Assembly (NCBI GenBank): GCA_029258835.1
Contig: JAPDJY010000049.1
Span: 1-60,738, forward strand
Direction of reading: 5' to 3'
Origin: Thermoproteota archaeon
GTDB taxonomy: Archaea > Asgardarchaeota > Jordiarchaeia > Jordiarchaeales > Freyrarchaeaceae
DNA: 60,738 nt
In this document: piece after piece, positions 1 through 60,738 of the stretch
Layout of the letters: each line of letters begins with the position of its first letter
How positions within the stretch are numbered: the stretch's first letter is position 1
Made by a program: the position numbers and the translations under genes
Notes under the pieces: generated by a model
Database searches by the model: none
What the model was told of the DNA's origin: nothing
The model's input: the letters and a program-made list of their open reading frames with translations, nothing else

Positions 1-2
1 GT

Positions 3-1523
3 TCTAGGGTGGCTGTTATGGACTGGAATACTATTAGGTTTCAGGAGCTCATGTACGCTGTGCCAATGTACGGCTCTGTGCTGTTCACGGTTAACATCAG
101 GTTAGCCCCTAAGGAGATACTGTACACCATGAACGTGGCTGAGCCGGAGGTACTGTTCATACACACAGACTTTGTTCCATACCTTACTGCTCTCCTTGAG
201 AACGTTAAAACCATCAAGAATGTTATCATCATGAGCGACCAGGTCACGTGCACCGGGGAAGGGGAGGTACCGGAGGTTAAGGCGCCAGAGGGGGTGGAGG
301 TTTACGAGTACGAGGACCTGCTTAAAAGCGCCGGTGGAAAGACTTTTTCATGGCCCGAGCTAAACGAATACGTGGTCGCCAGCTTGTTCTTCACTTCCGG
401 AACAACCGGGTTACCGAAGGGTGTATATCACACGCATAGACAAATAGTCCTGGCATCAATGCAGATACTTCTCGCATCAATGGAATACCCGCTCAGATCC
501 TCTAACAGAGACTTGGTGCTGATCTTGGTTCCGTACTTCCACATATTTGGCTGGATGCAACCGTACTACTGCTTCATCGGAGGCAACATGATGATCTTCC
601 CGGGAAGGTACGAGTGGGGACACATCACGAGGCTGATCATGGAGTACATTCCCGAAGCCGAGAAGGTCGGCGGAAGGGTTACGACGGGCGGCGTCCCGAC
701 GATGCTTTACGCGATCCTCCAAGAGGCTAAGAAGATGGGTGTGACGAACCTTAAAGGTTTCCTCTTCGGGTATGGTGGGGAGGCGTTACCAGCCTCCGTC
801 TATGAGGAAGCGAAGAGGATGGGTGTAAGCGTCATCACTGGGTATGGCCCATCTGAAACCCTCACGGCTATAACTAGAGCCGTATTTATTCCTAGGCTGT
901 GGATGAAGATGGGACTTGACGAGGAGAAACTTATAGACCACTTTGTGCTTAGCAACTCCTTAGGAGTCACTATACCCTTATCCTTCGTTAGAGTAGTGGA
1001 CGAAGATGGAAGGGACGTTCCAGCTGACGGGAAAACCCCTGGAAGGATCCTGTTCGAGGCTCCCTCGGTAACTAGGGAATACTACAAGGAACCTGAGAAA
1101 ACAAAGCATGCGTGGAGGTTTGGAGCATTCGACGTCGACGACTACGTTGTTATGGATGAACACGGATGCATAATGTTCGTTGACAGGGCTAAGGACGCGA
1201 TTAAAAGTGGAGGTGAGTGGATTCCATCCACTAGGCTTGAGGGATTCATATCAACCCATCCGGCCGTAGCCGAGGCTGCCGCCATAGGGGTTTCCCATCC
1301 GAAGTGGGTTGAGAGGCCGATAGCACTGGTCGTGTTGAAACCAGAGTATAAGGGGAAGGTTACAGAAGAAGACATAATAAACCATCTCATGAAGCATCAC
1401 GTTGAAACAGGGGAAATGCCGAAATGGTGGATCCCGGACAAAATAATCTTCATGGACGAGCTGCCCAAAACGAGCACCGGCAAAATAGACAAGAAAGTTC
1501 TAAGGGAAAAATACAAGGAGTAG
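3..1523 (+). CDS. Long/medium-chain fatty acyl-CoA synthetase (AMP-forming), 5' end outside window
   Basis: AMP-binding motif FFTSGTTGLPKG, TGYGPSET, DRAKDAIKSGGEWI and PKTSTGKIDK; the frame is open to the window start. Confidence 0.9.
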   Translation, partial: SRVAVMDWNTIRFQELMYAVPMYGSVLFTVNIRLAPKEILYTMNVAEPEVLFIHTDFVPYLTALLENVKTIKNVIIMSDQVTCTGEGEVPEVKAPEGVEVYEYEDLLKSAGGKTFSWPELNEYVVASLFFTSGTTGLPKGVYHTHRQIVLASMQILLASMEYPLRSSNRDLVLILVPYFHIFGWMQPYYCFIGGNMMIFPGRYEWGHITRLIMEYIPEAEKVGGRVTTGGVPTMLYAILQEAKKMGVTNLKGFLFGYGGEALPASVYEEAKRMGVSVITGYGPSETLTAITRAVFIPRLWMKMGLDEEKLIDHFVLSNSLGVTIPLSFVRVVDEDGRDVPADGKTPGRILFEAPSVTREYYKEPEKTKHAWRFGAFDVDDYVVMDEHGCIMFVDRAKDAIKSGGEWIPSTRLEGFISTHPAVAEAAAIGVSHPKWVERPIALVVLKPEYKGKVTEEDIINHLMKHHVETGEMPKWWIPDKIIFMDELPKTSTGKIDKKVLREKYKE

Positions 1524-1838
1524 CCTGCCTAAACAATCCCCTCCTTTTTCTTCCACGCCTCAATAGATCTTTAATCATCCTGCTGGTTCCCATAATTTAC
1601 GCTGAACCTTCCCCCTTGTGATTATTCCACTATTTTTCCCCTATTTGCCATGCAACGTGTTCCCGTCTCCTGTTTTCATTGAGAAACCATATATAACCTC
1701 AGCGGATCCAGCATTGAAAAGGACGCTGAAAACATTAACGGTACTTGCCAGGCGTTAAAAGCTGGACGTGGAACACACCATCAGCTAAGCAATGAAACGT
1801 TAACATTTACTTTTCGTAAAAAATGAAAGAAGAGAGTG

Positions 1839-3008
1839 CTATGCTCTCCCTAGTATGGTAACCGAAGCGACGCTCGCCGGCCCTCCAAGGTTGTGTGCCA
1901 GTCCGAGCTCGGGGTCCTCAACCTGCCTCCCATCCGCTCTGCCCTGAAGCTGCTTCGTAACCTCATACAGCATTCTGCAACCCGTAGCGCCTATCGGGTG
2001 GCCGAAGCACTTAAGCCCGCCTGAAGGGTTAACGGGTAAGTCCCCTTCTATCGAGGAGATTCCCTCCCTGATGAAGTCTGCGCCCTCCCCCTTCTTGCAG
2101 AATCCGAGGTCCTCATAGTTTAGTATCTCCGTTATGGTGAAGCAATCATGTACCTCGGCGAAGCTGATCTCCTTCCTAGGATTCTCTATGCCAGCCTCCC
2201 TATATGCCTCCTCAGCAGCCTTCCTAGTCGCCGGGAATCCAAGGTAGTCGAACGACGGCTTATAGAACGGGTAAACAGTCTCCACAGCCAACCCGTTCGC
2301 CTTAACAAGCACGTAATCATCCTTATGCTTATACTGCTTGGCGATCTCTGGCCTAGTCAGGATCAGCGCAGCCGCGCCGTCAGACATGGCGCAGCAGTCG
2401 TAGCGGCCAAGTGGCCACGCGATCATGGGTGCTTTTAACACGTCTTCAACTTTAATTTCACGTCTAAAGTGGGCCTTAGGGTGAGCCGCCCCATTATAAT
2501 GGTTCTTCACGGCCACGAGTGCAAGGTCCTCCTTAGTCCACCCATACTTGTGGAAGCACCTCGTCGCAGCCATGGCAAACATTCCGGGAGCCGACACCTG
2601 ACCATAGAACGGGTGGCCGAAGTCTGTGAGACCCGGCAGCCCCCTAGTTCCAGAATCCATGATCTTCTCAACGCCGCAAGCCATCACGATGTCATATGCA
2701 CCTGACGCCACGGCAAAGCAAGCGTTCCTGAAAGCGTCCATCCCTGAAGCACAGTAGTTTTCAACCCTCGTGACAGGCTTACCGTAAAGCTTGAGAGGCT
2801 CCGCCGCAGCTGTCCCCGCAAGCCCGGTAAAGTAGTAGAAGACCCCACACCATATCGCGTCAACATCGCGTGGCTCTATTCCAGCGTCCTCGAACGCCTC
2901 ATAGGATGCCTCTACAAGCAAGTCCTCCATGTCCTTCTCCCAGAGCTCACCAAACTTCGTGCATCCAACCCCTATTATAGCAACCTTATCCTTAATTCTT
3001 CCTCTCAC
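1839..3008 (-). CDS. SCP-x type thiolase / acetyl-CoA acetyltransferase
   Basis: VENYCASG active-site Cys, EVHDCF, NPSGGLKCFGHPIGATG, AHNLGG; start overlaps the stop of the upstream gene (GTGA). Confidence 0.92.
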   Translation of the reverse strand: MRGRIKDKVAIIGVGCTKFGELWEKDMEDLLVEASYEAFEDAGIEPRDVDAIWCGVFYYFTGLAGTAAAEPLKLYGKPVTRVENYCASGMDAFRNACFAVASGAYDIVMACGVEKIMDSGTRGLPGLTDFGHPFYGQVSAPGMFAMAATRCFHKYGWTKEDLALVAVKNHYNGAAHPKAHFRREIKVEDVLKAPMIAWPLGRYDCCAMSDGAAALILTRPEIAKQYKHKDDYVLVKANGLAVETVYPFYKPSFDYLGFPATRKAAEEAYREAGIENPRKEISFAEVHDCFTITEILNYEDLGFCKKGEGADFIREGISSIEGDLPVNPSGGLKCFGHPIGATGCRMLYEVTKQLQGRADGRQVEDPELGLAHNLGGPASVASVTILGRA

Positions 3009-4441
3009 TGCCCACTCCCTCCTTTCCTTTCTCTAACCGGTCTAGCTTTCCAGTAGTAATGGTAGAACCCCTCACTTTCATGGATTACCCTGAACGTTAA
3101 CTCTACGGGCATCCCGACTTTTACGTCTTTCGGGTCGCAGTCCGTCATCTCAACGAACACCCTCCCCCCTCCTTCCAAGTCTACCACCACCCTTGGCACC
3201 GGCGTCGCGTAGTACTCGCCTCCCACAAGGTGGTCCAGGGTGAACGTGAAAACCTCCCCTCTCTTAGCCAGCCTCACCTCGTCAAAGTTGTCCTTTGTAC
3301 CACACTCGCAGCAAACCCTGTTAAGGGGGTACTGAACGGCTCCACAGCTCCTACACTTTACACCCTTAAGAGGTAGGATCTCCTTCCTGTCCCTCCAGTA
3401 AGTTACGGTTGATGTCTTCCTGGTAAACCTCTGCTTCCCTAAGAGGTTCCTGAACTTTATGTAGTCATCGTAGTTCGTCAGCGGCTTCATGGTTTCTAGG
3501 TGGCCCCTCACACCCCTTCTCGGCATCCTGTTAACCTCCTCTATGCCGTCCTTGACTTCGAGGAGGATGGCGTCCCCTCCGTCACCCGCGCTTGCAACCA
3601 CTATCCTGTCACCCGGCTTCGCCGCCTCCAAGGCTGAGGCAAGCATTATGAGGGGGTGAGGAGTCCCTGTCACGCCTATGGTGAAGAAGAGCGTGTCCTG
3701 GAGCTGCTCGAACTTGAACCCAAGCATGCTGGCCACCCTCCCATGGCTTCTGGGATCGGGAGCGTAGAGAACAGCTTTCGCCACATCCCCAGGCTGCAAA
3801 CCCGCTTTAGCCATCAACCCGGCCACGGCATCATAAATGTTCTTACCGTACCCGTACAGTACATCGTGCCTTGCCTCGAACTCCCTCACCCAAACGTCTC
3901 TGCCCTTCCTCCACGGACCGACGAACTCGTCGCTCACGGTGTAATAGTCCACTATTTCCGCCGCCACCCCGTCCTCCCCTAGAAGGATGGCGGCTGCCCC
4001 GTCGCCGAACTGGAACTCGTACATGCTCTCCGGCTCAGGTATTCTGCAGTCTGCGGCTGCGACAAGGATCCTTCCCGCACCTCCACTCTTAATGGTGTTG
4101 TATGCTGCTATCAAAGCCGTGGTTCCCGCCCTAATGGAATCAGTAAAGTCCGTGGTCATCACGTCCCGCCTCATGTCCAGAGCCCACGCTATGGTTGGTG
4201 CGCTCATCTTCTCAGCGTACGGCGCGGTGGTCGTAGCGAAGAAAACCCCGTCTATCTCCTGTGGCTCCAACCCATCGAGGCAGTCCATGGACGCCTCCAC
4301 GGCCATGGTTACACTGTCCTCGTCCGCATTGGCGACCGCCTTGCTTCCTGGAACAGGGGGGAAGTCCCACGCCTTAGCGATCAGCTCCCTGTTGAGGGCA
4401 TGTAATGGTATGTAAACCCCGTAAGATAATATTCCAACCAA
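3005..4441 (-). CDS. HMG-CoA-synthase/KAS-III-like domain lacking the catalytic Cys, fused to a DUF35 Zn-ribbon + OB-fold domain
   Basis: DEDSVTMAVEA, GDGAAA; DSIRAGT at the usual Cys position; C-terminal CRSC...CCEC and VGMPVELTFR...YYWKARP; TTG start at 4441 after GGAGG. Confidence 0.88.
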   Translation of the reverse strand: MVGILSYGVYIPLHALNRELIAKAWDFPPVPGSKAVANADEDSVTMAVEASMDCLDGLEPQEIDGVFFATTTAPYAEKMSAPTIAWALDMRRDVMTTDFTDSIRAGTTALIAAYNTIKSGGAGRILVAAADCRIPEPESMYEFQFGDGAAAILLGEDGVAAEIVDYYTVSDEFVGPWRKGRDVWVREFEARHDVLYGYGKNIYDAVAGLMAKAGLQPGDVAKAVLYAPDPRSHGRVASMLGFKFEQLQDTLFFTIGVTGTPHPLIMLASALEAAKPGDRIVVASAGDGGDAILLEVKDGIEEVNRMPRRGVRGHLETMKPLTNYDDYIKFRNLLGKQRFTRKTSTVTYWRDRKEILPLKGVKCRSCGAVQYPLNRVCCECGTKDNFDEVRLAKRGEVFTFTLDHLVGGEYYATPVPRVVVDLEGGGRVFVEMTDCDPKDVKVGMPVELTFRVIHESEGFYHYYWKARPVRERKGGSGQ

Positions 4442-4618
4442 CCATTTCCCTCCTGCCCTTAAGGCACAAACCCTTAAATCCATAATCCTATTTATTTTTT
4501 CTCTCCCTCCACCGAGGGTCCTGTTAAACACTCTAAATGCGAATGTAGGCACCAACTTGCTCCCTTCAGGAACATTTTTACCTTAACACCCTTCTAAAAT
4601 TTAAGAGGGGTGGATGAG

Positions 4619-5482
4619 TTGTGTAAATGGTGTCTCAAGCATGGGGCTGGAGGAAAATGGTACCTTAACGCTAAAAACTACCTTAGGGAGACCGCCGAGT
4701 CGGTTGACGCCTTCAACTACCTTGAAGCCCTCTGGGGGAACTTCGAGAAAATATACATAAGAAAGGTTCTCGGCATATCATCGAAGGGCATAGACTACAA
4801 ACTTAAACTCCCAATCATAGGGCGTGTGGCGAGGTGGTACATTCAACGGGGGATCGAGAAGGAGCGAAACCAAAACCCCCTAACCAACGAGGGGCACTTC
4901 GGCCAAGTCATACCACTGGAAGAGGCTAAGCGGATCGTAACAGAAATGGCGGACACGGTGGTTAGGGCCATATGCCCATGCAGGTGGATGCACCGGGGGA
5001 TGAGGGAGGAGTCATGCCTAGCGTTCACAGCCCTAGCCGAAGTCCTCCCCCGTCTGCCACGATACATACCCGAAACAGGCCTTAAACAGCTTGATGGGGA
5101 TGAGGCAGCCTCTTTCCTAGAGGAGATGGACAGGAGGGGGAGGGTTCACACCATATGGACCGGCCCTGTGCCATACATCGCAGCCCTGTGCAGCTGCGAT
5201 TACCCGCAGTGCGCCGCCATCCGGGTCAGAGTGGACTTCGGAATAAAGGCCGTCTACAAGGGAGAGTACGTAGCGACTCTTGACCCTGACAAGTGCGTCG
5301 GCTGCAGGAAGTGTGCTGGCCGATGCCCGTTTGGAGCCCTAGTCTACGCGGACTCCCTAGGGAGACCCGTGATCAACGTGGAGAAGTGCTGGGGCTGCGG
5401 CCTATGCGCGTCGGCATGCGAGGAGGGTGCCATAAGGCTTGTCCCCCGCGACGAGCTTCCAATGGTTAGGGGGGTGTACTAG
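4619..5482 (+). CDS. 4Fe-4S ferredoxin-domain protein with N-terminal CxxCxxHG..KWYL motif
   Basis: CKWCLKHG, CPCR, LCSC and two CxxCxxCxxxC motifs; start at 4610 or 4619. Confidence 0.8.
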   Translation: MCKWCLKHGAGGKWYLNAKNYLRETAESVDAFNYLEALWGNFEKIYIRKVLGISSKGIDYKLKLPIIGRVARWYIQRGIEKERNQNPLTNEGHFGQVIPLEEAKRIVTEMADTVVRAICPCRWMHRGMREESCLAFTALAEVLPRLPRYIPETGLKQLDGDEAASFLEEMDRRGRVHTIWTGPVPYIAALCSCDYPQCAAIRVRVDFGIKAVYKGEYVATLDPDKCVGCRKCAGRCPFGALVYADSLGRPVINVEKCWGCGLCASACEEGAIRLVPRDELPMVRGVY

Positions 5483-5709
5483 TGAGGACCATCGTGGAGA
5501 TAGACTATTCAAAGTGCACTAGCCCTGAGGAGTGCGGTGTCTGCCTCCAAGTCTGCCCCTCAGCCGTGTTCATAATGTACTTCACCGACGAAGATTTTCA
5601 TAATCCGAAGGAGTGGAAGGTCGAAGCCATGTTTACAAGCCTTTGCAGCCACTGCAACCTGTGCGTTAAAAAGTGCCCGAAGAACGCCATAAGCATCACC
5701 GTGAAATAA
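5482..5709 (+). CDS. Small 2x[4Fe-4S] ferredoxin
   Basis: CTSPEECGVCLQVCP and CSHCNLCVKKCP; coupled to the upstream stop. Confidence 0.85.
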   Translation: MRTIVEIDYSKCTSPEECGVCLQVCPSAVFIMYFTDEDFHNPKEWKVEAMFTSLCSHCNLCVKKCPKNAISITVK

Positions 5710-5772
5710 TTCGCCTCCATTTTTTCCTCCGCCGACCCTTCCCCCTCACCCAGCGACGCCCCCGTCCACCGT

Positions 5773-7095
5773 TTACTCTCTCTTTATCTCCTCTCCCTTT
5801 GTTCTTCTCCTAGTGGTTACATGTATAATCCAAGCCACTAGGCTTAGCAGCGCCGCGCTTAGGAGGAATGTTGCATCCAGTCCTGTTTGAAGGTAGACTG
5901 GGGTGAAGGCTATGGGGGCTAGAGCGTACCCGAGAAACCTTGTCCCGCTGAATATCGACGCCGACGTCCCCCGCATCCTGGGGGGTACAACCTCCACCGA
6001 GAGTGCTAGGAGGGCTGGCCAAATGAATGATATCCCAACCCCCATCATGCTCATGAAAACGAGGAAGCCCATAAATACGTCGCCTGACAGCGCCCTAAGC
6101 ATGCCTTGAAGCGTGAAAAGGATGGTGAGGGTCTGCCAGTCCAGCGGCAGGGTCTGCCAGTTCTCGGCTACGTTGGGGATCAGGTAGAATGGGAAAATGG
6201 GAGTCGAATACTTGGTGACGAAGGTCAGTGCTACAAGGGCGAGGACTGCTGTTGCCACCCCTACTGCTGGAACGATCCTTTTACCAAGCCTATCCGTTAG
6301 AAACCCCGCCACGGAGGAGGAAACAATCCCTAATACCCCGCTGATCGATAGGATGAGCCCAACGGAGTTGGGATCCAGAAAGTATGGGAAGCTGGTCAAC
6401 GCATCTGAGCTGAGGGACATGAGCGCTATGTATGAGAAGAACGCTATGAAACCGGCGGCGCTTACAGCTAAAACCTCCCTATACCTTGCGGCCTCCTTAA
6501 GCTCCGCCATGACTTCGCCGAGCGCTCCCTCTCCTCCAGCCTTTAAACCCCTCAGGCAAACCCACGAGCAAGCTGCTAGGCCGGCTGAGGCTGCCGCTAA
6601 AGCAAGGAATAACATGCGCCACTGGTAAGCCATGGCTCCCCCTACAAAGGGTCCTACCGCTATGCCCGTCCTGATCGCCGAGCTGAGGAAGCCCATGTAC
6701 CTCCCCCTATTCGCCACGTCGGTTAGGTCTCCTATCACGGCTATTATCACCGGTGAGACCAGTGCGTAGCCGACACCTTGCACGACCCTCGCGGCGATGA
6801 AACCCCATATGTTAACGGCCCCAGACGCTAGAGCTGATCCCAAAGCGTAAATAGCCATGCCCCCCACTATGGGCTTCCTCCTCCCGTAAACGTCGGAGAT
6901 CCCCCCCGAGAAGAACTGGATGATGGCGAAGGGAACCATGAAGAGGGTTAGGGAGAGCATTATCATGGACACGTCGGTAGACAGCTCGTTTTTCAAGACG
7001 GAGATCATCGGTAAAATCATATTTCCTCCAAAGGGGCCTATGGCACCCATGATCAGCATGAGGGCCAGCGTAACACTTCCTCCTCTGCCGGGCAA
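5773..7095 (-). CDS. MFS transporter (DHA1-like)
   Basis: Motif A GGISDVYGRRK and GFLTDRLGKR; about 12 TM segments; likely TTG start at 7095 (ORF open to 7143). Confidence 0.88.
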   Translation of the reverse strand: MPGRGGSVTLALMLIMGAIGPFGGNMILPMISVLKNELSTDVSMIMLSLTLFMVPFAIIQFFSGGISDVYGRRKPIVGGMAIYALGSALASGAVNIWGFIAARVVQGVGYALVSPVIIAVIGDLTDVANRGRYMGFLSSAIRTGIAVGPFVGGAMAYQWRMLFLALAAASAGLAACSWVCLRGLKAGGEGALGEVMAELKEAARYREVLAVSAAGFIAFFSYIALMSLSSDALTSFPYFLDPNSVGLILSISGVLGIVSSSVAGFLTDRLGKRIVPAVGVATAVLALVALTFVTKYSTPIFPFYLIPNVAENWQTLPLDWQTLTILFTLQGMLRALSGDVFMGFLVFMSMMGVGISFIWPALLALSVEVVPPRMRGTSASIFSGTRFLGYALAPIAFTPVYLQTGLDATFLLSAALLSLVAWIIHVTTRRRTKGEEIKRE

Positions 7096-7257
7096 AGGAT
7101 CACTCTCCAAGGAGCCACGATGGACCCTCGGAACGTTGCACACTCTTCATATCACCTTTATATCTCTTTCGAGCTACGGCCCCGTCAACCCTGCAGGCTA
7201 CGTTGAAGCCTCGCCGCCTAGCCGAAGAGACCATTCCTAGTGGCCAATCGATATCGT

Positions 7258-8718
7258 TTAGAGTGGCTTGTACGGTCGCTTAATTCTTTCCACGTGGTCA
7301 TGGTATTCTGCCATCGCTAGGAATGCTGAAGCCACCGTGTGGGGTGAGTCGTAGACTGGCATACCCATCTCCTTAAGGGCCTCCACCACCCTGCTATCCC
7401 TTTCAGCGTAGATCGTCGCTGCCAGAACAGGCTTCTGGTACCTGTCCCTCAGCTTAACTATCCTCTCAGCTATGTTAACCTCGCTCTGGACGCCCAGCTC
7501 CCTAAGATCCTCGTCTTTAACCATGAGGTTCACGAAAGCCTCTATTATCCCGACGCCAACCACTATTACGCCGTCCACCTCCTCCTTCCTTATGAGGGTC
7601 TCGGTGCATTTGACGAGCACCTCCGGGTCGAAGGCCCCGTCGGTGGTGTCAACCGGGTTCTGCCTGCTCCAGTGGGGAGGAAGGAACCGGTTAAGGTATT
7701 CCACCTCTTCCTCGGTTAATTCTACGAGTTCTCCTCCTCCAACACCTAGGGCGTCGGCGACGACCACTCCCCACCCCCCTCCAACGGTCACTATTCCAAC
7801 CTTCCTCCCCTTAGGTAGTGGTTGAGTGGAGAAGGCGGCAGCTATCCCCATAAGCTGCTCAACGGTGCGCGCCCTCACCATCCCGGTTTGCTTAGTGACC
7901 GCGTTGAACACCTCCTCTGAGCCGGCTAGCGCACCCACGTGGGCTTCAGCCGCCCTCCTACCCGCCTCGGTCACACCGGACTTGTAAACCACTATGGGCT
8001 TCTTAAGCACCCCCCTCCTAGCAGTCTCCATGAGCATTCTCCCGTCCCTCACGCTTTCAAGGTAAGCAGCCACAACCCTCGTCCTTGGATCGTTAATGTA
8101 GTATTCCATAACCTCGTGAACTTTAACGTCCATTTCGTCTCCGAGGTTGGTGTATCTGCTTAGACCCACGCCATACTTCCAAGTTAGCCCCATTGTCACG
8201 ACGCCCGGCGACCCTCCCTGACTCACAAAAGCCACGTCTCCCAGTCTGGGCCTAACGGGAGATAGGAGCGCGTGCAAGCTCGTAGACACGCTACAGATGC
8301 CATTACAGTTACCGCCGGTGAACCTTAACCTCCCCCTTCTCGCGGCTCTCAAAACATCCTCCCCCAGCTTCCTCCCCTCCTCCCTCCTGGTCTCGGAAAA
8401 CCCTGCACTAATCAAAACCCCTGCCCTAACTCCTGCGTCAACGCAGTCCTCCATCACCTCGGGGACACGCTGGGCGGGAACCATTATCACCGCCATATCG
8501 ACGTCAGCAGGTATCTTAGAAACAGAAGGGTACGCCTTCAACCCCATCACGCGGTCAGCCTTGGGGTTCACGGGGTATACTTCACCCTTGTAGCCTCCCT
8601 CTAAAATATTTCTCATGACAGCTCCACTAACGCTAACCTCGCTCCTCGAGGCCCCCACCAAGGCTACGCTCCTAGCCTCGTAGAGAGGTGTAAGCTGCGT
8701 CCACGAGCCACCATTCAA
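7258..8718 (-). CDS. ADP-forming acyl-CoA synthetase alpha subunit
   Basis: SVALVGAS, VYPVNP, SAGFSE, GGNCNG, phospho-His in AAEAHVGAL, NPVDTT; start trimmed to TTG after GAGGTG. Confidence 0.88.
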   Translation of the reverse strand: MNGGSWTQLTPLYEARSVALVGASRSEVSVSGAVMRNILEGGYKGEVYPVNPKADRVMGLKAYPSVSKIPADVDMAVIMVPAQRVPEVMEDCVDAGVRAGVLISAGFSETRREEGRKLGEDVLRAARRGRLRFTGGNCNGICSVSTSLHALLSPVRPRLGDVAFVSQGGSPGVVTMGLTWKYGVGLSRYTNLGDEMDVKVHEVMEYYINDPRTRVVAAYLESVRDGRMLMETARRGVLKKPIVVYKSGVTEAGRRAAEAHVGALAGSEEVFNAVTKQTGMVRARTVEQLMGIAAAFSTQPLPKGRKVGIVTVGGGWGVVVADALGVGGGELVELTEEEVEYLNRFLPPHWSRQNPVDTTDGAFDPEVLVKCTETLIRKEEVDGVIVVGVGIIEAFVNLMVKDEDLRELGVQSEVNIAERIVKLRDRYQKPVLAATIYAERDSRVVEALKEMGMPVYDSPHTVASAFLAMAEYHDHVERIKRPYKPL

Positions 8719-9297
8719 AACCACCACCTCTTTCCTCAAAAAGCCACCTAAAGAATGGGTGACACAAGCATGGATAAAAATGTTAACGGTCTTCCATAAG
8801 CCTCCCTTCCCCGGCGAAAGCGGCCTCCAGCAAGCTTCCACTGGCAGCAAACATCTTGGAAGCACGGTGTCACGGGTGAAATTGGAGGATCTCCGGTGAG
8901 GAAGCGTTTAAAAAGTTTTCCTATTCGACGGATAGCCACGCAACGCTAAACGAAACGTTCATTACCCATAACTCTCCAAGGCCCCCCAGTAAACACCTTA
9001 AACCTCTACCTCCGGCTATGGCATCTTTCCATCAACGGCCATAGCGGCAACGAGCACGTCGCCATAGGAGAGGGTGCGCAACACCTCTTTCTGCAATGAG
9101 AACACCTCATCCACACGATCAGACCCATAGGCGCCCCTTTTAAGACAGCTATTAACTAACCATCCACTTGGCTAGGCTGGTGGGGGCGAACCGGAGGAAA
9201 GCATTAAATGCCTTAACGCCTCCGTTGCCCTCTAACCGTTTTTCAGTTGAAGCCGGCACTTATCCCTTTTCATTCAGCACGGAGGAGATACTGGTAG

Positions 9298-10689
9298 TTA
9301 GATGTCCCCTCTCTTAACCCTCCTTGTTAAGTACGTACGAACCGCCTTGAAAACTTTCCTCCATACGATGAACCTTTTCTTCCTCAATTGCTGAATGAGG
9401 AACCTTGGTGAAGTGTAAAAGCTTACGTAGGCTCTCTCAACCCATCTGGCAACCTCCCAGGGGGGCATACCCTCCTCTCTAAGCCAGAACACTGGGGTCA
9501 ACGTGTCATACCTGCTCCAGTCCTCAACTAGTATCGCCCCTTTGCTCTTAAGTTCATGGTAGAGTTCGGTCCCAGGGTAAGGGGTACAAATCGTGAACTG
9601 TACGTAGTCGGGGTTTAGGAAGCGGGCGAACCTTATCGTTTTTTTAATGGTTTCCACCGTTTCCCCCGGGAACCCGAGTATGAATGATGCAAGCCTCTCT
9701 ATCCCCGCCTTAACGGTCTCCTTAAACGCCTTAACCACTTGGGCTATCCGGATTCCCTTCTTCATCAAGTTGAGGATCCTCTGAGACCCAGACTCGACGC
9801 CGTAATATATTATGTAGCATCCAGCCGCTTTAAGCTTGGAAAGCAGCCTCCTGTTTATCGTGTCAACCCTCGACGAGCATGCCCAGGAAATGTCTAGACC
9901 TCTCCTCCTAATCTCGTCACATATTTCCTCGGCGCGCCTAGCGTTAAGTGTAAAAGTGTCATCTAGAAACTCTACATTTCTAACCTTATACTTGTACACG
10001 AGCAGCTCCAGCTCGTCGGCCACGTTCCCCGGGCTCCTCCCCCTCCACCTCTTACCGAAAAGCTTCGATGAAGCACAGAAGGTACACCTGAATGGGCAGC
10101 CCCTACTGGTCATAGTGGTCGCATACCTGTAGCCTTCAAACCTGTACATGCCCATCGGGAGGAGATGATAGGCTGGCATAGGCAGGCTATCAAGGTTTTC
10201 TATGAGAGGCCTGTCAGGGTTCCTCTTCGCTACCTCCCCTCTCCTATAGGTTAACCCACGTATCTCGGATACGTCCCTCCCCCTTTCAAGCGCCCTGACA
10301 AGCTCCTTCAACGTCTCCTCTCCCTCCCCCCTCACCACGAAGTCGATGAACCGGTACTTCCTCAACGCCTCCAAGTCTATGAAGGAGAAGTGCGGCCCAC
10401 CGGCGACGGTGAACGCGCCCGCCTCCTTCGCCTCCTTTAACACCCTTAAGGCGTCGTTGTGGGCTGGAGTCGCAGCGGTCACGCCCACCAAGTCCGGGCT
10501 CCAAGATTCGATCTCACGTTTAACGTCTCTATGGCTTGCGCCGAGGACGACGCAGTCCATGATCCTGACTTCCTCCCCTTCCTCCTCCAAGCATGATGCA
10601 AGGTAGGCGAGTCCAAGCGGAGGACTACTTGTCTCGAGGACTTCTCTTATGGATGAGCGGGAAGGAGGCAGAACTAGGAGGACCTTCAT
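9298..10689 (-). CDS. B12-binding radical SAM protein (class B methylase; candidate Gmm-like lipid methylase)
   Basis: PPLGLAYLA, GGPH, TSRGCPFRCTFC, GVESGS, TPYPGT; ATG at 10689 overlaps the upstream TGA. Confidence 0.85.
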   Translation of the reverse strand: MKVLLVLPPSRSSIREVLETSSPPLGLAYLASCLEEEGEEVRIMDCVVLGASHRDVKREIESWSPDLVGVTAATPAHNDALRVLKEAKEAGAFTVAGGPHFSFIDLEALRKYRFIDFVVRGEGEETLKELVRALERGRDVSEIRGLTYRRGEVAKRNPDRPLIENLDSLPMPAYHLLPMGMYRFEGYRYATTMTSRGCPFRCTFCASSKLFGKRWRGRSPGNVADELELLVYKYKVRNVEFLDDTFTLNARRAEEICDEIRRRGLDISWACSSRVDTINRRLLSKLKAAGCYIIYYGVESGSQRILNLMKKGIRIAQVVKAFKETVKAGIERLASFILGFPGETVETIKKTIRFARFLNPDYVQFTICTPYPGTELYHELKSKGAILVEDWSRYDTLTPVFWLREEGMPPWEVARWVERAYVSFYTSPRFLIQQLRKKRFIVWRKVFKAVRTYLTRRVKRGDI

Positions 10690-12170
10690 GCTCCCTCCCC
10701 CACAAGCCGCTCGAAAAACTCCCTGTTCCTGATACATCCAGGGTCGGGGGCTGTTATGTCCCTGAAGTATCCGTAAGCCCTTGCCCTGCACCCTCCACAG
10801 TAATCCCTGTAGGGGCACGACCTGCAGTTCTCCTTTAGCCTATCTCTATCCCTGAGAGTTTCGAACACTGGGTGGTGATCCCAGAGCTCCTCGAAGGATT
10901 CCTCCCTTATGTTTCCAACCTTTAAGGGCATGAAGACACATGGCTGAACACTCCCGTCCGGCTCTAGGGCTGCGTACATCCGTCCAGCTCCACATCCACC
11001 TATGAAGGCTCCGAGGCTTTCAAGCTGCCCGTAAAGCTCAGGATTGTAGAAGTGCCCTGGAATCTTCTTTACACCTCCTTCCCCCTCCTCCTGGAGGGCC
11101 ACCCTGGCGAACTGGGGTGCAGTTGAAAGGTACTCAACCTTCCTTCTATCCTTCATTCTCCTCCAAAGGTGCCTAAGCAGCCTTTCTCTTTCCTCGGGTG
11201 TAAGGTCGTTCTCCACTATGAAGCGTCCTCTGCCCGTTGGAACAAAGTTGAATATCATGTACCAGTTAACACCTAGCTCCTCGCAGAGGTCTGCTATCCT
11301 GGGGACCTCCTCGTAATTTATCTTGGTTGCCGTTGTTGAAATCTCCACGAATAATCCTTCCTCAACACAGTTCCTTATCCCCTGAAGAGTCCTCTCGTAC
11401 GCCCCGGGAACCCCCCTGAATCCATCGTGGACTTCCGGCGTGGCTCCATCCAGGCTTATCTGGACGAACCCTGCCCCCGCATCCTTGAGCCTTCTCGCCA
11501 TCTCTCTGTCTATGAGGGTGCCATTAGTTGCTACGGCCACGAAAACACCTCTCTCTCTTAACTCCTCCATTACAGTGAAAACATCCTTTTTCACTAGGGG
11601 TTCCCCGCCAGAGAACGCGACGGCGGTCACCCCTGCGTCAGCTAGCTTCCTTGCCGCCTTAATCTTTTCGTTAAGGCTCATCTCGTTGCTCAGCGGCACC
11701 CCTGCGGAAGCGTAACAGTGCTTACACTTCAAGTTGCACGCGTACGTGTAATCCCAAACTATCAGGAACGGGGCTCCTGGAACGAAGGGCTTCCTAACCC
11801 CAAACTTAGCGATCCCTAAAATAACGTCCATGAGACCTGTACACCAGTATGCGTCCCTGAACCTCTCCTTCAACTCGTCCTCCGATACCCCAAACGCCTC
11901 CCCACCTTTCCTAATAGCCCATTCAACCAGCGGCTTAACAATGTGACTGCAGGTGTAGCAGGCGTGATCCCTCACTCCTGAAAAGAGTTCGAGGGCTACC
12001 CTAAGCTTCCTCTCTCCATCCTTACCACACTTCTTGGTGAAGCGCTTCAGCATGAACCTGACGAACCTATTGTCCAGAGTCGACTTTAATACTTCAATTG
12101 TTCCTGTTATATTGCTCGTTTTCTCCCCTCCAGCCTTTATGCACCTTCCACCCGCTTGATTTCCCACCAC
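10686..12170 (-). CDS. Radical SAM/SPASM protein with N-terminal extension (candidate Gms-like GMGT synthase)
   Basis: CNLKCKHC, SGGEP, SPASM GGCGAG...PCVF...CRSC...CGGCRARA...DPGC; start uncertain (12170 GTG or 12119 ACG). Confidence 0.8.
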   Translation of the reverse strand: MVGNQAGGRCIKAGGEKTSNITGTIEVLKSTLDNRFVRFMLKRFTKKCGKDGERKLRVALELFSGVRDHACYTCSHIVKPLVEWAIRKGGEAFGVSEDELKERFRDAYWCTGLMDVILGIAKFGVRKPFVPGAPFLIVWDYTYACNLKCKHCYASAGVPLSNEMSLNEKIKAARKLADAGVTAVAFSGGEPLVKKDVFTVMEELRERGVFVAVATNGTLIDREMARRLKDAGAGFVQISLDGATPEVHDGFRGVPGAYERTLQGIRNCVEEGLFVEISTTATKINYEEVPRIADLCEELGVNWYMIFNFVPTGRGRFIVENDLTPEERERLLRHLWRRMKDRRKVEYLSTAPQFARVALQEEGEGGVKKIPGHFYNPELYGQLESLGAFIGGCGAGRMYAALEPDGSVQPCVFMPLKVGNIREESFEELWDHHPVFETLRDRDRLKENCRSCPYRDYCGGCRARAYGYFRDITAPDPGCIRNREFFERLVGEGA

Positions 12171-12320
12171 TTTGTAACCTTTTTGCAGAACTTCTTAATG
12201 GCTTGTTCTTTTTATATTTATCGTTTCAAATAAATATTTCTAAATTTTATAGAAGGAAATAGATAAAATAATTAATTGCCAAATATAACAATTGTTGAAT
12301 AAGAATAGCGAGCAAGCAAA

Positions 12321-14240
12321 CTAAACGGAGCAGCCGCTCCCACCTTTAACTATCCCAATGCTTCTCTCTATTATTTCTTGCAGGAACTCTGCTTGCTTCC
12401 CGACGCCGCTGGCGCTTCTTACTAGTGCGGTAGCCCTTGCCGCTAAGCTACGTTTTCCATGCTTAAATCCCGCCTCAAGGAGGGTTAGCGCCAACTCCCT
12501 TCCAAGTAAGTATTTTGGGATTGGTTTGTCTAGGGCGTCCACCTCCCTCTCCACTCTTCCAGCCACCTTCTCAGCCATGTCAGCCATCCCAGCGTTGAAC
12601 ATTTCCTTAGCTACCTGTATTTCACAGTAAATCCTGTTGCTTATCGCCGCGTGGCCTTCAAGGCACTTAAGCGCCTCCGACCAAAGCTCTCTCTCCCCCA
12701 TGGCAGCCATCTTGGCAAGGAGCCTTGAGCAACCCCCAACCACCAAGGATCTCCTAGGCTCACCTATCTCTTCAGCTGTAGCCTTCGCCCTCCTAACCAG
12801 CGCTACGGCTTCACTTATCCTTCCCGCTGAAACATAGCTCTCAGCAATCCTCTCAAGGATGCACGCCTTATAGTATCCCTCTTTAACTTTTTCAACCCAT
12901 TCCAAGATGCCGTGGAGCGCCTCCTCCATCCTACCCCTTGCGTTCTCCTCGATGTACTTCAAGATTTCGCAGACTGTGAGCTCTTGGAAGCTTGGGTCTA
13001 ACCTGTCTAAGAGCTCGAAAACCTTCCCTAAAGTCTCCGAGTTAACCCCTTCCGCCTTGACCGTTTCAACGATTATGTTCTGTATGGTGAATGAGTAGTA
13101 TCCTGGGTCTAACCTGACCTCCTCAGCTAGGTTTAACGCCTCACCGAGCAACCCTGCATCCTTCATGCTCCCCCCAAGCCGGGCGAGGTTAACCACTATG
13201 TCCTTAAGCACTGAAGCCCTTATCTTATCCGTCACTATGCTCCTCGCAGCCTCAATAGCCTCCTCCATCATTTCTCGCGCCCTGCCTTGCAGCCCCCTTT
13301 CGAACACTGCAAGGGCTATGTCCATTAACGTCCACGCCTTAACGGCCTTTTCAGGTATCCCCCTAGCCACTCTTATGGCTTCATCCAGCACGCCTGAAAC
13401 GCCATCCCAGTCAGCATCCACCATTGCATTAGCGACTTCACTCTCAACCCAAGCCCTCCTATAGCTGTCTCCTATCTCCTCCGCCACCCTCCCCGCCTTC
13501 CTCAAGTGTTCAAGGGATTCTGTTTCCCTAGCGAAGTGGATGAGAGCCCTTGCAACCTTCATCAGAAGCATGTCTCCCTCCCCCCTAAGCCCCCTCTTAG
13601 CCCACTTAAGGGCCTCTTCAAGGAGTGCGCCAGCTCTCTCACGGTCACCAAACGCAAGCAGCCTTCTTGAAACTTCAATCAAAATGCTGGTGCAGTTTTT
13701 AGGTATTGCAAGCCTCCTCACCACCTCAAGGAACATGTCGAACGCCCCGTTGACCCCTTCGTCCCCGAGGGCCCTTAAGCCAACCAAAACCGCACCCGTA
13801 ACAACAGGCCTGCTGAAAGCGTCAGCATAGGACATGTTCTCCAAAACCCTCTCGATGAACCCCCTGTTACCATGCATGATGCCTGCCTCAACCATCCTCA
13901 CGGCAAGCTTGGAGAACACCTCCCCCCTTTCACTCTCACTTACATCCTTTAGCGCTTCAAGCGCCCTCTCAAACGCTTCACTAGCCCTTCCAGCGTCGAG
14001 CCTCATAATCCTTAACCCGAGCTCCCCCAAAGCCGACGCTCGAACGGCGGAGTCTGGCACTCTCTCAGCAAGGCTTAAAACGTCTCCTAGCATGCTTGCC
14101 AGTAGCTCGTCGTCAACCCTAATAATCGACGACACTATAAGGGATACTGCAAAGGAACGGTACTTCTCATCTGAAAACCCTTCAGCCGCCGCTGCAACTT
14201 TCCTAAAGACGTCCCTTAAGAGCGATCCACTCAACCTCAC
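12321..14240 (-). CDS. TPR/HEAT-like alpha-solenoid repeat protein
   Basis: Recurrent ~40-aa helical units (EAIRVARGI..KA..L.DIA) across 639 aa, with no catalytic motif. Confidence 0.75.
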   Translation of the reverse strand: MRLSGSLLRDVFRKVAAAAEGFSDEKYRSFAVSLIVSSIIRVDDELLASMLGDVLSLAERVPDSAVRASALGELGLRIMRLDAGRASEAFERALEALKDVSESERGEVFSKLAVRMVEAGIMHGNRGFIERVLENMSYADAFSRPVVTGAVLVGLRALGDEGVNGAFDMFLEVVRRLAIPKNCTSILIEVSRRLLAFGDRERAGALLEEALKWAKRGLRGEGDMLLMKVARALIHFARETESLEHLRKAGRVAEEIGDSYRRAWVESEVANAMVDADWDGVSGVLDEAIRVARGIPEKAVKAWTLMDIALAVFERGLQGRAREMMEEAIEAARSIVTDKIRASVLKDIVVNLARLGGSMKDAGLLGEALNLAEEVRLDPGYYSFTIQNIIVETVKAEGVNSETLGKVFELLDRLDPSFQELTVCEILKYIEENARGRMEEALHGILEWVEKVKEGYYKACILERIAESYVSAGRISEAVALVRRAKATAEEIGEPRRSLVVGGCSRLLAKMAAMGERELWSEALKCLEGHAAISNRIYCEIQVAKEMFNAGMADMAEKVAGRVEREVDALDKPIPKYLLGRELALTLLEAGFKHGKRSLAARATALVRSASGVGKQAEFLQEIIERSIGIVKGGSGCSV

Positions 14241-14334
14241 CCCTCCAAAAAAGAGGAGGCCATCCTCTCCTAATCTAAAATAATAGAAGCAAATCTTTAA
14301 AACGTTTTTAGCAGCGAGTTCTACGGGGGTAATC

Positions 14335-14913
14335 GTGGATCTTCAAGTTATAGTTCTGAGTGGCACGCCCGGAACGGGGAAGACAACCCTCGCCAAGCTT
14401 CTATCCCAGGCTACCGGCATCAAAAACGTTGGGCTAAGCAAGCTCGTCGAGGAGAAGTCCCTCTTCTCAGGAATCGACAAAGAGAGGGGTAGCTTAATCG
14501 CGGACCTGAACAGGCTCATCCCAGAGGTCAAACGTTTAGCCGAGGAGGCGGGTGGAGAACTAATCGTTGAAGGGCACTACGCCGACGTCATACCGCGGGA
14601 GTGGGTTAGAAAAGTCATAGTGTTAAGAACCCACCCTAAGGAGCTCGAAAGAAGGCTCAGGGAGAAGGGGTGGAGCCACAGGAAGATAATGGAGAACGTG
14701 CAAGCCGAGATCATCGGGGTATGCACATACGATGCTGTTGAAGCTTACGGGTGGGCGCTCGTGTACGAGATCGACACGACGTCCAAGCAACCTCACGAGT
14801 CTCTTAAGGAAGCATTGGAGATAATCTCCGAGGGAGGGGAGAGGTATAGGGTTGGAAGAATAGACTGGCTTGCCCAGCTTGAGAGGGAGGGAGTGCTAGG
14901 CCGCTACTTCTGA
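14335..14913 (+). CDS. Adenylate kinase, AK6/Fap7 family
   Basis: GTPGTGKTT, IVEGHY, LERRL..KG.S..KI.EN.QAEI, YEIDTT. Confidence 0.92.
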   Translation: MDLQVIVLSGTPGTGKTTLAKLLSQATGIKNVGLSKLVEEKSLFSGIDKERGSLIADLNRLIPEVKRLAEEAGGELIVEGHYADVIPREWVRKVIVLRTHPKELERRLREKGWSHRKIMENVQAEIIGVCTYDAVEAYGWALVYEIDTTSKQPHESLKEALEIISEGGERYRVGRIDWLAQLEREGVLGRYF

Positions 14914-16292
14914 CTTCTCCTGTACTCATGGTACTTGATCGCTTTAGCCAGAGCCCTTGCAGCCCTCTCAGGGGACGTGTAGACTGGAATCCCAGCCTCA
15001 ATAAACCTTCTCTGCAGGTGGGCTGGGAGCAAACCCAGAGGCATCGTCGCAACTAGAGGCTTCTTAGAGCAGATACCAGACTCAACTATCATTTTAGCGG
15101 TCATCTCGGTAACCCTTATGACGTCCGCTGTCGGGGCTCCTCCAACGTAGAGTATCACGTCCACCCCTGGGTCGTCGGAGAGAACCCTAAGGACTTCAAC
15201 TGGTATTTCGGGTATGACCGCTCCGAACCCTAAGTCGACGGGGTTTTTCACGCTTGTCCCATACTCAGGAATGATTTTCTTGATCTTCTCCTTCGTCTCG
15301 CTTTTTAACTCAGCTATCTCTAGCCCTGCCTCTACGCAAGCATCCGTCGCGGCGACAGCCAGCCCGCCTGGGCTGGAGACTATCGCCACCCTTCCTCCGC
15401 AGAGCTCCTCGAGGCTCCTAAGGGCGACCACATAGTCCACGAGCTCCTCAAAGTTTAGGGCTCTCACCATCCCCGTCTGCTTAAAGACGGCGTTCCAGAT
15501 AGCGTCCGATCCTGCTATGGAGCCTGTGTGTGACGCTGCAGCCCTCGCCCCCTCCCCGGTCCTCCCAGCCTTCCAGATAACCACGGGCTTTCTCGCCGTA
15601 ACCTTTCTTGCTGCTTCCATGAACTTTCTGCCATCCTTAACCCCCTCAATGTATGCTCCTATAATTCTCGTTTCCTCGTCCTCCCCGAAGTACTCGAGCA
15701 GCTCGACGCTGTTGACATCACACTCGTTTCCTATACTGACAACCTTGCTCATATGCACGTTATAGCCCATCTCTAGGTAGAGGGAGAATATGGCTGCGAG
15801 AGAGCCGCTCTGCGAGATGAACGCTACGTCCCCCGGCTTATTGCTGAGACCTGCAAAGAGCGATATCCCGGATGAGGGGCAGTAGATCCCCATACAGTTC
15901 GGACCAACGATTCTCATACCATACCTACGTGCCACCTCAACGATTTTCTTCTCCCTCTCAACACCCTCCTTGGTCCCCGTCTCGCTGAAGCCAGCCGTTA
16001 ACACTATTACGTACTTCACACCAGCCCTCCCACAGTCCACTAACGCGTCTAAAACCTTCCCTACAGGTATCAGGAGTATTGCAAGGTCGACCTCACCCGG
16101 TATCGAGCTGACATTAGGGTAGCACTTCAACCCAAGTATCTCGGATGCCTTAGGATTAACAGGGTATATTTCTCCCTTAAACTTGAGGTCGAGCATAGAC
16201 CTAACAAACATGTACCCGGGCTTCCTCACATCCTCGGACGCCCCAATAACGGCGACGGAGCGAGGATAAAACAACAAGTTTAACCCATCCAC
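14904..16292 (-). CDS. ADP-forming acyl-CoA synthetase alpha subunit (second paralog)
   Basis: PRSVAVIGAS, VGPNCMG, SQSGS, AASHTGS, NPVDLG. Confidence 0.9.
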   Translation of the reverse strand: MDGLNLLFYPRSVAVIGASEDVRKPGYMFVRSMLDLKFKGEIYPVNPKASEILGLKCYPNVSSIPGEVDLAILLIPVGKVLDALVDCGRAGVKYVIVLTAGFSETGTKEGVEREKKIVEVARRYGMRIVGPNCMGIYCPSSGISLFAGLSNKPGDVAFISQSGSLAAIFSLYLEMGYNVHMSKVVSIGNECDVNSVELLEYFGEDEETRIIGAYIEGVKDGRKFMEAARKVTARKPVVIWKAGRTGEGARAAASHTGSIAGSDAIWNAVFKQTGMVRALNFEELVDYVVALRSLEELCGGRVAIVSSPGGLAVAATDACVEAGLEIAELKSETKEKIKKIIPEYGTSVKNPVDLGFGAVIPEIPVEVLRVLSDDPGVDVILYVGGAPTADVIRVTEMTAKMIVESGICSKKPLVATMPLGLLPAHLQRRFIEAGIPVYTSPERAARALAKAIKYHEYRRSQK

Positions 16293-16571
16293 GCCATCAC
16301 ACCCCCACCGCCAGGGAACCCGCGTCTTCCTCCATGGAAAGAACCAACAGAAGGTATCTTATTAATGAGCTGAGGTGTTGCCTTCCCTTCCTTGCCTCGG
16401 CGTAAGCGGGTAGGACCCCCGTCCGATGAAACACGGTTGCAGGGTAAGGGCAGCCCCCCTTCATGTGGATGATAATTCTCACTATAGCTCTTTTCCACCC
16501 AACGAATTCTTGCATGAGAGTGGTTTCCTCCGACTGCTCAACTAAAGAAAGAAAATAAAATGGCGCAAGGT

Positions 16572-17345
16572 TTAGGGCTTTGAAACCCTTTCTTCGAGGA
16601 TCGGCCATGCTGGCGGAGGCACCGGCTGGGTTGGAATGTATGGTATCGGGTAGCGCATTCGAACCTTAGCTCCCGCTTTCTCCAGCCCATCTAGGACGTC
16701 TCCAAGCATGCCGTATGGGATCGCGAAGAGAACCTCGTTCTCCCCAGCCATCGAGAAAACCCTGTCTCCCGCCCCTGGAATAGAAAGCCACGGCTCCTGC
16801 CTTCTCAATGACTCAACGACCGCTCTGCACGACTCCGCTAACCCTAAGAGCTCCGACTCTACAATCCCCGACTTGTAATTAGCAGCTTGGATCAGCCTTG
16901 TCACCTGAGCTGGATTACAGTAGATTAAAACCACGTCCGGATCCTTATCCATCCTCCTTAAGGGGGCGAAGTACACCCCCTTGTACTCTCCAGGCGTGAG
17001 CGTCTTTAGGGTGCTGGCCATTTCAACGTATCCCTCTCTGCTCTCCCGGTATCCCATCGCCTCCATGGCTTCCACGAGGTCCTCAACACGGTTAACTTTC
17101 AGGAACCCGTAGAGTATGGACGAGGGCAGACAGGCTATGTCATCAGCCGTGAAGCCAACTATCCACCCGTTCCTTCTTGCTAAGGAGATGCCTTGACATG
17201 TTGCCAGCCTCATGTTCATGGCTTTAGGTCGTCTAACCCTCTCAGGGAACTCTCTCTCACTCTTAACTAGTTTAACGCCGACAGGGTACGTTTGAAGCCT
17301 CAGGAAAGAGTTTAATCGTTCCTCTAAATTCTGGTAATCCGCCAT
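16572..17345 (-). CDS. DUF169 family protein
   Basis: LRLQTYPVGVK, CQGISLARRNG, PDVVLIYCNPAQ, PGAGDR pattern; ATG at 17345. Confidence 0.8.
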   Translation of the reverse strand: MADYQNLEERLNSFLRLQTYPVGVKLVKSEREFPERVRRPKAMNMRLATCQGISLARRNGWIVGFTADDIACLPSSILYGFLKVNRVEDLVEAMEAMGYRESREGYVEMASTLKTLTPGEYKGVYFAPLRRMDKDPDVVLIYCNPAQVTRLIQAANYKSGIVESELLGLAESCRAVVESLRRQEPWLSIPGAGDRVFSMAGENEVLFAIPYGMLGDVLDGLEKAGAKVRMRYPIPYIPTQPVPPPAWPILEERVSKP

Positions 17346-17579
17346 TTCCTCTCCCTCCAAGAACATCTCCCTTTCACTCTTCCCACGTTCAACTTATGAA
17401 CCTTTCCATACCATGCAACAACCATGCCAGTATCACTGTTTCCGACTCCTAACATCAGTTGAACGGTGTAAAAAGCGGGTAACACCGTCTAAAAAATGTG
17501 TTCTAGTAACATGTACGAACCCGGTCAAAGGAGGCGTGCTTCCAGGTAAAGGTTCCAGCAACACCATAAGAACTAAGCT

Positions 17580-17655
17580 TTAAGAAAGGGCAACCTGTCA
17601 ACAGGCTCATCAACTATAGCTGAAAAATCCTTTCTAGGTGGCTCATCTCCCTCAT
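17580..17655 (-). pseudogene. 5' remnant of a UroD/MtaA-family methyltransferase
   Basis: MREMSHLERIF(fs)AIVDEPVDRLPF resembles the family N-terminus; coupled by TGATG to the corrinoid pseudogene. Confidence 0.5.
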
Positions 17656-18290
17656 CACGCCTCACCCAGAACCCTTTTGAGGATCTCTATGGCCTCCGTC
17701 GCCGTGGGAGCGTATATGTGGCTCCTGTCAACTCAGCAAACTCCCTTGAGAAATGTGTGCCTCCAACCGCTATTTTAACTTGGGGAATTCCCTTCTCGTA
17801 GAGCGTGCTTGCAACCTTCTCCATGCTGTCCATGGTCGTCGTCATAAGCGTGCTCATTGCAACGCGTCAGCTCCATTCTCCATAACGGCTGAAACAAACT
17901 TTTCGACGGGAACGTCCCGGCCGGGGTCTACTACTTCAAACCCGGCAGCTGCGAGTATTGCCTTAAGAATGTTCTTCCCTATGTCGTGTACGTCCCCCTC
18001 AACGGTCCCAATAACTATCTTTTTCGCCCTCCCCTCACCCGGCTTAACGTGGGGTTTAAGAATGTTGAAGGCTGCATACATCACGTCCGACGAGAGTAGA
18101 ACCTCAGGCATAAAAACCTCCCCCTTCTCGTACATCCCAGCAACCCTGTTTATCCCCTCCCCTAAAGCCCTAACAGCCTCAATCACGTCCATTCCCTTCT
18201 CAACGACCGTTAAAGCAGCCTCTCAGCTTCAACCCTATCGATGTTCACAACAGCATCCCTCAACTTTTCAATAACATCTAAATCAGCCAC
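17655..18290 (-). pseudogene. Corrinoid (B12-binding) methyl-carrier protein, MtaC/MttC-like, with 3 frameshifts
   Basis: GTVEGDVHDIGKNI B12 motif; adjacent frames give MADLDVIEKLRDAVV..., AMSTLMTTTM...KIAVGG and HIYAPTATEA... Confidence 0.85.
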
Positions 18291-18318
18291 CGCCACCACC
18301 CCCATAAGCCCTAAATTA

Positions 18319-18581
18319 CGGTTGATTACTCCGTGAACTCTAGGCTTCACATGAAGCTCGAGGAGCTCGGGGAGGAAACAGGGTTAACAGACGACAAGCT
18401 AATGGAAGCCATAATACCCCTAAAAAGGAAAACCTGATTCACGTTTGGAGGAGCTGGCGGGGCAGCAGGCTGGTGGAAGCAATCTACGAGGGCTGAGGAA
18501 GGTAAGGCACCCGAATTCTACAAGTGGTCCCCATGAAGCAAAGGGGACGAAACATTCTAGAAAACATCCACCCCACACCTT
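18319..18581 (+). pseudogene. Decayed duplicate of the 3' (wHTH) end of the acyl-CoA dehydrogenase gene at ~26519-26790
   Basis: Identical block ggcttcacatgaagctcgaggagctcggggaggaaacaggg and cacccgaattctacaagtggt, with multiple small deletions elsewhere. Confidence 0.9.
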
Positions 18582-18668
18582 CCCCGCTCCCTCCAGGAGG
18601 TGGAGGGATGGAAGGTGAAGGGTGTTTAGACTAGAAAACATCCACCCCACACCTTCCCCGCTCCCTCC
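18557..18668 (+). repeat. 38-bp perfect direct repeat (ctagaaaacatccaccccacaccttccccgctccctcc) x2 with a 36-bp spacer
   Basis: Copies at 18557-18594 and 18631-18668. Confidence 0.9.
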
Positions 18669-18689
18669 TTTACTGCAACCTCTCTATTA

Positions 18690-18885
18690 GGCATCTGAAA
18701 GGTCAACACAGGGGTTAGGACACTTCGGGAACAACCCCATGACACGCTTTACTGTAAACAGGTCGTTGAAAATGTTGATCCTCTAAAACACGCACCCCTC
18801 ATCTGGGGAAGCACTCCCATCAGCATCCTAACGGTCGCCTCCTCCCCAGCGCCATTAGGGCCAAGAAACCTGAAAAACCCTCCTA
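18690..18885 (-). pseudogene. ABC transporter ATPase fragment
   Basis: FLGPNGAGEEATVRMLMGVL (degenerate Walker A) followed by frameshifted VMGVVPEVSNP. Confidence 0.65.
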
Positions 18886-19161
18886 AGACGCATGCAACCC
18901 TATAAGAGAGAGGCCGCGTGAAGCGGCAATAACTGCTAAGGCAAATAGTGGACGAACCCTTCCTCCTAGAGGTTTACATGTTGCCGCCAAAGTACTGTGC
19001 ATACCCGAAGAATACATCCAGTCAACCCTCGCGTTTGTACCCGTTACGCAGAAAATGAAATACCTATCTAAGCCTCCGCGAAGAAGTGGCATTTTCTACA
19101 CGAAGTTTATCGAGAGGGTTCACCCTTGAAACCCCACCGCGATGCATGCTCGCCTGTTAGC

Positions 19162-19452
19162 CTAACCTCCCAGCAACCGGAGGAGCAATCGAAAAACATC
19201 CCTATCATTAAGCTCTGTTTTGAACCCGCTCAAGCTCTCAATGTTCTGTCCGTTCATAAAGAAAAGAAGCCTCAACCCCTCGCCAGCCTTTCCACGCCGA
19301 ATCCACCCTTCAAGCTTCTCTTTGTACCTTTCAACAAGAATCTTTAATAGCTCCTCTACCGTTGCTCCATCCTCTAGCTTAACACTTTCCTCACGCCTTC
19401 CGGTTACGCCACGCAGAACCATGAAGTAGCGGACAACCTTCACCCCTCCCAC
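19162..19452 (-). CDS. MoaD/ThiS/SAMP ubiquitin-like protein with a frameshift-altered C-terminus
   Basis: beta-grasp pattern VRYF..LR..TG..E..V.L..GATV.ELL, MNGQNI, terminal GG; SIAPPVAG lies in an adjacent frame. Confidence 0.75.
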   Translation of the reverse strand: MGGVKVVRYFMVLRGVTGRREESVKLEDGATVEELLKILVERYKEKLEGWIRRGKAGEGLRLLFFMNGQNIESLSGFKTELNDRDVFRLLLRLLGG

Positions 19453-20045
19453 CTCCCTTACCCAATAATCTTCTCAAGTTATCACCCTTAAGAGATATAA
19501 TACATGGCTAAGCTGAAACATTTTAGGGAATGGTTTCACGTTTTGCCATCATACAGCTAACCTTCTTCTTCACGTTTCATTCATGGATCCCACCCGGTGA
19601 TTCTCTTTAAGATATCTCACCATCCAATCCTTTATATCCGCCACTCTTCCGGCATCCATCCAACCATCCTCTTGAATCGTTAAGGAAGAAATACTTTAGA
19701 GTGCTCGAGGAGCAACTAAACCTCTGCCCGGTGTGGTAGCGTAGCCCCCTTTATAACACCTTACCTCCTAAAGTAACCCACGCCATCACCCTAAAATTCC
19801 TCTTCCAATGTTTAGGGGGCAGCTAGGAAGCCTCCCATGTTACCACCTGTTTTCAGCAGCCTTTCGTGGCCTAGCAGCACCTTTAATGGGACATTGCACA
19901 TTTTACAATAAGTGGTCATGAGTTGCCAGCTTCATATTAATCACTAGATCATCAGACCTGCTATCCTCCTTTCCCTTCGCAACCCATTATAAACCTGACT
20001 AAATATACATATATACATGAATTTTAGTTTATAACGTAGAGGTGG

Positions 20046-20294
20046 ATGGTGTTGGCTAAAACTATAATGGTATCGGATGATGTGTATGAGCTACTTAAGA
20101 AGATGAAGCTTCCAGGTGAGAGTTTTAGCGACGTTATAAGGCGTTCCATTTTGAGGGGTAGCAGGCTGATGGATATAGCAGGAACCAGAACAATAACCAA
20201 GGAAGAATGGGGCTTGGTGGAGGCGGCCGCTGAAGGGATCAAGTTGGCAGATGAGGAGAAAAGAAGAAAGCTGTTGGATGCGATTCGAGGTTGA
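20046..20294 (+). CDS. VapB-type antitoxin
   Basis: KTIMVSDDVYELLKKMKLPGESFSDVIRR; directly upstream of a PIN gene. Confidence 0.88.
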   Translation: MVLAKTIMVSDDVYELLKKMKLPGESFSDVIRRSILRGSRLMDIAGTRTITKEEWGLVEAAAEGIKLADEEKRRKLLDAIRG

Positions 20295-20717
20295 ATGGTG
20301 CCTTCCATGTGGCTTTTTGACACGACGTTCATAATAGATCTCATCAACGCCGACGAAGGTGCCGTGAGGAAAGCACAGGAAATAGATGCGCATCCAACTT
20401 TTAAAGCCGTGTCGGTTGTCACCGTGCAGGAGTACCTCCGTGGCATATACTACCTTTACGCCAGCAATCCGGAAAAGCTCAGAGAAAAACTTGGGAAAGC
20501 TGAAGCAGACCTTTCCCGCTTCGAAATCCTGCCGTTCGACCTTCCGGTGGCGAGGAGGGCAGCGGAGCTTGAGGCAAAACTTCTAAGGAGCGGTCATCCG
20601 ATAAGCATCGCCGACGCCATAATAGCAGCAACCGCCCTCCATTACGGGTTAACCCTAGTAACTAGAAACGTTAAGCACTTTGAAAAAATTGAAGGATTAA
20701 AACTTGAGTCGTATTAA
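20295..20717 (+). CDS. vapC: VapC PIN-domain toxin
   Basis: FDTTFIID, E, ADAIIAATA, LVTRNVKHF. Confidence 0.92.
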   Translation: MVPSMWLFDTTFIIDLINADEGAVRKAQEIDAHPTFKAVSVVTVQEYLRGIYYLYASNPEKLREKLGKAEADLSRFEILPFDLPVARRAAELEAKLLRSGHPISIADAIIAATALHYGLTLVTRNVKHFEKIEGLKLESY

Positions 20718-21026
20718 ACCGTCGTTTGATGCCTTCATCAACCGTGAGTTCCTTTCCAACTTCTTCTTGCGGCTTCATCACCGTCCCCTAACTACCCTTT
20801 AGAAGCTGAGGGCGAACCCACCCTCCACCTTCCCGCACCCACCATCTACTTGATGTGCAGCGCAGACCCAATGAGGCCGTGAACACCGTGAAGCAAGACG
20901 TGGAAATGATGCTAGAATGCCCTCCCGCATCCTTAAACTTGGATTAGGAAACCACAATGCTTATCAAATCGGGATTCTCCTTATTAAGGGAATGTGGGCA
21001 TTCCTACGGGTAATCGGGGTGTGGGT

Positions 21027-21806
21027 ATGAGTGGTTTCGAGACTGTTATCTATGAGAAGGAGGGAGAGGTTGCCTGGGTGACCTTTAACAGGCCTGAGAA
21101 GCTTAACGCTTTAAACCTGAAAATGTGGACTGAGTCCAAGGAGGCCCTCGAACTAGCCGACTTGGACGAAGAAGTTCGTGCCGTGATCCTTACAGGATCA
21201 GGAAGAGCCTTCTGCGCAGGCGACGACATAGAACTCTTAAAGTCTATGGGAAGCGTCGAGGAGGCCTTAGAGGTTTTCGCCAGCAAGATTTCGCCCATGG
21301 TGGATAAGCTAACATCCATGAGTAAGCCTGTGATAGCCGCGGTGAACGGGATAGCTTACGGTGGAGGGTGCGAAATAGTCATGCTATGTGACATGGCTGT
21401 AGCGTCTAGCGAAGCATCCTTCGCCCTCCCCGAGGCGTGGCTGGGAGCCCTGCCACCGCTAGCGGTAGTTCTTGCACCGTTCATCGTAGCTAGGAAAAAA
21501 GCGGTGGAAATGGTGTTAACCGGGGCTCCAATCAGCGCTGAGGAAGCGGAGAAGATGGGCTTAGTGAACTGTGTAGTTCCACCGGACAAGCTGAAGGATG
21601 CCGCCGTCGAACTCGCCAGGAAAACAATGATGTGTGCTCCAACATCCATGAGACTAATGAAACGCCTCCTCAACCTTCAAATTAAATCCTTCCAAAAGGA
21701 TGTTGAAATCGCGTTAAGAGACATCATAATGACGACGCAAACGGGCGAACTCAAAGAGGGAACAAGTGCATTCTTCGAAAAGAGGAAAGCCAGATGGATG
21801 CCATAG
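21027..21806 (+). CDS. Enoyl-CoA hydratase/isomerase
   Basis: NRPEKLNAL, AFCAGDD, AAVNGIAYGGGCE, LPE; both catalytic Glu present. Confidence 0.92.
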   Translation: MSGFETVIYEKEGEVAWVTFNRPEKLNALNLKMWTESKEALELADLDEEVRAVILTGSGRAFCAGDDIELLKSMGSVEEALEVFASKISPMVDKLTSMSKPVIAAVNGIAYGGGCEIVMLCDMAVASSEASFALPEAWLGALPPLAVVLAPFIVARKKAVEMVLTGAPISAEEAEKMGLVNCVVPPDKLKDAAVELARKTMMCAPTSMRLMKRLLNLQIKSFQKDVEIALRDIIMTTQTGELKEGTSAFFEKRKARWMP

Positions 21807-21942
21807 ACGAGTCCACCACGCAAACCCCCCGCTAATAACCCTGAAGGATTCAGCAGCATAAGTGGACGATCAGACAGTTAACTTCTCCCTTGGAAGGATA
21901 GAAAAAATAGAAATAGAAAGCTTGGGAGCTCTAGCCCTCCCG

Positions 21943-23361
21943 TTAACTATATCTTTTCTGTACCCTGAGTATTTTCCACCCTGCTATTCCCGCCTGCTGA
22001 ACCTCCTCGGGAGTTAGAAGTTCAACCTCGCCTGCTGGCACACCCAGCTTCTCCTCTATCTTCGCCTTCACCTTCTCCTTTAACGCTTCCGGATCCTTAA
22101 CCTTGTCATGCATGTAACCTGTCCTCACAGGTAAGTTGTCCTGAGTTTTCGGGTGGGTTTTAACTATCTGGCATGCCATCGCCCCGCTTGCCCCTATCTC
22201 AGGTATCTCGTAAAGTACTTCTTCAACCATCTGTGGAAGTATGATCTTACCCTTAACGTTAACCCTGTCTGACTCCCTACCCAGAATCGTTATCGACAGG
22301 TGTGTCGTACCGCACACGCACTGCTCATAGTCTATCTTAGTGAAGTCCTCCATCCTCCACCTAACGTGGGGGACAGCCACGTTGTGGAGCGGAGTTATAA
22401 CCCAGTCGCCAACCTCCTCTGGCGGTATCGGCTCGTTGGTCTCCATGTCAACGTGCTCTATCAAGTGTATGTCCTCCCACACGTGTGTTATGGCTCCTTC
22501 ACCGTCGAGGCATCCTATTAGCGGAACCATCGTGTCGCCGAGAACCGACATGTTCAGGATAGCTTTAAACTTGAACTCGTTCTTCAGCATGTCCCTTGTA
22601 GGCGTTGTGAGGGCTGCCCCAGCCCATCCGCCTATCATGTTGTCGAAGCCAAGGTCGTCGACGGGGTCCAACCCCTTAGACTTCATGTAGCCGAGGAAGC
22701 TCCACGCCAGAAAAGCCGGGAAGTATATCGCCTTAATCTCACCTTTAAAGTCCTCTAAGTACTGTATCATCTTGTCCATGAACATTGGTAGAGGAAACAC
22801 ATCGTTCCACAAAAGGGTTATGCCTATCTCTTGCAGGTCATCTGTTGACCTCATTACTTCGAACCCGCCGTGGAATCTTCCAGCGTTAGCTAGGAACATG
22901 TCGCCAGGACGTAGCTGATACATTGACCATACAGTCCTCATAGTAATCTCACGTATCCACCTCCAATCGTCCTTGGCAAACCCCCAATACGTCGACCTGC
23001 CGGTTGTCCCCGTGCTAACGTAAACATCTCTCAGCCTTTCAAAGGGCGTAGCGAGGACGCCGTAGAATGGGTCACCGGTCCTCTCACGGTACTCCCTCAA
23101 GTCATCCTTTAAGGTTAGAGGAACCTTCCTCTCCCAGTCGCTCCAAGTCTTAATGTCGTCTGGGCTAACCTCGGCTTCCTTAAGCTTTTCATGGTAAAGC
23201 TTCGTGTTCTCGTACGCATATCTAAGCTGCCTCACTGCAAGTTTAAACTGTAACTCTCTCAACTCCCCCCTGTCAATGGTTTCCATCTTCCTATTCCAAA
23301 ACTTCTCCTCCCTCACAGGAAGGGTAGAGGCATCTTTAAATATGTCCTCCTCAGTCGCCAA
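21943..23361 (-). CDS. Phenylacetate-CoA ligase (PaaK)-like adenylate-forming enzyme
   Basis: STGTTGR, HVWEDIHLIE, VRWRMED, CVCG, GRESDRVNVKG. Confidence 0.8.
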   Translation of the reverse strand: MATEEDIFKDASTLPVREEKFWNRKMETIDRGELRELQFKLAVRQLRYAYENTKLYHEKLKEAEVSPDDIKTWSDWERKVPLTLKDDLREYRERTGDPFYGVLATPFERLRDVYVSTGTTGRSTYWGFAKDDWRWIREITMRTVWSMYQLRPGDMFLANAGRFHGGFEVMRSTDDLQEIGITLLWNDVFPLPMFMDKMIQYLEDFKGEIKAIYFPAFLAWSFLGYMKSKGLDPVDDLGFDNMIGGWAGAALTTPTRDMLKNEFKFKAILNMSVLGDTMVPLIGCLDGEGAITHVWEDIHLIEHVDMETNEPIPPEEVGDWVITPLHNVAVPHVRWRMEDFTKIDYEQCVCGTTHLSITILGRESDRVNVKGKIILPQMVEEVLYEIPEIGASGAMACQIVKTHPKTQDNLPVRTGYMHDKVKDPEALKEKVKAKIEEKLGVPAGEVELLTPEEVQQAGIAGWKILRVQKRYS

Positions 23362-24255
23362 CCAATCCCTCCCTCACATGTCTGGAACTAATATATAAAG
23401 AATATAAAAAAAATAAATTTTATCCTTTAAGGGTTCTGTTTACCTTATCTGGTATAACGTTTCTAGCATAAGAGAAGTTTGCAGAGCAAAAATTTGGGTG
23501 AGCGCCGGAAGGCACAAACCTTCAATGCTGTGTTATACGCTGGTGCCGAGCATATATTTGATTAATGAGCATTCTTTTTTTAACTTCTATAACACCTCTT
23601 TAATGTCATCGATAAATTCCTTGAGTCTGCCATCTTCAGATAAATCAAACACTCTTAACCCGGTTCTCTGACTACTGATTAAAGATACAAGTGATACGCT
23701 TAAATTCATACAAAGGCTACTTTAAACCACGTTTTTTATTAACAACCTGTTAATTCTCTCCCTTTCTTATTCTCTTTCTTATTCCTTTGATATAGTAAGT
23801 TGATGCAGTTAAGTTCTCTTGTAAAAATGCTTGTTGGTTATTGTTCCTGTCCCAACCGCCAAGCGGACGAACTTTCACACGAACTTTTCACGTCTGCAAA
23901 AGTGTCGCTGAGGAATCCTTTTTCTTAACGGGGTGGGCGGTGCTTATCGATAATTTAACCACTCCATCAGATGGCGTCATAGGCGTGTTAAACGTAGACG
24001 TAGCCCGCCTCTATGGAGAAGAGCTTTGGCTGGTGCTGGCCCGCCTCTTGTTTCCAAGGGTGAACCCCCATCTGATGGTAGGCTCAACGTGGACGAGCGT
24101 GAACTCCTCGGAAGCAAGAACCCAGCTGTTCCGTCGTGGAGAGCGTCAAGGTCAGCTTTCCTCATCCTGCCTCTCCTTATCTCCCTTTAAGGCGTTTTTA
24201 AACCGCAAAAGATTAAAAAGGTCAGTCTTCTAAATATTTTTCTCCGGTGATTTTT

Positions 24256-25041
24256 ATGTCTGCTGTTGAGCCGCAGCTGGATAAGTGGAGTGACATTAAA
24301 CCTTGGTACTATAAGAAGCTTGCCGACACCGTAATTCAAAACCTAAGAAAGAACAACATGGATGGTATTTTCATTCCGACCGCAGCGGAGGCCCGTAAAA
24401 GAATATTTGAAATGATTGAGAGGGAGGTTCCTGAGGGAGGGGTAATCTCGTGGGGTGGCTCTGTCACCCTAATCAACCTGGGAATCCTCTTTGACATTCA
24501 GAAGAGCGGTAAGTGGAAGTGTATAAACCCGTTTAGGGGGATAGTTACACCCGACGAAATACACGTTGCAAGGCACTGGATGTTTAGAGAGGGGGTTCTT
24601 GACAGGACGATTAAACTGTGGCGTGAGGGGCTGCACGCCGACCTCTACCTTACAAGCACGAACGCCATAACGCTTAAGGGTGCCCTCGTCAACGCTGACG
24701 GGTACGGAAACAGGGTGGCCGCCATGTCGTTCGGGCCGAAGAAGGTCTACGTAATAGCGGGGTGCAACAAGATAGTTAGGGACATACCTGAAGCGATAAT
24801 GCGAGTAAGAAACTACGTGGCACCACAGCTGGTTAGGATGATGGGTGGGGAGCCTAAGACAAAGGAGGAGGAAAAATACTATCCGCCATGCGGAAGGCTT
24901 GGAAGGTGTGCAGGAGACCCGCGTGAGTTCAGGAACTGTGGACACATGAACAGGGCATGCGGGATAATATCGATCATAGAGCAACCCCACATAGCAGGCC
25001 GCATATTCGTAATCCTCATAGGAGAAGACTTGGGATTCTAG
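24256..25041 (+). CDS. LUD (lactate utilization/YkgG) domain protein
   Basis: WGGSVTL, YLTSTNAIT, LVNADGYGNRVAAM.FGP, GCNKIV, Cys cluster, EDLGF end. Confidence 0.85.
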   Translation: MSAVEPQLDKWSDIKPWYYKKLADTVIQNLRKNNMDGIFIPTAAEARKRIFEMIEREVPEGGVISWGGSVTLINLGILFDIQKSGKWKCINPFRGIVTPDEIHVARHWMFREGVLDRTIKLWREGLHADLYLTSTNAITLKGALVNADGYGNRVAAMSFGPKKVYVIAGCNKIVRDIPEAIMRVRNYVAPQLVRMMGGEPKTKEEEKYYPPCGRLGRCAGDPREFRNCGHMNRACGIISIIEQPHIAGRIFVILIGEDLGF

Positions 25042-25212
25042 CCTCCACCTCGATGGAAGGGATTCACGCATCCGGCACCCTTCTTATTATCCATAGGTGC
25101 CATTGAACGCTAACTCCCCACTCCCTTCTCCTCTTTTTCCCTCGCAAGTTAACACTTAAAAGCCCGTCCATCCATTTTCTTTTATTAGCTTTCTGTTCAG
25201 GGAGGGAGAGGT

Positions 25213-26769
25213 ATGGAAAAGTATCCGTGGTGGACTGAAGGACAGAAGAGGCTGGCTGACGAGGTTGAGGACTTCGCGGACGAGGTGCTTCCAAGGGTCG
25301 CCGAAGCCGTCTACTTGAAAGAACACCCTCGAGACATCCTCCGGAAGATCGCTGAGAAGGGATGGTTCGGCGTGCTGGTTCCAGAGGAGTACGGGGGAAT
25401 GGGGAAGAATGGAGGGGTCACGGGTTGCTGCATAATATCTGAAGGGCTTTGCAAGGCAGGATTCATAGGAGGACTATTCTTTTCGACGATGTTTGGCGGC
25501 GTCAACCAGCTGGTTAACTTTGGAACCGACGAGCAGAAGGAGCGGTGGCTGCCAAGGGTTGCCAAGGGAGAGCTTTTAGGGGCGATAGCGCTCACTGAGC
25601 CGTTCGTGGGGTCTGATGCGGGAGGCGTAATGACGCGTGCCAGGCGGGAGGGCGACGAGTACGTTATCAACGGGAAAAAGCGGTTCGTTAGTAACACCGG
25701 AGTAGCCGACGTCTACCTCGTGTACGCTAGGACGAGCGACGACCCCGCCGACGTGCAGAGCAGAAGGCACATGACAGCATTCATAGTCGAGAAGGGAACT
25801 CCAGGGTTCTCGGTGGAGAAAGTCAACGAGCTGGCAGTCTTCGACGGGGTAAGGAACGGCGTGCTGGACTTCAACGATGTTAGGGTTCCAGCCGAGAACG
25901 TGGTTGGAGGAGAGGGAAACGGGTGGAACGTTATGATAAACGGCCTCAACTTTGAAAGGCTTATGATAGCTGTAGGCGTTGTAGCTGGGATGAGGGAAGC
26001 CATAAGGTACTCCCTCTTCTTCACGGAGAGGAGGGTTCAGTTCGGGCTTAGGACGATCGACTTCGAAAGCAACCAGTATAAGATAGCGGACATGATCATA
26101 CGCTACCAGACAGCCCGCCTCATGACGTACTACACGGCGTACCTCATGGATCAGGGACTTGACCCATCCATAGAGTCGAACGTCGCCAAGATCTACGCCA
26201 CCGAGGCGTGCAGGGAGGCTGCAATAGACGCCCTTCAAGTTGCGGGAGGAGACGCGTTCACCAAGTTCTACCCTATCGAAATGGTCTATAGGGACGCTAA
26301 GATAAGCGAGGTTGGAGCAGGCACAAACGAGGTTCTCAGAAGGCTTATCACCGGCCTGGCAAGGCGGAGGATGGCTGAAGAGTTTAAACCTCCAAAGAGA
26401 AGAATCCATCCAACTCTAAGAATACCGATCCCATACTTTAAGAACCCGCCGGAGATAATTCCAAAGCCCGTCCAGAAGGATCTTGAAAGCAGGGAGGGCG
26501 CTGTCTTGGAGGTTCTTGCGGTGGACTATTTCGTGAACCCTGGGCTTCACATGAAGCTCGAGGAGCTCGGGGAGGAAACAGGGCTACCAGACGACGAGCT
26601 AATAGAAGCCATAACATCCCTAGAAAGGAAAAACCTGGTTCACGTTTGGAGGGACTGGCGGGGCAGGGCCAGGCTGGTGAAAGCAACCTACGAAGGGCTG
26701 AGGAAGGCGAAGCCACCCGAATTCTACAAGTGGTTCCCCCCATGGAGCAAAGAAGACGAAATATTCTAA
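25213..26769 (+). CDS. Acyl-CoA dehydrogenase with a C-terminal winged-helix extension
   Basis: ALTEPFVGSDA, NGKKRFVSN, RVQFG, YRDAKISEVGAGTNEV; extra ~130 aa with a wHTH pattern. Confidence 0.9.
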   Translation: MEKYPWWTEGQKRLADEVEDFADEVLPRVAEAVYLKEHPRDILRKIAEKGWFGVLVPEEYGGMGKNGGVTGCCIISEGLCKAGFIGGLFFSTMFGGVNQLVNFGTDEQKERWLPRVAKGELLGAIALTEPFVGSDAGGVMTRARREGDEYVINGKKRFVSNTGVADVYLVYARTSDDPADVQSRRHMTAFIVEKGTPGFSVEKVNELAVFDGVRNGVLDFNDVRVPAENVVGGEGNGWNVMINGLNFERLMIAVGVVAGMREAIRYSLFFTERRVQFGLRTIDFESNQYKIADMIIRYQTARLMTYYTAYLMDQGLDPSIESNVAKIYATEACREAAIDALQVAGGDAFTKFYPIEMVYRDAKISEVGAGTNEVLRRLITGLARRRMAEEFKPPKRRIHPTLRIPIPYFKNPPEIIPKPVQKDLESREGAVLEVLAVDYFVNPGLHMKLEELGEETGLPDDELIEAITSLERKNLVHVWRDWRGRARLVKATYEGLRKAKPPEFYKWFPPWSKEDEIF

Positions 26770-27198
26770 AAAGCACCATCCCACACCTTTTTCCATTCCT
26801 CCTTTCAAGGATCCCTCAGGAGATGCCCTTAAGCAGCTATGACACTAAAGTGTTAACTTCAACATGGAGTACGTACATTTCTCTCAGCGGAAGCCCCTCA
26901 AGGCCCCCCGAAATGCAGGTTTGCTGGAAAGCACAGCCTACCAGTGAGGGACCGGCTCTAGGTGGATAGAGCGTAAGCGGTAACAGTTTTCCTAAGGAAA
27001 GCTTATCTGAACCCAAGGCAAAATAGCAGGAAGCATGCTTGAAGCTTGTAGGCGGAAAGCCATGCTAAACCACATCCACTTGGTTGGGAGGAAAGGGAAG
27101 TGAGCGAAGGCAGGGCTATGAAACATTGATCCGCCTCCCAAGTTCACAGCTTCCCGTCCGGAACACCTCGAACTGCTTCCACCGTGTATTCTACCTTG

Positions 27199-28434
27199 CT
27201 ATTTAAGGACGTCCTTCTTCTCAAGCAGCATATCAAGGTTCCTTCTGACGACTTCTATGAACTCTTCAGTTGTCGCGACGGAGTTTACTGGTGTCTCAGC
27301 CACTCTAGCCACGTCCTGAGTCATTACCTTGTCGCCTTCTATGGTCTTCCTGACAGCCTCCTCCAAGGCCTCCGAGAATGCTACCAGCTCTCCTATCCCA
27401 TCCCTCTTCCCTCTCTCCCTAAGACCCCTCGCCCAAGTGAATATTATCGCTGTCGGGTTGGTCGACGTCTTCTCCCCCTTCAAGTACCTGTAATAATGCC
27501 TTTGCACGGTTCCGTGGGCGGCTTCCGCCATGTAATACTCCTCCGGCGAGAACAGCTCCGAGGTCATCAAAGCTAGGGTTCCAGTGAAAGCCGAGGCGAC
27601 CATGTCCGATACAATGTCCCCGTCATAGTTCTTCGTGGCCCAAACGAACCCTCCCTCGGACCTCATCGCCCTAGAATAAGCGTCATCCACAAGGTAATAC
27701 TCATACCTGAGGTTTTCCCTCTTAAATTCCTCCTCAAACTCTTCCTCGTATACCCTGCTAAATATTTCTTTAAACTTAGCATCGTACACCTTGGATATGG
27801 TGTCCTTCGCGGCAAACCACAGGTCTAACCTGCTCATCAGCGCGTACTTGAAAGACGCCCTCGCGAAGCTCTCTATGGACCTGTCAAGGTTATGGTATGC
27901 CTGAAGTACTCCCGGGCCTTGGAGGGCGGGAAGCTTCACCTTAACCTCCCTGCCCGAAGCAGACCTGTACACGACCTCGGCTTCCCCAGGCTCCTCGAAC
28001 CTTAACCCGACGCCGGAATACACGTCCCCGTAGGCGTGCCTCGCAACCACTATGGGCTTCCTCCAGAACCTTACTGCCGGCACGACGTTCCTGAGAAGTA
28101 TTGGCGCCCTAAACAGGGTTCCGTCAAGAATCTCCCTTATAGTAGCGTTAGGGCTCCTCCACTCTCTCTTAAGGCCATACTCCTTAACTCTCTCAGCGTT
28201 AGGCGTTATTGTGGCGCATTTAACGCCGACACCCCACCTTCTTATAGCCTCTGCAGCCTGTACTGTGACCGCATCATCGGTTTCGTCCCTGCGCTTCACG
28301 TGAAGGTCGTAATATTCCGCTTTAACCTCCACGTACGGATATATGAGCCTCTCCTTAACCCACGCCCACATAACCCTAGCCATCTCGTCTCCATCCAGCT
28401 CAACTATTGGTTTATCCATCTGAATCTTCTTCAC
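27199..28434 (-). CDS. icd: NADP-dependent isocitrate dehydrogenase, type II (IDH1/2-like)
   Basis: VELDGDEMAR, KCATITP, SPNATIR, RHAYGD.Y, KNYDGD, EAAHGTVQRHY. Confidence 0.95.
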   Translation of the reverse strand: MKKIQMDKPIVELDGDEMARVMWAWVKERLIYPYVEVKAEYYDLHVKRRDETDDAVTVQAAEAIRRWGVGVKCATITPNAERVKEYGLKREWRSPNATIREILDGTLFRAPILLRNVVPAVRFWRKPIVVARHAYGDVYSGVGLRFEEPGEAEVVYRSASGREVKVKLPALQGPGVLQAYHNLDRSIESFARASFKYALMSRLDLWFAAKDTISKVYDAKFKEIFSRVYEEEFEEEFKRENLRYEYYLVDDAYSRAMRSEGGFVWATKNYDGDIVSDMVASAFTGTLALMTSELFSPEEYYMAEAAHGTVQRHYYRYLKGEKTSTNPTAIIFTWARGLRERGKRDGIGELVAFSEALEEAVRKTIEGDKVMTQDVARVAETPVNSVATTEEFIEVVRRNLDMLLEKKDVLK

Positions 28435-29259
28435 GGAGAATCCCCCGACTCAACTATTCTAAGCGATTCTAAGCGCGGAAACGCGAAGTGCTCCAGGCCA
28501 TCTAAACGTAAACCTGCCGAAAATCCAGTACCCCCAGCAATCAAGCAAACGAAACAATATTAATTTAACTCCACCATCACGCAACCATCGTACGTTGCTT
28601 CCGCCTACATCGCCTTCTATAACGCTTCTGCAATATCACCTTCACCTCTCAAAGCCGCCACATCAAGATCAATTTCAAGATCAATTTCGCTGTCTCTCCC
28701 GGTCAACAATACCCAACTCTAATCCTCTAGTTCTCTAAACTTTTCATGCCGAACAATATTTTTTCAAGTATTCGACCCGCCTTCCAAGTCGATTTTGCCA
28801 AATGATGAAACTCTTATGTAAGTAGCCGCAGCTACTTAGCAGTTTCCCCTTCAAGCAACACTTCCACCTATTGTAGAGCCTTAAACTCTCCACCAACCCC
28901 TACAACTTTAATCTCACCCTGCATAATCCCCCTCGTAACCCTGCTTACTCAAGCCTTTCTGCTACCTTCCAGTTTCTGTGTAGCTTCATCATCGAAAAAG
29001 CGTAACAAGAAATACAACACTTACGTGCTCCCCCGAAAATCTCCTGCTTCACGGCAGAAACAGCATAAGTTATTTTAATTTTAAATCTTATAGTTTCTTC
29101 AACAGTTTTATCGTGTAAGGCTGGGGGTAGAAGCCGGCGAAAACCTGTTCACACATCATTTAGTGGGGGAACACATGGTTCTGGAACTATGCGGTCAGGA
29201 ATCTGCCGTAGCAGTCGACACCTCGATGGATGCGTCATGAGGGCGTGGGATGGTTAGAA

Positions 29260-29754
29260 ATGGCGTGGATGGAGCTCCCGGAATGGAGCCTAGTGAGAAG
29301 GTACGTCACTCTCCTGAGGGAAAAGTTTGGAGGCAACCTTTCAGCAGTAGCCGTATTCGGCTCTCTTGCGAGGGGTGAGGCCAAGTTCCCGGAGAGTGAC
29401 GTAGACGTCCTGATAGTGCTGCGAAACGTCAATGGAACAATTTCCAGCAGGCTCAACCTTCTCCACGGGGCCAGGGAGGAACTCAAGGAGACGAGGGAAT
29501 ACTCCGACTTCACCGCTAAATACGGGTGGGCCCCTGTGATCCAAGAACACGTGTTAAGCGTGGAGGAACTTAAAGCACACCCGCCACTCCTACTAGACAT
29601 GACCCAGCACGTATCAATATTATATGATGACGGAGTGCTTCAGGCCGAGCTGGAGAAGCTGAGGAAAAGACTAGAGGAGCTTGGGGGGAAAAAGATAGGC
29701 GGATTCTGGGTTCTCAAGCCAGACATTAAGGCTGGTGAGGTGGTAAAGCTCTGA
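29260..29754 (+). CDS. Minimal nucleotidyltransferase (MNT) antitoxin
   Basis: VFGSLARGEA..ESDVDVLIV. Confidence 0.9.
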   Translation: MAWMELPEWSLVRRYVTLLREKFGGNLSAVAVFGSLARGEAKFPESDVDVLIVLRNVNGTISSRLNLLHGAREELKETREYSDFTAKYGWAPVIQEHVLSVEELKAHPPLLLDMTQHVSILYDDGVLQAELEKLRKRLEELGGKKIGGFWVLKPDIKAGEVVKL

Positions 29755-30179
29755 ACACGGAATCCATGGCTAAAGATTACATAAAAAGGGCTGAAAGATG
29801 CCTTCTGGAGTCCGAGAGCGCCTTCTCAGACGGAGACTACCCCATGGCCGTGAGGCGTGCCCAAGAATGCGTTGAGTTAAGCTTGAAAGCCGCCTTAAGA
29901 GCCTTCGCAATAGAATACCCTAAACGGCATGATGTGGGTGACGCCCTCAACCTTCTAAAGGGTAAAGCCCCAGCATGGTTCTCCTCCAGAATCCCCCACC
30001 TCTCCGCGGTGTCATCGGACTTGGCAAGAAAGAGGGGGCCAGCCATGTACGGCTACGAGTCGGAGCTCAAACCGGCATCTGAGCTATTCAGCAGCAAAGA
30101 CGCTGAAGACGCTCTTACTGCGGCGAGGGAAACGCTTACCCTCTGTAGACGCCTTATAAACGAGTTATTCGCTAGGTGA
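29751..30179 (+). CDS. HEPN domain protein
   Basis: RRAQECVELSLKA, PKRHDV, RGPAMYG; probable CTG start overlapping the MNT TGA, with an in-frame ATG at 29766. Confidence 0.88.
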   Translation: MNTESMAKDYIKRAERCLLESESAFSDGDYPMAVRRAQECVELSLKAALRAFAIEYPKRHDVGDALNLLKGKAPAWFSSRIPHLSAVSSDLARKRGPAMYGYESELKPASELFSSKDAEDALTAARETLTLCRRLINELFAR

Positions 30180-30363
30180 CGCTTGTCCGGGAAATAGGTT
30201 CACGAGGCAAGAAGGCTAAGGCGAAAAAAATAGTACACTACGCTTCCCCCACTAGTTAAGCTCCTAAAGGTGGAGGAAGCATACCACCTTGCCAATTACA
30301 AAAAAAGGAACAGGACGGGGAAGGGAAAAGGTGGAAGATGCTTTCTAAGTTCAAGTTCATATT

Positions 30364-31419
30364 TTAGATCGGTAGTCCTAGTAGCGAGAATATACCCATC
30401 AGTTTAAGACCCACGTAGATGTAGACTATCGCTAGGAGTATGGCGAGCCTTCTCGGTGATACCTTGTGAGCTGCCCATGCGCCAGCTCTCGACAAGGGTA
30501 TGCTGGTGACCGCTAAGGCGGCGAAGGCCAGCAGGTTCACGAAGCCGATGGAGAATGGAGGAGCAATCTTCACCGGGTTTAACTGGTTGACTATTGGGAC
30601 CACGCCTAGAACCGAGCCTATTTTTAGTACGTGATGTAGTATCGGGTTGGTGGATGTGAGGAGGACGTCCAGCCAATAGAGTGTAGAGATCCCCGGTATC
30701 ACGCTGTTCAGCATGGATAAAGTCCACTGAAGACTTAGTCTCGGTATCAGGACGCCGAGGGGGTCCGGAAGGTACGCCACCGTCCATGGCAAGGTTGACC
30801 CCAGTATTGCGAAGATCGTGGCTCCAACCCCTGAGCCGAAGATCATGGTTGCTAGCGACATTGCTACAGCTCCATGTATCGGCATGTCTAGAAGTATGTT
30901 GAGAATTATGAGGTATACCAGCCCACCTCCTATCCCTAGGAACTGCGCTGTTCCTCCGCCAGCAGCACCCCCTATCAATGCTTTCAGGGTGCTGTGCTCC
31001 CTAGGCATCTCCTCTATGGGCTTCGGCTTACCCGTCATGAACCTGTAAGCCCCTATGATGCAGAAAAGGCCGAAAAGGAACTTCAACAGTTCTCCGGGAG
31101 CCAGGAAGGCGCAGACACTACCTATAGCGCTACCGACCGTCGCACCGGCTATCAAGTCCTTCCACTCGCCCACGTGTATGAATTCTCCCTTCTCCTTCTT
31201 ATGGCTCCACAAACCCATTATCGCGGTGGGAACAACCACGGCCATGTTGGTTCCGAAAGCCAGCTTGATGGCTAGGTCCGATGGAACACCCAGACTTACA
31301 AATATGTAGTACATTACCGGTATCATCAGGAAGCAACCGCCGACGCCGAAGAACCCGTTAGCGAATCCCACAGCCAAACCAGCAATCACTAGCAGGATGA
31401 CAGCTATTAGAAGGTCCAT
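30364..31419 (-). CDS. TauE/SafE (TSUP) family membrane transporter
   Basis: GFFGVGGCFLMIP and FLGIGGGLV repeats, A.GT, multiple TM segments. Confidence 0.88.
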   Translation of the reverse strand: MDLLIAVILLVIAGLAVGFANGFFGVGGCFLMIPVMYYIFVSLGVPSDLAIKLAFGTNMAVVVPTAIMGLWSHKKEKGEFIHVGEWKDLIAGATVGSAIGSVCAFLAPGELLKFLFGLFCIIGAYRFMTGKPKPIEEMPREHSTLKALIGGAAGGGTAQFLGIGGGLVYLIILNILLDMPIHGAVAMSLATMIFGSGVGATIFAILGSTLPWTVAYLPDPLGVLIPRLSLQWTLSMLNSVIPGISTLYWLDVLLTSTNPILHHVLKIGSVLGVVPIVNQLNPVKIAPPFSIGFVNLLAFAALAVTSIPLSRAGAWAAHKVSPRRLAILLAIVYIYVGLKLMGIFSLLGLPI

Positions 31420-31616
31420 ACTTCCCCCTTCAACGTGTTAGCTTCGAACGATATTGCTCCTTCAATATATTTAAATTTAACGATATAACGAAAGAGGACA
31501 TGTGCAACAACAAATTACCCCCTTTCCCTAAGCCGGCAGCAGACCCATTCACCCTTAAAAAGCCGAAGTACGTGAACCAAAGAGGCAACCGGCAAGTCAT
31601 GAGTCACTTACCAGTT

Positions 31617-32663
31617 CTAAATTTCTATCCTCCTTTTAAGCTTAACAATCCTTGTTCGTCCTTTAGCCTTCTTTTCAACAAGTCCTTTCCTTTCTAGCAT
31701 GCTAACAGTCACGCTTACCTTAGCCTTACTGTACCCGGTCGCATCCTGTATTTCCTTTTGGGTCATCATTTTATCCTTGGATGCTGAAAGCAGCTTTAAG
31801 ATCTCCTTTTCGGAGTCGCTGAGAAGGAGGAAAACGGTGTCGGTAACTCCCTTCCTCTCCCTTCTCCTCTTAAGGTAGACGAGTGCTACAGCTATAACAG
31901 CTGTAATGCCAACTGCAGCAGTTAATGTCAGGATGACCCAGCTTGTTGAGGAGGAGAGGTAAACTGGGAAAGGCGCTATTAGGACGTTAGAAGACGGCTG
32001 GTTACCTGAATAGTACACAACGAATATCTTAGCTGTTCCAGCCGGTAGGTTCTCATCCTCCCATCGGAAAACCAGCCTTTCACCGTCTGTGAAGTTGCTG
32101 GTTGGCTTAGGGTAAATCGGATTAACATTTTCAGTGTAAAGGAAGCATCCCTTCGGAAGCCAGATTTCAAAGCTGAATTTTTCAACGTCTGCATCAAGCT
32201 TCGTGTTGAATAGAAACTGGGAGTACTCTCCTACGTTCAAGATCCCTTGCTTGGTGGTGAAGTTCAACGATAAGTTTGCTATTTCCCCTGGAAGAATTGA
32301 TGTTTCAATGTGAAGCACCGTGTCATATCGTCTGCTTTCAAGCCAGTAGTCGTAAACTGGAACTGAGAGATTAGTTAGGGTTAAATCTGCAATGTCCGTT
32401 AAGTCAAGTGAGAAATTAAAGATCTCAATCGTTTCGCTACCAGTATTGTTTATGCTCAAGAAAATATTAAATGCTACTTCTCCTGAACCGGACAGGCTGG
32501 CATAAATTCTCTCTTCACATATCTCATAGGTAACAGCCTTCTCGGCTGCCACCATGCCCCTCGGTGGGCGAAAAAATGCAATCCAGCTTCCACAAGGTAA
32601 ACATGTTACCGTTAACAAGGCAAGGAAGAGGACAACCGCCATAAGCCTTCTTCTTTCACACAA
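31617..32663 (-). CDS. Membrane-anchored protein: extracellular beta-rich domain, one TM helix, cytoplasmic wHTH
   Basis: N-terminal hydrophobic signal; TM followed by KRRRERK; LSDSEKEIL...TQKEIQDATGYSKAKVS...LERKGLVEK..KGRT. Confidence 0.85.
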   Translation of the reverse strand: MCERRRLMAVVLFLALLTVTCLPCGSWIAFFRPPRGMVAAEKAVTYEICEERIYASLSGSGEVAFNIFLSINNTGSETIEIFNFSLDLTDIADLTLTNLSVPVYDYWLESRRYDTVLHIETSILPGEIANLSLNFTTKQGILNVGEYSQFLFNTKLDADVEKFSFEIWLPKGCFLYTENVNPIYPKPTSNFTDGERLVFRWEDENLPAGTAKIFVVYYSGNQPSSNVLIAPFPVYLSSSTSWVILTLTAAVGITAVIAVALVYLKRRRERKGVTDTVFLLLSDSEKEILKLLSASKDKMMTQKEIQDATGYSKAKVSVTVSMLERKGLVEKKAKGRTRIVKLKRRIEI

Positions 32664-32759
32664 ACCATACCCTCCTCATCCTCCCAGCAGGACGGAGGAA
32701 ACCGCTAGTTCACTAAAAAAGGGGATTGTAAAAGAAATGCTTTGCCGTCTAATTATCTT

Positions 32760-33908
32760 TTATCTTCTCCTAATGTAGAGTATTATGGCGACGCCTGCGA
32801 TCACTACTACCCCAGCAGCCCCTATCAGCATGAGGTTATTTGCGCCTTGAGACGAGGCCAGCGTTACGATGTAGTAGTACTGGAACGCTAGAACAGATTC
32901 GGGAGGCACCTCTCCTCCTCCCGTAGTTAGAACTGCGAAGTACGGGTCGAATGACACTTCATCGCTTCCAAAGTAGTCCACGCAGAGGTACAGTGCAACC
33001 CACCCGTCGGTCACGTTAAACCCTGAAGTCACGTTAATGACGGATTCTCCACTGGCATTGCTCTTAACAGCGTAATTGAACCATCTGAACGTTGCCTTTA
33101 TCTCCTGCGCGTTATCTGCTGTGACCAGTCCTATTTCGCTTTCATCCTCTGAAACCTTTGGGACAAGACCTGATACGTTGTCCATGTCGCTGAAGGTGCT
33201 TCCGTTCGCAAGCCTAAACCTATACTCGTACTGTGCTTCGACCGGTTCACACTTCAAAAGGAACACTAAGGCCAGTTTACTATTACCACTGTTATCCACC
33301 CAGCCATAATGTTTCACAACCAAATCTATTTTAACCGCTTTCAGCCCTGGCACCACTGCTGAGAACTCCCCGTGAGGACCCGTAACGTTCGTGTCTTTAA
33401 AGTAAATGTGGATGTAAAGCTCTAACTGTATCGCCGGGCTATTCCCTACGAGCTTAATCCGTATCTCGTCGTCTGTCTTAGCTATTCCGTCGAGATTCCA
33501 TGTTATCTCCGATAGCTTAATGTCGTTCTTAATCTCGCTGCTCTCCGGGTCTGGTATCCCGTTCCCATTGCTGTCAACGAACTCTATTATATGTGCTGTG
33601 TGAATGTTGACTGCTACACCTAGGTTCGTAGGTGTCACCGTCCAGTTCACAAGGTTCTTCAGAGTGTCCCCCTCTAGGTCAGCAAACTTCATTTCGAAGT
33701 AATCTGAAATTATTTTGCCTTTGTAGATGTCTTCCATGCTGGGAATTTTAAACTTAGCTGACGCTTGGCTCTGGTTCTTGACGCCTAAAGTTGTTGTTGC
33801 GGCTGCTGGGGCTGCCAGCATTGCCATCAGCAGGGCTACTAGTGCTATCGCCGCCGTAGCCGTGGTCGCTGCAGCCAGTTTCTTTCCGCTAAACATTTTC
33901 TTCACCAT
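32760..33908 (-). CDS. Secreted/surface (glyco)protein with a C-terminal membrane anchor
   Basis: Signal peptide, many N-x-S/T sequons, DSNGNGIPD loop, C-terminal TM + RRR. Confidence 0.82.
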   Translation of the reverse strand: MVKKMFSGKKLAAATTATAAIALVALLMAMLAAPAAATTTLGVKNQSQASAKFKIPSMEDIYKGKIISDYFEMKFADLEGDTLKNLVNWTVTPTNLGVAVNIHTAHIIEFVDSNGNGIPDPESSEIKNDIKLSEITWNLDGIAKTDDEIRIKLVGNSPAIQLELYIHIYFKDTNVTGPHGEFSAVVPGLKAVKIDLVVKHYGWVDNSGNSKLALVFLLKCEPVEAQYEYRFRLANGSTFSDMDNVSGLVPKVSEDESEIGLVTADNAQEIKATFRWFNYAVKSNASGESVINVTSGFNVTDGWVALYLCVDYFGSDEVSFDPYFAVLTTGGGEVPPESVLAFQYYYIVTLASSQGANNLMLIGAAGVVVIAGVAIILYIRRR

Positions 33909-34002
33909 GATTTAATTAAAAAAATATATATTATTTAAATCTTTTCTTTAAACTTTTCATGGTCCGAAATCAAAAACGAAGGAAAACAGTGCAAATTAAG
34001 AA

Positions 34003-34032
34003 TAAACGTTTATAACCGTTTAAAACTGTTCA
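34003..34032. promoter_or_regulatory. Three tandem 10-bp direct repeats, candidate operator
   Basis: taaacgttta-taaccgttta-aaactgttca, about 100 bp upstream of the surface-protein start. Confidence 0.4.
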
Positions 34033-34352
34033 AAAGCAAGAAAAAAGAAAGAAAATGTTAAGCACTATCATGTGATCAATTCATTCACGCATTCTCAACA
34101 CTTCCATTCAGTTTAAGATGCTATCCCCCTTAAATCCCTCTTCTCACCCTGAAGAATCTCCCGACTCAAACTACGTACGTTTCTTTCTCAAACCCTTCTC
34201 TCCACTCTTTTTTTGTTAAAGTCTCCCTTAACGTTTAACCGTCAACTTTGGTTTTAACCGCTTATTGGCTCATTAAATAGAACCCGCCAGAACCCCATAC
34301 ACTTTCTGAACTCAACCTCTTTAGGGTGCTTACGCTCCCTTACAGAATGTTG

Positions 34353-34597
34353 CTAAGAAAGCTTACATTTATTCATGGGATGAATTGGGGAGGTGGTGGG
34401 AAAGTTTAAATGCAAGTATTTGATATGCGTGTTTAGGCGAGTCGCCTAACAGACTTTAATGGAGCGATGAATCTGCTCAGGCGGGCTACGGGGCTTGCCT
34501 CCGTAGCAGGGGCTGCCTTGACACAGCCCGAACCGGGTAGGATGAAGCCAAGCCGACAAACCCAGAATCCCCCGACTCTAGTCGTAGGGAGTGTCAA
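34353..34597 (+). mobile_element. Miniature non-autonomous IS200/IS605 derivative: degenerate left end, promoter, tnpB 3' remnant/omegaRNA, right end
   Basis: 34452 onward reads DFNGAMNLLRRA..GAALTQP (TnpB C-terminus); right-end hairpin gaatcccccgactctagtcgtagggagtgTCAA; aaagtttaaat TATA; left boundary less certain. Confidence 0.75.
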
Positions 34598-34840
34598 TTG
34601 GCCTACTTCGTTCCTCTAACCCGTGTGAAGGTGGCTTAATTAGGTGTGCACCGTTAGGAGGTGGTGGCTGAGCTGACGTTAACGCCGCAGTCAAGATCAA
34701 CAGCGGTGTGGGGAGGACCGGCTATTAGTTGCGATCTGGGTGTTCGGAGTATGCCTTAAACTTCTAAGTTTTTCTGAAAATCAGAGTTTTTCAGAAAAAA
34801 TTTAAATATTCCGAAATCCCTTAACCTCCAAGGGATCGCT

Positions 34841-35107
34841 ATGACCTCCATAGCTAAAGTTGGGAAAAGAGGGGAAGTTGTTCTGAAGAAGGCTGAAAGG
34901 GAGGCTGCTGGGATAAAGGCAGGAGATACCGTCGTGATCTTTGGCCGCCCGGGGGAAGTGATCATCAGAAAGATTCCATCGCTTGAAGATGTTCTTTCTG
35001 CGCCGCCGAAGGTTAAGATCTCAGTCGGCGACCTCGCTAGGCTTAGAGGAAAGGTACGTGAAGAGCTGGAAGAGAGGCTGGCTTATGAGGGTTCTACTGG
35101 ACACTAG
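34841..35107 (+). CDS. AbrB/MazE-type antitoxin
   Basis: KVGKRGEVVL...R.AAGIK.GD.V. Confidence 0.85.
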   Translation: MTSIAKVGKRGEVVLKKAEREAAGIKAGDTVVIFGRPGEVIIRKIPSLEDVLSAPPKVKISVGDLARLRGKVREELEERLAYEGSTGH

Positions 35108-35567
35108 CTTCCTATTGCCGGTATTTGGGGTAAACGTTGATATTCCAAACATTAGAGTCCAGTTACTCAGTCTGTCTAGGAAGGCTGACTTGCTCGTTAA
35201 CTCGCTTAGCGTCCTGGAAGCAAAATGGATAATTCTTAAATTTTCAAGGAAGGAACCAGACCTGCTTAAAGCCTTCGGAGACGGGCTGAACTTGCTCGTG
35301 AGAGGGAAACAATTTGAAATAATCCCGTTCTACCTGCCTGAGGTGGACGCTGTCGCAACAGCTATCTACAATTATCACCGGGACTACATCGACTGTTCGA
35401 TTCTCGCATCAGCCTACGTTGAGGCAAACACGCTGGTCACCCTTGAGAAGAAGAAAATGGAGGAACTTGCAGGACTAATCCATCCCGAACTCTCCGTTTA
35501 CAGGAAAATAAGCTCTAAACTAACAGTAGCTACATTAAGTGAAACAGTAAAGGACATGAACATTTGA
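35085..35567 (+). CDS. PIN-domain (VapC-like) toxin
   Basis: VLLDTSFLLP, SVLE, DYIDCSILASA, LVT. Confidence 0.85.
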   Translation: MRVLLDTSFLLPVFGVNVDIPNIRVQLLSLSRKADLLVNSLSVLEAKWIILKFSRKEPDLLKAFGDGLNLLVRGKQFEIIPFYLPEVDAVATAIYNYHRDYIDCSILASAYVEANTLVTLEKKKMEELAGLIHPELSVYRKISSKLTVATLSETVKDMNI

Positions 35568-35747
35568 AGCATCTTCAAAAAATGACGGAAACCCCAAACA
35601 TGCAGAATGATGGTAGCTACATTGTTACTTTGCGTCTCCATCAGCTACCTTTTAAGGTATCATGCGTCTTCCCGTTTTCCTCCCGCCCTTTTTATCAACT
35701 GCATTGCTTTTTAAAAGGGTGAATCCTCCAAGAGCAGTCAGCGATTA

Positions 35748-36632
35748 TTACTTTTTGATTTTGCTTATTATGTAGTCTACTAGTTTGTCTGCTATTGGGG
35801 TTTTTGTTGCTGCTTCGAGCCCTTCCCATGTAGGCATAGCGTTAACCTCAAGCACCATTACCCCTTCTTCCCCCTCGATCACGTCTACTCCGGCATATTC
35901 GCATCCTACTACTTCGGCTGCTCTAACACTTAATTCCTTGACTTCCGGCGTGAGCTTACAGGCTACCGGTTTACCCCCCTGCGACACATTAGTTTTCCAT
36001 CCTTCAGCTACCCTGTAGATCGAAGCCACGACTTCCCCTCCTATGACGAATGCCCTTATATCCCTACCCTTGTGGGGAATGAATTCCTGAACATATAGAA
36101 CTAGGTTATTGAACGTTAATGCTTTGAAGACCCTGTATGCTGTGTCCCGATCTGAAACCCTGACAACCCCCTTCCCCTGAGAGCCAAAGAGGGGCTTAAC
36201 AACAACGTCTCCCATTTCCTCGAAGGCCTTCATGGCCTCCTCCATACTCTCCGTGACGACGGTTTTGGGGGTTGGGATCCCGGCCTGCTCTAAGAGGAAG
36301 GATGTGTAATACTTGTCACTTGCCTTCTCGATGGACGAGGGCGGATTAACGACGAAAACCCCCTTCCTTTCAAGGACGTGAAGCAAGTCCATTCTGAAGA
36401 ATATTTGCTCGGCTGAACCAGCCCCAAACCCCCTGAAGATCAGCGCGTCAAGCTCTGAAAGAGATCTGCCCTTAAATGTGGGATCCCCCCTAATCCTCGC
36501 GACGACGCCGGCCGGCTCAACAACCAGTACAGGCAGCCTCCTCCTCCTCAGCGCGTCTAGGATCCTCTTCACCGCGTACCCTCTACTCTGGGTTAGAACC
36601 CCGAAGAGCGGCTTCACCCCTTCACCCTTCAA
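35748..36632 (-). CDS. RimK-family ATP-grasp alpha-L-glutamate ligase (MptN/CofF-like)
   Basis: DKYYT..L..AGIPTP.T, VVKPLFGSQG, QEFI, DIRAFVIG, WKTNVSQGG, GVD, LEVN. Confidence 0.88.
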   Translation of the reverse strand: MKGEGVKPLFGVLTQSRGYAVKRILDALRRRRLPVLVVEPAGVVARIRGDPTFKGRSLSELDALIFRGFGAGSAEQIFFRMDLLHVLERKGVFVVNPPSSIEKASDKYYTSFLLEQAGIPTPKTVVTESMEEAMKAFEEMGDVVVKPLFGSQGKGVVRVSDRDTAYRVFKALTFNNLVLYVQEFIPHKGRDIRAFVIGGEVVASIYRVAEGWKTNVSQGGKPVACKLTPEVKELSVRAAEVVGCEYAGVDVIEGEEGVMVLEVNAMPTWEGLEAATKTPIADKLVDYIISKIKK

Positions 36633-36692
36633 ACCATTGGGAGAAGGAAGTTTTTAAGGGTTGCCCAGCTACTGCTTAACAGGTGAAACCAC

Positions 36693-37124
36693 ATGGAAAA
36701 GATGGTTTCAGAGGTTGAGGTTGAGTGGATTGAAAACTTCAGATCCAAGCTCAAAGTTAAGGATTTTCCGGAAATAGTCCTCGACGAGCCCCCGGAGATG
36801 GGCGGGACAGACACCGGTCCGTGCCCAGTCCACCTGCTTGCAGCCTCGATAGCCAGCTGCCTACTAGCTTCATACATATACTGCGCCAAGAAGGCGAGGG
36901 TTAAGCTGAAGGGCGCCAAGGTTAAAGCTAGGGCTGAATCCGAATGGGTGAAGGGAGCCATGAGGGTTAAAGAAGTACACGTTAACTTGGAGTTAAACCC
37001 TGCGGGGGGAGTGTCAAGGAAAAGGGCTGAACTCTGCGTCAAAGTATTCAGAAACTTCTGCATAGTAACAGAGTCGGTGATCAAAGGGATACCTGTAAAC
37101 GTAGAAGTCAACATTACACCCTAA
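36693..37124 (+). CDS. OsmC/Ohr-family protein
   Basis: DEPPEMGGTDTGPCP..LLAASIASC; second Cys in NFCIVTES. Confidence 0.88.
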   Translation: MEKMVSEVEVEWIENFRSKLKVKDFPEIVLDEPPEMGGTDTGPCPVHLLAASIASCLLASYIYCAKKARVKLKGAKVKARAESEWVKGAMRVKEVHVNLELNPAGGVSRKRAELCVKVFRNFCIVTESVIKGIPVNVEVNITP

Positions 37125-37244
37125 AACTGGAGATTCATTCCATCCTCCCATCTCCCTTCTCCAGCCACCTATGCCGCCAGCACTAAAGAACTATTACACT
37201 TCGAATGTTGGAAGCATCCTCCTCTTATTCTCCTTCATTTTTAA

Positions 37245-38210
37245 CTATTTCTGTGATGTCTCCGCAGCCGACCATCCTCTGAACTCTACCTTCCTGACTT
37301 CAAGCCTTTCCAGGAAGGGCTTCACGTCGACCGTGTGCATTTCGAAACCCATCTTGTCGGGCTCGGCTCCTAGGATGAGCGCTATCAGCTGGGATATGTG
37401 GATGACCGGCACGGCCCTTTCTATCAGCTCTACGTCCCTCAGTATCGACTGGTTCCTGTCGAGCACGTTGAGGCAGTAGGGGCATATGACCAGTATCGCC
37501 TCAGCTCCGGCGTCGAGTATGCTGTTAATCTTCTCCTCCGTTATCTTGTACGCCATGTTCTTATGGACGGTCTGCTGTATCATCCCGAAGCCGCAGCACT
37601 CATCCTTCGCCGTGTAGTTTACAGGTTCACCTCCAAGCCTTTCTATTATCTCCTCCGCGAAGGATGGGTTCTCCCTACTGTCCAGCCCCTCCTCCTCGAA
37701 GACGAAGTAGTGGCATCCATAATGGACAGCCATTTTAACCCCGCTGAGAACCCTAACGGACTTATCCACTATGTCCTCAAGCCTCTTGTAGAAGAAGTCG
37801 GCTATGTGGTAGACTCTCATGGTGGAGTAGCGCCGTCCGATAGCCCCCAGAATCCTTTCAGTCTCCCTAGCTATTTCAAGGTCGCTCATGAGGGTGTTAG
37901 CCGTGTAGAAAGCCGAGTAGCATCCATTACATGGAGTTAAACCGTAGGGTGCATACTTGAGCATGATGTCAACGTTCCTGCCGATCAGGCAGGTGAGGAT
38001 CAGAGGGTTGGCTAGAGTCCCAAACTCCGGTAAGCCACAGCAACTCTGCTCATCACTCACATAGTACTCGACGTCGAGCTTGTCTAGGGCGAACCGGGTC
38101 GCAGCCTCGATACCGGGGTACGTGTGGTTGATGAAGCAACCCTGAAAAAGAAAGAATGGTCCCTTCTCGGGGATGCCTTCAAGCCATTTTTGGTTAACCG
38201 TCCAAGCCAC
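37245..38210 (-). CDS. hdrB: Heterodisulfide reductase subunit B
   Basis: Two CCG domains: GC..SCCG..PCNGC and HYGCH..ECCGFG..CPYC. Confidence 0.92.
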   Translation of the reverse strand: MAWTVNQKWLEGIPEKGPFFLFQGCFINHTYPGIEAATRFALDKLDVEYYVSDEQSCCGLPEFGTLANPLILTCLIGRNVDIMLKYAPYGLTPCNGCYSAFYTANTLMSDLEIARETERILGAIGRRYSTMRVYHIADFFYKRLEDIVDKSVRVLSGVKMAVHYGCHYFVFEEEGLDSRENPSFAEEIIERLGGEPVNYTAKDECCGFGMIQQTVHKNMAYKITEEKINSILDAGAEAILVICPYCLNVLDRNQSILRDVELIERAVPVIHISQLIALILGAEPDKMGFEMHTVDVKPFLERLEVRKVEFRGWSAAETSQK

Positions 38211-38251
38211 CTCCCTTCCTTGAAGCCCTCAATCAAACCCCTTCCATTTCA

Positions 38252-38854
38252 TCACTTATACTTTTCAGAGACGGCCCTAACATAGGCTTTCCCGGAGAGT
38301 ATCCCTTCAACTTCCTCCCTAAACCCTGACTCGTCAAATATAACCTTAAGCTCCTTCATAGCCTCCTCGGAAACCCTCATCGCCGGCGGGAGGCCAACCC
38401 TCTCCCTTAACTCGCTAATCGTCTTCTCAGCTCCGGCAGGGTTCAACCTGTCCCAGTCCCTAGGATGCACCGAGACACCCGAGTTGAGGAGATTCCTTCC
38501 TAAAGATACTAGGATGCGCAGCATGTCTCCCCCGTAGCCTCTCTCCATTGCCAGCCTCCTCATCCTCATAATCATGTAAGGTATCTCGATGCGGGAAGGA
38601 CACTTACTCGTACAGTAGAAGCAGTAGAAGCAGTACCATATTTCCCTGCTGCTGAGAACCTTCTCCTCATTTCCGTAGAGTATGTCCCTCAGTATCTTCC
38701 TGAAATTGTACGTTGACGTCCTCGCAGCAGGGCAAGCCCCTACACACGCGCCGCACGACAAGCACTGCTCAGCTCTCTGAATCCCCCACCTCTTAGCCTC
38801 CTCGAGAAACTTCCAGCTCCAGCTCTTGGATGAAAGGATGACGGGCCTCTCCAG
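38252..38854 (-). CDS. hdrC: Heterodisulfide reductase subunit C
   Basis: CLSCGACVGACP and WYCFYCFYCTSKCP; frame open upstream to CTG at 38854, directly after the polyferredoxin TAG. Confidence 0.88.
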   Translation of the reverse strand: MERPVILSSKSWSWKFLEEAKRWGIQRAEQCLSCGACVGACPAARTSTYNFRKILRDILYGNEEKVLSSREIWYCFYCFYCTSKCPSRIEIPYMIMRMRRLAMERGYGGDMLRILVSLGRNLLNSGVSVHPRDWDRLNPAGAEKTISELRERVGLPPAMRVSEEAMKELKVIFDESGFREEVEGILSGKAYVRAVSEKYK

Positions 38855-40189
38855 CTACGCCACCTCCATGAACTTCTCTAAGAGCCTATCCTTCTTCCCT
38901 CTCTCAGCTAGAATACGCGCGGTTCTATCCCTGAAAAACATTTTAACCTTCCCTATAGCCTCCACGAACTTCCTCCTAACGTCCGGCGGCGGCTGGGGTA
39001 TTTCTTCCTCCTCGTATGGAACTGGAACTATGGCCTCCCTCTCAACTTTGGGTAGGCGCGGCTTAACCTCGGCCTCCGCCTTTCCTATAAGCTTCTTGAA
39101 GGCTCTCTCCCACGCGTTAGACCAAGCCCTCCCCTTAGGCTTAGTGTACCTCACCTTCGTCCTCTTCACCCTTATAATGTTCACCGGGCAAGCGTTCTGG
39201 CATGCTCCACAATAGCCACAGTAATCTGTGATGAAAGCTATCTTCGGAAACTTCTTTTTCTCCTCCAGCGTTTCAGGCACAAACCACACGTTTCCCGGGC
39301 ATATCCTGAGGCACGCCTTACACCCTGCAGGGTCACACTTGTCTATGTCCGTTATGTAAAGCTCCCCTTCGAACGCCTTCTCAACCGTTATAGCCTCCTT
39401 GGGACAGGACCTAGCGCACCAGCCACAAGTTATACAGTTATCAAGGTTTATCTCTATCTTCCCTGAAACCTCCAGCTTCCCTATCTCCCTCTTAACCTCC
39501 GTCCTGCACTCCACCTCCACCGCATCATAGGGGCATATTTCAGCGCATAACCCACAGTAGTCGCACTCGTCCTCCACCACCCTTATGTCATAACCTGGTC
39601 GAGGGTCATTGGGCTTCACATCCTTCCAGCTTATCTCTATAGCGTCACATAGCAAGTCGCACAGGCCGCATAGCACACACTTCTCCTTGTCAATCCTTAT
39701 GGTTCCCTCTATCTCCTCTGGGGGCTTCCCCTCATACCTCACCAGCTCCTCCTTCTTGGGAACCTTAAGGTAAGCCTTGATGGCATCGTTCGGGCAAGTG
39801 TGCTGGCATATGAGGCAAGGGGCACACTTCTCCTCGTCTATCTCAACCTTCTTAAGAAGCTTGGGATAATCGTCGAGCTCGAGGATGGGCTCGTCCCCCA
39901 TCTCAAACCATATTGCCTTAACGGGGCATACGGCGGCACATAACCCGCAGTAGCTGCAAGCATCCTGGTCGATCATTATCTTTGGGGCTTCAATCTCCCC
40001 CATGGCTATTTCCGGTATGGGTCCAAGCTCTATGGCGTCGGAGGGGCAGACCTCCCTGCAGAGCCCGCATCCCACACACCTCTCAGCGTCATAAACGAGC
40101 CTCTTCTTAAGCCTCTCAGTCAGCCACTTATAGCACACCTTCTCGTCTTCAACCTCCATCTCTAGGTTAATCTGGACCTCCTCAGCCAC
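38855..40189 (-). CDS. Polyferredoxin (FwdF/MvhB-like, about 8 [4Fe-4S] motifs)
   Basis: Repeated CxxCxxCxxxCP motifs. Confidence 0.88.
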   Translation of the reverse strand: MAEEVQINLEMEVEDEKVCYKWLTERLKKRLVYDAERCVGCGLCREVCPSDAIELGPIPEIAMGEIEAPKIMIDQDACSYCGLCAAVCPVKAIWFEMGDEPILELDDYPKLLKKVEIDEEKCAPCLICQHTCPNDAIKAYLKVPKKEELVRYEGKPPEEIEGTIRIDKEKCVLCGLCDLLCDAIEISWKDVKPNDPRPGYDIRVVEDECDYCGLCAEICPYDAVEVECRTEVKREIGKLEVSGKIEINLDNCITCGWCARSCPKEAITVEKAFEGELYITDIDKCDPAGCKACLRICPGNVWFVPETLEEKKKFPKIAFITDYCGYCGACQNACPVNIIRVKRTKVRYTKPKGRAWSNAWERAFKKLIGKAEAEVKPRLPKVEREAIVPVPYEEEEIPQPPPDVRRKFVEAIGKVKMFFRDRTARILAERGKKDRLLEKFMEVA

Positions 40190-42575
40190 CGCTCTCGCCT
40201 CCCTTCACCTCGGCCGCCTTAACCAGCTCTTCCCCAAGGACTGGCAGCTTCATGAGCTCGTCAACGAACTCCTTCACGACCTCTGCAAGCTTCTTCCCCT
40301 CGGAAGCCGACATGCTCTCTATCCTAACCCTTCTCGGGTCTATCCCTGCAGCTCTTAGAACCTCCCTCAACGACTCGACGCGCCTCTTCGCCTTCTCAAA
40401 CCCTGTAAGGTAGTGGCAGTCGTGGGGGTAGCAGCCGAGAATCATAACCCCGTCGGCTCCCTTCTCCAACGCGTCGAGGATGAGGACGGGGTTAACCCTA
40501 CCTGTGCATGGAACCCATATCGCCCTAAGGTTCGTGGGATACTGGATCTTAGCCACGCCTGCCATGTCGGCTGCATTGTAAGCACACCAGTTACACAGGA
40601 AACCTATGATCAACGGGTACTCCCTCTTCTCTTCGAGGACCGCGTCTATCTGAGCTCTTATCATTTCATCGCTCAGAAGGGACATTTGAAGAGCACCCGT
40701 CGGGCACGCCCCAGCACAGGCTCCACACCCAAGGCATCCGACACCGGTAACCGTCACACCCTCCTTGCTCATCTTTATTACACCCCTGTCGCATGCGGCC
40801 ACGCACAGGCCGCACCGTATGCAGATCTCATTGTCTATCACTGGGACGTATGGCTCCAGCTCAACCTTACCCTTCGACAGGAGGGATGAAATCTTGGATG
40901 CCGCCGCGCTCGCCTGAGCCACGGTGTCCTGTATGTCCTTTGGACCCTGGGCACACCCGGCAACATATATCCCTGGAACCTGCGTCTCCACGGGTCTAAG
41001 CTTCGGATGAGCCTCCATGACGAATCCGTCTTCGCTTGTCGGAACGTTCAGGACGAAGAGTAGCCGCTCCGTTCCCTTAGACGGAACCATGCCCACCGAG
41101 AGCACAACCAAGTCCGCCTCGATCTCCACTGGCGTGCCTAGAAGCGTGTCCTCAGCCATCACCACGAGGTTCTTCGTCTTAGGATCCTCCACAACCTTGC
41201 TCACCAGCCCCCTGATGAACCTAACCCTACTCCTTATCGCCTCCCTGTAGCTCTCCTCAAACCCCTTCCCGAACGTCCTCATGTCCTGATAGAAGACGTA
41301 TATTTCAGCGTCGGGTATGCGGTCCCTAAGCTCGAGCGCCTGCTTCACAGCGTAGGTGCAGCACACCCTAGAGCAGTAAGTCCTCCCGACACTTTCATCC
41401 CTAGAGCCGACGCACTGGATGAAAACTATCCTCTTAGGCGTCCTTCCATCCGAGGGCCTGACAACCTCGCCCATGCTGGGCCCCGAAGGGGAGAGAAGCC
41501 TCTCCAGCTCTAGAGCGGTCACAACGTTCTGGAACAACCCGTAGCCTAGGTTCCTCTTCTCCGAAGGGTCGAATGTGTCGTACCCGGTGGCTATAAGGAT
41601 TGCACCAACCCTAACGTTTATCTTCTCCTCTCTCTGGGAGAGGTCTATCGCCTCCCTGTCGCACACGGCCTCACACGTCCTGCAGCCTATGCAGTGCTCG
41701 GGGTCTATCGTGTAAATCAATGGTACAGCCTGGGGGAACGGTATGTACACCGCCTTCCTCGTTCCAAGGTTTTGGTCGAACTCGTTTGGCACCTCAACAG
41801 GGCAGTACTCCGCGCATATTCCACACCCGGTGCACTCGCTCTCCTTTACGAACCTAGGATACTTCGTTATCTCAACCTCGAAGTTCCCTATCCACCCTGA
41901 AACCTTGGTGACCTCAGCGTACGTTATGAGCTGAATGTTAGGGTGCCTGCTAACCTCAACCATCAACGGGGCGAGAATACATATCGAGCAGTCCCTGGTG
42001 GGGAAAACCTTGTCAAGCATGGCCATGTGGCCGCCTATGGACGGCTCCCTCTCAACCAAGTAAACCCTGTGTCCCAAGTCGGCCAAGTTTAAGGCAGCCG
42101 TTATCCCCGCTATTCCTCCCCCAATGACAAGCACGTCCCTCTCAACCGGCACCTTAATCCTAGGCTGCTCCCTGAGAAGTCTAGCCTTAGCCACAGCCAT
42201 CTTAATCAGGTCGATGGCCTTTAAGGTCGCCTTCCTAGGGTTCGCCTTGTGAACCCACGAGCACTGCTCCCTTATGTTAGCCTGCGAAAGAAGGTACCTG
42301 TTAAGCCCCGCCTCCTCTATGGTCTCCTGAAACAGTTTCTCGTGCAGCTTCGGCGTGCACGCCGCCACGACAACCCTGCTAAGCCCCTCTTCCCTCACCT
42401 TCTCCTTTATAAGGTTCAAGCCGGGCTCGGAGCACAGGTAAGTGTGGTCTACACAGTAAACGTCGGGGAGCTTACTTATCTCCTCGACGACGGCGGCCAC
42501 GTCCACTACTCCTGCTATGTTGTACCCGCAGTGGCAGACGAACACGCCTATCCGCTTTCCATGCTCCTCGCTCAA
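40182..42575 (-). CDS. hdrA: Heterodisulfide reductase subunit A fused to MvhD
   Basis: VFVCHCG, AACTP, NIREQCSWVH, GGGIAG, FPTRDC, CVGSRD..YCSRVCC; C-terminal FLCNWCAY..PCTGRV..GC...DCHY. Confidence 0.95.
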   Translation of the reverse strand: MSEEHGKRIGVFVCHCGYNIAGVVDVAAVVEEISKLPDVYCVDHTYLCSEPGLNLIKEKVREEGLSRVVVAACTPKLHEKLFQETIEEAGLNRYLLSQANIREQCSWVHKANPRKATLKAIDLIKMAVAKARLLREQPRIKVPVERDVLVIGGGIAGITAALNLADLGHRVYLVEREPSIGGHMAMLDKVFPTRDCSICILAPLMVEVSRHPNIQLITYAEVTKVSGWIGNFEVEITKYPRFVKESECTGCGICAEYCPVEVPNEFDQNLGTRKAVYIPFPQAVPLIYTIDPEHCIGCRTCEAVCDREAIDLSQREEKINVRVGAILIATGYDTFDPSEKRNLGYGLFQNVVTALELERLLSPSGPSMGEVVRPSDGRTPKRIVFIQCVGSRDESVGRTYCSRVCCTYAVKQALELRDRIPDAEIYVFYQDMRTFGKGFEESYREAIRSRVRFIRGLVSKVVEDPKTKNLVVMAEDTLLGTPVEIEADLVVLSVGMVPSKGTERLLFVLNVPTSEDGFVMEAHPKLRPVETQVPGIYVAGCAQGPKDIQDTVAQASAAASKISSLLSKGKVELEPYVPVIDNEICIRCGLCVAACDRGVIKMSKEGVTVTGVGCLGCGACAGACPTGALQMSLLSDEMIRAQIDAVLEEKREYPLIIGFLCNWCAYNAADMAGVAKIQYPTNLRAIWVPCTGRVNPVLILDALEKGADGVMILGCYPHDCHYLTGFEKAKRRVESLREVLRAAGIDPRRVRIESMSASEGKKLAEVVKEFVDELMKLPVLGEELVKAAEVKGGESGG

Positions 42576-42656
42576 ACCCCACACTTCCTCGGGGCTGGCT
42601 CCATGTGAAACAAACCGTAATCACTATATAAACGTTCCTTAACAATTGTTAATAAA

Positions 42657-42675
42657 ACAGAAAATTTTAAGAACG
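42657..42675 (+). promoter_or_regulatory. BRE/TATA of the truncated mer copy
   Basis: gaaaattttaagaac, homologous to gaaaacttttaagag upstream of the intact mer. Confidence 0.55.
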
Positions 42676-42717
42676 AAACCAATCAAGAAGGTTTCAGTTC
42701 ATCGAGGAGGTGCTAAT

Positions 42718-42831
42718 ATGGTTAAAATCGGAATAGAACTAGTCCCGGAAAGGGAGACGATGGAAACAGTCAAGTACATCAAACACGCGGAAGAAAACAA
42801 CTTCCAGTACGTATGGATTACAGACCATTAG
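42718..42831 (+). pseudogene. mer: Truncated 5' copy (37 codons) of mer
   Basis: MVKIGIELVPERETMETVKYIKHAEENNFQYVWITDH* versus intact MVKIGIELVPERPISEIVRYIKHAEENGFAFSWITDHY; own GGAGGTG RBS. Confidence 0.9.
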
Positions 42832-42954
42832 TTCGCTGAGAAGCTGGAACCGCCAGACTGAATAGCCGACGCCATACAGACAGAGCAAACGTCAAACCAC
42901 TAGGTGGTTTCAGATAAACAACCAGCACAACTTAGACGCCTAACGCCGACCGCC

Positions 42955-43770
42955 TCAGTAAGGTGTCCCATAATAGATATCTACTGCTTCCTCCAAGTCT
43001 GGAAATATTTCTTCTGCGAGGTCTCTACGTCCAAACTTAGCCTTATACGCTATTATTGCCCTGTCCCACAGGCTTAGCACGTCCCTATTACGCAGCACTG
43101 CCTCTAAAGCCCCCTCACCCCTCAAATCGACTTCATCCCCCATCCTTTTCATCACCGCCTTCCTAGTGGCGTACCATATCAACTCCTCAACATATTTCTC
43201 TTCTTCCCCCTCAAGGTACGCCTCCGGGTCTCCCAGCTCCATTTCCCCCTTCTCTTCCAGCCTCTCCACCACCTCCCTAGGCAGGAACAACCTAGCGTCT
43301 ATCACCAGCTCCTCCCCACACAACCATGGCAGCGTGACTGCAAGTTTGAACGCCTCGTCGTACAGCCTTTTGCTCACGAGAGTGTACGCCAAGTTGCCGA
43401 AGACATCTAGGTAGCGTGCCGCGTACCCGTCCTTCCTCAATCTCTCCATTTTCAGCCTCTTCTCCTCCTCCTTCCACCGCTTGATGTCCTCCTTGGTGGG
43501 AGGTCTGTTGTCATTAAACGGCTCCCTCCCGATCCACTCCAAGACCCTACGGGCGAAAGCCCTTGACAGCTCGACCATCTTCTCAAACTTCTCCCTCTCC
43601 TTTTCGTCCCCCTTTTTCAGCTTGTCGAAGTCGGGCACCACTATCTTCTTCGCCTCCTCAAGGAGCCCCCCCAACTCGCTTAGGTCTGCTTTTTCGACCT
43701 TCCTCACCAGTTTTTGTACGTCCTCCAACCCTTCCACATCCCTCCAGTAATGTGGCCTTCTTAGCTCCAC
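42955..43770 (-). CDS. Hypothetical charged alpha-helical protein coupled to the LAGLIDADG gene
   Basis: 271-aa ORF with host-like codon usage; GTG start overlaps the upstream stop. Confidence 0.7.
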   Translation of the reverse strand: MELRRPHYWRDVEGLEDVQKLVRKVEKADLSELGGLLEEAKKIVVPDFDKLKKGDEKEREKFEKMVELSRAFARRVLEWIGREPFNDNRPPTKEDIKRWKEEEKRLKMERLRKDGYAARYLDVFGNLAYTLVSKRLYDEAFKLAVTLPWLCGEELVIDARLFLPREVVERLEEKGEMELGDPEAYLEGEEEKYVEELIWYATRKAVMKRMGDEVDLRGEGALEAVLRNRDVLSLWDRAIIAYKAKFGRRDLAEEIFPDLEEAVDIYYGTPY

Positions 43771-45275
43771 CTTTTGAGGCGTCTCAAACGTGCCCTGACG
43801 AGCAAGTCTCTACGGTCTGGAACAAGCACCACCCTCACCACCTCCTCCCTCCAGTTCTCCACATTCTCCACAACGACACTATACAGTGCTGGCTTGACGT
43901 CGAAACCATCCAAAACCTTGAGGAGCGACCAGCCCACCATCTCCCTCTCACCCATAAGCTCCCTTCTCTCACCTCTCTGTTTAAACTCGTCCATTTCTTT
44001 TTTAAACCTGTATGTTGCTTCTGTAGGGATGAGCGTCTGTTGCGGAGTGAGCCGTGCCTCTAGATTTAACCTTCCCCCTTTCTTTCTCACCTCCGCCTTC
44101 CCCTCCCTGTAGAGTTTCTCCGCTACGCTTCGCAGCTCCGCCGCCTTCGTCGGGTCTTTAACGGTAACTTCCACCCTGAACAGCGTTGGCGCTATAACTT
44201 CTGCAAGTTCTTCTGCCTTCCTCCCCGGAATGTACGGCATGACTATTGCGGCCGCCACCCTTCCGTACCTGAGGAAAGACCTGACGTTTACGGTAACGCT
44301 CCCGTCCTCCTGCACCCTCACAAATAGGTAGTTGTGAGTTTTTGAGTCTGCCCTCACGTCTGCTACTCCACTCTCCTCTATTACTGTTTTTCACCAGCTC
44401 TTCTAAGCTCTCCTTGAGCCGGAGTATTCTCTCATTGGTTATCCCGTAGAGTTTTGTGAAGTACTTGTATACTCCCCAGTATCTGGGGTCGTTCTTAAGC
44501 CTCTTTAACCTCTCTTTCCTCACATAGTATACTGTCCCCCCCACCTCCTCCCTTTTGCTCAGCACACCCTCCTTTACTAGTTTCTTGAGGGCTTCAGCTA
44601 ACGTGCCGTGCTCTGCAAACGCCTTCTTCAGCCCTTCGTAGCCCCTGCGGAGCTTGGGATCGTCAGCTCTCCCATCAACAACACGCAAGTCCTGCGTAAC
44701 AACAACACAGCTTTCCCTGTTTATGTTGCCATCTCCCATTACCATGAACCCGTGCGCCCCTAATGTGATCAGTGCTGCCCGACGCACCTCGCCCGGATCT
44801 CCACTCCTAAGCCTATCCACCGGGAGAGGCAGCGGGTGCCCCGGCAAGATCTTCTTCCCTAACTTTGCCCCGAGACAAACTAGGATAAGGCCAGCGGCTT
44901 TGCTGTAGAAGGCGTACTCCTCGCCTTCTCGGGTGATAGTCGGCTTTATGCCTGTGAGCCGCTCTACAGGGTTTGCCACCAACCCCGCCTCCTCCCTGCT
45001 CTTCGTAGCGTACTTGAACGCCCCTTTTCGTGTTAATGCGCCGTCCGACTCGTACGCCCCTACCAGCCCCCCAGCAATAGCGCCACCTCGTCGAGGCCTC
45101 TCCAGTCCAGCTTGAAAGCCCTCACAATCCTCTCCTCTATCGTCCCCCTACCCTCCCTAAGCACCTTCCCCTACCCTCCTCCACCCTTTGACAGAAAGCC
45201 GCCCTACCTCTTTTATGCCCGTTGTAAGCTTTTCCGCTGCTTGGACGCCTAGGGTTCCCGCCGCTACCGCCAACA
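43761..45275 (-). pseudogene. Double-motif LAGLIDADG homing-endonuclease-like gene broken by frameshifts
   Basis: Motif 1 LLLG(fs)LVGAYESDGAL at ~45034-45080; motif 2 HGFMVMGDGNI; removing one A from the run at ~44387-44391 joins ORFs 44158-44982 and 43761-44357. Confidence 0.65.
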
Positions 45276-45669
45276 TCTTCCTTTTCTCTTTCTCCTTTTT
45301 TGTTGCTCCCGCTTAACAGTTCTAAGGCACGTTTCGGATTAACTGTTAAAGCTAAAACTGGAAGGTGGGGCGGGAGAGCTGTCTTCCTAAAGGTGTGTTT
45401 CTAAAGGCGGAAACGTGAGGACTCGGGCAGAAGGCACCGGTCTTAAGCCTTATTTTGTGGCTTAAAACCGCATTCATTATAATTTTTCACTAGCCGGAAC
45501 TATGTTGCTCTGAGCGAGGCTTGTTCATGTATTGTGGGCGGCGCCTTCGCCACGGTGACCCCAGTCTGTGCGCTTCCCTTCAAGCCACGCCCTCCCTTCT
45601 CAATCATGATGCACCCGTCTTGCGGGGGTAAGCATCCCGCGATGGCTCAAGGCTCATCTATAGGCAAGG

Positions 45670-45686
45670 GAAAACTTTTAAGAGTA
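45670..45686 (+). promoter_or_regulatory. BRE/TATA of the intact mer
   Basis: gaaaacttttaagag about 45 bp upstream of the ATG; GGAGGTG RBS. Confidence 0.55.
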
Positions 45687-45725
45687 AGACCGATGAAATT
45701 CCACTGAAAAACTGGAGGTGTCCAC

Positions 45726-46712
45726 ATGGTTAAGATCGGAATTGAGCTAGTTCCCGAAAGACCGATTTCTGAAATCGTCCGCTACATCAAACACGCAGAG
45801 GAAAACGGCTTCGCTTTCTCTTGGATTACGGACCATTACAATAATCGTAACGTGTATGCCACCCTAGCTGTGGCTGCCGCTAACACGAGCAAGATCATGC
45901 TTGGGCCAGGGGTTACAAATCCTTTTCTGGTTTATCCTCCCGTTACGGCGTCTGCTGTCGCCACGATTGATGAGATTTCAAATGGACGTGCTGTGATGGG
46001 TATTGGCGCCGGCGATAAGGGTACACTTGACCAGCTGGGTGTTGAGTGGAAGAGCCCCTTGACGGCTGTAAGGGAGGTCGTTGAGATCTGTCGGCTCCTG
46101 TGGAGCGGGGAAACCGTCAAGTACGATGGGAAGATGTTTAAGGTTAAGAATGCCCGCTTAAGCTATAAGCCGCCTAGCGATAAGATCCCGGTTTACATAG
46201 GTGCTCAGGGGCCTAAGATGCTTGCCCTAGCCGCCGAGCTGGGGGATGGTGTGCTGATTAACGCTTCAAACCCTAAGGACATCGAGCCGGCAGTCAAGAT
46301 TATCAGGGAAACCCTGGATAAGGTTGGAAAGAAGGAGTTTGACGTAGTCGCCTACACCAGCTTCTCGGTGAGCGAGGACAGGGAGGAGGCAAGGAAAATG
46401 GCAACCTACGTGGTCGCCTTCATCGCCGCCGCCGCGCCGAGCGTCGTCCTGGAAAGGCACGGGATCCCTGAGAGCGACGTTCAACAAGTTAAAGAATTCA
46501 TTGGAATGGGCAAAATAGGGAAGGCTGCGAAGAGTGTGACCGATGAAATGCTTGAAGCCTTCTCAATATATGGCACCCCAAGCGAGTGCACCGAGAAGAT
46601 GGCTGAACTGGTTAAGATAGGTGTAACGCAGCTCGTAGTCGGGTCACCCATAGCAGCCGACAAGATGAAAGCCATAGAACTAATCGGAAAAGAAATCCTA
46701 CCCACCCTCTAA
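45726..46712 (+). CDS. mer: F420-dependent methylene-H4MPT reductase
   Basis: WITDHYNNR, GPGVTNP, DEISNGRA.MGIGAGD, YIGAQGPKML, GDGVLINAS, GSPI. Confidence 0.93.
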   Translation: MVKIGIELVPERPISEIVRYIKHAEENGFAFSWITDHYNNRNVYATLAVAAANTSKIMLGPGVTNPFLVYPPVTASAVATIDEISNGRAVMGIGAGDKGTLDQLGVEWKSPLTAVREVVEICRLLWSGETVKYDGKMFKVKNARLSYKPPSDKIPVYIGAQGPKMLALAAELGDGVLINASNPKDIEPAVKIIRETLDKVGKKEFDVVAYTSFSVSEDREEARKMATYVVAFIAAAAPSVVLERHGIPESDVQQVKEFIGMGKIGKAAKSVTDEMLEAFSIYGTPSECTEKMAELVKIGVTQLVVGSPIAADKMKAIELIGKEILPTL

Positions 46713-46964
46713 ACTTCTTTTTAAATTTCTTCTTCAAAACCGACCGGTTTAATAATGCCGATTCTTTGTCTTAAATCATCACCCAAGTAAGCGTAATATG
46801 AACCGGAGCTTCTCATAGATTCCTTATGCTAGCTTGTAAGTTACCACGTTTATAACCTAACTAGTGTTCAAGCTGGAAATATGAACATCCTTATAGCTTC
46901 AAGGTAAAACTAATGTAACCGGTGACGGTAGATGTCACATGTGAATACTCTTTATAATGTGTGT

Positions 46965-47384
46965 TTAATGTATTCTTGGTATGATTCCGTCAAAGTCCGC
47001 GTCAAAGCTCATTATTTTTTCGATTCCCACCGATCTTAGTAATGCTATTGTTGTGCAGTCTGTGAAGCTTAGCCCCTTCCTAGCGTACTTGGCGAAGAGT
47101 TCCCATGCCTTCTTGAATGCTTCCTCGTCGACCCTGAGCATTACGACGAAGGGAGGGGCTTCTGGTTCACCTAGTATCATTTCACCTATGCTTAAAGCTA
47201 TCGATGGGTTTCTCGTGCGGACCAGAGCTGTGGTGACCGCCTCATCGAACACGTAGTCTGAAGTGTATAGAATTCCGAACTCGCCTCTTGCAGCCCTCTT
47301 AACTAACTCTACCGCTCTACTATGGTTCCTATCTCTCATGTTGTGGAATGCTATGAAGACTCCTGTATCTATGAAGACGCTCAT
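46965..47384 (-). CDS. vapC: VapC PIN-domain toxin
   Basis: VFIDTG, VFDE, LSFTDCT, SFDADF. Confidence 0.9.
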   Translation of the reverse strand: MSVFIDTGVFIAFHNMRDRNHSRAVELVKRAARGEFGILYTSDYVFDEAVTTALVRTRNPSIALSIGEMILGEPEAPPFVVMLRVDEEAFKKAWELFAKYARKGLSFTDCTTIALLRSVGIEKIMSFDADFDGIIPRIH

Positions 47385-47677
47385 TCTCCACCCATCCCAT
47401 ATAGTGCACGGTCAATTTCCTCCTCCTCGGTCTCCACCCCCCAGTCCATTGGTATCTTCATGAGCTTCTCAACATCCCCTGGGGTTAGGGGGAACTTGAC
47501 GGCGCCGAGCATTTTTATCAGCTCCTCCTCCCTTCCCTCAAAACTCTTAATCATAGCGTCTAAAAGCCTCTGCTGAGAAAACTTTCTTCCAGTTTTTAAG
47601 GTTATTCTAGCTTGAATAGCATCAAGGATGCGCTTAGTGCTCTTACTAATCTTAACCGAGCCGCTCAATACGCCCAC
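47381..47677 (-). CDS. Putative antitoxin (RHH-like)
   Basis: SVKISKSTKRILD..QARITL..G; ATGA overlap with vapC. Confidence 0.8.
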   Translation of the reverse strand: MGVLSGSVKISKSTKRILDAIQARITLKTGRKFSQQRLLDAMIKSFEGREEELIKMLGAVKFPLTPGDVEKLMKIPMDWGVETEEEEIDRALYGMGGE

Positions 47678-47902
47678 CTCAAGTTAAAGTAGAAAATTCT
47701 ACTTTTATATTTTTCCACCAAAAATATACCCCTTAACCGGGGAGTTAACATAAAACAACGACTTAGCTAAAGCATCCCTCTTACCGCGGAACCGTTAATT
47801 CTGAGCTTTTCACTCGTTCAGGCTTTTATGTAACATTTTTAAGGATTCCCGACACTTTGTTTCGTGGGTTGCCGATCCTCTAGAGCTTTCGGGAGGGATT
47901 CC

Positions 47903-48952
47903 GTGGGTAGGATTAAGGTTGCAGTAGTTGGTGTTGGGAACTGCTGCTCAGCCCTTGTTCAGGGCGTCTACGCGTACAGGGAGCTTGGAAAGGTCGAGGG
48001 CCTACTCCACGAGAAGGTTGGAGGATACACACCAGCCGACATCGAGTTCGTCGCGGCCTTCGACGTGGACGCTAGGAAGGTTGGAAGAGACCTCGCTGAG
48101 GCTATCTTCGCTGAGCCAAACTGTTACGAGAAGATCTATGATGTGCCAAAGATCGGCGTCACGGTTAAAATGGGCGAGATAAAAGACAGCTTAGGAGAGT
48201 TCCTGTCAGACTGCGTCGAGATCAGCAAGGGGCCTCCAGTCGACGTAGCAGAAGAGCTCAGGAGCACGGGGGCCGAAGTTGTGGTGAATCTAATCCCAAC
48301 TGGAGGAGTTGAGGCTTCAAACTGGTATGCTGAGCAAGCCCTCAAGGCAGGGTGCGCCTTCATCAACGCAACCCCCGCCGAGATAGCGGTCAGCACCGAG
48401 TGGGCTTCCCGGTATCAGGAAGCAGGTCTTCCACTGGTCGGCGATGATGTAATGGACCAGATCGGGGCGACGGTTCTCCACAGAAACCTCCTGGAGTTTC
48501 TTGTTAGGAGGGGCGTCGTAGTCGAGGAGACCTACCAGCTTGATATTGGAGGCGGCTTGGAGGCGCTAAACACCCTCCAGAAGGACAGAGGAGACCTTAA
48601 GAGGCAGGTAAAGACCGCTGCAGTTAAGTCTGCGGTGCCATACGAGGTTCCGGTGGTTGCTGGGACAACAGACTACATAAGCTTCATGAGGAACTCTAGG
48701 AACTCTTACTTCTGGGTGAAGGGACGGTACTTTAACGGCGCCCCAATAAAAATGGACATAATTTTAAGCACGGTAGATGCTCCAAACGCTGCCTCGGTTC
48801 TGGTGGACGTCATAAGAGGAGTAAAGGTTGCTATGGATAAGAAGATGGGCGGCGTCATACTGCCTCTCTGCGCCTATGGCTTCAAGAGGTCGCCAAAGCG
48901 GATAAGCTTAGACGAAGCGGAAAAGCTTCTAAAGGAGTTCTTAGAAAAGTAG
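47903..48952 (+). CDS. myo-inositol-1-phosphate synthase family protein
   Basis: IKVAVVGVGNCCSALVQG, VAAFDVD.RKVG.DL..AIF, GCAFINA.P, GDD..Q.GAT.LH, D.PN.A. Confidence 0.88.
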   Translation: MGRIKVAVVGVGNCCSALVQGVYAYRELGKVEGLLHEKVGGYTPADIEFVAAFDVDARKVGRDLAEAIFAEPNCYEKIYDVPKIGVTVKMGEIKDSLGEFLSDCVEISKGPPVDVAEELRSTGAEVVVNLIPTGGVEASNWYAEQALKAGCAFINATPAEIAVSTEWASRYQEAGLPLVGDDVMDQIGATVLHRNLLEFLVRRGVVVEETYQLDIGGGLEALNTLQKDRGDLKRQVKTAAVKSAVPYEVPVVAGTTDYISFMRNSRNSYFWVKGRYFNGAPIKMDIILSTVDAPNAASVLVDVIRGVKVAMDKKMGGVILPLCAYGFKRSPKRISLDEAEKLLKEFLEK

Positions 48953-49060
48953 CATTACCCATATCCGGCCAACCTTAGCATTCAAAATTAATTTTAATTC
49001 TTTCTTTCAAGTTGCCCGTCTCCCGGCTGCTCCTCCCCACTTTCGAGGGAAATATTTAAC

Positions 49061-49963
49061 TTAAAGAATGATCGTTAGCAGTAGGAGAGTTACTCCCCAT
49101 CCAACCATGAAGTATGGTTGGATCTTCTTCTGGTAGACGTATACCATGTAGACCGAGACTTTCGGCGATAAAATTACTAGGTTCACCAGTTGGACTAGTA
49201 TGAGGAGGCCTACTAGTATGGGTTCAACTATGAAGTGCCATGAGGTGTAGATGGTGGCTGCGACTCCTAGCGTTGCGAAGGTGCTCGCGAGCCATCTCCC
49301 CTTCTCGAGCGTTCCAAGCCTGACGGCGGTTGTTTTAACCCCAGAGTCCCTGTCGACGAAGTAGTCTCCCAGCATGTTCTGAAGCTGGAAGAGGCATGAT
49401 ATGAAAAAGAACGCTATAGCGTAAGTGTAGGTTGTAGCGTTAGTCACCCCTCCATATGCGTGGGCTCCTAAGACGGCCAGTAAACTTCCTAGGAAGAATC
49501 CGTGTGATAGTATGTCCAACGCCGGCTTCTCCTTAAACCTTACGGGAGGGGTGGAGTAGAGTAATCCAAGTATGAGGCAGGAAGCGGAGAGAAGTAGCCC
49601 CGGCAACCCTCCGGTGGCTGAGAAAAAAGCCACTGAAATCGCTCCAATGATTATTGAGAACGCCGCAGCCTCCTTTCTACCGACCTTACCCATAGCAACC
49701 ATGTTACTCGTCTTCCCAGAGTTCACGTCCTCCTTGACGTCGAAGACGTTGTTTATAGAGAAGGAGAACCCGTTCAAGAGGAACGCGAAGAAGCCGAGAA
49801 CCATGAACTTCAGAAGGAACTCCACAAGCATGATACTCCTTACCGTTGTAGCTCACCCTATGACTACTAGGCTAGCCCAGCTAGCCACGTTTCCCGGCCT
49901 ACAATTTAGAAAGAGGTACCATAGCTTACTTGGGAAGCCCACGGAGCCAAGCTGAGCCTTCAC
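49061..49963 (-). pseudogene. UbiA-family prenyltransferase interrupted by one in-frame TGA at codon 37
   Basis: GTG 49963 after GGAGGT; N-terminal NCRP..W; TGA at 49855-49853; NNVFDVKED, YSTPPVRFK and GDYFVDRDSGVKTTAVRLG intact. Confidence 0.75.
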
Positions 49964-50039
49964 CCATACCTCCTCGCCTTGCGAAGCAGTTAAATGTTTG
50001 GTGGGTGTTTGGGGTGCTGGCTTGGCCACGGGGTGGCCT

Positions 50040-50152
50040 ATGGGTGGAGTCTTCGGACGCGTGGCTCCGGGGTTCCCCCGAAAGCCCCATCAGAGGCGCA
50101 TGCCTCGATGACGGGGAAACGCCTGACAGACCAAAACACACATCCACCCATA
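50040..50152 (+). ncRNA. Structured element resembling the 3' end/omegaRNA of archaeal tnpB loci
   Basis: gcgtggctccggggttcccccgaaagcccc...gatgacggggaaacgcctga, enclosed by the inverted repeat tatgggtgga/tccacccata. Confidence 0.45.
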
Positions 50153-50497
50153 AAAACCAATCAAGCGTGAACCCCCAAAATCAGCACCACCATCACTCCC
50201 CCGTTCTCTTTAAATATTAATTTTCTCATTGGAAGCCATCTGTAACCATCCTCTTCCATCAACTTTTCTCCAGAAAACCCTTCTGCGTGAGGGGGTGTTT
50301 AATTCGAGCAAACGAATGTGTTCAACGCCGTTGAGGGGTGAATGCTTGAGGAAATGGGCAGCCACGCGTTCTCCGAATTCAACCAAGCATCTTCACCAAG
50401 CTGGCTTCGTTAACCTCCCCGCTGAACCCAAAAAGTTATTTATCATTTTCCATTTAGTTGTTTCGGCTGTTAAGAAAACCTCCTTGGAGGGTTCATT

Positions 50498-51142
50498 GTG
50501 ATAATTACCGTAGCCAAGCCTGACGAGGAATTAAAGCGTGTCCTCGAACCATACGGTAACTTGGTCGTCATAGGGTGCGGGACCTGCGCTACAATATGTA
50601 GGACTGGCGGGGAGGACCAGGTCAAGGAGATGGTTAAGAAGCTTATCGGTTGGGGTAAAAACGTCCTTGCAGCAATGGTTATAGAGTCCCCGTGCGACAT
50701 ACGGATCGACAGGAGGGATTTAAAGCGTATCAGCGACGAGGTGGACAGGGCTGACGCCTTGCTTGTGATGTCCTGCGGTGTTGGGGTTCAAGCTGTTGGA
50801 GAGGCTAGCGGGAAGAGGACGCTTGCAGCCCTTGACACCGTTTTCCTTGGCGAGGTTGAACACATAGGACGCTTCTACGAGCGGTGTAGGGAGTGTGGGG
50901 TCTGCATACTAAACGAGACGGAAGGACTCTGCCCAATGGTCCTCTGTGCTAAGGGACTTCTTAATGGCCCATGCGAGGACATGGTCGACGGAAAGTGCGG
51001 TGCCGTGGAGGGCGACGTCGACTGTGTCTGGGTGAAGATATGGGAGAGGATGAAAGAGGAGGGGAGAGAGGACGACTTCCTGAAGGTTAACCCTCCATTC
51101 GATAGAGGCGTTAAGGCTGGAGCAGCTAAAGTTGTGTGGTGA
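50498..51142 (+). CDS. metV: MetV (methylene-THF reductase Fe-S/Zn accessory subunit)
   Basis: GCGTCATICRTGG, SCGVGVQ, CRECGVC, CP...CAKGLLNGPC, DCVWVKIWER. Confidence 0.88.
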   Translation: MIITVAKPDEELKRVLEPYGNLVVIGCGTCATICRTGGEDQVKEMVKKLIGWGKNVLAAMVIESPCDIRIDRRDLKRISDEVDRADALLVMSCGVGVQAVGEASGKRTLAALDTVFLGEVEHIGRFYERCRECGVCILNETEGLCPMVLCAKGLLNGPCEDMVDGKCGAVEGDVDCVWVKIWERMKEEGREDDFLKVNPPFDRGVKAGAAKVVW

Positions 51143-52041
51143 CCATGTTGGTTGGCTTTAGGGACGTTCTCGGAGAGGGATTCACTTGGATCGGGCAGGT
51201 CGACTCTGTCAGAGGCTTGAGCGCTGACGGATTAGTTAACGCGGTCAAGTCTATGGGTGACATTTCAGCTGTGATCGTTTCCGAGCCCCGAAGCATTCTA
51301 GGCGTCGCCAACACCGTCGTCGTCTCCGGGATAATTAAGAGGGAAACCGGCTTAGAGGTTATCTGTCAGCTAACCTGCAGAGACCGGAACCGTGTAGCCC
51401 TCTTATCCGACGTGTTGGCAGCTGGAATGCTTGGAGTAAACGGCTTCCTTGTTGTTGACGGCAGCCATCCCAAGATGGGTGACATTCCTCAGGCGATGGC
51501 AGTGTTTGACGTTGACTCCACGCAGCTCGTACAGATGCTAAGGGACCTCTCCGCTAAGGGGTTAACCCCTGGAGGACACCGGGTTGGCAGTCCACTCAAC
51601 CTATGCGTAGGCGTGATAGGCGTCCCTTCAGCTTCCCCCCTTGAAGTCGAAGTGAAACGCATTGAGAGGGCTTCCAGAATTGGCTTAGACTTTATCCTGA
51701 CTTATCCAACGTTCAGCATTGAGGCGCTGAAGCAGTTTCACAGCGAGGTGAAGAGGCTTAAAGTGCCCGTTATAGTAGGGGTGAGGATGCCTTCGGACGT
51801 AAAGGACGCTAGAATCCTCAATGAGGATCCACGAGTCACCGTCCCACCCGAACTGCTGAGTAACCTCGAGAAGGCTGAGGGGCTGAAAGGGGAGGAGAAG
51901 ATTGAAGCATGCGTCAAAGCAAACCTTGACTTCTTCGAAGACTTCATTAAAGAGGTTAAATCTGATGGGTTTGCAGGATGCAGCATCCACTCTCCAGGCA
52001 TAGAGGCGGCTGTGAAGGAGCTGGTGTCAAAACTTAAGTAA
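51136..52041 (+). CDS. metF: Methylenetetrahydrofolate reductase (divergent)
   Basis: QLTCRDRNRVAL.SD.LAA, G.HPKMGD.P.A.AVFD.DS.QL; coupled to metV. Confidence 0.85.
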   Translation: MVTMLVGFRDVLGEGFTWIGQVDSVRGLSADGLVNAVKSMGDISAVIVSEPRSILGVANTVVVSGIIKRETGLEVICQLTCRDRNRVALLSDVLAAGMLGVNGFLVVDGSHPKMGDIPQAMAVFDVDSTQLVQMLRDLSAKGLTPGGHRVGSPLNLCVGVIGVPSASPLEVEVKRIERASRIGLDFILTYPTFSIEALKQFHSEVKRLKVPVIVGVRMPSDVKDARILNEDPRVTVPPELLSNLEKAEGLKGEEKIEACVKANLDFFEDFIKEVKSDGFAGCSIHSPGIEAAVKELVSKLK

Positions 52042-52322
52042 CCACGTGAAACACCTCTCTTCCCTTTAGAGAGCCTTTCCACCCTCTTTTTAGAGAGGCT
52101 TTTATAGAGGAGACTGTTAAAAACGTGCTTCTCCCCTAACGGAGAGAAAAATCTAAAGAGAGAAAAATCTAAATACTGATGTCTCTCTTTACAGAGAGAT
52201 AGCAATTGTTAAATGTTGGGTTGTGAAGCCTTAACTCGGAGCGGTAAAACCGTTCTCCCGTGAAGGCGGCGTCCTGCTCCGGTAGGTGGAACCCTCCTGA
52301 AATGCCGAGAAAGGTGGTTCCT

Positions 52323-53000
52323 TTGTCCAGCCTAGCTAGTTGGTTCCGCATCAGGAGAGAAGAGCTAGCCATAAAGATGCTTAGGGAGCACAGTAAGAAG
52401 GTTTTTAACTGCGTCACCGAACTAGTCCATCTCGTCAACCTAATCATGGATGGCGGCGAATCAGAAGAAATATCAATGTCGATAAAGAGGATCAACGAGA
52501 TGGAGCATGAAGCCGATATAATGCGGAGGAACATACTTGAAGAGCTCTGCAAGGGGAAGCTTGAACCATCCGAGAGAGAGGACCTGGTGCACCTCACGAA
52601 GAGAATGGACGCCGTAGCCAACAACGCCAACGCCGCCGCTAGAAGGATCTCCATACTCGACTACAAGCACGTTAAAATTCTCGGCGGCTCATTCGTAAAA
52701 ATGGTTGGAGACGCTGAAAAATGCGTGAGGAAGCTTCTGGAAACCATGGAGGCTCTGCGAAGAGGAAAAGAGGTTTCAGGCTTAGTGGACGAGGTGAACC
52801 AGCTTGAATACGAGGTGGACCAGGACAACTTGGCTTTAAGGAAGGAGCTTCAGAGCAAGACATGTGAAAACATAGGTCCCTTCACGGCTATAACCCTAAG
52901 CAACCTCATAGAGTTCGTTGAGGGAATAGCCGACTCAGCCGAGGAAACAGCAGAGTTCATAAGGCTTGTCTCGATAAAAAGAATCCAGACAAAGCGTTAA
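52323..53000 (+). CDS. DUF47 / PhoU-like phosphate transport regulator
   Basis: [31 protein letters not shown]; TTG start after AAGGTGG. Confidence 0.85.
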
Positions 53001-53043
53001 CCTAGGCGGCGTCCGAGCACCCCTCCTTAATGGAGGATTTACG

Positions 53044-53322
53044 TTGAAGACCCGGGTAAGGGTTGTGGTTAGCGGCAGGGTTCAAGGGGTATTCTTCAGG
53101 TACACTACTAGGAGGGAGGCAAAGGCTAGAGGCGTAACCGGCTGGGTTAGGAACCTTCCAGACGGGCGCGTCGAAGCAGTGTTTGAAGGCGAGGAGGAGA
53201 AGGTGAGGGAACTAGTAGATTTCTGCAGGCGGGGGCCACCCGGAGCAAGAGTTACCGGAATAGAAGTCTTCTGGGAGGAATATAAAGGAGAGTTCAAAGA
53301 CTTTAAGATAAGGTACGGGTGA
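53044..53322 (+). CDS. acyP: Acylphosphatase
   Basis: [27 protein letters not shown]. Confidence 0.95.
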
Positions 53323-53336
53323 AGAACCCCTTCCAA

Positions 53337-53861
53337 CTACCATTTTTCGTAGTGGAGTACTTTCTCCAGAGGTATCCTAGGGGGCATCGACGGAACCCTC
53401 CTAGGACGCCCAACAGGGATTATTGCCAGAGGTCTGACGTCCTCCGGCAACTCCAAGATCCTCCATACTTCCCTCTCGTCGAACGCCCCAACCCAGCACG
53501 TAGCCAATCCCATAGCGGTCGCCGCTAAGTGTATGTTCTGGGTTGCTGCAGCGGTGTCCTGTATCACGTAGAGGTTTGCCCCTCTAGACCCGTAGCGCGT
53601 CGCCGTCCTAGGAATGTTTGCGCAGACCACTATGACCACTGGCGCCTCAGCCACAAATCTTTGCCCAAGAGCTGCTCTAGCCAATGCCATCTTACGCCTC
53701 TCATCCCTTACAACTATAAACTCCCATGGCTGAAGGTTCCCTGCTGAGGGTGCCAGGATTGCCGCCTCAAGCAGCCTCCTCACCTCCTCCTCAGAGACGT
53801 CCTCATCCAGATAACTCCTAACACTCCTCCTCTTCCTCACAACCTCAAAGAAATCCAACAA
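53337..53861 (-). CDS. Nitroreductase family protein
   Basis: RRSVRSY, APSAGNLQPWEF, QN..LAA.AMGL.TCWVG. Confidence 0.92.
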   Translation of the reverse strand: MLDFFEVVRKRRSVRSYLDEDVSEEEVRRLLEAAILAPSAGNLQPWEFIVVRDERRKMALARAALGQRFVAEAPVVIVVCANIPRTATRYGSRGANLYVIQDTAAATQNIHLAATAMGLATCWVGAFDEREVWRILELPEDVRPLAIIPVGRPRRVPSMPPRIPLEKVLHYEKW

Positions 53862-53934
53862 AGCCACCTCCCACAAACATTTTCTGGAACCTTTTCAATG
53901 CACTTCTCGTATCTAAATCACGCCAAACGAACAT
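53845..53934 (-). pseudogene. 5' fragment of a third paralog of the 4-TM membrane protein
   Basis: MFVWRDLDTRSALKR matches MFVWRDLDTKIALKR and MVWKELDTKTALKR; runs into the nitroreductase start. Confidence 0.8.
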
Positions 53935-54188
53935 ACTATCAACCTCCTAAAAATGGGGGAAATTAATGTTAATTCCCTCCTTTATTTGAACATTATTCTA
54001 AAATCACATACGATCCCAGCCATACCCAGTGCTCAAAACCACAGTAACTATTAATAGCATTAAAGAAATTAACGTGACTTGTAGATGCACTGAACCATAT
54101 AATTAAACCCTCATAAGGTTAAATCTTTTATATTTTATGTTGGCTGACTATTTGTAAAAAAGAGAAAAGAAAAGGAGGTAAGTTAATA

Positions 54189-54796
54189 CTATTTTGAGTT
54201 TTGACTACCTTTGACAGTTTCTAAATACCTCTTTAGTACTCTCTCAATCCTAGATCCAAAATACAGAGAGCCCAGTAAATTGATTGGAAAAAGAAGAAAG
54301 AAGAAATCTGAAAAATAGGAGGGTAGCATTCCAAACTGAGCAGTAACCCAAAGCGAGGCAAAAAGGTATGCCAATATGCTGGTCAATGTGAAAGCAACGA
54401 CAATTAACTTTTCTTTGTTTGAAAGTTGAACTATAAAAGATTTGATTTCTCCATGTACCTTACCGAACTTTTCGAATCCCTTAACATCTTTAAAAGGACG
54501 AGTAAAAGGGGCTGTCCACGTGCTAATCACTGCAAGGGGTAAGGAAATAAAGAGGAGCGCCACTATAAACACCGTTGTACTAGTAATAACTGGAATCACC
54601 AGTTCGCCACCCATTTTATCCCAAGAGAGGTGTATTCAAACAATCCATAACCTGTGAAAAAACTGAATGAGTAACTTAGGAAATTAAAATAAAAAGTAAA
54701 AGTGATTGCAACAAATAACGGTAATAAAGAGAGTACATGCAATATGTTTAACCTTTTTAGTGCAATTTTCGTATCTAAATCACGCCAAACAAACAT
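54189..54796 (-). pseudogene. 4-TM membrane protein paralog 2 with a single frameshift at ~54610
   Basis: ORFs 54596-54796 and 54189-54614 together align to the 54849-55454 protein. Confidence 0.8.
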
Positions 54797-54848
54797 ATTC
54801 TATTAGCCTCCTAAAAAATGGTTGAGGGAGAGAAAGCAAGTTTCCTTT

Positions 54849-55454
54849 TTAATTAAACTCTAAAAGGTTTTTCGCATATTCTTGCAGTTCTCTTTCAATT
54901 CTAAATCCAAAATAGAACACAAGAAGGTAACTTGTTGCGCCAAGACCTAGGAATAGTGAACTTAAGTTTACTGTTACTATCCCGAACAAAGTAAGAAACC
55001 ACAGCGATAGAAACAGGCATGCTAAGATAATAGCTAATGCGGTAGCGGCGGTGAGCTGTTTCCCCTTGGGGTCTTGAGAGGTAAATAGTTTTACTGCCTC
55101 ACACACCTTACCATAGTTTTCGAATCCACTCACGTTTTTAAGAGGACGAACAAAGGAGTTGATCCAAGTGCCCATCACCAGTAATGACGCCAGAGGAACT
55201 ATGAAAAGAAGCACAACAAGCACCGTAGTACCGGTAATCACAGGAAACACTAGCTCCCCAAAACACTTCAAACCAAAGGAAGTGAACTCGAAAAATAATC
55301 CGTAACCCGTAAAAGACCTGAACGAAAACCCAAAGAAATACTGGTAAAACGTAAACACAACAACTATCGAATACGCCACAAGAAACGGTGCAGACAAAAT
55401 ATACAACCTTTTTAACGCAGTTTTCGTATCCAATTCCTTCCAAACCATCACCAT
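54849..55454 (-). CDS. Hypothetical 4-TM membrane protein (paralog 1) in an AT-rich island
   Basis: Four hydrophobic segments; homology to the two downstream copies. Confidence 0.8.
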   Translation of the reverse strand: MVMVWKELDTKTALKRLYILSAPFLVAYSIVVVFTFYQYFFGFSFRSFTGYGLFFEFTSFGLKCFGELVFPVITGTTVLVVLLFIVPLASLLVMGTWINSFVRPLKNVSGFENYGKVCEAVKLFTSQDPKGKQLTAATALAIILACLFLSLWFLTLFGIVTVNLSSLFLGLGATSYLLVFYFGFRIERELQEYAKNLLEFN

Positions 55455-55754
55455 TCAACCTCTTTATAAAAATTATAACGGAAATTGTGTGTGGCATGAT
55501 GTAGTGAGTATGTTTTTTATTCTTTTTCAGGTTTGTTGGTGGTTTGTCTGTCTCCCTTTTTTAAGCCTTGATTCCCGGAGAGAAGCCCTCACAAATCTCC
55601 CTTCACAACCGCTAGAACACATACACCCCCTCAAAAAACATACATGTTACATCGTGCCATTGTGTATATTCTAGTTGGAGTGTTCTGGGGTTCTGGTATC
55701 GAATATGGTTGGTGTTTCTGATTAATTTTTCTGATTTTATCTTCCCGTTGCTTG

Positions 55755-55991
55755 CAAGACCCCTTCCGAAAGGGAGGGGATACGCAAGGGGAGGTGGGCG
55801 GGTAGTTAAGTTTAAATACTCTGCCAGATAGGCTGTATCTTGTAGCCCCTCCTTAACTGGAGGAGGGGGATGCGGGGCCTGTGGCCGCCCCGAAGGGTGC
55901 ATGAGCTTGAGGCGTAAAGCCTCAGGTGAACGCCCGACCTCGCAAGCTTCCACGCCGGAAGCCCCTTGCGCAAGCAAGGGGAGGAGGTCAC
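55755..55991 (+). mobile_element. Miniature non-autonomous IS200/IS605 derivative: left-end hairpin, promoter, omegaRNA-like scaffold, right end
   Basis: ccccttcc-gaaa-gggagggg hairpin; aagtttaaata TATA at 55811; internal hairpins; right end gaagccccttgc-gcaa-gcaaggggaggaggTCAC. Confidence 0.78.
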
Positions 55992-56183
55992 TTCTTCTCC
56001 CCTCTCTTAACTTTTTTAGCCTGCTCAGGGTTGCTATCCTTTTTGGTTGAACAGGCAACGAGGAGTCAACACTCCCGATCTGGTGAAGCCGTGCGAGCCC
56101 TGAGAAAAGAGCCGCTTTTCGTGTTCTCAAAGATTTTTCGGGTAGAGCTGTCTTCGCGTCCAAAACATGTGTATCCCTCGTTT

Positions 56184-56555
56184 TCAGAAGCGCGTTCTTC
56201 TCTCGTAGAGGACGATTCCCCTCCTCTCCGCCTCCCTGACGATGGGAACGTCTAATTCCTCCACCGTGTAAGGGAACACATCAACCGGAAAATCTACCTC
56301 AAACCTCGCAGCCCAATCACTAATCCTATCCATGAATGGTCTATCATCTCTCTCGAGAATTACGAGTATGTCAGCATCACTCCCCGGCACAGCCCTTCCC
56401 TCCGCCAGGGAGCCGAAAAGCACTATCCTCACCACGTTCTTATCCCCTTCTCCGATTCTCCCCGCCACACTTCTAAGCTCCTCGACCAGTCCGGTCTGAT
56501 CGAGCCAGAATACCCTTACAGAACCCAAGGATTCTTCCCGCACAAACGATCGCAT
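56184..56555 (-). CDS. Minimal nucleotidyltransferase
   Basis: VLFGSLAEG.A.PGSDADILVIL, VDVFPYT; ATG 56555 lies inside the HEPN 3' end. Confidence 0.88.
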   Translation of the reverse strand: MRSFVREESLGSVRVFWLDQTGLVEELRSVAGRIGEGDKNVVRIVLFGSLAEGRAVPGSDADILVILERDDRPFMDRISDWAARFEVDFPVDVFPYTVEELDVPIVREAERRGIVLYERRTRF

Positions 56556-56889
56556 CCTCAGCGTCCCTCCTATTGAAATACTCATACGGGCTCCCCGACT
56601 CAAAACTATTAGGATACCTCGAAGGAATATAATATCTGTCCAATGTACGCGCGTAATCCAAAATCTCGTCACTAACCTCCAACCTGTTTGCAAGAATCCT
56701 GAGCAGGTCAAACACCGAGTGACCCCAAGCGACAGCACCAAGTCTCTGGAGAACCGCCTTAACCGCCTTCTCCGAAGCCTGCTGAGCCATAAAACAAGCC
56801 CACTCGAAGAAACCTGCTCTCAGCATCTCCTCCGCAGCCCTCAGATCCCTATCTGCCTGCCTCATCCAGTCTTCACTCCGCTCAGGCAT
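56473..56889 (-). CDS. HEPN domain protein
   Basis: DW.RQA.RDL, WACF.AQQASEKAVKA, GHS, LDRYYIPSRYPN. Confidence 0.92.
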   Translation of the reverse strand: MPERSEDWMRQADRDLRAAEEMLRAGFFEWACFMAQQASEKAVKAVLQRLGAVAWGHSVFDLLRILANRLEVSDEILDYARTLDRYYIPSRYPNSFESGSPYEYFNRRDAEDAIVCAGRILGFCKGILARSDRTGRGA

Positions 56890-57023
56890 CCACGACCCTT
56901 CCTAGTACTCTTCGCGGATTACTAGTAGAATCTCGTTCCGCTATTTTCCTTTTTCACGCTCTCTCCTCAATAAGAAGTTTAAAATTAAAACTCTTATAAA
57001 CATATTCTCAAAGCAGAAAGGTG

Positions 57024-57122
57024 ACGCAGAATCGTATGATGTTGCTCGGAAAAGGGATGTTTTTACTGTTTCTTTCATGGTTCGGAACCCTATGCTGGAA
57101 ACATGACCAGACGATTCTGCGT
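57024..57122. repeat. Perfect 12-bp inverted repeat enclosing 75 bp
   Basis: acgcagaatcgt (57024-57035) / acgattctgcgt (57111-57122). Confidence 0.8.
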
Positions 57123-57244
57123 AAGCCAAAAAAAGACACACTTTTTATGTCCAACTCGCACCACCACAACCTATCACACTTAAGTAGATGAAATCCATTC
57201 TTAATTTCTATCGTTCAACCTTTTCCGAAATATAGTGTAACTCC

Positions 57245-57530
57245 CTATCCACACCCAGTGTTCGAAACCGCAGTAACCGTTAATCCAGTTAAAGAGATTA
57301 ATGCCGGTTTAAACGTTGCTGCCTCATCCATGGCTAATTTTACGTCTTCAAGCTTTGCCGGCTCCCTTATATACACCACAGCGTTAACTATACGCTTCGA
57401 GTTAAGAAATGATGTGAGCTCGTCTAAGTCGCCATTGTACATCGATGCGCCGATTACCTGTATGCCTCCCTCACCTGTCTTCTTCACGTAAACCTTTGGA
57501 CGTGGCTTATTCAGGTATAATTTGTATTTT
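57245..57530 (-). pseudogene. Internal fragment of a DRG/OBG-family GTPase
   Basis: LYLNKPRPKVYVKKTGEGGIQVIG...I.NAVVYIREP..LEDV...FKPALI resembles the DRG insertion domain; no G1 motif or TGS domain. Confidence 0.65.
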
Positions 57531-57634
57531 TCTCCCTCCCGGAGTGCTGGTTGCTGTCCACCTCCTTCATGATTAGGAAAATACTTTTTAAAAGGGCTCC
57601 TCTAAATGTGTCCTAGCTGCGTGAGGAGGAGTTT

Positions 57635-58078
57635 GTGATGGGTGAAGAAGTAGTCTTCGTGGCCGAGGCCTCCCTGGCGTGGCGTGGAGACTTCAAGTTT
57701 AACGCTAAGGTCGGCGACCTCCCTGAGCTTCCGATGGATGAGCCTCCTGAGATCGGGGGTGAGGCGTCAGGGTTCAGCCCCCTCGACCTGCTCGCCGCAT
57801 CCATAGGAGGGTGCCTTTCGGCAGCGTTAATCTTCTGCTTGAAGAAGGCTAGAGTGGAACCCGTTGAAGTATCCGTTAAGTCTAAGGTCACGGTGGTGAG
57901 GGAGGACGGCTACCTCCGAGTGAAGAGGGTAGACGTGGACCTAACACCCGTCTTCAGCGGTGAAGCCATGAAAAAGGCGGAGAGGTGCCTTGAAATCTTC
58001 AGAAACTACTGCATAGTCACGGAGTCCGTGGCTAGAGGGATCCCAGTCACCGTCAACTTAAACGCGAAAAAGAGCTAA
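57635..58078 (+). CDS. OsmC/Ohr-family protein (paralog of 36693-37124)
   Basis: DEPPEIGG..SG.SP.DLLAASIGGC, NYCIVTES. Confidence 0.88.
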   Translation: MMGEEVVFVAEASLAWRGDFKFNAKVGDLPELPMDEPPEIGGEASGFSPLDLLAASIGGCLSAALIFCLKKARVEPVEVSVKSKVTVVREDGYLRVKRVDVDLTPVFSGEAMKKAERCLEIFRNYCIVTESVARGIPVTVNLNAKKS

Positions 58079-58109
58079 ACCCTCCTTCCCTTGTTTTTCA
58101 CGCCGTTTC

Positions 58110-58622
58110 TTACGTCGCTCCCTTCAGCTTCTTCTTAAGCGCCTCTATCGCCCCTCCGCTTCTAATTATCTCCATGAGGAAGTCTGGCAGCACCGTCCCC
58201 TGAAGCTCGACTCCGGTGGTTAGGTTTCTCACCTTCCCGCTTTCAAGGTCGACTTCGACCTCGTCCCCTTCGCCAACCTTCTCCGAAACCCCTTTACACT
58301 CGATCACCGGCAACCCCAAGTTTATGGCGTTCCTGAAAAATATCCTCGCGAAAGACTCTGCGATGATGGCTCCCACTCCTAGACGTTTAAGCACGAATGG
58401 CGCCTCCTCCCTGCTGGAGCCGCAGCCGAAGTTTTTACCCGCCACCACCACGTCACCGGGCTTAACGTTCCCGGCGAAGTCTGGCCTTACCACCTCCATC
58501 GCATGGCTGGCCATCTCGTCCGGGTCACGCAGCGTCAAATATCTTCCTGGGATTACCACGTCCGTGTCGATGTTATCCCCAAACTTCCAAGCTCTCCCAC
58601 GAACCTTCACGGACACCACCAC
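58110..58622 (-). CDS. leuD: 3-isopropylmalate dehydratase/homoaconitase small subunit
   Basis: FGDNIDTD.VIPGRYL, GKNFGCGSSRE, SFARIFFRNAIN.GLP; substrate specificity unresolved. Confidence 0.9.
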   Translation of the reverse strand: MVVSVKVRGRAWKFGDNIDTDVVIPGRYLTLRDPDEMASHAMEVVRPDFAGNVKPGDVVVAGKNFGCGSSREEAPFVLKRLGVGAIIAESFARIFFRNAINLGLPVIECKGVSEKVGEGDEVEVDLESGKVRNLTTGVELQGTVLPDFLMEIIRSGGAIEALKKKLKGAT

Positions 58623-58686
58623 ACAGCATTTAAACGTATCTTCCTTTTGTCTTTTCTGTCATTCAAAAGCCTGACGTTTAAACCTG

Positions 58687-59160
58687 CTAGAAGGCTCCAC
58701 GCACTCCCTTCTCCTCCGGCCTCGACCCGAAGAGAAACCTTCCTATTATTATCCCGAGCCAGAGCCAGAAGGGGTAAAGGGCAAAGAGCACCATGGCTAC
58801 GCTTAAGCTGACGGGGTCTGTTATGAAAACCGAGAAGACGCTTGCCGGAAGCTCTAAAGGGTTCGGGGTGACTATCTGGATTATCCCGGAGTTGATCATG
58901 AAGTCATGCCCCATGAGGGAGAACACCGGGAGGGGGAGCGACCAGACGAAGTTCATCATCATCCAGTACGGTGGAAAGTAGATGTTGTTCACGTACAACG
59001 GGATGGCTATGCCATAGAAGATCGCTATCGTCACGACGGAAAGCGTCAGGGTTAACGTTTTCCTTATATGGAAAACCGGCTTCTGCTTCGTCACCCAAGC
59101 CACCAACACGCCTATCCCCATAAGCATGAAGACGTCTAAAATGAAGCTCACATCCACCAC
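58687..59160 (-). CDS. Hypothetical membrane protein
   Basis: Three to four hydrophobic segments; directly downstream of the SDR gene. Confidence 0.75.
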   Translation of the reverse strand: MVDVSFILDVFMLMGIGVLVAWVTKQKPVFHIRKTLTLTLSVVTIAIFYGIAIPLYVNNIYFPPYWMMMNFVWSLPLPVFSLMGHDFMINSGIIQIVTPNPLELPASVFSVFITDPVSLSVAMVLFALYPFWLWLGIIIGRFLFGSRPEEKGVRGAF

Positions 59161-59165
59161 CCCCT

Positions 59166-60194
59166 CTAAAGTACCCCGTTGCTTATATACCATGAAATCG
59201 TTTCAGCCAGGCCAACCCTCCTATCAGGGTAAATGAACTTGTAGCCAGCCCTCTTCAGCTTCTCGTTGGAGAAGTAGTAGTTTCCGAAAAGGTAGTTGAG
59301 CATGTCGGGCTCAAGCTTCTGCCTTTCCCCTCTCCGCTTAGCCATGAAAGCTGAAAGCTTAGAAGCCTGCATAAGTATCTTACCGAACAGCTTAATAGGG
59401 CTCACGGGCACCTCCATCGGGTGCGCCCCCGTTAAGGCTGCAATCAACTCAAGAGTCTCCCTAGCATTAAGAGTGTTATCGTCAACCACATTATACACTT
59501 CCCCTACTGCCTCCCTTTTTCCTGCAAGAAAGTGTGCAGCACCAATCACGTCCGCCACGTGAACCATCGGTAAGGAAAGCTTACTTGCATTCTCGGGTAT
59601 AAACGGCAACACTCCTTTAGCCACAAACCAGATTATGTTGTAAACACCGTACATGTTTCCTGGCCCATATATGGGAGCAGGCCTGATCACGGTTACGGGT
59701 AAACCATACTCCTCACAGTACCTTAAGGCGAGAGCTTCCTGCTCTCTCTTAGACCTGTCGTAAGCCCCTGGGCACTCCTCGACTAAGGGTTGATCCTCGG
59801 TCACAGGGAGCCTATAGTTTTTCTCGTTGACGACCCCGTAAACTGCAACCGAACTCCACAATATCACCCTTGGCCTTCCTCCACTGTCAAGGATTGCGTC
59901 CAAGAGGTTTTTTGTCCCATCAACGTTCACCAGTCTAAGCTTTTCAAATGGTGCCAAGTAGTCGAAGAGAGCTGCAATGTGAAAGACAACGTCGACGTCT
60001 CTTACAAGCTTATCCAACTCCTTTCTTCGTGTTAAGTCTGCCTTTACGAACTCGACCCCCATACTCTTAAACTCCCTCACATCTCCCTTGATATCTGTAG
60101 CCCTAACCAAGTATCCTTTCTCAGCTAGGAACCTGACTGCATATTTACCGTTAAACCCTGTAGCCCCCGTAACTAAAACTCGCTCACTCACCAT
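59166..60194 (-). CDS. Extended SDR / NAD-dependent epimerase-dehydratase (3-beta-HSD-like)
   Basis: VTGATGFNG, HIAA, VNV.GT, YDRSK, RPAPIYGP. Confidence 0.88.
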   Translation of the reverse strand: MVSERVLVTGATGFNGKYAVRFLAEKGYLVRATDIKGDVREFKSMGVEFVKADLTRRKELDKLVRDVDVVFHIAALFDYLAPFEKLRLVNVDGTKNLLDAILDSGGRPRVILWSSVAVYGVVNEKNYRLPVTEDQPLVEECPGAYDRSKREQEALALRYCEEYGLPVTVIRPAPIYGPGNMYGVYNIIWFVAKGVLPFIPENASKLSLPMVHVADVIGAAHFLAGKREAVGEVYNVVDDNTLNARETLELIAALTGAHPMEVPVSPIKLFGKILMQASKLSAFMAKRRGERQKLEPDMLNYLFGNYYFSNEKLKRAGYKFIYPDRRVGLAETISWYISNGVL

Positions 60195-60340
60195 CCAACC
60201 TCCCAACACCGCCCTGATTTTTTCCCAAAAATGAGAAATTCCTCTTTTTTTTCTTATATTTTTTTCTTTCAGGGTTCTTCTGTTGCGTTTACGGGTGTTG
60301 GAAGATAAAGTGTTTAGGTTTTCTGGTGTTGCGCCTTTAG

Positions 60341-60362
60341 GAGACGTGTTTAAACATGTCTC
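60341..60362. promoter_or_regulatory. Palindrome centred on a TATA box upstream of RHH-tnpB
   Basis: gagacgtgtttaaacatgtctc (one mismatched pair). Confidence 0.6.
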
Positions 60363-60531
60363 GACGTTATAGGGTATTATGGTCTAAGACGGATAGAAAG
60401 ACAACAGTAACTCTCCATAAATCGACCTTGAAGAAACTGGCAGAGCTTAAAGTCCATCCTAGGCAAAGCTATGAAGAGGTGATATGAAGCTTCTGGAGGT
60501 GTATGAGGAGTGGAAACGGTCAAAGCGGTGA
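60356..60531 (+). pseudogene. Small ribbon-helix-helix protein with a frameshift
   Basis: KTTVTLHKSTLKKLAELKVHPRQSYEEVI(fs)MKLLEVYEEWKRSKR*. Confidence 0.65.
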
Positions 60532-60738
60532 AATGTGTCGGCATTCCCTATCAGCCCTCACAGGATGTCCTCAGGCTTCTTGAGACGTTCAGGGATATGA
60601 TCAACTACTGCATTCGCATAGGGTTAGAGGAGAGGATAACTTCAAGGTTTAGGCTTACAAGAGAGGTCTATCACGAGTTAACCAAGTATGGCTACCACAC
60701 TTGGTACGTGCTTGGAGCCATCGAAGTCGCCACAGCTA
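60510..60738 (+). CDS. tnpB: TnpB/Cas12f-like RNA-guided nuclease, N-terminus (runs off the window)
   Basis: METVKAVKCVGIPYQPSQDVLRLLETFRDMINYCIRIGLEERITSRFRLTREVYHEL..Y..HT.Y...AIE.A resembles archaeal TnpB N-termini; RuvC not visible. Confidence 0.72.
   Translation, partial: METVKAVKCVGIPYQPSQDVLRLLETFRDMINYCIRIGLEERITSRFRLTREVYHELTKYGYHTWYVLGAIEVATA

Follow-up and report, generated by a model that had tools for sequence, protein, structure and literature searches.

The kind of element described here has already been published (PMC3119063, PMC10055086, PMC10691335), and current knowledge of it is unchanged by the present locus. In Haloquadratum walsbyi, protein-less elements known as PATEs derive from IS605/IS1341-type transposons by core deletion (Dyall-Smith et al. 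2011, PMC3119063). PATE-like elements of Geobacillus stearothermophilus encode omegaRNAs needing TnpB in trans, and a homing role was assigned to TnpB (Meers et al. 2023, PMC10055086); likewise, the standalone omegaRNAs of the OMEGA systems act in trans (Altae-Tran et al. 2021, summarised in PMC10691335). With respect to the ends, the reference is IS608 of Helicobacter pylori, which inserts 3' of TTAC and whose GL sequence, AAAG, pairs with TTAC (PMC3201880). In archaea, the sotRNAs of Halobacterium are transcripts overlapping, in sense orientation, the 3' end of tnpB genes of the IS1341 type (Gomes-Filho et al. 2015, PMC4615843).

Judged from its sequence, the segment 34344-34597 of the window (the whole analysed DNA stretch of 60,738 nucleotides) measures 254 bp and derives, by internal deletion, from a tnpB-only IS200/IS605 element whose ends resemble those of IS608. 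We consider it reasonably probable that this segment is a non-autonomous, protein-less IS1341-type derivative of the PATE or standalone omegaRNA kind, being structurally intact and most likely idle. It adds a well-delimited guide-RNA-only IS200/IS605 derivative in a Jordarchaeales-like Asgard archaeon, defined by its exact ends, its target motif and the position of its putative promoter. Among named relatives, a Jordarchaeales MAG is nearest to this host, with 79% identity of the RimK-like protein.

The comparison with the Haloquadratum PATEs reveals several common traits: both are too short to encode a transposase, lack terminal inverted repeats and target duplications, carry near-terminal palindromes and originate from the core deletion of a tnpB-bearing element, with some PATEs keeping a C-terminal coding remnant (e.g., HqIRS71). 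In contrast to them, the window element resides in an Asgard (Jordarchaeales-like) host, its ends follow the IS608 code (TTAC/TCAA), its deletion does not lie between two palindromes, and a presumed promoter as well as ~145 nt of the gene tail were kept, whereas many haloarchaeal PATEs are 52-bp forms consisting of the termini only. With the PATE-like elements of Geobacillus and the standalone omegaRNAs it shares the status of a protein-less IS200/IS605 derivative, the combination of left end (LE), right end (RE) and scaffold, and a guide represented by the flank beside the RE; like them, it would depend on TnpA and TnpB in trans. However, the omegaRNAs of the Geobacillus and OMEGA systems were shown to be expressed or trans-active, while the window element is known from its sequence and its cognate enzymes look defective. 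Its putative LE-derived promoter of the archaeal BRE/TATA type is a further difference. The likeness to IS608 comprises the TTAC target, a left cleavage point 18-19 nt 5' of the LE hairpin foot (19 nt in IS608), the AAAG 5' of this foot, an RE ending with TCAA 3' of a hairpin, and the asymmetry of the ends. Unlike IS608, the parent is a tnpB-only element without tnpA, there is no sequence similarity aside from these motifs, and the distance from TCAA to the RE hairpin foot is 7 nt in the window element versus 10 nt in IS608. As in the case of the sotRNAs, a non-coding RNA overlapping the 3' end of an archaeal tnpB is predicted; the sotRNAs, however, arise from intact genes and were detected experimentally, whereas the gene body is lost in the window element.

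A search of the genome (2.72 Mb, 91 contigs) with window positions 34300-34780 showed this stretch to be a composite of two repeats, with the parental copies sitting on four other contigs of the same genome. The left block (34337-34446) matches C88:1676-1787 with 93% and C2:144017-144091 with 85% identity. The right block (34458-34597) matches C77:5902-5763 with 91%, C5:80485-80347 with 85% and C42 with 73% identity. As the left part matches C88 and the right part C77 and C5 at these levels, the composite nature is beyond chance, and the route proposed in the earlier note, i.e., tracing the parental tnpB by right-end identity, led to C77 and C5. On C88, the left block continues straight into an ATG with an ORF (MKVKKTIKAKILELRKG...) that weakly matches OrfB_IS605; the right block of C77 and C5 forms the terminus of an ORF truncated by the contig end. 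A protein-coding IS of the same family is homologous at both ends (LE, 93% to C88; RE part, 91% to C77). Since the N-terminal type and the right-end type are linked on one strand ~1.3 kb apart in two further genomes (G036:C15 and G110:C242), the parent can be regarded as one tnpB-only element of ~1.4 kb.

The boundaries were derived from the comparison of the copies. TTAC followed by 8 nt and GCTAAGA is common to five aligned copies (window, C88, C2, C41, and G022:C1), placing the element start at 34344, right after TTAC (34340-34343). At the right end, similarity among the copies ends exactly at GTGTCAA (34591-34597), and the flank is different in every copy (C77, C5, G022, G036, and others). 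A target duplication is absent from the flanks, and TTAC lies immediately 5' of the LE in five out of five copies. The earlier note had placed the element at 34353 to 34625 with a length of ~245 bp; these values have to be replaced by 34344, 34597 and 254 bp, as 34598-34625 are flanking DNA in guide position. Its description of the parts in between could be reproduced: the left-end sequence (GCTAAGAAAGC at 34352-34362, GATGAAT at 34379-34385), the G-rich tract followed by AAAGTTTAAAT at 34401-34411, the perfect 17-nt palindrome TTAGGCGAGTCGCCTAA at 34433-34449, the last ~48 codons of tnpB at 34452-34595 (87.5% identity over 48 aa to the C-terminus at the C77 contig end), and the right-end hairpin ending with TCAA at 34594-34597. 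The same applies to the loss of coding capacity, with the longest ORFs inside the element spanning 50 and 54 aa and a Pfam search of the 56-aa read-through of the tnpB tail giving no match, as well as to the overall anatomy, in which an LE promoter region is joined to the tnpB 3' end and RE. The 3' block fits a conserved covarying RNA fold, with the flank in guide position. The features are as follows.

34340-34343, + strand: TTAC target-adjacent motif, part of the flank and not of the element; 8 nt 5' of GCTAAGA in the five copies named above and found in most left ends of related families.
34344-34446, + strand: LE of the parental tnpB-only IS; 93% identity to C88:1676-1787, 85% to the LE of the C2 mini element.
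34358-34361, + strand: AAAG, read in the sequence where IS608 has its left guide tetranucleotide; it lies 5' of the foot of the LE hairpin and 18-19 nt from the cleavage point.
34363-34379, + strand: degenerate LE hairpin, recognised by comparison with the left ends of C88, C2, C41 and G008/G009.
34400-34411, + strand: BRE/TATA-like box GAAAG TTTAAAT, presumed former tnpB promoter; position kept in window, C88, C41 and G022, with the tnpB ATG of full-length copies following 36 nt further on.
34433-34449, + strand: GC palindrome TTAGGCGAGTCGCCTAA, perfect over 17 nt, at the predicted transcription start (~34434-34437).
34447-34451, + strand: internal deletion junction, 5' UTR joined to the RuvC-III Asp codon; full-length copies hold ~1.1 kb of tnpB here.
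34452-34595, + strand: remnant of the last 48 tnpB codons, non-coding here (tblastn, 87.5% over 48 aa to the C77 tail).
34459-34597, + strand: omegaRNA-like scaffold, full-length match to covariance model R1 (152.4 bits, model positions 1-140).
34487-34505, + strand: hairpin A (TACGGGG / CTCCGTA), inside the former coding region; 7/7 pairs compensatory in 34 sequences, 5/7 in the 9-sequence MAFFT alignment.
34518-34524, + strand: TTGACAC, 5' strand of a long-range closing helix, pairing with GTGTCAA at 34591-34597; TTGATA/TATCAA in C42, four pairs with double changes.
34526-34538, + strand: small hairpin GCCCG-AAC-CGGGT, then the near-invariant AGGATGAAGC (34539-34548); from alignment and consensus fold.
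34565-34590, + strand: GAAT and RE hairpin; DNA fold the same as in C77, stem covarying in C5, G036, G110 and G022.
34591-34597, + strand: RE terminus GTGTCAA (TCAA cleavage motif), 3' strand of the closing helix; homology stops here.
34598-34617, + strand: flank in guide position (TTGGCCTACTTCGTTCCTCT); single occurrence in the genome at <=2 mismatches.

Concerning the origin of this arrangement, one internal deletion would have removed ~1.1 kb of tnpB and joined the left end, in which a 5' GC hairpin follows the presumed tnpB promoter, to the last ~145 nt of tnpB plus the right end; the retained 3' block would represent the guide-RNA (omegaRNA) scaffold of the family. The junction (GGCGAGTCGCC, 2-3 nt, CAGA..) is also present in the mini element G022:C1, which is 71% identical overall to the window element and belongs to a 1.4-Mb genome from another family of the phylum. 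The copy on C42 has the identical 3' breakpoint (..CAGACTAT) but, owing to the erosion of its left end, no palindrome. All three copies sit at unrelated sites. Based on the junction common to the window and G022:C1, we conclude that the deletion occurred once and that the mini element then moved, meaning that one mini-element lineage, defined by a single deletion junction, is present in two distant Asgard lineages. Other mini elements combining a left end with an R1-type scaffold show different junctions (C2 as well as L051, L057, L069, L081, and L082 of G008/G009). In total, at least four mini-element lineages with different junctions were found, all retaining LE and scaffold.

Two of these other mini elements are located in the genome of the window itself. 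The one at C2:144017-144266 (L060) has an LE 85% identical to that of the window and a far more divergent scaffold (41 bits to R1), and the element terminates on the right with AGCTCAC, as in full-length elements of G032 and G026. This copy suggests that subfamilies exchange left ends and guide-RNA modules. The other one, at C42:11950-12125 (L059), has an eroded left end devoid of the hairpin and of GGCGAGTCGCC and lies ~130-150 nt from an apparent tRNA gene on the opposite strand.

In order to describe the scaffold, nine right-end regions were aligned by MAFFT, RNAalifold gave a consensus of five helices, and the covariance model R1 was built from that alignment. Within these nine sequences, compensatory changes occur in 10 of 29 pairs, and 92% are paired in comparison to 34-48% in slid controls. 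R1 has five matches in the genome of the window (C77, window, C5, C42, and the C2 mini element); among 151 Asgard genomes sampled from the phylum, 12 contain relatives. In the resulting alignment of 34 sequences, 90.6% of cells are paired, double changes affect 20 of 29 pairs and 0 of 500 shuffles scored as high; these covariation figures lean towards structure and are somewhat inflated, since the alignment was fitted to R1. All 140 model positions are matched by the window copy, with 152.4 bits versus 158.9 bits for the full-length copy C77. Among the R1 matches with at least 1 kb upstream, just four (L065, L066, L067, and L071) adjoin an ORF of >350 aa ending in TnpB Zn-ribbon/RuvC-III motifs; the ORFs of L065 and L067, regarded as intact, measure 402 and 357 aa.

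Around hairpin A the protein sequence is not conserved, yet all seven pairs covary, which is hard to attribute to TnpA binding or a coding constraint; at its distance from the end, TnpA would not need this hairpin. The closing helix TTGACAC/GTGTCAA ends beside the guide position. The RE hairpin is intact in the window copy and covaries among copies, and GAAT, the GR sequence of IS608, stands just 5' of it. Four substitutions of the scaffold are specific to the window copy, all of them at unpaired positions (P ~0.12, underpowered at n=4); four changes without damage could reflect ongoing use, with numbers too small to tell. The near-invariant AGGATGAAGC (34539-34548) has 7 out of 10 positions invariant across the nine aligned copies, and its GATGAA is found again in the left end (GATGAAT); a protein-binding motif or one resembling a K-turn is conceivable. 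The alternative of a host ncRNA gene was rejected, with no Rfam family matching at gathering thresholds in the whole window or at permissive thresholds in 34000-35000, and no tRNA reported by ARAGORN. For annotation purposes, the covariance-supported scaffold model could aid the recognition of TnpB guide RNAs in Asgard genomes.

The alignment of five copies revealed a common layout of the left end: TTAC, 8 nt, the motif G-C/G-T/C-A/G-AGA-A/T-AGC, a hairpin, GA(T/G)GAAT, a G-rich tract, an A-rich tract with TTTAAAT, ~22 nt, GGCGAGTCGCC, and finally the tnpB ATG in full-length copies or the deletion junction in mini elements. In C88 and C2 the LE hairpin is intact, reading TTATGAA-TTTA/TTCA-TTCATGA/G between AAAGC and GATGAAT; covarying stems occupy this position in C41, where the hairpin is intact as well, and in the G008/G009 elements. 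In the window copy, 2 nt are missing and one substitution (one base pair) is found in the left arm. An alternative 6-bp hairpin (ATTCAT/ATGAAT) is still present, so that mobility may not be lost. The GAAAG-TTTAAAT box is a putative promoter; a genome-wide positional test of the TATA motif, relying on naive start calls, gave a broad weak enrichment only and added no support to this assignment. The core of the palindrome, GGCGAGTCGCC (window 34436-34446), is shared without change by C88, C41 and the Odin-type mini element G022:C1; L067, a full-length element from another family, has the near-identical GGGCGAGTCGC in front of its ATG. Being placed between the TATA-like box and the tnpB ATG, GGCGAGTCGCC may form a 5' hairpin or serve these tnpB genes as an operator.

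If the element were functional, transcription would start near 34435, ~25 nt past the TATA-like box, and would run through the scaffold into the flank, yielding an RNA of ~180 nt with TTGGCCTACTTCG... as its 3' 16-20 nt. A family TnpB made elsewhere would bind this RNA, leading to cleavage of TTAC plus that flank sequence. This combination would correspond to the empty donor site after excision by TnpA, with a joint reading ...CTCCCTTAC|TTGGCCTACTTCG...; since the target would be the empty donor site, cutting it would bring the element back through recombination, a route demonstrated for bacterial IS605 elements. Transcription, its start site and the binding by TnpB are all predicted steps. 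Rather than a working guide-RNA gene, the copy in the window is most likely a relic, young and structurally intact, given the damage to its homologous LE hairpin and the apparent defects of the cognate tnpB and tnpA in the assembly.

The defects of the cognate genes are manifold. The tnpB 5' half on C88 (~2300-2312) carries a +1 frameshift by an extra A in an A-run (A5), and the one on C41 (~23255-23265) a +1 frameshift by an extra G in a G-run (G5) at a different site. Both contigs stop at the same base within tnpB, and the middle ~330 nt of the gene are missing from the assembly. The 3' parts on C77 (5902-5913) and C5 (80485-80496) encode A-N-Y-N-G-A versus A-D-Y-N-G-A in relatives, i.e., Asn in place of the catalytic Asp of RuvC-III, with six relatives carrying D in the RuvC-III motif N-x-D-x-N-x-A-x-N-I. 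The Asn letters of C77 and C5 are repeated in loose ends of two independent DNA runs, X1 and X2. As to tnpA, the genome contains two matches of the Y1 type, both of them broken (stops or N-terminal frameshift). In the current assembly, which is incomplete at these repeats, there is no catalytically competent cognate TnpB; as the assembly breaks at every full-length copy (completeness 94.7%), an intact tnpB or tnpA may exist unassembled. The window mini element itself retains the Asp codon. An RHH-tnpB at the window end was tried as a candidate effector and rejected, the family N-terminal query having no match on C15.

The foremost competing explanation, which we regard as possible though doubtful, is an active promoter-driven guide-RNA gene now loading a compatible TnpB in trans and providing an extra guide for the retention or homing of this copy. 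The complete scaffold with an R1 score near that of full-length copies points in this direction, as do the conservation of the TATA-like box and the 5' palindrome and the absence of a T-run terminator between the predicted start (~34435) and the guide. Furthermore, independent mini lineages retain ~140 nt of the 3' end, far above the needs of TnpA, the genome contains 27 matches to the TnpB zinc ribbon, and standalone omegaRNAs of other systems function in trans (PMC10691335, PMC10055086). However, C77 and C5, the only places in this genome where the scaffold adjoins a tnpB tail, both have Asn at the RuvC-III Asp, both matching tnpB 5' halves are frameshifted, and the remaining genomic TnpBs are at most ~42% identical to the cognate tnpB, none of them with an R1-type scaffold. 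In addition, because of the damaged LE hairpin and the lack of an intact tnpA, the excised site as the only possible target would never arise. The guide-RNA cassette put forward in the earlier note stands in terms of its anatomy; loading in trans is plausible by analogy, weakened by the defective state of the assembled cognate tnpB pieces and by a guide that targets its own flank only.

Expression data and target searches bear on this alternative as well. In the metatranscriptome run X19 (30 M letters, contigs only), no RNA contig lies over the element, whereas the neighbouring genes (vapB included) are covered at 33400-33593 and 34797-34971, the only positions with RNA contigs, each with 100% identity. 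As this run is tiny and consists of contigs only, the lack of element RNA is weak evidence against activity, neither showing nor excluding a transcript. The 20-mer in guide position, compared with its own genome at <=2 mismatches, matched its own flank only, with no TTAC-flanked match elsewhere. Against IMG/VR, ten 16-mer matches were obtained, none with TTAC and none extending, a number close to chance by estimate; the other targets in genome and virome for which the earlier note had suggested a search did not emerge. DNA contigs of three vent/marine metagenomes (X1-X3) carry the element at this site, with loose ends leading into full-length copies, and the empty-site allele also suggested there was not found in these runs, no joint skipping the element. 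Metagenome contig L090, the sole locus, begins at 34613. The orthologous regions of the sister genera G003 and G001 are too diverged for recognising an empty site (score z ~3, driven by one 16-mer), and the Jordarchaeales contig L091 is not syntenic at this site.

A far less likely explanation is an exapted pair, in which an immobilised guide-RNA gene supplies a TnpB without nuclease activity (Asp to Asn) that acts, like bacterial TldR, as an RNA-guided regulator binding DNA. It would account for the Asp-to-Asn change in both assembled 3' ends, for the damage of the LE hairpin next to an intact scaffold, and for the 15/16 match to the window LE that a sister genus has in its orthologous intergenic region. 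Against it, those tnpB copies are frameshifted, still lie within elements with ends and break the assembly as repeats; moreover, the genome has no TTAC-flanked guide match, and the sister-genus site has no scaffold. It is equally a long shot that an immobilised promoter-plus-scaffold copy together with an Asn-bearing family TnpB marks an early domestication into an RNA-guided DNA-binding regulator in an Asgard archaeon; if true, the LE-like 16-mer at the orthologous site would hint at long retention. An effect on the neighbouring genes with the RNA fold being incidental, by an outward LE promoter reading towards vapBC or by an altered divergent promoter region, would suit the location of the element in a 933-bp divergent intergenic region, pointing at vapB 244 nt downstream with no terminator before the T-run at ~34770, but is highly improbable, given that vapB has its own TATA box and a palindromic operator-like site (34768-34811), that this site is also present in G003 without a recognisable element copy (only a 16-nt left-end-like match), and that the vapB RNA contig begins at 34797 and not upstream. 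We retain the idle, structurally intact relic as the preferred reading.

Several observations were made in the surroundings of the element. The sister-genus match mentioned above is located in L035 (G003:C24) at 2493-2508, where GCTAAGAAAGTTTACA agrees with the window left end in 15 out of 16 positions, with CA after TTA in both. It is collinear with the flanks in the orthologous intergenic region, and a scaffold is not detectable there; the 16-mer is either an old decayed shared insertion or an independent insertion. Upstream of the element, the intergenic region 34050-34340 has a strong C-over-G skew on the + strand, with the GC skew going down to -0.63. Downstream, ~165 nt of GC-rich (54-58%) single-copy non-coding DNA (34598-34765) separate the element from the vapB promoter. 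The possibility of 34598-34770 being part of the element was rejected: fold z-scores were +0.4 and +0.6, and blastn and tblastx of the genome and relatives gave no match, i.e., neither a paralogue nor a relative. In a variant strain of run X3, 34598-34765 are present with several substitutions and 1-nt deletions. Next to it, the palindrome TTTTTCTGAAAA / TTTTCAGAAAAA (34768-34811) abuts the TTTAAATA box upstream of vapB, which encodes an AbrB/SpoVT-like antitoxin and is followed by a PIN gene. A similar palindrome lies across the TATA box in G003, and the palindrome at 34768-34811 is probably the VapB operator.

Follow-up and report, generated by a model that had tools for sequence, protein, structure and literature searches.

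A protein-less IS200/IS605 mini-element with a tnpB-type promoter and an omega-RNA-type scaffold in an Asgard archaeal genome

Nucleotides 55741-55991 of the stretch of DNA that we have analyzed (the window, 60,738 nt in length; contig JAPDJY010000049.1 of an archaeon placed in the Jordiarchaeia of the Asgardarchaeota) almost certainly constitute a protein-less IS200/IS605 mini-element that has a promoter and an omega-RNA-type scaffold. It is probably a PATE-like, non-autonomous derivative of an IS1341-type member of this group, relying on TnpA and TnpB that act in trans. The first part of the scaffold is still readable as a relic of the C-terminal tail of TnpB, of which the coding body is gone. 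This relic is part of the scaffold, and the element is therefore a left end (LE) fused to an omega-RNA scaffold and a right end. The features are collected in Table 1.

A first-pass annotation of this DNA had taken the region to be a non-autonomous derivative of IS200/IS605 that has a promoter and a guide-RNA scaffold, one of a family of protein-free cassettes. Both parts of that interpretation stand, the first on the LE homology, the match to a covariance model and the empty site described below. Its boundary at TTG and its view of a complete transcription unit common to the family do not. Similarly, the motifs that it listed are all present, but its left boundary, length, preceding motif and account of the relation between two scaffolds required revision.

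The reading of the mechanism that is best supported by the comparisons below is transposition by TnpA in trans, transcription from the LE promoter and TnpB-guided homing at the empty site. On this reading tnpB would have been deleted apart from its last ~50 nt, left as a relic inside the guide-RNA scaffold. A Y1 TnpA acting in trans would excise the element as single-stranded DNA and paste it 3' of TTAT. The LE promoter would direct transcription from near 55842, giving ~150 nt of scaffold followed by a guide derived from the flank. Guided by this RNA, a compatible TnpB, also acting in trans, would cut the empty site once it has been rejoined (TTTAT and then the guide sequence), and recombination after the cut would restore the element. 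This would correspond to the selfish homing of Meers et al. 2023 (PMC10055086).

Table 1. Features of the element and candidate partner genes. Coordinates are those of the window unless a contig is given.
Feature	Coordinates	Strand	Basis
Target / transposon-adjacent motif TTTAT (core TTAT), outside the element	55736-55740	+	Empty-site joints end here
Left end (LE) with TnpA-type hairpin and tnpB promoter	55741-55822	+	88-92% identity to own-genome LEs
LE subterminal hairpin, 8-bp stem, GAAA loop	55760-55779	+	Sequence and fold
G-rich block and BRE/TATA-like box (TTTAAATA at 55811-55818)	55788-55818	+	Pattern match
Omega-RNA-type scaffold, five hairpins and two enclosing stems	55845-55991	+	Model R1, Rfam HgcC, covariation
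Right-end hairpin (8-bp stem, GCAA loop, 55962-55981) and 10-nt tail AGGAGGTCAC, ending TCAC	55962-55991	+	Sequence; joints restart at 55992
Presumed guide, 20 nt of flanking DNA behind the scaffold	55992-56011	+	Position relative to the right end
T6 tract, possible archaeal terminator, this copy only	56012-56017	+	Sequence
Best-fitting tnpB pieces	G000:C41:22855-23620; G000:C88:1795-2560		Contig ends

Ends of the element and its empty site

Contigs from four public runs were placed on positions 55300-56500 of the window in a search for an empty site. A contig of DNA run X2 joins 55740 straight to 55992. A 374-nt contig of RNA-library run X15, which comes from another study, joins 55738 to 55992 with TAT between, and this is the X2 joint, its T-run longer by one T. 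Since contigs in two runs join the flanks directly, strains that lack the element exist, and since the joints fall at these positions the element is 55741-55991, a length of 251 bp. It has inserted 3' of TTTAT with no target duplication, and the empty site is precise. The start had previously been placed at 55755, which lies 14 nt inside the left end, with a length of ~237 bp and an insertion following TTG. The motif TTAT is found upstream of 66 of 74 distinct left-end copies elsewhere, and the longer TTTAT upstream of 57 of the 74. A second unit in the window (element 1, ~34343-34597) was likewise thought to follow TTG. It has a left end of a second type (..tgttgctaagaaag..), common to the L122, L134 and L081 mini-elements and to a tnpA-tnpB element on contig C3, and by homology it follows TTAC.

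In metagenomes the two extremities of the element (~65 nt on the left and ~35 nt on the right) have a depth 5-18 times that of the flanks, with the left end at about 10 times flank depth and the right end also raised; the depth of the interior equals that of the flanks. The ends are therefore those of a family present in many copies in these communities, and the interior is specific to the subfamily of the window. The element contains no protein-coding gene; only chance open reading frames cross it, and there is no Pfam match. The presence or absence of 251 bp would break the frames of those that cross.

Two observations concern the surrounding DNA. Positions 55463-55658 (196 bp) are skipped by one X2 DNA contig, with a joint from 55462 to 55659; their depth is about 30 times that of the flank, and a second copy is absent from the same genome. 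This may be another small mobile insert beside the cassette. The neighbor of the insertion on the other side, on the minus strand at 56184-56741, encodes a nucleotidyltransferase-domain protein (PF01909/PF18765) that may form a HEPN/MNT pair with the following open reading frame, as its MNT half.

The LE, of ~85 nt, is 88-92% identical to G000:C2:129738-129823 and C29:31632-31702, both in the same genome. The C2 sequence belongs to an element of 1357 bp that encodes an intact 390-aa TnpB with a Pfam TNB domain, and the same TATA box stands before its tnpB start codon. A weaker match on C3 stands before a degraded tnpA-tnpB pair. The C29 copy was considered as a second mini-element with the LE of the window, and this was rejected. 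At G000:C29:31638-31935, as in L089, a tnpB-type LE has its TATA box (GGTTTAA/ATAGC) split by a nested protein-less element of 233 bp with a third type of left end (starting ccattgctgcggg) and a right end reading ...AGTTCAC. In L089 the interrupted element retains tnpB downstream.

The GNRA-capped left hairpin and the GCAA-capped right hairpin that ends in TCAC, followed by 20 nt and a T6 tract, had been recognized by the first-pass annotation and are indeed present (Table 1). The stem of the left hairpin is kept in copies elsewhere by compensatory changes. The ends are asymmetric, with subterminal hairpins, no terminal inverted repeats and no likeness between the two. The left cut site is 19 nt 5' of the foot of its hairpin (55741-55759), and the right cut site 10 nt 3' of the foot of the other (55982-55991). 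In IS608 of Helicobacter pylori the spacings from cut to hairpin are 19 nt on the left and 10 nt on the right (PMC3201880). The cassette thus resembles IS608 in its spacings, in insertion 3' of a tetranucleotide without duplication, and in a 4-nt guide placed 5' of each hairpin. The two differ in sequence, since the target and end of the cassette are TTAT and TCAC whereas those of IS608 are TTAC and TCAA, and the cassette itself lacks both tnpA and tnpB. The tetranucleotides 5' of the left and right hairpins are AAGA and GAAG respectively, and AAGA (55756-55759), directly adjoining the left hairpin, is the presumed TnpA guide. By analogy with the rule for IS608, the last bases of AAGA and GAAG would be complementary to the last bases of TTAT and TCAC.

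Promoter, scaffold and presumed guide

The pattern ggggaggtgg-N-aagtttaaat, which was seen at first reading, is present at 55788-55817; it occurs twice in the window, compared with 0 times in 100 shuffles. The same G-rich/TATA block stands before the start codons of tnpB in full-length relatives. Retention of the TATA box, proposed as a check by the first-pass annotation, is found in part of the family. In 13 of ~19 protein-less relatives a TTTAAAT or TTAAAT box is retained between +52 and +72, and all five copies of the window subfamily (5/5) have the box, at 80-93% identity and with remodelled hairpins. The shortest derivatives (116-231 bp) have lost it, and the TATA box is therefore not required for transposition. 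Retention of the promoter is suggestive of selection for transcription, although shared ancestry from a few founder deletions could give the same result, and selection would then not be necessary.

From the usual archaeal spacing between TATA box and start, transcription is predicted to begin at ~55840-55845, at the first hairpin of the scaffold. The other end of the proposed transcript is less general. None of about 20 relatives has a tract of five or more T 16-24 nt past the right end. The T6 tract of the window copy, having no counterpart in relatives, is therefore treated as a property of this insertion site; a designed terminator of the family was rejected on the same count, and a complete transcription unit is not a family trait. 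Contigs from RNA libraries X15 and X17 cover just the shared left and right ends, coming from other copies, and leave the interior uncovered; the strain in these libraries carries the empty site. A search of the RNA runs with the interior alone found 2 of 15 words.

The scaffold was compared with a covariance model, R1, made exclusively from five tnpB-linked 3' ends in the genomes behind L044, L034 and L033 (titled Ca. Alkanophaga volatiphilum, Ca. Methanoxibalbensis ujae and uncultured Thermococci archaeon respectively). R1 aligns with 55853-55991 of the window at a score of 47 bits (E = 6.4e-11), and its alignment stops at precisely the position where the empty site places the right boundary. 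The scaffold of element 1, earlier described as unrelated, also matches R1, weakly, with 22 bits at 34489-34595.

The several perfect hairpins noted earlier are present as a chain of GC hairpins. One enclosing stem pairs GGGTG (55895-55899) with CGCCC (55931-55935), and the other pairs ACCTC (55937-55941) with GAGGT (55984-55988). The z-score of the fold relative to shuffled sequences is -6.0 for the plus strand and -4.1 for the minus strand. Covariation in the scaffold, another of the checks suggested at the outset, is apparent in an alignment that was fitted to R1 and so favors the structure: both partners have changed in 22 of 36 pairs, a result reached by 0 of 500 shuffles. Over 23 matches, 94.6% of paired cells can pair, compared with 78% in shuffles and at most 59% when the partners are slid. 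In a MAFFT alignment (A2) of the window-type scaffolds with those linked to tnpB the 5' half was misaligned, and the model-guided alignment A4 was used instead. The consensus helices are all intact in the window copy. By eye, the scaffold is colinear with the 3' end of tnpB and the adjacent right end in the C2 and C1 elements, and the hairpins are kept through changes of sequence between them.

Homologous copies have unrelated sequence at the position of the presumed guide, and the flanks of L075, L044 and L101 differ from one another. The guide of the window copy is a low-complexity pyrimidine run. A search of the same genome with its first 16 nt, allowing up to 3 mismatches, gives many pyrimidine-rich near matches. 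The first-pass annotation had proposed looking for the guide next to a transposon-adjacent motif (TAM); within this genome there is a single exact 16-mer, at C8:812 (19/20 over the full guide), and it is not preceded by TTAT. When 55842-56011 is folded in silico, the first ~11 nt of the guide, which are pyrimidine-rich, are predicted to pair with the purine-rich tail of the right end, and the conserved terminal hairpin is displaced. This particular copy may therefore be limited in function.

Relatives of the cassette and the relation to HgcC

BLAST of the whole element against its own genome and 60 relatives shows that only the left end recurs; copies of the interior were found only by left-end-anchored scans of the collections. 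The first 20 nt of the LE are present exactly in 18 species-representative genome contigs and in 68 metagenome contigs. The titles of the 18 are Ca. Alkanophaga, Thermococci, Ca. Methanoxibalbensis, Archaeoglobaceae and Thermoproteota MAGs, together with one Bipolaricaulota bin. Among copies with enough sequence available, those sharing the LE comprise roughly 19 distinct protein-less insertions of 116-277 bp and about 14 that carry tnpB (1.3-1.5 kb).

The interior of the subfamily is found in L075 (83%), in L044 (80%; a Ca. Alkanophaga volatiphilum MAG) and in L073 (93%; cut off by the end of the contig), each with a different flank. L084 is the locus of the window itself in a metagenome. Hairpin 1 has been wholly remodelled between the window and L073 with its pairing kept. 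L044 has a decayed right end that reads GGTCGC, and weakened hairpins. The earlier idea of a family of protein-free cassettes is upheld by these copies, which occupy separate sites and, since the right flank differs from site to site, have different guides. This is a transposing family that acquires a new right flank at each site. L075 has its right flank in common with L081:3639-4698. L075 contains a mini-element of type 2, about 2 kb of other DNA and a mini-element of the window type; L081 has the first mini-element only, and this runs directly into the shared right end. The difference looks like a deletion of 2.2 kb by recombination between two right ends.

At gathering thresholds there is no Rfam match in the window. 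A search by E-value aligns HgcC (RF00062) with 55871-56004 at 37.6 bits (E = 5.7e-7), below its gathering score of 50. The element is therefore related to HgcC and is not a member by the rule of Rfam. HgcC is a high-GC RNA of hyperthermophilic archaea with unknown function, and is reported to have been seen on northern blots by Klein and colleagues in 2002. It has a 3' module in common with the cassette, consisting of a small hairpin, a GC hairpin and GGAGGAGGTCA, followed by variable sequence. Genome G061 (titled uncultured Thermococci archaeon, and holding L033) has 66 HgcC matches with E <= 0.01, three of which pass the gathering score, together with 22 TNB domains. A Ca. Alkanophaga volatiphilum MAG (G062) has 25 HgcC matches, of which two exceed the gathering score.

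The copies above threshold in these Thermococci and Ca. Alkanophaga MAGs resemble the cassette in having a TATA box and no tnpB within the 260 nt read upstream. Copies of HgcC type that are linked to tnpB score 37-48 bits, like that of the window. The cassette differs from classic HgcC in that its 5' half and its TCAC end match the sister subfamily linked to tnpB genes, whereas classic HgcC copies end in TCAG. The pattern of scores and the linkage to tnpB therefore make HgcC and the cassette look like sister subfamilies of one family of TnpB guide scaffolds. In the literature that could be searched, just one paper connects HgcC to tnpB, through the observation by Gomes-Filho et al. in 2015 of a right-end-like tetraloop common to HgcC (PMC4615843). 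In L117 and L124 (G061 contigs C117 and C93) an above-threshold HgcC copy adjoins a tnpB on the opposite strand. From the coordinates the pair looks divergently placed, an orientation that seems unusual for a guide RNA.

This resemblance to a family of unknown function might be taken to mean that the cassette is a domesticated small RNA gene that serves the cell without TnpB, its transposon ends being only historical. Over-expression of a PATE-derived RNA improved the growth of Halobacterium salinarum (PMC4615843), in keeping with such a role. Yet the element is missing from closely related strains and is not syntenic among genomes, and its conservation is strongest exactly at the parts that TnpA and TnpB would need. 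We regard domestication as highly improbable.

A role at the level of the host has also been considered, in which the cassettes would be kept as guides for a shared TnpB, or a nuclease-dead derivative of it, in defense or gene regulation, over and above the maintenance of the transposon itself. The excess of scaffolds over TnpB genes in one related MAG (66 HgcC-like against 22 TNB), the retention of promoters and the report of stand-alone omega-RNAs that work in trans (PMC10691335) would all suit this. On the other hand the guide is mere flank of the insertion site, that of the window is a pyrimidine run of low complexity for which the genome has no second match beside a TAM, no conserved relation between guide and target is seen among the copies, and selfish homing already explains the retention of the scaffold. 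It is very unlikely to be the explanation for this element, and a dispersed guide repertoire under host-level selection, as first envisaged, is speculation.

Protein partners, known systems and significance

If the element is a derivative mobilized and used in trans, TnpA and TnpB must be supplied from elsewhere. The assembly, which is 94.7% complete, contains no intact tnpA; both matches to Y1 transposase contain stop codons. There are 27 TNB-domain matches in the genome, about five of which are in open frames as long as a TnpB (366-434 aa). A genome-wide count of copies, another early proposal, shows that the left end recurs and that the GGAGGAGGTCAC right-end type is found once, in this cassette. 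A search of the genome with R1 found no tnpB-linked copy of this type of scaffold. The intact C2 TnpB element has a related but different right end that scores only 24 bits with R1. Its TnpB (G000:C2:129866-131038; L006:364-1536) has C..W (FRCLKWG) where the second CxxC pair of the zinc ribbon is expected. The best-fitting type of TnpB is present as just two pieces (Table 1), each needing one frame change, for which an assembly artefact, a true frameshift or an intron could account. A candidate RHH-tnpB at 60335-60738 of the window has no tblastn match to either TnpB type used, and is therefore not an obvious partner. Because the assembly is incomplete and broken at repeats and IS copies, partners may be missing from it.

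It is doubtful that the element is active in this genome today. The element might even be an inert relic, the dead product of a deletion that arrived by past transposition or horizontal transfer and is now immobile, untranscribed and unbound by TnpB here, its structure persisting through youth or neutrality. The stop codons in the tnpA copies, the failure to find an intact TnpB of cognate type in the assembly and the single copy in the genome are as expected of a relic, as are the decay of the relative L044 and the restriction of the T6 tract to one copy. Against this, every consensus helix of the window copy is intact, the TATA box is kept in every copy of the subfamily, and the polymorphism of presence and absence in the population argues for recent activity; moreover partners could be absent simply from an assembly that breaks at IS copies. 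On balance we consider an inert relic unlikely, and the trans-mobilized derivative probable.

Elements of PATE-like form are reportedly treated in work of Dyall-Smith from 2011. A fused left-end/right-end PATE is transcribed in Halobacterium (Gomes-Filho et al., PMC4615843), and stand-alone omega-RNAs that lack effector and transposase, and that are mobilized and work in trans, have been described (Altae-Tran et al., PMC10691335; 2021 work as cited there). Taken with the account of selfish homing (PMC10055086), this literature means that the kind of element is already known. Like those PATE-like and stand-alone elements, the cassette has LE and right-end subterminal hairpins and no protein gene. 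Set beside the PATE-like elements, it would combine an omega-RNA scaffold that needs a TnpB encoded elsewhere with mobilization in trans and a new guide from the flank at each site.

Compared with the bacterial stand-alone omega-RNAs the cassette is archaeal, with close relatives in MAGs titled as several other archaeal lineages, and in it the tnpB promoter of the LE and the start of the scaffold are directly fused. In the text consulted we found no discussion of such a fusion for the bacterial examples. The sotRNAs and VNG_R0052 of Halobacterium salinarum (PMC4615843) likewise consist of RNA from the 3' end of tnpB plus the right end. VNG_R0052 is a fused left-end/right-end element transcribed as a small RNA, whereas the cassette is known from sequence; the sequence family and the host are different, and PMC4615843 predates the interpretation as guide RNA. 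What is new here is the host lineage, the base-exact ends, the fusion of promoter to scaffold, the spread over variously titled archaeal MAGs and the firmer link to HgcC.

The cassette reveals no new mechanism. It provides a well-documented natural stand-alone omega-RNA cassette in archaea, whose ends are known to the base from an empty site in the population, and the family offers compact natural variants of the scaffold for the engineering of TnpB. Tentatively, a wider view is possible, in which HgcC RNAs and the cassette would form one super-family of TnpB guide scaffolds. Nuclease-less, promoter-fused cassettes would move between distant hydrothermal archaea and could outnumber tnpB, their promoters would be selected, and a few TnpB proteins would serve a large, horizontally exchanged set of guides in trans. 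The link between HgcC and TnpB guides is firmer than that given by the shared tetraloop of PMC4615843, and it gives a functional label to many 'orphan structured RNAs' in the genomes of hyperthermophiles and Asgard archaea.
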